Positions 1 through 33,056 of a stretch of 33,056 bases of DNA are shown in pieces (position 1 is the stretch's first letter; the number at the start of each line of letters is the position of its first letter). The stretch is taken from IMG/VR virus record IMGVR_UViG_3300025806_000104, positions 1 to 33,056 of that record, one strand, 5' to 3'. A model generated the notes under the pieces. It made no database searches, had not been told where the DNA came from, and saw nothing but the letters and a program-made list of their open reading frames with translations. Source of the DNA: a virus. Lineage: Duplodnaviria; Caudoviricetes. A program made the position numbers and the translations under genes.

Positions 1-99
1 TCAAAATTTGGGTTTACAAGTACATATGCTAGTAGCTCAACTCAGGCTTTCTTTGACCCAGACAGAGGTCAGGTCGGTGTTTTAGGAGACTTAGCATGA
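1..99 (+). CDS. Partial (3' end) tail fibre tip-domain paralog ending in GDLA
   Basis: Frame 1 is open from base 1 (SKFGFTSTYASSSTQAFFDPDRGQVGVLGDLA*) and has the same GDLA* end as three downstream paralogs; TGA overlaps the ATG at 96. Confidence 0.8.
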   Translation, partial: SKFGFTSTYASSSTQAFFDPDRGQVGVLGDLA

Positions 100-473
100 G
101 TACACTCACAGTCACCAACATAAAAGCATCAGGTGAGACAGCTAGTCGTGCAGTGTCAGGGGTTGCTGCGGCTTGGGTGAGTTTTAATGGGACTTCTCCG
201 AGCATTAGAGGAAGCCAAAACGTAAGTTCAGTTGCCGATTTTGGAACTGGCGACCATCAAGTAAATATAAATAGTGCTATGGCAAACGGAAATTATGCTA
301 CTACAGCAGCATGTGGGCCGACTTCTGGCAGCAACAATGTAGGAGTTAGTTTTCAAACAGATGCTACCCCTCATGCCGCAAGTGTATTTCGTCCAGTAAC
401 TAGGCGCAGGGACAACAACACAGACAGTGATGTACCATATGCGTTTTCAGCAGCACACGGAGACTTAGCATGA
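96..473 (+). CDS. Tail fibre/receptor-binding small beta-domain protein, paralog 1
   Basis: AxAWVxFNG...D.GTG...VN...GDLA pattern typical of phage fibre tip domains; GGAG SD at 85-88. Confidence 0.7.
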   Translation: MSTLTVTNIKASGETASRAVSGVAAAWVSFNGTSPSIRGSQNVSSVADFGTGDHQVNINSAMANGNYATTAACGPTSGSNNVGVSFQTDATPHAASVFRPVTRRRDNNTDSDVPYAFSAAHGDLA

Positions 474-847
474 GTACCCTAAATGTTTCCAACATCACCG
501 ATGGCACAACAACGGTCGGCACGTCGTATGTGGTTAATGGGTCAGCTAAGGCTTGGGTTAATTTTAATGGCACAGGTACTATTGCGGCAAGGGATAGCCT
601 GAACTTATCTAGTTTGACTGATAATGCGACAGGAACATATACGGTTAATTTTACTAATGCCTTTGGTGATGGTGATTATTCTTATGCAGGAGTAGGTCGG
701 GACGGAGGATCAACTGCTGCTTCCGTTTCACTTGAAGGGAGTGCAACTCCGTCAGCATCGTCCATAAAAATTGTTGCCGTTGTCCCAAATGTTGCACTCC
801 GAGACACAGATAGATTAACCCTTAATGTTTTTGGAGACTTAGCATGA
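470..847 (+). CDS. Tail fibre/receptor-binding small beta-domain protein, paralog 2
   Basis: SAKAWVNFNGTGTIAARDSLNLSSLTDNATGTYTVNF...GDLA; ATGA overlap with the previous gene. Confidence 0.7.
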   Translation: MSTLNVSNITDGTTTVGTSYVVNGSAKAWVNFNGTGTIAARDSLNLSSLTDNATGTYTVNFTNAFGDGDYSYAGVGRDGGSTAASVSLEGSATPSASSIKIVAVVPNVALRDTDRLTLNVFGDLA

Positions 848-1254
848 TAGCACATCTATGGGATAGATTAGCAGAAGCCAAGTCACGCCTTGACCCTGTT
901 CAGAGCAAATATCGTGTTGTCTTTGAAGACCCTGCCACACCTGACGAACCTGCCAAGGTGCTTGTCCCTGATCCGAATTGGCTTGCTTGTGCATTAGAGG
1001 GCAACATCCTGCCACCGATTGACACCTATCAACGTGACAGAGATGTGGCTGATGGAGAGCCAAAAGAGCATCCATACGCAGAACCCATTGGCCCTATGAC
1101 AGAAGAAGAAGCCATTGAGTATCTCATAATGAAAGACATCTGCCCCTCTGTGTGGCGAGATTACAAAGGAAACAGAACGATAATGCGGATCGTCCCTGTT
1201 GAACTAATACCAACTGACCGCAGCTTTAGAAATGCTTGGAGAATTGCAGCATGA
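844..1254 (+). CDS. Tail fibre assembly/chaperone-like protein (N-terminal-type module)
   Basis: Ends IPTDRSFRNAW, a motif I recognise from marine phage fibre-associated proteins; located within the fibre cluster. Confidence 0.5.
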   Translation: MIAHLWDRLAEAKSRLDPVQSKYRVVFEDPATPDEPAKVLVPDPNWLACALEGNILPPIDTYQRDRDVADGEPKEHPYAEPIGPMTEEEAIEYLIMKDICPSVWRDYKGNRTIMRIVPVELIPTDRSFRNAWRIAA

Positions 1255-1598
1255 CAACCTACATCAATATTAACGGAGATGTTCGTGATGCGTCATCTCT
1301 TACAGTTCCAACTGACCGCACCTTTCGGGGCGCTTGGCAGTACAACGAGGCAGTCATTGAGGTGGACATGGCAAAGGCCAAGGACATCCACAAAGACAAC
1401 CTTCGCGCTGAACGCAAGCCACGGCTTGAGGCATTAGACGTATCTTACATGAAAGCTCTGGAAGCAGGGTCAGGTGCAGATGCTATTGCCACACAAAAAG
1501 CAACACTGCGTGACATCACAGCAGACAGCCGTATTGCAGGAGCAAGCACACCTGATGCGTTGAAAGCATTGAACTTGGCTACTCTGCTAGGAGAATAG
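1251..1598 (+). CDS. Tail fibre assembly chaperone-like protein
   Basis: PTDRTFRGAW...VDMAKAKDIHKDNLRAERKPRLEALDVSYMKALE...KATLRDIT; start moved to the ATG at 1251 (GGAG at 1238-1241, ATGA overlap). Confidence 0.6.
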   Translation: MTTYININGDVRDASSLTVPTDRTFRGAWQYNEAVIEVDMAKAKDIHKDNLRAERKPRLEALDVSYMKALEAGSGADAIATQKATLRDITADSRIAGASTPDALKALNLATLLGE

Positions 1599-1599
1599 T

Positions 1600-2016
1600 A
1601 TGGGAAGGGCTTTAAACCTATCTCAGTTTCAACACAATGTAACTGATGGTACAACAACTGTAGCCACTACTTATGTTACCAATGGGTCTGCAAAGGCTTG
1701 GGTTAACCTTAATGGCTCTGGTACGATTGCTGCTCGTGATAGCTTTAATCTATCAAGTCTTACGGATAATGGGTTGGGTTCGTATAAAATAAATGTAACC
1801 AATAACTTTTCTAGCGCTTTTCATGCTCCAACGGTATCTGGTGCAACAGTGAATGGAAGAACAACTGTTTTAGCAACAGATAGTAGGACTTTTAACACGT
1901 CAGACGTTAGTATAACAGCTTCAAGCTGGACAATTGGAGCGGCAGACTACGGAGCAAGTTCATATAACGCAGACCCTAATTATTTAATGAGTAGTAGTCA
2001 CGGAGACCTAGCATGA
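1600..2016 (+). CDS. Tail fibre/receptor-binding small beta-domain protein, paralog 3
   Basis: TDGTTTVATTYVTNGSAKAWVNLNG is nearly identical to paralog 2; ends GDLA. Confidence 0.7.
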   Translation: MGRALNLSQFQHNVTDGTTTVATTYVTNGSAKAWVNLNGSGTIAARDSFNLSSLTDNGLGSYKINVTNNFSSAFHAPTVSGATVNGRTTVLATDSRTFNTSDVSITASSWTIGAADYGASSYNADPNYLMSSSHGDLA

Positions 2017-2057
2017 CGGTTGAGGCAGGTACACATACAATACAAAAGGCTGACTAA
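2013..2057 (+). CDS. 14-aa mini-ORF (MTVEAGTHTIQKAD) bridging two genes
   Basis: ATG overlaps the TGA of 1600-2016 with GGAG upstream; its TAA (2055-2057) overlaps the ATG at 2057. Confidence 0.35.
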   Translation: MTVEAGTHTIQKAD

Positions 2058-3712
2058 TGGCTAATGGGTTCCGCATAACGGAAGCATCAGACACTCGTAT
2101 TCTTGAGAATGGGGATGCAAGGGTAACTGAAGGATTCTTCCTAATTTCAGTTGATGCGGGATCGTTTAGCCTTACTGGTCAAGCTGCCTCATTAAATGTA
2201 AATGTAAAGGTTGCTTTAGCCTCAGGTTCATTTGCCCTAACAGGTAATACAGCAGACTTAGATAAAGCAATAAAAGTATCTGCATCAAACGGAAGCTTTA
2301 CTTTAACAGGCCAGTCAGTTGATTTAAACAAATCCGTTAAGATGAGCGCAAGCAATGGCTCATTTAGTTTAACTGGGCAGTCCGTTTCTCTAGCAAAAGC
2401 CCTTAACATAACTGCATCCAATGGGACTTTTGCCCTCAGTTTACACGGCGCAGCCAAACTTATTACTGAGGTTACGCCGCATGGGAACTTTGTGGTTACG
2501 GGCCAAGATGCTGGGTTCACAAAGTCACTTAACTTATCTGTCTCTAATGGTTCTTTTTCTGTAACAGGAAGACCTGTAACATTTGGCAATGCTTACTCTT
2601 TATCTGCTAACTCAGGTACATTTAGTCTTTCTGGGCAAGCTATTGCATTTGGTAAATCTTTAAACATTGCAGCTAACAATGGTTCTTTTGTAGTTTCTGG
2701 AAAAGATGCGGGCTTAAATACCTCTAAGAAAATAGAAGCAGAGCGCGGTACGTTTAGTTTATCTGGGCAAGCTGTAAACTTTAGCAACACCAAAGTGTTA
2801 ACGCTAAGTGTTTCCAATGGCGCGTTTACTTTAAGCGGTCAAGAAATAGACATAGATATTTCTGAGGGCTTCTCATCAGGATCGTTCTCCCTTTCGGGCC
2901 AAACTGTTACGCTTAAAAAGTCAGTTAAGTTAGAAGCAGAGCGTGGTTCTTTCACCTTATCTGGTCAGGCGGTTAGCTTTGAGCAGACTGAAGCAACCAA
3001 ACTAGATGCTGCAAACGGATCGTTTACTCTATCAGGGCAAGCAGCAAATTTAAACAGAGAGATTAATCTAACTGCTGACTCTGGCTCTATCTCTCTTTCT
3101 GGTCAAGCTGTTGGCTTAGAGAGAGGCGAGTTAGTTTCATTTGCTAGTGGATCGTTTGCACTAACAGGTCAGGCAGCAACCTTATCCCGCGCTATAAAGT
3201 TAAGCATTGGTTCAGGATCATTTACTGCAACAGGGCAGTCAATTGATTTCATTAAAGGCAAATCGCTAACAGCTAACAATGGTTCGTTCTCACTTTCAGG
3301 TCAGTCTGTTGATTTAAAGAAGGGATTAATTTTTTCACTTGATAGCGGTTCATTTGTTCTTAGTGGGCAGAGCACGTCTATTGGTCTTAACAAAAACATA
3401 ACAGCTTCAAATGGTTCATTTACTTTAACAGGTCAGGCTGTTTCATTTGATGAAACATCTAGTAACTCTTTATCAATTGGCTCTGGTCTGTTTGCGCTTA
3501 CAGCAAACGATCTTACGCTCATCAAAGCAAACGCAATAAAAGCTGATGATGGCGCAAATGATATAGTTATCGCTGATGGTGCGGCTCAAGCTATAGTGAG
3601 CACAAGCTCCAATAGTATAGTTATTTCTAGCAGTAATTCTATGGCTGTAGTGAGTGTAGATCACAATGACATAATTATCCATGATGATATAGTGTTTGCC
3701 AATGCTGCTTAG
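2057..3712 (+). CDS. Repetitive beta-strand virion fibre/structural protein
   Basis: About 21 copies of G(S/T)F(S/T)L(S/T)GQ at ~22-aa spacing; Ser/Gly/Thr-rich; in the tail cluster. Confidence 0.6.
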   Translation: MANGFRITEASDTRILENGDARVTEGFFLISVDAGSFSLTGQAASLNVNVKVALASGSFALTGNTADLDKAIKVSASNGSFTLTGQSVDLNKSVKMSASNGSFSLTGQSVSLAKALNITASNGTFALSLHGAAKLITEVTPHGNFVVTGQDAGFTKSLNLSVSNGSFSVTGRPVTFGNAYSLSANSGTFSLSGQAIAFGKSLNIAANNGSFVVSGKDAGLNTSKKIEAERGTFSLSGQAVNFSNTKVLTLSVSNGAFTLSGQEIDIDISEGFSSGSFSLSGQTVTLKKSVKLEAERGSFTLSGQAVSFEQTEATKLDAANGSFTLSGQAANLNREINLTADSGSISLSGQAVGLERGELVSFASGSFALTGQAATLSRAIKLSIGSGSFTATGQSIDFIKGKSLTANNGSFSLSGQSVDLKKGLIFSLDSGSFVLSGQSTSIGLNKNITASNGSFTLTGQAVSFDETSSNSLSIGSGLFALTANDLTLIKANAIKADDGANDIVIADGAAQAIVSTSSNSIVISSSNSMAVVSVDHNDIIIHDDIVFANAA

Positions 3713-3742
3713 ATTGTTGTAGATAGAATTAGGAGATGCGTA

Positions 3743-4066
3743 ATGACATTCTACATAAAACAAAATGACACAAGACCCATCTTATCCGCCACGTTAATAA
3801 ATAGCGATGGAAGTGTGCCGACTTTATCAGGTGCGGCTGTATCTTTTAAGATGCGGAAGTCTGGAGCAAGCTCTACCACAGTAAATGACTCGGCTGCTAT
3901 TAGTAATGCAACAACAGGTGAGGTTAGCTACACTTGGTCAGGCTCAGACACAGCAACCGTTGGTAGTTACGAGGGCGAGTTCCAAGTTACCTTTGCTGCG
4001 GGTGGTGTTCAGACTTTTCCTAATAGTAACTACATAGAAATAGAAGTTGTGGATGATATAGCATGA
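3743..4066 (+). CDS. BppU N-terminal-like Ig-fold structural protein
   Basis: IKQNDT.P.L.ATL...G.VSY.W...DT...G.YEGEF.VTF...QTFP pattern; AGGAG SD. Confidence 0.6.
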   Translation: MTFYIKQNDTRPILSATLINSDGSVPTLSGAAVSFKMRKSGASSTTVNDSAAISNATTGEVSYTWSGSDTATVGSYEGEFQVTFAAGGVQTFPNSNYIEIEVVDDIA

Positions 4067-4254
4067 CAAAACAAACCGTAGCATCAGCGCATCAGCGTAT
4101 CGACAAGATAGAAAAGCAGATTATTGCTATGAAAACTGAAATGGACATACAGTTTAAGGATTTGTTTAACCGCGTCAAAAGAATAGAAGCTATTCTAATT
4201 GGCAGTAGCGCATTTATTATTGTGCTTCTTTTGCGGATGACAATGACAGGCTAA
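4063..4254 (+). CDS. Small coiled-coil protein with C-terminal TM helix (lysis cassette, XhlA-like)
   Basis: Heptad-rich N-terminus followed by hydrophobic ILIGSSAFIIVLLL. Confidence 0.5.
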   Translation: MTKQTVASAHQRIDKIEKQIIAMKTEMDIQFKDLFNRVKRIEAILIGSSAFIIVLLLRMTMTG

Positions 4255-4697
4255 TGATTGATCCTTTAACAGCGTACGCCGCAATCAAGGCCGCTGTTTC
4301 CGCGGGTCAGGAATTAGTAAACGTCACCAAGCAGATTGGTGAGTTCTTCGATGGCGTCGATGATCTGCGCAATAAACATAATAAGAAAAAGAACAGCGCG
4401 TTTGGCAGTGAAGACGAGAACGCAATGGAAACCTTTGTCGCTTTGCAAAAAGCAAAGGATGCAGAGGATGAACTTCGTGAGCTTATCATTCACTTGCGAG
4501 GCTATAGTGCTTGGCAGGAATTGATTGCTATCAGAGCTAGGGTGCGCAGAGAAAGAAAAGAAAGAGAAGAAGAGCAAGCAAGATTAAAAGCTGAAAGGTT
4601 CGAGGCTGTTGTTATCTGGGGCAGCGTTGGAGTAATCTTTACTTTAATTATTGGCTTCGCTGTTGTTGTTTTGCTTGCATCACAGGGTAAGATTTAA
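4254..4697 (+). CDS. Hypothetical membrane-anchored protein
   Basis: MIDPLTAYAAIKAA start, charged helix, C-terminal TM segment; TAATG coupling. Confidence 0.6.
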   Translation: MIDPLTAYAAIKAAVSAGQELVNVTKQIGEFFDGVDDLRNKHNKKKNSAFGSEDENAMETFVALQKAKDAEDELRELIIHLRGYSAWQELIAIRARVRRERKEREEEQARLKAERFEAVVIWGSVGVIFTLIIGFAVVVLLASQGKI

Positions 4698-4709
4698 CGG
4701 AGGTTTATC

Positions 4710-4910
4710 ATGGCCCACACTACTGTAGATGACTGGAAGATTGTTCCTCGACTTATGATGTTAGCCGTCACCATTCTGACCTATCAGTCTGTACACTGGT
4801 ATATGTCATTGCCTGACCCCACCATACAGCAATCAGGTTTAGTATCTGTCTGTATGGGGGCGCTCACAGGCTGCTTTGGAATCTGGATGAGTAAGGAGTC
4901 ACCGAAATGA
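4710..4910 (+). CDS. Holin-like 2-TM membrane protein
   Basis: Two hydrophobic segments (IVPRLMMLAVTILTY; LVSVCMGALTGCFGIW); GGAGG SD; next to the endolysin. Confidence 0.55.
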   Translation: MAHTTVDDWKIVPRLMMLAVTILTYQSVHWYMSLPDPTIQQSGLVSVCMGALTGCFGIWMSKESPK

Positions 4911-5293
4911 TACAGGCGCTTATAGGCCCTCTCACAGAGCTTGCAGGAGGGTGGTTAAAAGGTAAGACAGACAAGCAAGCTGCTGAAGCCAAGCTGAAGC
5001 TGACTGAAGCGGAAGCCAAGGCTAAGATAATGCTTAGTAAAGAAACATCTGTTGCTGACTGGGAACGGATCATGGCCCAAGGTTCTCAGACATCTTGGAA
5101 GGACGAATGGCTAACAATTTTATTTTCAATTCCATTGGTGCTTGTGTTCCTTGGAGATACTGGCAGGGACATTGTTGCTAATGGTTTCTCTGCTTTAGAA
5201 ACTATGCCTGACTGGTATCAGTACACGCTCGGTGTTATTGTAGCTGCAAGCTTTGGTGTAAGATCGGCAACTAAATTCTTTGGAAGGAAGTAA
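4907..5293 (+). CDS. Holin (3TM/GTA-holin-like)
   Basis: SWKDEWLTILFSIP...MPDWYQYTLGVIVAASFGVR pattern; directly upstream of the endolysin. Confidence 0.7.
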   Translation: MIQALIGPLTELAGGWLKGKTDKQAAEAKLKLTEAEAKAKIMLSKETSVADWERIMAQGSQTSWKDEWLTILFSIPLVLVFLGDTGRDIVANGFSALETMPDWYQYTLGVIVAASFGVRSATKFFGRK

Positions 5294-5294
5294 G

Positions 5295-5762
5295 ATGTCA
5301 TTCAAGTTATCAGATAGAAGTTTGTCTCGCCTTCGTGGTGTTCACCCTGATCTGGTCAAGGTGGTGAAGGCTGCGATTGACGTAACTGATGTAGACTTTG
5401 GTGTTGGAATTGGTTTGAGAACCGAGGAAGAACAGGCTGCTCTTGTCGCCAAGGGCGCATCACAAACTATGAAGAGCAAACACCTGCGTCAGGATGATGG
5501 CTTCTGTCATGCTGTTGACCTCTTTGCTTATGTTGGTGGCAATGTGGATTGGTCACTGCCTCTCTATGATAACATCGCTGATGCAATGAAGAAGGGTGCG
5601 TTAGCTCACTCTGTTCAATTGCGTTGGGGCGCTGCTTGGTCTGTCCCAAATGTTATGGAGTGGGAAGGTACAATGGAAGAGGCGATGAACTCTTATATAG
5701 ATTTACGCCGCTCCCAAGATCGCCGTCCCTTTATTGATGGGCCTCATTTTGAATTGATGTAG
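5295..5762 (+). CDS. Endolysin, M15-family L-Ala-D-Glu peptidase
   Basis: LS.RS..RL.GVHPDL, GLRT..EQ, SKHL...HAVD, RWG, DGPHFEL motifs; start at ATG 5295. Confidence 0.9.
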   Translation: MSFKLSDRSLSRLRGVHPDLVKVVKAAIDVTDVDFGVGIGLRTEEEQAALVAKGASQTMKSKHLRQDDGFCHAVDLFAYVGGNVDWSLPLYDNIADAMKKGALAHSVQLRWGAAWSVPNVMEWEGTMEEAMNSYIDLRRSQDRRPFIDGPHFELM

Positions 5763-5958
5763 GTCTTGCCTTTGGTCTGAGCGACCAGTCTGGTGCAAGC
5801 TTTTGTTCCTGTTCGTAGTTGGTGCGGTTGCCACTTGTATCTACGCCAACACACTGATCGTGAAATCCATGCAAGTCATGGAATCTTACAAAGTCTTGAC
5901 AGTCTTGCCAGTCAGTGAACGGCAAGAAGGCAATGAAAGCGAAGCTAAGATTGTTCAT
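5731..5958 (-). CDS. Hypothetical protein with SLRPKARP motif
   Basis: AGGAG SD; last gene of the leftward operon; 3' end overlaps the endolysin by 32 nt. Confidence 0.55.
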   Translation of the reverse strand: MNNLSFAFIAFLPFTDWQDCQDFVRFHDLHGFHDQCVGVDTSGNRTNYEQEQKLAPDWSLRPKARPTSIQNEAHQ

Positions 5959-6238
5959 TAGCCAACTCCTTTAGATTATATCTACTAATGATTTGGCTGA
6001 CTGCTTGATGCGAGGTGCCGACAACTTGCGCTATGGCGCGGACATTCATATCGGACTTTATGCAGAGTAATATTTTTTCTGCCTTCTTAGAAAGCTCTTG
6101 CTTTTTACTTGGCCTGCCTCCCTTGTATCCTCCGTCCCTGCCTTTCATCCCCGCGATAACGTTGCTCCCGCCTATGCGAGAGAGCATCCTTGCGTTCTCT
6201 ACTTTTGCATAGACCATCATCTTTTCTAGTTGTGTCAC
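5945..6238 (-). CDS. HTH DNA-binding protein (C-terminal HTH)
   Basis: MNVRAIAQVVGTSHQAVSQII helix-turn-helix; AAGGAG SD before a GTG start. Confidence 0.7.
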   Translation of the reverse strand: MTQLEKMMVYAKVENARMLSRIGGSNVIAGMKGRDGGYKGGRPSKKQELSKKAEKILLCIKSDMNVRAIAQVVGTSHQAVSQIISRYNLKELANEQS

Positions 6239-6348
6239 TTGACTTGCTCTCCTTTGTTTTGTTTAATGGATTTGTGAGGCGGCGCTCTCAGAAACCCAAA
6301 CTTTTTGTATCGTTTACCTGCCTGTTAAACTTGATATGAACTGCCGCT

Positions 6349-6537
6349 TCACACCTTATCAGGCCATCTTGCTCTTAAAAATTTTATATCGTAGTGGTGC
6401 GCAAAGCGTCGAAGCACAGGCTCATCACATCTCAGTATCTTAGCTGCGTCTTTCATTGTGTAATTAGCAGCAAAGCTTTGAACGAGTTCAATCTTCTCTC
6501 GCTGATGTCTAGCTTTTATTTCCTGCCATGTTTCCAT
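6349..6537 (-). CDS. Small Fis-like HTH protein
   Basis: YTMKDAAKILRCDEPVLRRFA pattern; AAGGA SD. Confidence 0.55.
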   Translation of the reverse strand: METWQEIKARHQREKIELVQSFAANYTMKDAAKILRCDEPVLRRFAHHYDIKFLRARWPDKV

Positions 6538-6550
6538 GATATTTCCTTAG

Positions 6551-6579
6551 AAAAAAAAGGACGCTCCGAAGAGCGCCCA
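6551..6579 (-). terminator. Rho-independent terminator
   Basis: Minus strand reads GGGCGCTC-TTCG-GAGCGTCC followed by a T run. Confidence 0.8.
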
Positions 6580-6624
6580 AGTCTGTGAGTATTGAGGCAG
6601 ACTCACTGGGTATAATGATTTATC

Positions 6625-7023
6625 CTAGAACGGAATGTCATCTTCTGGCAAGGGTTTTGATGGATCAGGAATCTTTCTTTCCTCAGTGCCACCTTGCTTA
6701 TCGCTGACGTTAAAGGACATATAAGGCTTGCCGTCTTTCATCCTGCGCCAACCTGCAATCCGTTTCTCAAGCGGAGATTCGACCACCTGTTTTATTGGGC
6801 CAGAGTAATCGGGCGCTGCTTCGTTGCCCTTCTTGTCATTCTCAAATAGAACGCCGACTTTCTGAAAGACCTCAACAATCTTTCTGCCGTCTCGCGTTTC
6901 GTCTGAAACCAAGACAATCTTATTGTCATTGCCATCAACATTCACCTTGCCCTGCAAAATCATCTTCTGTGTAGGGAAAGGTGTGAAGGCTGCGCCTCGG
7001 TTTGTTTCGTCATATTCTGCCAT
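6625..7023 (-). CDS. Single-stranded DNA-binding-like protein (DUF736-like)
   Basis: ENDKKGNEAAPDYSG motif and acidic C-terminal DDIPF tail; follows the exonuclease and annealase genes. Confidence 0.65.
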   Translation of the reverse strand: MAEYDETNRGAAFTPFPTQKMILQGKVNVDGNDNKIVLVSDETRDGRKIVEVFQKVGVLFENDKKGNEAAPDYSGPIKQVVESPLEKRIAGWRRMKDGKPYMSFNVSDKQGGTEERKIPDPSKPLPEDDIPF

Positions 7024-7132
7024 GCTTTTGGCTCCTAGTTAGTAATTGTGGGGCGGCTCTTAGTGAAGAGTTCTACCGCGCCGCCCCTTGTACGGTCAGT
7101 CCAGAGGCAGGAGAACGCCCCCCTTCACAAGA

Positions 7133-7579
7133 TTACCACCCATTGTTGGATGAGCCGCCACTGTCTGCGGCATACTTATTGCCATCCATTTCTCCTAAGA
7201 AGACGTCAGCATTACAGCCAACGTGTGACAGGGCTTTAGTCAAACCATCAGTGACAGCCATCTTGGGGGCATCCTCTGCCATTCGTCCTTTGACTGAATC
7301 AAAGAACTTACGACAGCCAGTGAATGGCCCGAACACATTTGATGGATTGCCATGCCAGACAGAGACATGAGCAAGCACTGCGCTATCTCCGTTGCTGACG
7401 TTGACGATTTGTGTTTCACTGTGCCAACCCCATCCGTCACCAACAGGGCCAAACTCTTCGGTCATCATTCTGACCTGATATTGTGGATCAATAGCTGTAA
7501 AGCTACGCGCTCCAAAGCTGACCTTCTTCAGATACTTGGGGTCTGAAGAGGACAGCCTGTTCCATATTTCCATAGTCAT
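7133..7579 (-). CDS. Single-strand annealing protein (Rad52/Sak-like)
   Basis: IDPQYQVRMMTEEFGPVGDGWG...EDAPKMAVTDGLTKALSHVGCNADVF; coupled to the exonuclease gene. Confidence 0.65.
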   Translation of the reverse strand: MTMEIWNRLSSSDPKYLKKVSFGARSFTAIDPQYQVRMMTEEFGPVGDGWGWHSETQIVNVSNGDSAVLAHVSVWHGNPSNVFGPFTGCRKFFDSVKGRMAEDAPKMAVTDGLTKALSHVGCNADVFLGEMDGNKYAADSGGSSNNGW

Positions 7580-8355
7580 TTCACTTCTCCATTTCGTTTA
7601 GTAATTCTTAATGCCCCTCGTTTGTCTCGTCTGACTGTGAGGAAATCACAGTAAACTTCTCTCTCATTTGGGGCGACCATTTCTTTGAGAGACTTCTTTG
7701 CGTTCTGGAATACTTTGTCTTGCTCAAGTCCTTGGGTGTATGTGACTGCTGTGTTGACAAACTCGTTGCTTGTTGAGGCATCTCGTATGACCATGTTGTC
7801 CACCTGAATGGAGTTGGTTGAGATGTCTGGCGCTTGAATACCAATCGGCTCTTCGTTGCGTACAACGTGACCCCAGAAATCTGACACCACTGCCCACATA
7901 GAATTGAAATACGAGTAGTCATATGAGACAACAGTTGACTCCCATTTATTGTTACCAAAGATTACAGACATGTAAACATCTGGCGCTCCTGCCAGCCGAC
8001 AATACAATTGTATCTGCGGCATGTAGTATTGGATAACTTTTTCCATAGTGTTGTATGAATTAGTATGCTTTGCCTCGACAACAGCATCACCAAACATTGC
8101 ATCTATTGTACCCTTCACAGGGACAGACCCAATGGTATCTTCATACTCGCACTGATGATCCGACAGCACACAGTCATACTCAGTCTCGAACCAGTCAAGG
8201 TTAAAGTCCTCAGTGTGTATGCCCATCTGAACAGCTAAATTTTTTGACAGATCAGGGGAATCTATCTTCCCTGTTTTGATTTGCCATAGCTCAAGCCAGT
8301 TACCCTGCATAATTTTTACACAGTCAGACCCGCCTATGAAGCCAGTTCGTTTCAT
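7576..8355 (-). CDS. YqaJ/lambda-exonuclease family protein
   Basis: R.GFIGGSD, G...E, GTIDA..., EAK, YMPQIQLY motifs. Confidence 0.9.
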   Translation of the reverse strand: MKRTGFIGGSDCVKIMQGNWLELWQIKTGKIDSPDLSKNLAVQMGIHTEDFNLDWFETEYDCVLSDHQCEYEDTIGSVPVKGTIDAMFGDAVVEAKHTNSYNTMEKVIQYYMPQIQLYCRLAGAPDVYMSVIFGNNKWESTVVSYDYSYFNSMWAVVSDFWGHVVRNEEPIGIQAPDISTNSIQVDNMVIRDASTSNEFVNTAVTYTQGLEQDKVFQNAKKSLKEMVAPNEREVYCDFLTVRRDKRGALRITKRNGEVK

Positions 8356-8381
8356 GATTTTCTCCTTCTGGTACAGTAGTT

Positions 8382-8410
8382 AGACTACTGCATATGTGCA
8401 GACTACGCAA
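8382..8410 (-). promoter_or_regulatory. Sigma70-type promoter with operator palindrome in the spacer
   Basis: TTGCGT-N17-TAGTCT on the minus strand; ACTGC-N6-GCAG at 8387-8401. Confidence 0.6.
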
Positions 8411-8660
8411 GATACTTTCTGAAGTCAGCTTCAGTTAAGTTTGTAAATTCTAGCAGCCTTTCTTTCTGCTTACCTTTGAGATAGCTCTCGCCGATTGGCT
8501 CTCCGTTTTTGATGCGTCGAGCCATCACCTCGTATTCGTCGAGAACATAATTTGTACGCTTGTATTCTTTAGCGTAGTGAGGTGAGCTTGTTGCTTTGCT
8601 AACGTGTGCATCCCACACATTGCCTTCGACATACTTGCCAATGCTAGTTGGTTTCTTCAT
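8403..8660 (-). CDS. Hypothetical protein
   Basis: 85-aa ORF in the tightly packed leftward operon. Confidence 0.55.
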   Translation of the reverse strand: MKKPTSIGKYVEGNVWDAHVSKATSSPHYAKEYKRTNYVLDEYEVMARRIKNGEPIGESYLKGKQKERLLEFTNLTEADFRKYLA

Positions 8661-8937
8661 ACTTCAATGCCTTTGTCCTAAAGAACCCTGCATATTCTGG
8701 ATTCATTGCCATGAACAATCGTGAATAATAGGCGATGTAATTATTGCTAATCTTAAAATCTTCGCCTGTTGTTTCGATCATGGTTTCCCATCTAATTCTA
8801 TTTACAATTAACCAAGCACTTAATCGGTTATGCCCTCGGTTAATTGCTTGCATGGTAAACCTTTCAAAGAGTTCATAGACGTGTGGGTTATCTTTATGCC
8901 AAGCCCACCACTTTAGTTTATCTGGATTCTCCTTCAT
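8644..8937 (-). CDS. Conserved phage hypothetical protein (possible DNA-binding)
   Basis: HKDNPHVYELFERF...IVNRIRWE...FKISNNYIAYYSRLF..P...GFF; GGAG SD. Confidence 0.65.
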   Translation of the reverse strand: MKENPDKLKWWAWHKDNPHVYELFERFTMQAINRGHNRLSAWLIVNRIRWETMIETTGEDFKISNNYIAYYSRLFMAMNPEYAGFFRTKALKYEETN

Positions 8938-9259
8938 TAATCTTCTCCATTAGCTGTTGAAATTCATCGCCACTCATAATGACTAGCGTTTGCGGACTGC
9001 CTGTCCGTCTTTTATAGAAGGCAATGTCTCGCCTATCTAATACTGAGAAAGGGCTAGGGAAGTTGGACTTGTCCCTATACTTAACCTCTCCTACCATTTC
9101 TCGTCCGAAGACTTCGAGCTTGATGTCGCCGCTATACTCTCCTCCCAAGCTGCCTGAGAGGGGTTGCCTCTTCGCTTTGATCGGCGCTTTGATTTCGTTG
9201 AGCCAGTTGACGAACCACTTTTCGTGGTAAGTTCCTTTGTTCTTGTTACGGTTTGCCAT
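8918..9259 (-). CDS. Holliday junction resolvase (PD-(D/E)xK, Hjc-like)
   Basis: NKNKG..HE, R.PLSG, GDI, GEVKYR motifs. Confidence 0.8.
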   Translation of the reverse strand: MANRNKNKGTYHEKWFVNWLNEIKAPIKAKRQPLSGSLGGEYSGDIKLEVFGREMVGEVKYRDKSNFPSPFSVLDRRDIAFYKRRTGSPQTLVIMSGDEFQQLMEKINEGESR

Positions 9260-9408
9260 CTGTCTTCCTCATAACAATTAAGGCAGACGTACCAATGCTT
9301 TTGATAAGTGGCTGCGCTATTGTTTTTGCATATAGCAACGAACCAATCCGTTACTGTTTCACAAGCAATGCAAGTTATTGCACTACCTCTTTTGGACTTT
9401 GATGTCAT
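9091..9408 (-). CDS. Putative zinc-finger protein
   Basis: CIAC...CLNC in the part that fills the 9259-9383 gap; the C-terminal tail overlaps the resolvase. Confidence 0.45.
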   Translation of the reverse strand: MTSKSKRGSAITCIACETVTDWFVAICKNNSAATYQKHWYVCLNCYEEDRWQTVTRTKELTTKSGSSTGSTKSKRRSKRRGNPSQAAWEESIAATSSSKSSDEKW

Positions 9409-9631
9409 ATTCTAATGCGTCCAACCAACACATCAGCATAAAACCAGATGGGATTCTCTTGTGAGATTCCCACTTGTGGATCAGTGATGACGTACACCCG
9501 ATGTTATAGGCTAGCGATTCTTGGCTTAAACCTTGCTCGAACCGAGCGTCGATTAACATCTTGATTAGTTTCTCGTAGTCTCTGGGTATAGTCACGGGCT
9601 TGTTGAATCGAGTGAAGCTCTTCGATGGCAT
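9383..9631 (-). CDS. XRE-family HTH regulator
   Basis: LIDARFEQGLSQESLAYNIGCTSSLIHKWESHKRIPS; start uncertain (9631 or 9559). Confidence 0.85.
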   Translation of the reverse strand: MPSKSFTRFNKPVTIPRDYEKLIKMLIDARFEQGLSQESLAYNIGCTSSLIHKWESHKRIPSGFMLMCWLDALEYDIKVQKR

Positions 9632-9788
9632 TGAATACCTTTGCAGCTGTCTCGTACCTTAGCTCTGTCGCTCCATTGATCGTGCGATAGTATGTTGATG
9701 TGGGGATTTGCGCCCTTTGGAAAGCTTTGCTCAACGGAATACTATACTCCGTTGAACAATCTATTACGGTTTGTAAGTACGATTTCAT
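9504..9788 (-). CDS. Cro/XRE-like HTH regulator
   Basis: LSKAFQRAQIPTSTYYRTINGATELRYETAAKV; no SD, possibly leaderless. Confidence 0.7.
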   Translation of the reverse strand: MKSYLQTVIDCSTEYSIPLSKAFQRAQIPTSTYYRTINGATELRYETAAKVFNAIEELHSIQQARDYTQRLRETNQDVNRRSVRARFKPRIASL

Positions 9789-9792
9789 ACCG

Positions 9793-9823
9793 CACTTACT
9801 GCATAGACGCAGCTAGAAGTCAA
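9793..9823 (-). promoter_or_regulatory. Putative promoter/operator for the HTH operon
   Basis: TTGACT at 9823-9818, ACTGC-N6-GCAG at 9798-9812, weak -10. Confidence 0.45.
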
Positions 9824-9989
9824 CCTCCTGTTCCTTTAGCTGAAGTCTATACCCTTGTATGTTGATCCCAATGTGGGCAAGCTCGGTTGATACCCAACTT
9901 GGCCTGACACCAGTTCCATACTGTTCAATCAATTCATTGTAGTCTTTTGTTTCACGCTGAATTGCTTGTTCAATATCAGTCTTTGTCAC
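9813..9989 (-). CDS. 58-aa hypothetical protein (missing from the ORF track)
   Basis: AGGAG SD, GTG start, MTKTDIEQAIQRETKDYNELIEQYGTGVRPSWVSTELAHIG...EVDF*. Confidence 0.65.
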   Translation of the reverse strand: MTKTDIEQAIQRETKDYNELIEQYGTGVRPSWVSTELAHIGINIQGYRLQLKEQEVDF

Positions 9990-10257
9990 TGATCTCTCCT
10001 TCCTTCATCCAAGGTGGCACTGCGCTTGGGTTGTTTTTAATCCACTCTATGCGCAAAGCGTTCTTAGTTTCTAACAGTTCAGCGATATAATCTGATGCTG
10101 TATCTTTTGAGATAGGCAAAGAAAACTCTGGTAGCTGAACAACTGAATGAGGATTTAGAAACGTACACTCATAAAGCAATTGACCCATGCGGTAGTATTG
10201 CTTTGCTGTTGCTGCATCTGGATCATGGATGCAATCGTTGCGAACAATGCCAATCAT
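9976..10257 (-). CDS. Hypothetical protein
   Basis: Start at ATG 10257 (TAATG coupling to the upstream gene). Confidence 0.55.
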   Translation of the reverse strand: MIGIVRNDCIHDPDAATAKQYYRMGQLLYECTFLNPHSVVQLPEFSLPISKDTASDYIAELLETKNALRIEWIKNNPSAVPPWMKEGEISDKD

Positions 10258-10466
10258 TAGCCTGTTCTCCACACATAAACGTCATTACTTATTGTTCGTT
10301 GAGATGCGGTAAAGCCATTTTGAAGCATTAGCTTTCTGATGTAAGTTGCTTGATATTTTGACTCTGCTTTAACAGCGTCACCAACTTGCATTAAGTCAAT
10401 AACTTTCTTCATGCCATCGCTTCTTAGCTTTGGCATTTCAAGTCCACGTATAATTTTAACTCCCAT
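10257..10466 (-). CDS. Small hypothetical protein
   Basis: AAGGAG SD before ATG 10466; MGVKIIRGLEMPK...MQVGDAV...VYVWRTG. Confidence 0.6.
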   Translation of the reverse strand: MGVKIIRGLEMPKLRSDGMKKVIDLMQVGDAVKAESKYQATYIRKLMLQNGFTASQRTISNDVYVWRTG

Positions 10467-10479
10467 TTTGGTTCTCCTT

Positions 10480-10683
10480 TTAATATGGGATTTCGTCATC
10501 AATAATTGGTGGCAGATTTTTCTGCTCCCATTTAGCGATGGCTCTTGCGAGAAACTTTTTACGATTAAACTTGTCGTTTAGTTTCTCAAGGTCATCAGCA
10601 ATCTGTTCGATTACGATTGGCGATGATACAAGCGGCGCTAAGTGATCCGCTATGTATTCAAAGTGTCCGCGTGTTGCTTTCAT
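10480..10683 (-). CDS. Hypothetical protein
   Basis: AGGAG SD, ATGA coupling; TRGHFEYIA...NDKFNRKKF; ends DDEIPY. Confidence 0.6.
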   Translation of the reverse strand: MKATRGHFEYIADHLAPLVSSPIVIEQIADDLEKLNDKFNRKKFLARAIAKWEQKNLPPIIDDEIPY

Positions 10684-11519
10684 GCTAGCTCCTTCCATGC
10701 GCTAGAACGCATTGCACTGGTGATGATTGCCTCACGGTTATGACGCGCTGTATGAGGGCTGCGCATATCCTGAGTGTGTGTCGCCCAATGCGTTAGGGTA
10801 TTGTATAAAGCCCACTTGTTCGGGCCGAGATGTCCTCGCTCATCGCCCCATAGACCGAGCAGGTTTTCTAGTTGGCGCTCGTTAGTCTTGGTGGTGTTGG
10901 CTTGGCGAGTGTGCATTTTGCAGAGGTGCTTTTTGAAGAAGCTTTCTGCTTGGTCATTGCTGATCTTTACACCCATGTAAGATTGCCATATGTCCTTCTG
11001 TTCTTTAAAGGCAGACATCCCATTAGCAATCTTGATAGCCGATCCTTCTACGTTAATGGATCGTGTGTGTTTGTATTTAGAATAAGCTGAGATGTCAGCA
11101 GTAGTGCAACCGTTCTTGCACCATAACCGATTGCCTTGACTCCATTGAGCAAACGACCAACTACCATCAAGACTGTTGGTTGCTAGCGCTTCGTATCGCA
11201 CATAGTCACCGACCTCTGGTTCGATAGTTACATCAGGCCATATGATCCTAGCTCTTAGCTTGCGACCACCTTCATAGACTTCAATCTTAGTCTTGAAATC
11301 TGAACTAATGTTAGCTGCTTTGGCTGCATCAAGTATAGATTCAACAGCTAGGTCATGGCTAACAGGTTTGTATTTACTGCCGTGAACACCCATCACTTCA
11401 TCAGTGTCAGTGCGGATCACTTGTACCGAATTGGGTACAGGCTCACCAGTCACAGCGTTAGGCGTTGGCATCATCTTGATTGGGAAGTTCCAATCGTTGA
11501 TGGGCTTCATAAAAGTCAT
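10680..11519 (-). CDS. DUF932-family phage/plasmid early protein
   Basis: VIRTDT...G..GSKYKPV.H, NSLDGS, R.WCKNG, KHT, WALYNTLTHW.TH motifs; AAGGAG SD before ATG 11519. Confidence 0.75.
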   Translation of the reverse strand: MTFMKPINDWNFPIKMMPTPNAVTGEPVPNSVQVIRTDTDEVMGVHGSKYKPVSHDLAVESILDAAKAANISSDFKTKIEVYEGGRKLRARIIWPDVTIEPEVGDYVRYEALATNSLDGSWSFAQWSQGNRLWCKNGCTTADISAYSKYKHTRSINVEGSAIKIANGMSAFKEQKDIWQSYMGVKISNDQAESFFKKHLCKMHTRQANTTKTNERQLENLLGLWGDERGHLGPNKWALYNTLTHWATHTQDMRSPHTARHNREAIITSAMRSSAWKELA

Positions 11520-11547
11520 TTTGTTTCTCCTTTTCATGACTGTAGGG

Positions 11548-11563
11548 ACTGCTAGTATGCAGT
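11548..11563. promoter_or_regulatory. Operator-like palindrome ACTGC-TAGTAT-GCAGT
   Basis: Perfect 5-bp arms; variants at 8387 and 9798, each upstream of a leftward gene. Confidence 0.55.
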
Positions 11564-11583
11564 GTTAATAATTAATAATCTAT

Positions 11584-11600
11584 TGTTACGTTACGTCACT
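11584..11600 (+). repeat. 17-bp direct repeat, copy 1 (TGTTACGTTACGTCACT)
   Basis: Identical copy at 12542-12558. Confidence 0.9.
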
Positions 11601-11646
11601 TTGCCTCCTTATATAAATAACCGGACACTTTTTTATACTTGGCACA

Positions 11647-11704
11647 ACCTTCCACACCTTCCACACCTTCCACAAGTTGAGAGAGTTGACACAGTTGAAG
11701 TTGA
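11647..11704 (+). repeat. 9-bp periodic repeats: 3x ACCTTCCAC then 4x AGTTGA
   Basis: ACCTTCCAC at 11647, 11656, 11665; AGTTGA at 11675, 11684, 11693, 11699. Confidence 0.85.
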
Positions 11705-11804
11705 TAGTCAGCGACTGAGTTTAGAAACAATAGTCAGCTATCAAAACCACAACGCTCGGCGCTGTAGCTATGACCTCCAGAGCCGCATCAGGTAAGTAAT
11801 GATA

Positions 11805-11837
11805 ACACAACAAACAGCGCCACAAAGAGTGACGCTG
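11805..11837 (-). terminator. Putative terminator after the 127-aa ORF
   Basis: Minus strand CAGCGTCAC-TCTTT-GTGGCGCTG followed by TTTGTTGTGTT. Confidence 0.55.
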
Positions 11838-11867
11838 CTGCGATTGTGTCTGACAGTAGCGGTGGCA

Positions 11868-12251
11868 TTAAGCCACTCGCTTTCTGAGTTCAGAGAAGTT
11901 ACGTTTCTTGGGGGTGGCAACTGGCTTGTTCGGTAGCCAAGTCTCACCGCCGCTAAAGTGCTTATAAACCTCAATGTCTGCATCGTGTCGGACTTGAAGC
12001 TCCTCAAGCTCTGGGCAAAGGCGATCAATCCAGCGTTGGGTGCGTTCTTGATCGTGTAGATTCTTAACCTCAACAGCTATGTCATATTCAGCTAGCGCGT
12101 CAGCAATTTGCTTACGTTTGAATTGCAAGCTGTTGTGTGACGTATAGCAAGCATCTCTAGATAGACCTACGAGGAACTTGCTATTATCGTGGTTATGATA
12201 GTTTATAACTTCGAGTTTCAGTTTTGCGAGTTTAGATAATACCTTAGTCAT
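11868..12251 (-). CDS. 127-aa helical hypothetical protein, first leftward gene
   Basis: AAGGAG SD at 12265-12260; family not recognised. Confidence 0.75.
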   Translation of the reverse strand: MTKVLSKLAKLKLEVINYHNHDNSKFLVGLSRDACYTSHNSLQFKRKQIADALAEYDIAVEVKNLHDQERTQRWIDRLCPELEELQVRHDADIEVYKHFSGGETWLPNKPVATPKKRNFSELRKRVA

Positions 12252-12433
12252 TGCTAGTTCTCCTTGTTATGTGGTGCGAGGATCATCCCCGCACGGCGAC
12301 TTGAAGCACGGAGCAGAAACGCCCAAAGGCGCTTGCAGTTCGCAATATCCGAGGTACGAGCGGTATTGCGAACTGTTTCTGCCCGATGCTCAACAAAGAC
12401 GGGCGGGGATGACCGCAGCCTCCACTAGCAAGG
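12251..12433 (-). ncRNA. Long branched stem-loop (structured leader, ncRNA or ssDNA hairpin)
   Basis: Nested inverted repeats 12283-92/12403-12, 12313-19/12376-82, 12336-47/12364-75; side hairpin 12320-31. Confidence 0.6.
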
Positions 12434-12520
12434 TGATCGACGCTTTGACTAATTATCTGAACGAGCAAACTGTAACGAGCGGTGTAGTATGTGGTAGTAC
12501 GTCAATAGCTTTGGCAAGGT

Positions 12521-12558
12521 GTGACGTAGGGTAATTGGCAATGTTACGTTACGTCACT
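12521..12558. repeat. 17-bp direct repeat copy 2 plus an imperfect inverted copy
   Basis: GTGACGTAGGGTAA-N9-TTACGTTACGTCAC (12/14 arm match), followed by TTGACA at 12560-12565. Confidence 0.75.
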
Positions 12559-12732
12559 ATTGACAGCACATCACAGGATGGTGTTAGCGTGGGGGGAGAG
12601 AGGGAGAGGGGGGCAAGCGAATGAGACATACAATGATACAATCCTTCTTTATGATGCTTGCACCATCTAGCAAACACAGACAACAACAGTTAGCTATGTG
12701 TATGTCATCAGCATAGAAGAAAGGATTGTAAC

Positions 12733-13107
12733 ATGGGTGAAGTTACCCGAAAGTTGACAGATAAACAGACAGCCCTCGTTGACACCATTGTAGCAAATGG
12801 CTGCTCCATCAAGGATGCTGCTCCAATAGCAGGTTATGCAGTTGGCGAGTCTGGAAGAGTAACAGCAACCAAGACTATGAAGTTGCCTCATGTGCAGCAG
12901 TACATGATGGAAAGGATGAATGAGGAGTTTGGATTATCGGCTACTATCGCTGCAAGACAACTCCGTACCTTGGTAGTCAACGCCAAGTCTGAGTATGTCC
13001 AGTTAGAGGCATCGAAGGATTTGCTAGACCGTGCAGGGTATAAACCGATTGATCGCAGCCAAGTGCAGGTTGCAGGGGACATACGTGTCTCAATCGATCT
13101 AGGATAA
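12733..13107 (+). CDS. terS: Terminase small subunit
   Basis: LTDKQ...AA.IAGY N-terminal HTH; SEYVQLEASKDLLDRAGYKP; first rightward gene. Confidence 0.8.
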   Translation: MGEVTRKLTDKQTALVDTIVANGCSIKDAAPIAGYAVGESGRVTATKTMKLPHVQQYMMERMNEEFGLSATIAARQLRTLVVNAKSEYVQLEASKDLLDRAGYKPIDRSQVQVAGDIRVSIDLG

Positions 13108-13225
13108 AACTGTTCATTGATCGTTCCGTCATGGGGGTGGGGGGGAAAAACTGCATGACCTGTTACTGTAATAGTCTCTCACTAACATTATTTCCTTTCA
13201 GAGCTTGCCCACGAATGTGGGCTAA

Positions 13226-13263
13226 TTTGTGCATTGTCAAAAATATTTTTATCTGCATAAGGT
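13226..13263 (+). promoter_or_regulatory. Late promoter (TTTGTGCATTG motif)
   Basis: Motif 13226-13236 overlaps TTGTCA; N18; TAAGGT; ATG 6 nt later. Confidence 0.6.
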
Positions 13264-13269
13264 TCTGAC

Positions 13270-13377
13270 ATGAGTAGATTTGACCGCACCCCAGAGAAGC
13301 AGCCAGAGAGGGCTGACATGACTGTCGCCAAGGCTGCGCTCAAGAGTGGTGGATACTTAAGAAAGAAGAAGGAATGA
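13270..13377 (+). CDS. 35-aa basic peptide, probably leaderless
   Basis: MSRFDRTPEKQPERADMTVAKAALKSGGYLRKKKE*; ATGA overlap with the next gene. Confidence 0.55.
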   Translation: MSRFDRTPEKQPERADMTVAKAALKSGGYLRKKKE

Positions 13378-13643
13378 GGAAGGAACATAAGAGCAAGACT
13401 GGCGGCTTGACTGCTGCGGGTCGCGCTCACTTCAAGCGCAAGGAGGGGGCTAATCTAAAGCCGCCTGTTCCCAAGGGTACAAATCCTCGTCGTGTTTCTT
13501 TTGCTGCTCGGTTTGCAGGAATGAAAGGGCCGATGAAAGATGAGAAGGGTCGCCCGACTCGAAAGGCATTGGCATTAAAGAAGTGGGGCTTTGGCTCTGT
13601 GGAAGCGGCTCGTAACTTTGCGAAGCGTCACAAGAAGGGATAG
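13374..13643 (+). CDS. Small basic phage protein (DUF6321-like)
   Basis: GGLTAAGRAHFKRKEGANLKPP...RRVSFAARFAGMKGPMKDEKGRPTRKALAL.KWG. Confidence 0.75.
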   Translation: MRKEHKSKTGGLTAAGRAHFKRKEGANLKPPVPKGTNPRRVSFAARFAGMKGPMKDEKGRPTRKALALKKWGFGSVEAARNFAKRHKKG

Positions 13644-13646
13644 ATT

Positions 13647-13838
13647 ATGTGTTTTGGCAGCAGCGCTCAGAAGACAGCAGAAAAGTATTATGAAGAGATG
13701 AAGGTAGAGCCTGAAGCTTTGCCTTCTCTTATGATGGACAAGAAGAAGCGCAGCGATGTGAAGTTGGGGGATGTTCCGAAGCCAATAAGCGGTGGTCAGA
13801 GTTCTTCGTTGCTGACAGCTTTGAAGAGTAGTTATTGA
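13647..13838 (+). CDS. Small MCFG-start protein
   Basis: N-terminus MCFGSS; coupled to neighbours. Confidence 0.6.
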   Translation: MCFGSSAQKTAEKYYEEMKVEPEALPSLMMDKKKRSDVKLGDVPKPISGGQSSSLLTALKSSY

Positions 13839-14098
13839 TGCCAGAGCAGAAGACATCTCCGTCTGAAAGAAAGTACGATAGCCTTCTCAATCAAATGAAA
13901 GCCTTTGAGATACCCACTAAGGTAACGGATGAAGAGGCGCAGAATAAATGGCTTCGCCGTTATCACAATGTAATGGTAGACGTTGCGTCTTACATTCGCA
14001 GCAAAGACCCAAAGTATAAGTCTCTTCTCAGCCAAGCAAAAAAGATTGAGCGGAGATGGAACTTGGAGGGGAAATACACTAGGGGAGGAAAAGATTAA
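13835..14098 (+). CDS. Hypothetical protein
   Basis: Tightly coupled ORF; probable ATG at 13838. Confidence 0.6.
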   Translation: MMPEQKTSPSERKYDSLLNQMKAFEIPTKVTDEEAQNKWLRRYHNVMVDVASYIRSKDPKYKSLLSQAKKIERRWNLEGKYTRGGKD

Positions 14099-14331
14099 TG
14101 GCGTTTTACATTGCGCATACTGAAGAATTATGGACTGGCGAAACCCATACGATTGCAGGGATTCATTATACTGGTAAGACGCGCATGGCTGATGCCAAGC
14201 GTTTAGTCGAAGGGCCAGAGCCAGTAAGGGCGCGAACAACCAAGGGATCGTACAAGGCTGACAATCCTTCTACGCCTGAGATTGATGAATCGAAAGCTGC
14301 GCCTAAAAAGAAAAGGAAGAAAAATGCCTAA
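14098..14331 (+). CDS. Hypothetical protein
   Basis: GGAGG SD; RARTTKGSYKADNPSTPEIDES motif and Lys-rich tail. Confidence 0.65.
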   Translation: MAFYIAHTEELWTGETHTIAGIHYTGKTRMADAKRLVEGPEPVRARTTKGSYKADNPSTPEIDESKAAPKKKRKKNA

Positions 14332-14413
14332 GGTTAATGGAAAGACTTTCTCCTACAGCAAAGAGGGAAAGAAAGCTGCAAAGGCTTACGCTCGGAAAAA
14401 GAAAAAGAAGTGA
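14324..14413 (+). CDS. 29-aa Lys-rich peptide (missing from the ORF track)
   Basis: MPKVNGKTFSYSKEGKKAAKAYARKKKKK*; fills the gap and overlaps both neighbours. Confidence 0.65.
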   Translation: MPKVNGKTFSYSKEGKKAAKAYARKKKKK

Positions 14414-14610
14414 GTTTTACTTCTACAATTACTCAGCAAGACCGTGATATGCTTCGTGGCATTGTTCGCAAGGTTCATCTATCAAGCGTCATTGCAAAGT
14501 TCGGACAGCACTTTGTTACAGATCATGAGTGCGACAAGCTCATTGACAGCATTGCGCCAGAGGTGGTTGAAGATATGATCCGCTTTGGAGTGAACAAAGG
14601 GCTTAGATGA
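14410..14610 (+). CDS. Hypothetical protein
   Basis: GTGA coupling upstream and ATGA coupling to terL. Confidence 0.6.
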   Translation: MSFTSTITQQDRDMLRGIVRKVHLSSVIAKFGQHFVTDHECDKLIDSIAPEVVEDMIRFGVNKGLR

Positions 14611-16127
14611 TAGACTTCAAATACAAGCCAGATGGAGAAGTCCTTAAAGTATTTATGAAGGACGATACATTCTTTCGTGGCATAAGAGGGCCAGTCGGTT
14701 CTGGCAAGTCCGTTGGCTGTTGTGTAGAAGTGTTTCGCCGCGCAATCCAACAGGGCAAAGGGCCAGATGGAATCCGCAAAAGCCGATGGGCAATCATTCG
14801 TAATACCAATCCCCAACTTAGAACCACCACCATCAAGACATGGCTTGACTGGTTCCCAGAATCAGACTGGGGCAAGTTTACTTGGTCAGTGCCATATACG
14901 CATCACATCAAGAAGGGCGACATTGATCTTGAGGTTATCTTCTTAGCCTTAGACCGCCCCGAAGATGTAAAGAAACTGCTATCTTTAGAACTAACTGGCG
15001 TTTGGATTAATGAAGCTAGAGAAATTGCGAAGAGTATTATTGACGCCTGTACTATGCGTGTTGGGCGTTTTCCTTCTATGCGTGATGGTGGCCCTACTTG
15101 GACTGGTGTCATTGCCGATACCAACGCGCCTGAAGAAGATCACTGGTGGCCGATTATGGCAGGTGAAGTCCCAGTCCCAGATCATATACCGCGTGAGCAA
15201 GCTAAGATGTTGGTTAAGCCAGACAACTGGTCTTTCTATACCCAACCCTGCGGCATGGTTGAAAAGAAAGGTGAAGAGGGCGAGATAGAAGACTATGAGC
15301 CAAACCCCAAAGCCGAGAACACAAAGAATATGCTCAAGAGTTATTATTCCAATCTAATAAGGGGTAAGACTAAATCATGGATAGATGTGTATGTAATGAA
15401 CCGCTTGGGCCACATCCAAGATGGGAAACCTGTCTACCCGATGTTTGCAGCAGAAGTACACATAGCAAAAGAAGAAATACCAGTAGCAGCAAATTCCCCA
15501 GTTTATGTTGGCGTGGACTTTGGCTTGACCCCTGCGGCAGTGCTTGGACAAAAGGTTCGGGGGCGATGGTTTATTCAATCCGAAATTGTAGCCGTAGACA
15601 TGGGCATCGTTCGTTTTGCAGAGGTTCTTAGAAATGAGCTAGCTATAAGATTCGCGGCAGCGTCAGAAGTAATAATCTATGGCGACCCCGCAGGTGATTT
15701 CCGCGCACAGACTGATGAGTCTACTCCCTTTCATATCTTGCGCGGAGCAGGTTTGAGGGCGTTCCCTGCGCCCTCCAACTCCGTTGACCTTCGGCTTGAG
15801 TCAGTGTCCTCCCAGCTGACAAAAATGGTCGAAGGGAAACCTGCTTTATTAATTGATCGCAGATGCCCACAGTTAATCAAAGGCTTTGAGGGTGGGTATG
15901 CGTACAAGCGGATGGAAGTTTCTGGTGAAAGATACGCAGACAAGCCAGACAAGAACATGTTTAGCCACGTTCACGATGCTGCACAGTACCTTTTCTTAGG
16001 TGCAGGTGAGGGTCGAGCGCTTATGAACACCCAGAAACCTGCAAGGGTATCCGTTGCAAAGCGTAGCTTTGATGTCTTTTCTAAGCAGTCACGTCCTAAA
16101 AAGCAGGGGTTTTGGGCAAGAATGTAG
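14607..16127 (+). CDS. terL: Terminase large subunit
   Basis: Walker A GPVGSGKS, Walker B-like VWINEARE, coupling motif DTN, nuclease GVDFG and HVHDAAQY. Confidence 0.95.
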   Translation: MIDFKYKPDGEVLKVFMKDDTFFRGIRGPVGSGKSVGCCVEVFRRAIQQGKGPDGIRKSRWAIIRNTNPQLRTTTIKTWLDWFPESDWGKFTWSVPYTHHIKKGDIDLEVIFLALDRPEDVKKLLSLELTGVWINEAREIAKSIIDACTMRVGRFPSMRDGGPTWTGVIADTNAPEEDHWWPIMAGEVPVPDHIPREQAKMLVKPDNWSFYTQPCGMVEKKGEEGEIEDYEPNPKAENTKNMLKSYYSNLIRGKTKSWIDVYVMNRLGHIQDGKPVYPMFAAEVHIAKEEIPVAANSPVYVGVDFGLTPAAVLGQKVRGRWFIQSEIVAVDMGIVRFAEVLRNELAIRFAAASEVIIYGDPAGDFRAQTDESTPFHILRGAGLRAFPAPSNSVDLRLESVSSQLTKMVEGKPALLIDRRCPQLIKGFEGGYAYKRMEVSGERYADKPDKNMFSHVHDAAQYLFLGAGEGRALMNTQKPARVSVAKRSFDVFSKQSRPKKQGFWARM

Positions 16128-16165
16128 TTTGTGCATTGTGATTTATCCTGTTCTATGGTTACGAA
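16128..16165 (+). promoter_or_regulatory. Late promoter (TTTGTGCATTG motif)
   Basis: Motif at 16128-16138; TTGTGA-N18-TACGAA. Confidence 0.55.
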
Positions 16166-16188
16166 TGTAAAAAATAAAGGAGTTTATT

Positions 16189-16425
16189 ATGTGTTTTGGT
16201 GGTGGTGGCCCAACTGATGCAGAGAACAAAGCAGCAGCAGAGCAACGTGTTGCAGCAGACGCAGCAAAAGAAGAAGAAATTCAAGCTAGAGCATCTAAAA
16301 AACGTGAAGATGTAACTGAGGCTATTGAATCAAGCACTGAGCGCCGAGGCGGTATGCGTGGTGGCGCAGGTCGCAGATCGCTTATGAGAGCAGGTGGCGC
16401 AGGGTTTTTAGGTAGGTTTGGCTAA
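16189..16425 (+). CDS. Small virion protein upstream of portal (MCFG start)
   Basis: AAGGAG SD; MCFGGGGP...GRRSL; position like T7 gp6.7/7.3. Confidence 0.7.
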   Translation: MCFGGGGPTDAENKAAAEQRVAADAAKEEEIQARASKKREDVTEAIESSTERRGGMRGGAGRRSLMRAGGAGFLGRFG

Positions 16426-17966
16426 TGGCTGACGATCCAATTGCAAAGCAGTACATCGAAAAGTACAACAAAGCTAAAGCTTTTCGTGAGAACTGGGTTT
16501 CTCTTTTTGAGGAGTGTTATGAATACGCGCTGCCTCAACGAGAGTCATTCTATTATGAAGAAGCAGGTCAGCGTAGAGATGACAAAATCTTTGACGAGAC
16601 TGCTGTAGTTGGAGTTCAAGAGTTTGCTAGCCGTTTGCAGTCGGGTATAGTTCCTAACTTTGCGCGATGGGCTGACTTGATGGCAGGTAGTGAAGTGCCT
16701 CCAGATCAAAGAGAAGCCATTGATAATGAGCTAGATGAAGTCACCGAATATGTTTTTGAGGTTTTACAGAACTCAAACTTTAGCCAAGAGGTGCATGAAT
16801 CCTTCATGGACTTGGCTGTCGGGACTGGTGTGTTGTGCGTAGAAGAGGGCGATGCAGTAAACCCAGTAAACTTCTCAGCAATACCGCTTCCTCATGTAGT
16901 GCTAGACACTGGCCCCGACGATAGAATTGACCACGTTTACCGTGAGCGCAAGAAGGTTAAGTTCGATCACCTTTCTATTATGTACCCCAAGGGAAAGTTT
17001 AGCCCGAAGGTAGAAGCGATGATGGGGGCTAATCGTGAAACAACTGTTCTTGAAGTTGTTTGCAGAGATTACTCCAAGAAGAACGAAGATGCTTTCCTTC
17101 AATATGCAATCTGCCTGACAACAAACACCTGCTTATATACGAATGAAATGAAGGGCCTTGGCTCTAATCCGTTTATTTGTTTCCGTTGGTCTAAGTGTGC
17201 AGGTGAGATTTATGGACGAGGCCCACTACTTAATGCGCTGTCTTCAATTAAGACAACGAATCTCACCATCCAGTTAATCCTTGAGAACGCACAGATGTCG
17301 ATCTCTGGCATATATCAGATGGAAGATGATGGTGTAATCAACCCTGACACGATAAATTTAGTTCCCGGCACAATCATACCGAAAGCTATGGGGTCAACTG
17401 GCCTTCAACCTATCCAAGCAGCAGGTAAGTTTGACGTTGCGCAGCTTGTTCTTAGCGATATGCGGCACAACATTAAAACTGCACTGTATAATGATATGCT
17501 TGGCAAGCCTGATACCACACCTGCAACTGCTACAGAGGTTGCAGAACGCATGGCAGACCTGTCTCGCAGGATGGGCGCAGCCTTTGGCAGACTGCAAGCA
17601 GAGCTAGTTCAGCCAGTATTGCAGCGCGTAATCTACATTCTTAAGAAGCAGGGGCGCATTGAAGTTCCAACAGTCAATGGGAGAGAGGTCAAGGTTCGCT
17701 CTGTATCTCCATTAGCCCAAGCCCAATCTAATCAGGATATTTCTAGCGTAGCAAGATTCCTAGAGTTGGTTGGCGGGACGTTTGGCCCTGAGATGTTGCA
17801 GCTTCTAATTGACGGTGAACAGACAGCAATTCACTTAGCTAAGAAATTTGGTGTGCCTGAGAGCTTGATTCGTGATGAAGAACAGCGTAAACAAATAGCT
17901 GCATTGGCGCAGCAAATGGCGCAGCAGCAACAGCAACAGGGACAGATGGTTGCCGAACAAGGTTAA
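16425..17966 (+). CDS. Portal (head-tail connector), T7 gp8-like
   Basis: SNF..EVHE.FMDL...GTG, RW....GEIYGRGP, TATEV.ER, GRLQAEL..P motifs. Confidence 0.95.
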   Translation: MADDPIAKQYIEKYNKAKAFRENWVSLFEECYEYALPQRESFYYEEAGQRRDDKIFDETAVVGVQEFASRLQSGIVPNFARWADLMAGSEVPPDQREAIDNELDEVTEYVFEVLQNSNFSQEVHESFMDLAVGTGVLCVEEGDAVNPVNFSAIPLPHVVLDTGPDDRIDHVYRERKKVKFDHLSIMYPKGKFSPKVEAMMGANRETTVLEVVCRDYSKKNEDAFLQYAICLTTNTCLYTNEMKGLGSNPFICFRWSKCAGEIYGRGPLLNALSSIKTTNLTIQLILENAQMSISGIYQMEDDGVINPDTINLVPGTIIPKAMGSTGLQPIQAAGKFDVAQLVLSDMRHNIKTALYNDMLGKPDTTPATATEVAERMADLSRRMGAAFGRLQAELVQPVLQRVIYILKKQGRIEVPTVNGREVKVRSVSPLAQAQSNQDISSVARFLELVGGTFGPEMLQLLIDGEQTAIHLAKKFGVPESLIRDEEQRKQIAALAQQMAQQQQQQGQMVAEQG

Positions 17967-18210
17967 TATTGGGATCGACGGAATACAAAGAGCTTCTGCT
18001 AAAGATGTAGAGGTAAGCCACAATATCGCCCATGTATTTAGTTCGCCCACAGGACAGGAAGTCCTGCGTTATCTGCGCTCCATTACAATCGAAATGGTTA
18101 ATGGGCCTAATGTGACTACAGAAGAGTTGCGACATATAGAGGGTCAGCGTTATCTCGTCGGCCTTATTGAGCAACGTATCTCACATTCGCACAGGAGTAA
18201 GAACAAATGA
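17950..18210 (+). CDS. Conserved post-portal protein (Bbp19-like)
   Basis: VFSSPTGQEVLRYL...EGQRYLV..I. Confidence 0.7.
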   Translation: MPNKVNIGIDGIQRASAKDVEVSHNIAHVFSSPTGQEVLRYLRSITIEMVNGPNVTTEELRHIEGQRYLVGLIEQRISHSHRSKNK

Positions 18211-18950
18211 ATGAGACAGTAGCCGAAGCAACAGCCGAAGCAGCTACAGAAGCGCCAACAGAAGAGCGTGATTTTGTTGTAGCAGAGGACAGTCAACCAC
18301 AACGACCTGAGTGGTTGCCTGAAAAATACAACACAGGTGAAGACTTAGCTAAAGCATATAAGGAGCTAGAGTCAAAGCTTGGCACAAAAGATGAAGACAT
18401 TCGGTCTAAGATCATCGAAGAGATTCAGACCGAAGCCTTTAGCGAGAGGCCAGAGTCAGCAGGTGACTATCAACTGCCAGATATTGTGAATGAGGAAATG
18501 GCTGTAGATAATGAATTGCTCAAGTGGTGGGCGGATCATTCATACGAGAATGGCTTTTCTCAAGAAGAGTTTAACAAAGGCATTGAGATGTATGCTCAAG
18601 CTACTGGTGGGCAAGAGCCAAACCTTGATGCAGAAGCTGCAAAGCTTGGGGATAATGCTAATGACCGCATACAAGCTGCGTCTATGTTTGCAAACAAGTT
18701 CTTTCCAGAACAAGCAATCCCTGCGGTAGAGCGCATGTGCGAAAGCCATGAAGGAATCCTTGCTCTTGAAGCTGTGATGGAAGCAATGAAAGACGGATCG
18801 TTTACAGGCGAAACGCAGCCGAGCGCAGGTCAAAGTGAGGCCGATCTAAGGGAGATGATGAATGACCCAAGATACCATAAAGACCGCGACCCTCACTTCA
18901 TTAAGCAAGTCACCGAAGGATTCCAAGCCCTTTACCCAAACAGAGGTTAA
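18207..18950 (+). CDS. Capsid scaffolding protein
   Basis: Acidic; RPEWLPEKY...LAKAYKELESKLG; C-terminal MNDPRY. Confidence 0.85.
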   Translation: MNETVAEATAEAATEAPTEERDFVVAEDSQPQRPEWLPEKYNTGEDLAKAYKELESKLGTKDEDIRSKIIEEIQTEAFSERPESAGDYQLPDIVNEEMAVDNELLKWWADHSYENGFSQEEFNKGIEMYAQATGGQEPNLDAEAAKLGDNANDRIQAASMFANKFFPEQAIPAVERMCESHEGILALEAVMEAMKDGSFTGETQPSAGQSEADLREMMNDPRYHKDRDPHFIKQVTEGFQALYPNRG

Positions 18951-19461
18951 GATTCTAAAAAGGGGGCGTTATTACATGACCCCCTTTACCTTACGTCATG
19001 TTGATGAAGTTGTTGCTAACTTGAGTAAGGAAAATAAAAGAGAGCTTGCCATCTTAGGTCACACTGACGTTGAGCAAGCCATCATTGAAATGTACGAAAC
19101 ATCTGAGTGCTATCTTGTAAGGCGAGAGGGCGAAAGCTTTATAGCTGTTGGGGGCTTGTTCTTTACTGAAGATCAAGACTTTCCTCAAATGTTCTGCATG
19201 TTCTCAAATAAAATAAAAGAAAACTTCACTATGCTAGCGCGTGGATCAAGGATGTTGGTCAACTTCTTTGACAAGACTCAGCCCAACATGACCATGACTA
19301 TCCTAGCAGATTATGAGGGAATATTGCAGTGGGCAGCTTGGCTTGGCTTTGAACCTGTTGGCACTTCAGTGCTAGGAGAAAACAAGTATGTTGAATTTGT
19401 GCGTTGCAATCCGAACGAAAAGAATGTTTACGATAGCTCATTACGGCCCATAATGCACTGA
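18862..19461 (+). CDS. GNAT-fold/DUF2833 (T7 gp13-like) protein
   Basis: NL...NKREL...G, WAAWLGF motifs; start either 18862 or 18976. Confidence 0.6.
   Translation: MTQDTIKTATLTSLSKSPKDSKPFTQTEVKILKRGRYYMTPFTLRHVDEVVANLSKENKRELAILGHTDVEQAIIEMYETSECYLVRREGESFIAVGGLFFTEDQDFPQMFCMFSNKIKENFTMLARGSRMLVNFFDKTQPNMTMTILADYEGILQWAAWLGFEPVGTSVLGENKYVEFVRCNPNEKNVYDSSLRPIMH
19396..19434 (+). promoter_or_regulatory. Late promoter for the capsid gene (TTTGTGCGTTG motif)
   Basis: Motif 19396-19406 inside the upstream CDS; TTGCAA-N19-TACGAT. Confidence 0.5.
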
Positions 19462-19540
19462 AAGGCCCGAAAGGATACCCTTATTGAAGTGCGAGAGTGG
19501 ACACCCGTTGTAAACCGTAACTTCAATTAGGACTGTGAAA

Positions 19541-20350
19541 ATGGCTAATACAATTGACCAAGCCTTTATCAAGCAGTTTGAAACCGAAGTTCACATGGCG
19601 TATCAGCGTATGGGTTCTAAACTACGGAACACTGTTCGCTCTACTAATGTGACTGGTTCAACTGCTCGTTTCCAAGTAATCGGAAAAGGCACAGCCAATA
19701 CGAAATCTCGTAACGGCAACGTAACCCCAATGGAATTGGCGCATACAAACGTCGAAGTCACTATGGCTGACTACTATGCACCAGAGTACATTGATAAACT
19801 AGACGAGTTGAAAATCAACATTAACGAGCGTCAAGCTGTAGCTCAATCTGCTGCTGCTGCGCTTGGTCGTAAGACAGATGAGATTCTAACAACTGCTCTT
19901 GATGCAGGTGCTAACTCAACTCAAATTCATGACGCTAGCTCTGCTTTGGAAAAGGCTGATCTGCTTTCTCTCTTTGAGACTGTTGGTAATGCTGACATGC
20001 CAGAGGACGGACAGCGCTTCTTAGCAATGTCTCCTGCGGGATTTGCTGATCTGTATAACATCACAGAGTTTGCATCTTCTGACTTCGTTGGCGATCAGAA
20101 CCTGCCGTTTGCAGGTGGTATCACCATGAAGGAGTTCTTGGGCTTTAAAATCTTCTCAACGTCTGCGGTTGCAGGTGGCAAAAACTTTGCTTACCACACA
20201 AACGCTGTTGGCCTTGGCATCAATGCTGATGTTCAAACTGAGGTCAACTATGTTGCAGAAAAAGTCTCACACCTCGCAACCTCGATGATGTCAATGGGGG
20301 CTGTCGTTATTGACGATGATGGCGTCTATGAAGTCCTCGACAATAACTAA
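19541..20350 (+). CDS. Major capsid protein
   Basis: MANTIDQAFIKQFETEVHMAYQRMGSKLRNTV...AAALGRKTDEI; follows the scaffold gene. Confidence 0.9.
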   Translation: MANTIDQAFIKQFETEVHMAYQRMGSKLRNTVRSTNVTGSTARFQVIGKGTANTKSRNGNVTPMELAHTNVEVTMADYYAPEYIDKLDELKININERQAVAQSAAAALGRKTDEILTTALDAGANSTQIHDASSALEKADLLSLFETVGNADMPEDGQRFLAMSPAGFADLYNITEFASSDFVGDQNLPFAGGITMKEFLGFKIFSTSAVAGGKNFAYHTNAVGLGINADVQTEVNYVAEKVSHLATSMMSMGAVVIDDDGVYEVLDNN

Positions 20351-20362
20351 GGAGAGTAAAAC

Positions 20363-20626
20363 ATGGCTTATGCAGCAAGTGGACTAGCTCGAATTGGTGG
20401 TGACTCAAACGGAAGTTTGTGGATGTACACAAGCGCAGACGCAATTGCGACTGTAAACACAGAAGGTTACTTTAACAGCGCAGCAAATATGTTAGCTGTT
20501 CGTGACCTGATTATTGTTTGTGACACCAATGTTCCATCAACCAACTTTGTTAATGTTCTCTCGAACACTGGCACTGTAGTCGATGTTTCAAACGGCACTG
20601 CTGTCGTTGAAACAGACGCTGATTAA
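20363..20626 (+). CDS. Capsid decoration/cement-like protein
   Basis: YTSADAIATVNTEGYFN...DLI; strong SD; directly after the MCP. Confidence 0.6.
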   Translation: MAYAASGLARIGGDSNGSLWMYTSADAIATVNTEGYFNSAANMLAVRDLIIVCDTNVPSTNFVNVLSNTGTVVDVSNGTAVVETDAD

Positions 20627-20634
20627 TAAAGGGG

Positions 20635-20652
20635 TGGGGGCTTCGGCCCCCA
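20635..20652 (+). terminator. UUCG hairpin after the capsid genes (no U-tract)
   Basis: TGGGGGC-TTCG-GCCCCCA. Confidence 0.55.
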
Positions 20653-20659
20653 TACTGCC

Positions 20660-21244
20660 ATGCCAAGAGTAGCAGATTCCGCAATAGAAGTTGCAACCAA
20701 CGCTTTATATCTTATTGGCGCAGATGCCATTACTGACTTTACTGCTAATACAGTAGAGGCAAAAGTTGCGAACGCTCTTTATGAAGACACCGTTCGTACA
20801 TCGTTTGCTTCTTTTCGGTGGCGTTTTGCAACTACACAATTTAATCTCACACGGTTAGCAACAGCGCCCAAGGGCAAGTTTGAGTCTGCCTACCATATAC
20901 CCTCTTCCTGCATTACAGTAATAGGCGCGACAATTAATGATGCTCCAATTAAATACGATATTTATGGTAACAAAATATTCTGCAATGCGACCTCATCAGA
21001 CACTGTAGTCTTAGACTGTGTTGAGCGTGAAGATGAATCCAATTGGCCTTCTTACTTTACAACACCAATTCAGTTTTCGCTTGCTGCATCGTTTGCAATA
21101 TCAATAGCTAAAGATGCGCAGTTATCTGGCTTGATGGAGCAGAAAGCAGCCTCATTGTTTATGAAGGCTAGAAACATTGACTCGCAGCAACAGACAACGC
21201 GCAAACTAAACACTTCGAGGTTTATCACTGAAAGGCGCAGCTAA
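20660..21244 (+). CDS. Tail tubular protein A (adaptor, T7 gp11-like)
   Basis: NAL.LIGA..I..F, WRFAT...L, Y.IP motifs; gene order. Confidence 0.85.
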   Translation: MPRVADSAIEVATNALYLIGADAITDFTANTVEAKVANALYEDTVRTSFASFRWRFATTQFNLTRLATAPKGKFESAYHIPSSCITVIGATINDAPIKYDIYGNKIFCNATSSDTVVLDCVEREDESNWPSYFTTPIQFSLAASFAISIAKDAQLSGLMEQKAASLFMKARNIDSQQQTTRKLNTSRFITERRS

Positions 21245-23865
21245 TGCAAAAGATCAGAGTACCAATTAGCAGCTTTCAGTATGGCGAAATAAGTGACTCT
21301 CTTATTATGAGAACTGACACTGCCGTCTACAATGCGTCAGCGCAAAGCCTACAGAACATGGTTGTTATGGCAGAAGGGTCTGTCAAAAAGCGTTATGGCC
21401 TAAAGCACATCTATGACTATGGATTAAGGTATGTATCTTCTGACGGCACTGGAACTGCTGACGATGATGGAGTTGTTACTCAGTTTACAAACACAGGGCA
21501 AACTAGCTTTACACTAAATGGAGCATTTGTTTCTGGAGGCGCTGCGTCATTTGGAACTGACGGAAGACTTGTTACATTCTACAATGACAGCAACGCATCG
21601 GCGGGAACTCCAATTCCGTCTGCGCTTAATCTTGTCTTAACAATTACTGGCACAGATATATATGGATTAGCCCAGACGGAAACGATTGACCTAGATGACA
21701 ATACAGCAACCTACACAAGTACAAAGTCTTTTAAAACTGTTACTGCGGTTTCTATAAATACTGCACCAACAAACTTTAATCTAAAAGTAGGCGTTACTGC
21801 TGCGCTTGATTATATAAACAAAGAAGAGCAATCACATCTGTTTCCTTTTGTTTTTGATGAAAACGAAGAATACATCATCTCGGTAGAACATCAGAGAGTA
21901 AGATGCTTTCGCCTTCTAACAGACGGCACAATAAGTCTTGTTTCTACTATAGTGGCAGACACAAGTAGCGCAGCGCTGCCCTTCGATCAGGATTATTTAA
22001 AAGAATACACCATATCGCAGTATGGCGATGTTATGTTTATTTGCCATCCACTCTTTGCGCCAAGGATGCTGACGCGAACAAGCCTTACTGCATTTGAGAT
22101 TTCTACATATAGCTTTGACAAAAGGGCAGATAACAGCGCTACGTTTCAACCTTACTCTAAGTTTCAAGGTCATGGCGTAACGCTTGATCCTAGCGCTACA
22201 ACTGGGACAGGAATAACCTTAACAACAAGCGCTGCATATTGGGATACAACAGGCAGTCAGTCTGGTGGCAATTATCCTGACTCTCTTCATGTTGGCGTAG
22301 TGGTTAGATATAGCGGCAACGAGATTACAATAACGAGTGTTCAGTCTGCGACTCAGGCAACAGGTAATGTTGTTGATGAACTATCAACGCGCCTGTCTGT
22401 TTTAAATCCATTTCGCACTATTGATGGAAGCACAACTGTAGAAGTCACAATGATTGAGCATGGTTTTGCAGGTAGTGAATCCATTACTTTTTCTGGGGCT
22501 TCAGCAACTGGCGGTATTAATACTGGCAACTTAAATGGAGCTAGAACTGTAAGCGGAATTATCGACGAAAACACATTTACCTTTACTGCGGGTGGCGCTG
22601 CTTCTTCTGCTGAAGATGGCGGTGGTCAGGTAACTGTTGTAACTCATGCACCTAGATCAGATTGGGATGAGCAAGCTTGGTCGGCTAAACGTGGATACCC
22701 TGCGGCTGTTGAGTTCCATGAGAACCGTCTTTGCTTTGGTGGTACAATAGCAGAGCCAGATAATATCTGGATGTCACAGCTTGGTGAGTTCTTTAACTTT
22801 GATGTGGGCGATGCGGCAGATACAGATGCTATCTCTATGGTGGCTGCAACAGGTGATGTTAATGAAATAAGGTATCTTGTTTCAAACAGAGACTTGCAGG
22901 TGTTTACTGCATCTAATGAACTTTATATTCCAACCTACCTTAATCAAGCCATTACGCCGACCAACGCACAGATAAGAAAGCAGACACCATATGGGGTCGA
23001 ACACGTTGAGCCTATGTCAATAGACGGCGCAACAATCTTTGTGCAGAACAATGGCAGGATTATTCGAGAGTATATCTACACTGACACAGAGGAAGCCTAT
23101 ACTGCGACATCTGTTTCTACGATTGCCTCTCATTTAATAGATGCCCCAAAGTATTTAGCCGTTGTTCATAGCGGCTTTGGCCTTCCAGACTCATACGCTG
23201 CCTTAACTCTTAACAATGGCGACCTTGCATTGTTCTCATCAAACAGAGCGGAGAAGAGAGCATCATGGACTAGGGCAGTAGCCAATGGCACATTTGGTTC
23301 AGTTTGCAGCATTGAGGATCGCCTGTTTGCTAATGTGTATGACGCAAGTGGCAACTTAAAACTTTGTGAGTTTGACACTGAGGTGGGATTAGACTTCTGG
23401 CTGTACGGTGCAGTATCAACTAATGTTGTTGATGTAAGCGCCGTATATTCTTCTGGCGATTCTGTTGATGTAATTGCTATTAAAGATTCTACACAGTATT
23501 CGCTTGGAGCTTTTACTGTAAATGGAAGCAATCAGGTTGATCTTACTGCACACGCTTCAGAAAGCTATACCCACGCTTATGTAGGCAAGAAGTTTACAGC
23601 TAAGATAATAACAAATCCTGTTGATGCTGCTGTAAGCAATGGCCCTGCAACTGGCAGTGCGAGAGGAATTACCAACATTGTTTTAGACTTAAAGAACGCA
23701 AACTCAGTTAAGGTAAACAGCAGAGCGCCAACGATGTCTTCTGGATTTACTGGCAAGAAAGAGTTCCGATCTTTAGGTTATAGTCGTGACCCACAAGTTA
23801 CAATCGAACAAGATGACCCGCTTACTATGCAGGTTAATGGAATAATTGCGGAGTTAATAATCTAA
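21244..23865 (+). CDS. Tail tubular protein B (nozzle, T7 gp12-like)
   Basis: SFQYGEIS, QYGDVMFICH, GYPAAVEFHENRLCFGG, IW.SQ.GEFFNF motifs. Confidence 0.9.
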   Translation: MQKIRVPISSFQYGEISDSLIMRTDTAVYNASAQSLQNMVVMAEGSVKKRYGLKHIYDYGLRYVSSDGTGTADDDGVVTQFTNTGQTSFTLNGAFVSGGAASFGTDGRLVTFYNDSNASAGTPIPSALNLVLTITGTDIYGLAQTETIDLDDNTATYTSTKSFKTVTAVSINTAPTNFNLKVGVTAALDYINKEEQSHLFPFVFDENEEYIISVEHQRVRCFRLLTDGTISLVSTIVADTSSAALPFDQDYLKEYTISQYGDVMFICHPLFAPRMLTRTSLTAFEISTYSFDKRADNSATFQPYSKFQGHGVTLDPSATTGTGITLTTSAAYWDTTGSQSGGNYPDSLHVGVVVRYSGNEITITSVQSATQATGNVVDELSTRLSVLNPFRTIDGSTTVEVTMIEHGFAGSESITFSGASATGGINTGNLNGARTVSGIIDENTFTFTAGGAASSAEDGGGQVTVVTHAPRSDWDEQAWSAKRGYPAAVEFHENRLCFGGTIAEPDNIWMSQLGEFFNFDVGDAADTDAISMVAATGDVNEIRYLVSNRDLQVFTASNELYIPTYLNQAITPTNAQIRKQTPYGVEHVEPMSIDGATIFVQNNGRIIREYIYTDTEEAYTATSVSTIASHLIDAPKYLAVVHSGFGLPDSYAALTLNNGDLALFSSNRAEKRASWTRAVANGTFGSVCSIEDRLFANVYDASGNLKLCEFDTEVGLDFWLYGAVSTNVVDVSAVYSSGDSVDVIAIKDSTQYSLGAFTVNGSNQVDLTAHASESYTHAYVGKKFTAKIITNPVDAAVSNGPATGSARGITNIVLDLKNANSVKVNSRAPTMSSGFTGKKEFRSLGYSRDPQVTIEQDDPLTMQVNGIIAELII

Positions 23866-24305
23866 TGGCACTACCTTTAATGTTCGCTTTTATTAGCGCA
23901 GCAGGTCAAATGCAAGCAGGTGCGGCAGCAGAACAGTCTGCTAACTTAGACGCTTTTAATATAGAGACCGATAAAGTAAGAAGCGAAATAGAAACTCGAC
24001 AGCGCCATGCCGCTAGACGAGAGGCTTACGATAGAAATACCTCTGCCAACATTGCAGCCGTTTATGCTAGCGGAAGAGATGTATCTAGCCGATCTGTTGA
24101 GGCTTTCCTTGGAGCGCAAAAAGAAACCTTGGGTAAAGATATTAGAACGTCCGATCTTATGGGAATGTTTGAGGCTATGAAGCTAAGTCAGCAAGCAACA
24201 ACAACAAGGGTTGAAGGCAGGGCTAGAAAACAAGCAGCGATGATTGGTGCATTTACTACAATTGGCAAAGGCATTGCTGATTATGGCGATTACAAGACAA
24301 CTTAG
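23865..24305 (+). CDS. Internal virion protein (T7 gp14-like)
   Basis: Hydrophobic Ala/Gly N-terminus, ASG motif, position after the nozzle gene. Confidence 0.65.
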   Translation: MALPLMFAFISAAGQMQAGAAAEQSANLDAFNIETDKVRSEIETRQRHAARREAYDRNTSANIAAVYASGRDVSSRSVEAFLGAQKETLGKDIRTSDLMGMFEAMKLSQQATTTRVEGRARKQAAMIGAFTTIGKGIADYGDYKTT

Positions 24306-24316
24306 GAAAATAAGCA

Positions 24317-27300
24317 ATGGCAATGATTAGAGAAAAGCGTGAGTTTAGAATCTCGCCCATTGGCGTTGCGCGATCATCTTCCGCAGGTCAAATTACTGGT
24401 GAGGCAATAGCACGAAACGCAGCAAAGGCCGAAGCGGTTGCTTATAAAAGAGCGGTTCAAAACGCTGAGAAAAGTGGAATTGATCTAGCAAATGCTTTAT
24501 CGGGTGAGCAGGTAATGGCGCTTGACCCCTCTACAGGGCTACCAGAAGTTCACGAAGGGCCAAAAGGTTTAGGTCGTGTTGCTCAACAGGCTTACCAAAA
24601 CGTATTACTTACAAGATTTGAGCAAGAGTTAGGAACTCAAATTGATGGCAAAATGAAAGAGCTTGCCCTTAAATACGATCTTAGCCCTTCTGGATTTAAC
24701 AAAGCAGCATCAGAATACATTGCGCAAATGGCAAACACTGAAACAAGCACAGTGTTTAGCAATGAGATTGTAAGAGTTGGTCAGGCTGTAAAGCAGGGGT
24801 ATGCTCACAATCTTAGCTTAAAGGCTTTAACTAGAGAAAGAGCAGAGCAGGTTGATGCTTATAATTTAAGAATACAAGAAAGACAGGCTGCATTAGAGAT
24901 TGCTGCAAGAACAGGCGACACTGAGCAAATTCAGCTTATCCTTAAGCAAGGCGCTGTTGACGATCAGAATATGACTAACTCTCAGCTAGTAACTGCTAGC
25001 TCAACGAAGCTAAATTCTAAGTTTGACAATGTTGCAATAGCGCGTGGCACTCTAAGAAGTGTTATTGAGACTGGCAATTTTACTCACATGGAGTTGCTAG
25101 AAATCCAGTCAGCCGTTGATATGGGGAACTTAGGCGGTCTTTCAGAAGAAATAAAAAATGCCCTTGGAAAAGACTTTCAAGATGTTCTTTCTGACCCATC
25201 AACTTTTGAGCAATTTACCCAATATGCCAATGAGTACATGGGAGATGCCGTTGGCGCTTCTTCGATCAAAGTTACCAAGTCTATTCAGGAAGCGCGTGTT
25301 GCTGCAAACTTTGGCAAAAACTCTAACATTAAGATTGGTCAAACCTCAGACTCAATAGCAAGTGGTCTTGATCCGTCTGCTGAAACTGAGGAAGTTATTA
25401 AAGCTTATGAGGATTCTGTAACTGCACAAAACAGTGCAGTTGTTGCAGGTATATCTGATGGCAACGAGCTTGTATTGGGCGCTACCAAAAGAGTTAATGG
25501 TTTGGCAGATGGGATTCAGCGACATATCGTTAGTCAGCTAACAAGCAAAGAAGAGATTGTTAATGTTATTCAGTTTTTAAATAACCCAAGCGCACAAGGC
25601 TTTAAAGGGATACCAAAAGACCTACACGACGATTTAAAAGATTTAGTGCTATTAGATAGTAAGACTGGTCTTGGCCTTAAGAAAAGTGCCATTACTTTTT
25701 TTGAAGGCTTTAAAGATGAGACAGCCTTTAAAGAAAACCAAGTAAAAATTAAGGCAGGAATTGAGCTTTACAAAGATGTAAACGAAGCAATTGACAATAC
25801 AATAAGAACAGGTTCTGACGTTGATGGTGTAAACACTTCTTACGCTGAAACGATGTCTAATATAGAAAGCTCTAAAGCAGACAAGGAAGTAATAGAACGG
25901 CAGAAAAACTCTCTTAATAATGCTGCGGCAACAGCATATATAAGACTGGCCATAAGTTCTGCGCCAACAGCAGAAATGGCAGAAGCTATGGTAGCTTATG
26001 CTAAAGGAATAGAGCCTAGCATTTCACTGCCAGACAATGTTCGTGATGTTTTAGACAAAGCTAAAAGACTTGGCGATGAATCAACAATAACAACCGCAGC
26101 AAATAATAAGTCTCAAGCTAAAATTAAAGATTTAAAAAACAGAGCAGCTTTAAGTAAAATGGATAAGTTGAACTCTGATATTAGTCGTGGAATGGCTGAT
26201 GCTTCTGACAAGGATAATAGAGAGCATGTAGATACCGTTCTTAAGCTAGGGGATGATTTCTATAGAGTTTCCTCTAGCAAACAAGATCAAGGCTTTAAAG
26301 CCGTAGGCCAAGTTATTCTTCCACAGTCATTTGTTAGCCTCCTTGACCAAGCCGCAAATGGTAATGTCCCGACAGGGATGATGAATAGATTGCTGTCTCT
26401 CTATGCCAATACATCTACTCAGATTGATAGAAACGGAATAGAAAGCCTTTCTAATAGTCACTCTGCTTTAGATGCAAAGACTAAAGCATTTTGGGACTTA
26501 ATGTCTTCATATCAACAGCAATCCGATACACCAATTAATGAGGCGCAGTTTAAACAGTTTGCCGACTTTTATAAAGAAACTGCACGAGGCGAAGGCTTTG
26601 CTACAGTAATAGGTTCTCAGTTAGCTCAGTATGCTGCTGAAGAAACAGGAGATACGGCTACAAAAAATCAGACTGCAACACCCCTGCAGTACCTTCAATC
26701 TTTAACTGGCCCAGATAAAGACACTCCAATAAGCGCTGCTATAAGAAATACAAAGATGGCAGAAATGTTAGAGGCATCTGTCTTCGCTTGGTTTGCTGAT
26801 CGCGGTGGCGCAAACAAAATAGACATGCCTTTAAAAGATTATGTAACCCAAAAAGCAGAGGCGCTTTATGTTGAGGACGAAAATGTTTTGCCTGAGTTTG
26901 GTGAAACAAAAACAATATATCCTCTCTCTGCTACATTAAGCAGCGATCCTAAAACGCAGGAAATGTTTCTTGATGCAGTAAGAAAAGACTTGCATTTAAT
27001 GGATAAGGATTTTGGTTGGGCGACTAAAGAGTTTAAGCTTAGACCAGTTGGGCAAAACCTAGACACAGGCATGACGTATGCTGTTATGGTTAAGGGCGAA
27101 GATGGCGAGTTTTCTTTGTATGAGTATTCTCATGATGTAGTAACGGACTACAATATTACTGATACATTTATGATTCCTGCTTTTATCTCTACTAAAGAAG
27201 AAAAGTATTTGCAAAATATAAGGGCTTTGGAATCTTACCAAGGAGAAGCGGCTGTTACTAGAGCCGAAGAAACGGCTCGTATGGAAGAGGCTAGGCGATT

Positions 27301-27943
27301 ATACCCTGCTCACAGTGTTCAGCTAAAAGAAAAAGTATCAGAGATAAAAGGCACTATTGATATAAATGTCTTTAGCAGTTTAACCGATGAGCAAAGAAAA
27401 GTTTTTGCTAATCTTACTGACAGCAATGAGCAAGATTTAGTTGGCGTTACACCGTCACCTGAGTTTGCTGCTCTTTATGAAGCAATGCAAAATCATTATG
27501 ATGTAAGCAACAATAATGCTTTAGGGCCGTCCTCTTCAATGGAGAAGGTCAATCAAGAGTTTGCCAAAGCAACTCAGCTTTTCATGCTTCTGTCTGGTCA
27601 GGGCATAGTGCCAATAGAAGATGTAAACAGGATGCTGACTGGTAAGTTCTCTAGCATGGACGATACAGAAGCACAGCTAACAGGCGATGCCCCAGAAGCA
27701 GAAGCGCCGCCAGAGCCACAGCCTATAGACCTCGGCCCTTCTATGGCTATCTACAATAACCCAACAAACGAAACATATCTAATTAAGATAAAGGGAAAGA
27801 TCGGTACATTTAGAGTGGATAGCGAAAGCCTGTCATCTATACCTAGAAGCCAAATAGAAGGTAAAAATGTAACGATCACAGAGGATGATGGCGACGATTA
27901 CAAGAAAAGAAGTTCAAGCTATCTCAAAAGGGTTTTTAAGTAA
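24317..27943 (+). CDS. Large internal virion protein (gp15-like position)
   Basis: 1208 aa, helical, Ala-rich; gene order. Confidence 0.65.
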   Translation: MAMIREKREFRISPIGVARSSSAGQITGEAIARNAAKAEAVAYKRAVQNAEKSGIDLANALSGEQVMALDPSTGLPEVHEGPKGLGRVAQQAYQNVLLTRFEQELGTQIDGKMKELALKYDLSPSGFNKAASEYIAQMANTETSTVFSNEIVRVGQAVKQGYAHNLSLKALTRERAEQVDAYNLRIQERQAALEIAARTGDTEQIQLILKQGAVDDQNMTNSQLVTASSTKLNSKFDNVAIARGTLRSVIETGNFTHMELLEIQSAVDMGNLGGLSEEIKNALGKDFQDVLSDPSTFEQFTQYANEYMGDAVGASSIKVTKSIQEARVAANFGKNSNIKIGQTSDSIASGLDPSAETEEVIKAYEDSVTAQNSAVVAGISDGNELVLGATKRVNGLADGIQRHIVSQLTSKEEIVNVIQFLNNPSAQGFKGIPKDLHDDLKDLVLLDSKTGLGLKKSAITFFEGFKDETAFKENQVKIKAGIELYKDVNEAIDNTIRTGSDVDGVNTSYAETMSNIESSKADKEVIERQKNSLNNAAATAYIRLAISSAPTAEMAEAMVAYAKGIEPSISLPDNVRDVLDKAKRLGDESTITTAANNKSQAKIKDLKNRAALSKMDKLNSDISRGMADASDKDNREHVDTVLKLGDDFYRVSSSKQDQGFKAVGQVILPQSFVSLLDQAANGNVPTGMMNRLLSLYANTSTQIDRNGIESLSNSHSALDAKTKAFWDLMSSYQQQSDTPINEAQFKQFADFYKETARGEGFATVIGSQLAQYAAEETGDTATKNQTATPLQYLQSLTGPDKDTPISAAIRNTKMAEMLEASVFAWFADRGGANKIDMPLKDYVTQKAEALYVEDENVLPEFGETKTIYPLSATLSSDPKTQEMFLDAVRKDLHLMDKDFGWATKEFKLRPVGQNLDTGMTYAVMVKGEDGEFSLYEYSHDVVTDYNITDTFMIPAFISTKEEKYLQNIRALESYQGEAAVTRAEETARMEEARRLYPAHSVQLKEKVSEIKGTIDINVFSSLTDEQRKVFANLTDSNEQDLVGVTPSPEFAALYEAMQNHYDVSNNNALGPSSSMEKVNQEFAKATQLFMLLSGQGIVPIEDVNRMLTGKFSSMDDTEAQLTGDAPEAEAPPEPQPIDLGPSMAIYNNPTNETYLIKIKGKIGTFRVDSESLSSIPRSQIEGKNVTITEDDGDDYKKRSSSYLKRVFK

Positions 27944-30900
27944 TGGTCGTTAATCCAAACAGTTTTAGGTATGGCAACTTTGACCAGTTAAATCCTCAAG
28001 ACTCCAGACAGCCTTCCTTCTCAGATACTTTGTCTGCATCATTCGGCTATACATATGACCCTGCATATGAAGCATTTCAAAACAAACGTAAATTTGGAAG
28101 TGTTAGGCAGCAAGGATATAACCCATTAGAAGACCTTGGCGAGTATTCTTTACACGCAATGGAGTTACGCAGTGCTGTTAGCCCAGAGCATATGATTGAG
28201 ATGAAGCGTGGCATAGATGAATCGCTTGAAAGACGCAGGGTGCTTGGCGAATCTTCATTTATCTCTCAGCTTGGCGCAGGTCTGTTTGATCCTCTTAACT
28301 TCTTAGCCTTGCCTTTTGGTGGCCCCACATTGGGCATAGGGCGGTCAGCACTTAGGGTCGGCGCAGGGACAGCAGCAATTCAAGCAGGTGTTGAGGCGAC
28401 TTTAATACAGCCATATGATGCTGTGCAAACTAGCACTGAGAGCGCAGTAAATGTAGCAGGTGCATTTTTGTTTGGTGGTGCAATGGGTGGGGCTATATCA
28501 ATTCCCATTACTAAACGCGCTGCGGCTTATGGCAAAATAAAACAATCACTTGAGACTCACGCTAAATCATTAAGGCAAATAGAATATGCTAGCGAACTTA
28601 CCGCAGATGACTTTGGCACAATAGGTTCGCCAGAACTTAGACCACTATCTGAAGTGGCTGAAGCAGATGTAAACAAAAAAATTACAGAGCTTACTGCAAA
28701 ACAACAGCAGCTTGTTGCTGCAACAGACGAAGCACAATTAAGTTCGGCGACAGAGATTCAGTTAGAAGAGGTAAACGCAGAGCTTTCTTTGCATAAAAGA
28801 GAACATGCAATAAGAAAGCTTGAAAGCGATGGCTTTGACCAAAGCAAGATGTGGTCAATGGCTGATAATGCTTTTACTGATAGTGGCTTTTATAAATTTG
28901 TAACCACACCGTTTAAAAGAATTATACAGTCAAATAGAGCTACAGCTTCTATAAAGGAGGCTACAGTAAGGCTAGCAGGTGATGCGGGTATCAACTTAGT
29001 AATGAACACCCTTGGCTTTGCTAGCCCCCTCTCAGTGCATCAGAGGGCTGCTGTAAGGAACGGACAGTGGATTAAAGCAAACGACGATATTGTTCGCTTG
29101 TTCCGCGAAGACGTTGGGCTGTCAAATACATCTAGGCTTGACGTTGATCCTGTTCTTGCTTGGCGATCTTTAACAAATAGAGATGACAGTTATGGTAATT
29201 GGCTTAGACGCATAAACGAAAAGCGAACTAAAAAAGATACCAACCTTAGTGACCTTGAAAAAAGAACCATTAAGATTCTAGATGAGTTTTTTCAAAAAGC
29301 AGAGCGTGAGCTAAATGATGTTGGTTTAATAGGATCAACAAAATCAATAACCAATCGACTAAAACATGTTGAGCGAGAGCTTCTTGATTTGGAAGATTCT
29401 TTATCAAAAATGGCAGATAATGTTAAGTTTGCAAGGCTGCGTGAAGAAGACATAAGAAGAAAAGGGTATTTAGAAAGGCAGAAATCAGAGCTTGAGGCTA
29501 GCTTGCAAGCATTTAGAGATGAGCCGCAAGAGCTAACAGATAACTTTTTGCCTCGTTTCTGGGACATGGGAGCAATTAAGGCCCGAAGAGGAGAGCTTTT
29601 TAATATATTGTTTAAACATTACTCTGATAACCCTACAATATGGATGTTTCAAAACAATAAATGGGGATTGGTTCGTTTAAAAACCGACACAGGTTCTATA
29701 GAAAAACGTGTTGATGAAACAATAGACACAATTCTTGGCGACAATAACCCAACAGATGAAGCCAATATTGGTTTTGGTTATGGAAGATCAAAGCACTTTC
29801 GTCATAGGCAAGTAGACATTCCAAATGAATTGGTCTGGGACTTTATTGTTCAAGACCCCATTGCAATTATGAAGACTTACACTGCGCGAGTTGCTCCACG
29901 ACTTGAGTTTAGAAGGCAGTTTGGAGGTGACGTTGATGATGTCACTTATAAATTAAGAAGAGATATGGTTGCCAAGGGCTTTTCTGAGGATCAGATTAAT
30001 AAAGACATGAAAGACTTTATGATTCTGTACGATAGAATTGCAGGTGCTGTCTTAGACAATCCATCAGCCTTAAGCCAAAGAACAGCATACATGATGAAGG
30101 AAGCTGCTTCTTTGAATTATATGGGCGGTGCTTGGGCTGCTGCCATTCCTGAGTTTGGCAGAATTATTATGGAGCATGACGGCGGCGTTATGGTGAAGGC
30201 CATGCAGGGCATGCTTGATAAAGAGGTGTTGGCTGCGTCTGCTGCGGAAACTCGCATGAGTGGTGAGGCTGCTGATATTGTAAGGGGCAGCGCTCATGCT
30301 CGTTTGGTCGATGACATGGCAAACAATGTAGATGCAGGTGAGTTATGGAACAAGGCTCGTAATGCTTACTATGTTTTAAACGGACTAGGGCCAGTTACGC
30401 AAATTAGCAAAATGCTTGATGGCATGGCTAGAGCGCATACAATTATTGAGCGCTCAGTAAAACTGTCAGAAGGAAAAGCAACAAAGTTTGAGAAAACATG
30501 GCTTGCAAGAAATGGCATTAGTAATGAAGCTGCTTTAGAAATAGCAAAAGCGCCTTGGCAAAAATCTGATAGCGGATTAATTTTAGCTAATACTGAACAA
30601 TGGCTTGATAGCATTTATGTCCCAGAGATGGATGGTAAGCGAGTTAATATTGTTGAAGCAAAAGAAGATGGATCGCCTGTTGGCACACAAGGTGTAGGAG
30701 CAGATGGTGAAAGCATATATGTTCCTGCTAGATATAATGAAAAATCAAATACTATTTTCTTTGATAGAGAATACATTGAGGGCAAGTTTTTTGAAAACAA
30801 GGTTTGGTTAAATCCTAGAAGAGAAGGGATTAAGCCTTTAGAGGATGTTTTTAAAACGCCTAAGTCTTGGTCTAACTTTGTTATGCTGCATGAAATTATG

Positions 30901-31731
30901 CACACAAGGTTTAGAGCAAAAGACCTTGGGTTTAATAAAGAAACCAACGAAGGTTTTGTTGGATACGAAAACAAAATTAACGAACTGGCTTTTGCTGAGT
31001 GGAAAAAGCAATCAAAAGTACGAGAGCAAACAGTTAGCGATTTTCGCGCTGCACTAAATACTGGAATCCTAAATACAATTATGATGGCAACCCCTGCGGA
31101 TAGGCCAATTATCAGTGATGGCGTTGCTTTTGTCCCATATCGCATTGCTAAGAAATTTGGTTACTCAGAAGACAAAAAATATAAAGGTTACTCTCGCATT
31201 GAGAATGGCTTTATGGCTTTGCCGTTTCAGTTCTATAGCTACACCCTTGCTAATGTAAACAAAATGGTTGGCGGCATGGCTCACGGTCAAATGAAGAACA
31301 GAGTTGTTGGTGTTTCTGCAATGTTAGGTTTGGGTTACATATCTGTTAAGGCTAAAACCCCAGACTTTGTTTGGGAGGACATGGAATGGAGAGATAGGTT
31401 TGCTAGGTCTTATGACTCAAGTGGCTTAACAGCGCTTTACAGTGATTTGTTTTATACTTCTATGCACACAAGCTTGGCGCTTGGTGGGCCAAACATAACT
31501 AATGGATATTTAAGCCCTAAGTTTCCACAAGAACCAAGTGTAGCTGATGCAATTACAGGGCTTGCAGGTGCAGGGCCGTCTATAACCTACGACATCGGAG
31601 CGGGTGCTGCTCAGTTTGCGTCTGGTGAATATGGTGAGGGCGCTAAAAATGTATTTAGGAATCTGCCTTTTACTAGAATGTGGTTCTGGAAAGATGAGAT
31701 GAATCAAATGACTCGCGCTTGGTCACAGTAA
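27943..31731 (+). CDS. Large internal virion protein (gp16-like) with HExxH insert
   Basis: GLFDPLN + Gly/Ala hydrophobic N-region, FQFYSY, LPF near the C-terminus; HEIMH at 30889-30903. Confidence 0.75.
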   Translation: MVVNPNSFRYGNFDQLNPQDSRQPSFSDTLSASFGYTYDPAYEAFQNKRKFGSVRQQGYNPLEDLGEYSLHAMELRSAVSPEHMIEMKRGIDESLERRRVLGESSFISQLGAGLFDPLNFLALPFGGPTLGIGRSALRVGAGTAAIQAGVEATLIQPYDAVQTSTESAVNVAGAFLFGGAMGGAISIPITKRAAAYGKIKQSLETHAKSLRQIEYASELTADDFGTIGSPELRPLSEVAEADVNKKITELTAKQQQLVAATDEAQLSSATEIQLEEVNAELSLHKREHAIRKLESDGFDQSKMWSMADNAFTDSGFYKFVTTPFKRIIQSNRATASIKEATVRLAGDAGINLVMNTLGFASPLSVHQRAAVRNGQWIKANDDIVRLFREDVGLSNTSRLDVDPVLAWRSLTNRDDSYGNWLRRINEKRTKKDTNLSDLEKRTIKILDEFFQKAERELNDVGLIGSTKSITNRLKHVERELLDLEDSLSKMADNVKFARLREEDIRRKGYLERQKSELEASLQAFRDEPQELTDNFLPRFWDMGAIKARRGELFNILFKHYSDNPTIWMFQNNKWGLVRLKTDTGSIEKRVDETIDTILGDNNPTDEANIGFGYGRSKHFRHRQVDIPNELVWDFIVQDPIAIMKTYTARVAPRLEFRRQFGGDVDDVTYKLRRDMVAKGFSEDQINKDMKDFMILYDRIAGAVLDNPSALSQRTAYMMKEAASLNYMGGAWAAAIPEFGRIIMEHDGGVMVKAMQGMLDKEVLAASAAETRMSGEAADIVRGSAHARLVDDMANNVDAGELWNKARNAYYVLNGLGPVTQISKMLDGMARAHTIIERSVKLSEGKATKFEKTWLARNGISNEAALEIAKAPWQKSDSGLILANTEQWLDSIYVPEMDGKRVNIVEAKEDGSPVGTQGVGADGESIYVPARYNEKSNTIFFDREYIEGKFFENKVWLNPRREGIKPLEDVFKTPKSWSNFVMLHEIMHTRFRAKDLGFNKETNEGFVGYENKINELAFAEWKKQSKVREQTVSDFRAALNTGILNTIMMATPADRPIISDGVAFVPYRIAKKFGYSEDKKYKGYSRIENGFMALPFQFYSYTLANVNKMVGGMAHGQMKNRVVGVSAMLGLGYISVKAKTPDFVWEDMEWRDRFARSYDSSGLTALYSDLFYTSMHTSLALGGPNITNGYLSPKFPQEPSVADAITGLAGAGPSITYDIGAGAAQFASGEYGEGAKNVFRNLPFTRMWFWKDEMNQMTRAWSQ

Positions 31732-31745
31732 TTTGTAATGGTTTA

Positions 31746-31756
31746 TTTGTGCGTTG
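31746..31756 (+). promoter_or_regulatory. TTTGTGCGTTG motif upstream of the fibre operon
   Basis: Fourth motif copy, intergenic; -10 not clear. Confidence 0.45.
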
Positions 31757-31819
31757 ATGTTTCCTTGTTTTTGTAGAACAAGGAGTAAACTGGTGTTTAA
31801 CAGCTAAAGGAAAATAGAA

Positions 31820-32245
31820 ATGGCTAGTTTTGTAAAAGTAAATGACTTTGTAGAGTATGCGGTTGAGGGCATGAACCTCGGCAGTGATACCCTAATTGTC
31901 GCTCTATCTAACACAGACCCGACTGCGGGAACAAATGTTACAGCAGATGGGAACGGCGTATTGGCTAATATCACACAGATTAGTTACACAAATTTGTCGT
32001 CAAGAACTCTGACAAGTGTAACAAGCGCTCAGTCATCTGGCACATATAAGCTTGGTGCTGCCGACCTGACGCTAACTGCATCTGGTGGTTCTGTAGCAGC
32101 GTTTCGTTATGTGGTTATTTACAATGACACTGTGACGAATGACCCTGTTATTGGCTATTATGATTATGGAAGCTCACTGACACTGAACGACGGTGATACC
32201 TTTACAATCGACATTGGCAGCAATGGTATCCTGACCCTCGCATAA
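31820..32245 (+). CDS. Virion structural protein (beta-rich)
   Basis: FRYVVIYNDT...IGYYDYGSSLTLNDGDTFTID pattern; start of the tail-fibre operon. Confidence 0.65.
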   Translation: MASFVKVNDFVEYAVEGMNLGSDTLIVALSNTDPTAGTNVTADGNGVLANITQISYTNLSSRTLTSVTSAQSSGTYKLGAADLTLTASGGSVAAFRYVVIYNDTVTNDPVIGYYDYGSSLTLNDGDTFTIDIGSNGILTLA

Positions 32246-32256
32246 AGGGGTGTAAA

Positions 32257-32568
32257 ATGGCTAACGTAAAAATATCAGGGTTGCCAGCGGCAAGCGCTGG
32301 CGGTGCGGCCCAAGAGTTCGAGATTAACGATAGCGGTACGTCCAAAAAACTGACGGGCGCTCAAGTCAAAACTTTCGTCAACTCTGACCGCGCAGCGTTG
32401 GGGGCAAACTCTGACATCACAAGCCTGTCGGGTCTGACAACCGCAATCAGCATTGCGCAGGGCGGCACTGGCGCAACCTCTGCGGGCGCTGCTTTGACAG
32501 CCTTGGGAGCTACAACGGCAACAGCGGCGGCTGACGAAGCTACGGCTCTGGCAATTGCGTTAGGATAG
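32257..32568 (+). CDS. Small tail-fibre-associated protein
   Basis: NVKIS.LP, GANSDITSLSGLTT.ISIAQGGTGAT fibre motif, ends ALAIALG. Confidence 0.65.
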   Translation: MANVKISGLPAASAGGAAQEFEINDSGTSKKLTGAQVKTFVNSDRAALGANSDITSLSGLTTAISIAQGGTGATSAGAALTALGATTATAAADEATALAIALG

Positions 32569-32571
32569 GGT

Positions 32572-32916
32572 ATGGCAAATACATTCAAGACAATAACTAA
32601 AGCAGGGGTCACAAGCCTCGACACAATCTACACTGTAGCATCTTCGACAACTACTGTTGTTCTTGGCTTGGTGCTAGGCAACACGACAGGCTCAAGTGTG
32701 ACTGCAACGGTTACGCTGTCGAGCGACACAGCCAATCGTGCAGGGGCTAACAACGAAGCCAACCAAGATGTTGAGATTGTCACCAATGCACCCATTCCAT
32801 CAGCAAGCTCTCTTTCAGTTCTAGATGGCAAGATCATTATGGAAACAACAGATATACTGAAGGTGTCAGCCTCTGGTGCAACTGATGTCATCCTATCAAT
32901 TATGGAACAAACATAA
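32572..32916 (+). CDS. Virion structural protein
   Basis: MANTFK...YTV.SSTTTVV.GL...GKII.ETTD.LKV...DVILSIMEQT. Confidence 0.65.
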   Translation: MANTFKTITKAGVTSLDTIYTVASSTTTVVLGLVLGNTTGSSVTATVTLSSDTANRAGANNEANQDVEIVTNAPIPSASSLSVLDGKIIMETTDILKVSASGATDVILSIMEQT

Positions 32917-33056
32917 TGGCAGGGTATATCGGAAGCAAAGCAGCCGTCACTCAGGCTGATGGATACACCAAGACAGAGGCTGATGGAAGGTACGTTGAGG
33001 GTGACGATACTCTGTACGTTGACCAGACGAATAATCGGGTTGGCGTGGGAACCAGT
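32916..33056 (+). CDS. Tail fibre protein, 5' part (truncated by the window end)
   Basis: MAGYIGSKAAVTQADGYTKTEADGRYVEGDDTLYVDQTNNRVGVGTS; TAATG coupling. Confidence 0.75.
   Translation, partial: MAGYIGSKAAVTQADGYTKTEADGRYVEGDDTLYVDQTNNRVGVGTS

Follow-up and report, generated by a model that had tools for sequence, protein, structure and literature searches.

The early promoters of coliphage N4 are short template-strand DNA hairpins that are read by a virion polymerase of ~3,500 residues, and 6S RNA is a rod that mimics an open promoter and whose 5′ strand serves as the template. Single-stranded DNA (ssDNA) promoters of the Frpo type are described for conjugative plasmids, which enter in single-stranded form, in three reports (PMC9849209, PMC11541004, PMC12672017), and a further one supports a priming role of such elements (10.64898/2026.01.09.698686). 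In the open-access literature we found no description of an ssDNA promoter used by the host polymerase in a tailed dsDNA phage. Nor did we find there a description of the rod-shaped element presented here, which the supplementary tables of large phage RNA-motif screens, lying outside the scope of that search, may list as an unnamed RNA candidate. The rod is a real, conserved and strand-specific structure, and on balance we think it probable that it acts as an Frpo-like ssDNA promoter in a tailed phage.

The stretch of DNA analysed, hereafter the window, comprises positions 1 to 33,056 of the IMG/VR record IMGVR_UViG_3300025806_000104 (33,056 nt; Duplodnaviria; Caudoviricetes), a linear record of a marine podovirus with an estimated completeness of 96%. 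Its structural genes are of podovirus type and occupy the + strand from terS (12733) onward, and a leftward early module on the - strand carries ORF1, a DUF932 gene, regulators, a resolvase-like gene, a YqaJ exonuclease and an SSB-like gene. The rod is situated between the two modules, reaching over the ORF1 start. Among the ORFs tested there was no polymerase, primase or helicase match, within the early module (5700-12251) no initiator match, and among the 50 ORFs of the window no relaxase or transfer gene match; the window is a tailed-phage record and not a conjugative leading region. The closest cultured relative is Pelagibacter phage Hodr (51% identity in the capsid, 48% in TerS). The features referred to below are the following, with the basis of each in brackets.

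11813..11839, - strand: terminator-like hairpin 3′ of ORF1 (consensus scan)
11868..12251, - strand: ORF1, a 127-aa helical-hairpin protein, first gene of the leftward module (ORF call, predicted structure)
12215..12476, + strand: rod with a three-way junction (~260 nt) over the ORF1 start, folding on the ORF1 template strand; candidate ssDNA promoter (folding, covariation, polarity)
12260..12265, - strand: Shine-Dalgarno (SD) sequence of ORF1 (sequence; conserved in the alignment)
12274..12294, - strand: local hairpin with mRNA polarity, where the ORF1 transcript is predicted to begin, with the putative +1 near 12294 (mismatch polarity, spacing, covariation)
12320..12334, + strand: side arm and 3-nt junction of the template arm, which loop out solely on folding (folding, spacing analysis)
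12366..12371, + strand: -35-like hexamer TTGCGA on the 3′ arm, standing in for the non-template strand and paired with 12339-12344 (23 of 25 representatives)
12387..12403, + strand: TG (12387-12388; extended -10-like), then a weakly paired, bubble-like zone at 12391-12403 (putative -11 to +2)
12521..12565, no strand assigned: operator-like palindromes and a TTGACA hexamer (12560-12565) ahead of the late operon (similar boxes in homologues)
12733..13107, + strand: terminase small subunit (terS), first late gene, anchoring the position of the element (phrog_2538, E 1.8e-12)

The terminator-like hairpin is a weak call because the scan gave 2 such structures against 1.4 expected. Operator-like palindromes of the GTGACG-N3-CGTCAC type lie at 11584-11600, 12521-12534 and 12542-12558, that is, in the DUF932 leader and the terS promoter; they occur in homologues too and are probably the site of a phage regulator. 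A 9-nt unit is repeated three times in tandem in the gap between ORF1 and DUF932 (11647-11674), and 12485-12506 holds short direct repeats (TAGTAYG) with a leftward TTGACR after them, an arrangement that many homologues have just right of the rod. G-rich tracts flank terS on either side (12591-12613 and 13133-13145), the upstream one being found in relatives as well, and a packaging or R-loop signal is possible. The gene at 7133-7579, adjoining the YqaJ exonuclease, resembles by eye a single-strand annealing protein, its PHROGs label being exonuclease. The same phage-type locus occurs on a contig of an archaeal MAG (L126); as this only genome match is a phage-like contig and probably a binning artefact, we rejected it as evidence of the host.

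No other 200-nt stretch of the window folds as stably as that of the rod (-95.0 kcal/mol, against -79.5 for the runner-up), and none of 200 shuffles folded as well on either strand (z = -8.68 for the + strand, -7.05 for the - strand). A sequence-only reading of this DNA had proposed a branched hairpin of ~180 nt at 12251..12433. Its three-way junction is real and the helices that it named are all in place (12283-12292/12403-12412, 12313-12319/12376-12382 and 12336-12347/12364-12375, with the side arm at 12320-12331), but the structure is longer, reaching from ~12215 to 12476 over ~260 nt, so that its left arm takes in the SD sequence, the start codon and the first ~12-13 codons of ORF1. The alternative pairing offered for the base of the hairpin, 12423-12430 with 12251-12258, is a perfect 8-bp match and yet has an ensemble probability of at most 0.017 and is not conserved; in L002, a relative with 98% identity, one change breaks this pairing and perfects the main helix on the + strand. 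The local hairpin at 12274-12294, regarded earlier as a competing fold, likewise exists and covaries, but inside the full rod its probability is below 1e-4. A search of Rfam placed the element in no known family: there was no match in the window, 6S models included, beyond four chance matches off the rod at E up to 10, and none in 13 related loci. Likenesses to hammerhead, SRP and pRNA were unsupported, and a peptide encoded on the 3′ arm was rejected, its reading frame stopping after 3 codons in L010.

Homologues of ORF1 (35-100% identity) were present in 29 of 80 TerS-anchored loci, and 45 loci were found with ORF1 as the query; the 75 ORF1-bearing entries, with one dropped as too short, represent 50 distinct upstream regions. 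A long rod covers the gene start in all 50. Covariation, which the sequence-only reading had suggested looking for, is present in both the rod and the local hairpin. In a 15-sequence alignment 25 pairs were chosen: 93% of their cells are paired and compensatory changes occur in 13 of them, values above those of all 500 shuffles and of all slid controls; related sequences can beat such shuffles without structure, and these figures are thus supportive rather than exact. Invariance of the apical helix within the 15 sequences is no evidence, because the search pattern contained that helix, and its conservation was judged from the ORF1-selected set instead. Lineages exchange the inner parts of the rod, the closing stem staying with the gene start. 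Accordingly composed loci include L034, in which the core of L015 is combined with a 35%-identical ORF1, and L003 and L006, which retain the core and a closing stem before much more distant first genes. Among 20 representatives the rod ends a median of 40 nt inside ORF1, the closing stem tracking whichever first gene follows, and we infer that the rod end corresponds approximately to the position of the polymerase once a ribosome can load. The rod is absent in four low-GC relatives. Another group of first genes (L008, L037, L044, L052, L055) is preceded by a rod of a different type, very long and with 6-nt bulges on one side; this rod has no clear -35 hexamer and little strand signal.

Various genes occupy the slot behind the rod. 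Profile comparison supports homology for one group (probability 92.8%) and did not demonstrate it for another, and a short C-terminal pattern recurs. ORF1 itself has no sequence match in Pfam, PHROG, NCBIfam or PDB and none among cultured phages. Its predicted structure (pLDDT 88.5) is a basic-tailed helical hairpin, and its fold matches are generic helical hairpins, the best of which, a lengthened Rop (Z 11.0, rmsd 2.2, 83 aligned), scores too low to be meaningful for helices; matches in the Atlas stayed below 0.9. A HUH motif was considered in ORF1 and rejected, the second His not being conserved. In the low-GC relatives an ArdC-type gene stands at or near the start of the module, a position that may hint at an establishment or anti-defence role.

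The molecule that folds is the + strand, the template of ORF1. This follows from two observations, the greater stability of the + strand fold, seen in 50 of 50 distinct regions, and the excess of G·T over A·C mismatches in folds computed without wobble pairs, which are strand-neutral and in which we counted single and tandem mismatches inside helices in + strand letters. Across 25 representatives G·T outnumbers A·C by 82 to 4, where composition predicts ~1.15:1; the helices over the SD sequence and first codons have 56 and 0, shuffles 20 and 26. Counting each sequence context once leaves 39 against 4. The same bias is seen in 51 distinct motif-found loci of the 60 examined (104 against 6) and in 22 relatives without an ORF1 match (33 against 12), and in 49 of the 51 motif-found loci the folded strand is the template of the adjacent leftward gene, the contigs of the other two ending there. 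The local hairpin has the opposite bias (A·C 7, G·T 0), from which it appears tuned for the mRNA strand. These tests of polarity are blind to whether the folded + strand is RNA or DNA.

The folded + strand presents promoter-like elements in a conserved geometry, which was fitted after seeing the data and on related sequences. A paired hexamer on the 3′ arm is found in 23 of 25 representatives, its positions 91-100% conserved and its sequence exactly TTGCGA in 20 of the 23, compared with 14 exact copies out of 22 on the template arm. It is the most sequence-conserved part of helices that covary elsewhere, the neighbouring pairs being variable. Counting from the hexamer, TG stands at positions 22-23 in 78% of representatives and A at position 26 in 70% of homologues (the window has C there), and mean pairing is 0.17-0.63 over positions 26-38 (13 nt) as against 0.80-0.98 over the next 11. 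With an 18-nt spacer the weakly paired zone corresponds to -11 to +2, which is what an open complex spans. Resemblance to a -10 is poor, and L085, L113, L114, L003 and L006 stay paired through the -10 zone, with no bubble. Along the template arm, hexamer and local hairpin are 51-61 nt apart in duplex DNA (22 of 23 parsed) and 33-43 nt apart with the side arm and junction looped out; the mean of 39 is 3 nt above the ~36 expected for +1. From this spacing we infer a start near 12294 in the window, at the first base of the local hairpin. In relatives without an ORF1 match a paired TTG-type hexamer (of the TTGACA/TTGACT kind) occupies the 3′ arm in 13 of 22, with exact TTGACA in L038, and the other 9 have no paired hexamer.

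Structure, covariation, strand polarity, this geometry and a module that relatives share with plasmids together favour the ssDNA hairpin signal that the sequence-only reading had offered as its second option, and suggest a mechanism in which the rod would work as DNA and be recognised by a polymerase. The promoter would exist only while the + strand is single-stranded DNA. The strand would then fold back, its 3′ arm taking the place of the non-template strand, and the fold would restore the -35 element as a duplex, together with an extended -10-like TG and a bubble already open, from which host sigma70 RNA polymerase would start near 12294 and copy the 5′ arm leftward into ORF1. In dsDNA the side arm inside the spacer would shift the leftward -35 away from its proper register. 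The nascent RNA would fold its own 5′ hairpin, with the long closing stem re-forming behind the polymerase until the RBS is out, and priming of DNA synthesis, described for Frpo, may be a further use of the transcript.

The single strand itself could come from resection of a genome end near terS or from strand displacement in replication. Terminal repeats are mentioned for related pelagiphages in one report (PMC10504331). If packaging starts near terS, the + strand is the 3′ strand at the rod end and would be freed by a host or phage exonuclease resecting 5′-to-3′. Of 50 distinct loci, 19 carry the plasmid-shared module on the + strand left of terS and 3 carry it on the - strand to the right, and 28 have no TerS match in reach; this orientation would agree with 3′ overhangs at two ends cut near terS.

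This module, of ~85 nt, adjoins the rods of relatives (9 phage loci, duplicates included) and is absent from the window. Two homologous copies lie on the template strand of F, ~480 nt upstream of the starts of ssb and ygeA, both Frpo-driven, and upstream of Frpo1/Frpo2. The intergenic region of L066 matches 3,611 plasmid records, and among the matches listed the best all fall in the module (~76% over 81 nt, best E 2e-6); conversely, the F copy as query finds 75 phage places. The module is structured in L038, L066, L076, L151 and at 6070-6190 and 11458-11578 of the F plasmid (L187), is carried by 63 viral loci and is common to marine phages and thousands of plasmids; we found nothing on it in the open-access literature. 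A 12-nt motif just 5′ of the hexamer occurs in 38 loci, the klcA-type promoters of F and pESBL among them. This kinship with plasmid leading regions is the strongest pointer to DNA over RNA. One may go further and picture an abundant family of tailed marine phages that use the ssDNA promoter as a sensor, the host polymerase transcribing the first gene only after resection has turned the entering end of the genome into a 3′ single strand, with elements drawn from a pool shared with conjugative leading regions; this extended picture we regard as doubtful.

The evidence on polarity would equally fit a + strand RNA of 260-370 nt acting as a cis-antisense regulator of ORF1 or as a 6S-like decoy that binds host RNA polymerase through an open-promoter shape. 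The layout, with an upstream helix, a bubble, a closing stem and the 5′ strand as template, is that of 6S RNA; tandem G·A pairs occur in 19 of 42 2x2 loops, G(CUUG)C loops in one lineage and a kink-turn-like loop in some homologues, and in the window a weak match to a + strand promoter has its end at 12187. However, no conserved + strand promoter exists left of the rod in 20 representatives, ORF1 having indels there, and most of the right flanks listed are without a U-tract; no loop of 61 in the rods is of GNRA or UNCG type, Rfam gave no match, and the module of the relatives is common to plasmid leading-region DNA. The sequence conservation of the -35 duplex, moreover, points to readout through the major groove, a mode hindered in A-form RNA. 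There is no enrichment of DNA-type GNA triloops either, and the loop census does not separate RNA from DNA; two RNA runs yielded contigs of related viruses at shares of 0.05-0.08, none spanning the rod, which says nothing on expression. We consider such an RNA unlikely. It is also conceivable that the rod is an ssDNA signal that only primes DNA synthesis, or stalls or recruits replication and recombination proteins in the manner of a single-strand origin, its link to ORF1 being positional. An exonuclease and an SSB-like gene in the early module, together with the lack of a polymerase, primase or helicase match among the ORFs tested, would suit this, and Frpo also makes primers according to PMC11541004 and PMC12672017. 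A purely positional link sits poorly, however, with a closing stem that follows the first gene to a median of 40 nt inside it, and with a local hairpin of mRNA polarity just before the SD sequence, and we hold this explanation to be distinctly unlikely.

The sequence-only reading had itself preferred a translational switch, in which the ORF1 mRNA leader folds into the rod and hides the RBS until refolding, an antisense RNA or RNase III opens it, as in type I toxin leaders. The - strand fold is indeed strong and buries the SD sequence (P 0.98-1.0), and a leftward TTGACR is seen by eye shortly right of the rod in many homologues, although, again by eye in the homologue flanks, no consensus -10 follows it. 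The G·U wobbles that such a leader requires on the mRNA are nearly absent there and are found on the other strand instead, for which the rod is optimised; the alternative pairing is both unfavourable and unconserved, the local hairpin, although it covaries, is no competitor within the rod, and no fold that would free the RBS is conserved. Selection of the structure on the + strand rather than the mRNA speaks equally against a toxin-like leader, and we judge a switch of this kind very improbable. Occlusion of the RBS survives as a side effect only: a read-through transcript of the - strand would bury SD-AUG, whose mean unpaired fraction over 14 representatives is 0.26 there as against 0.58 in a transcript starting at the local hairpin.

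The ssDNA promoter idea is directly testable, because a cultured SAR11 phage, Hodr, has a similar rod and many natural variants exist. In Hodr a rod of ~310 nt lies between terS and the divergent gene 022, covering the SD sequence and ~22 codons; its strand preference is slight (-148.0 against -147.7 as RNA, -90.3 against -87.4 as DNA). In its sequence (OQ414635, L186) positions 1537-1940 hold a near-perfect inverted repeat of ~310 nt over the start of gene 022, and ArdC-type and HTH-DnaT genes lie downstream of it. If the proposal is confirmed, these phages make programmed use of a genome segment that they expose as a single strand; this would constitute a new layer of early gene control, and the gene behind each such element would be flagged as a likely establishment or anti-defence factor.

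Set against known systems, the rod shares with hok/sok-type leaders a long-range fold that covers the RBS of the downstream gene, but its strand polarity is wrong for such a leader, and ORF1 is a 127-aa protein with many charged residues and not a small membrane peptide. From 6S RNA it differs in its sequence-conserved -35, its overlap with the start of an opposite-strand gene and its lack of an Rfam match. The N4 promoters resemble the proposed role in being template-strand DNA hairpins that drive the early genes of a tailed phage; they are short, whereas the rod measures ~260 nt and bears sigma70-like elements. Neither of the window's two largest virion proteins (1208 and 1262 aa) gave a polymerase match by sequence, and N4-type C-GNA-G loops on stems of at least 4 pairs number 0 in 112 regions. 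As regards the plasmid promoters, nine queries of the Frpo and class 1, 2 and 3 types returned 0 matches to the rod (positive control 75), a profile of the rod apex scored 7.2 bits on them against 4.9-8.9 in shuffles, and BLAST of the rod region found nothing in cultured phages and plasmids. The 9 plasmid promoter regions that served as controls all have their better fold on the template strand. The Frpo/ssi promoters of F and IncI plasmids (classes 1-3) have, like the rod, a large template-strand stem-loop just upstream of a first-expressed gene; they carry a paired TTG-type -35 on the 3′ arm, where the rod has its -35-like hexamer, and TTGCGA itself occurs among candidate Frpo sequences (PMC11541004, Supplementary file 7). 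The rod differs in residing in tailed dsDNA phages, in the side arm held by its template spacer and in a closing stem that runs through the SD sequence and ~13 codons. It would stand beside these families as their probable analogue rather than as a member.
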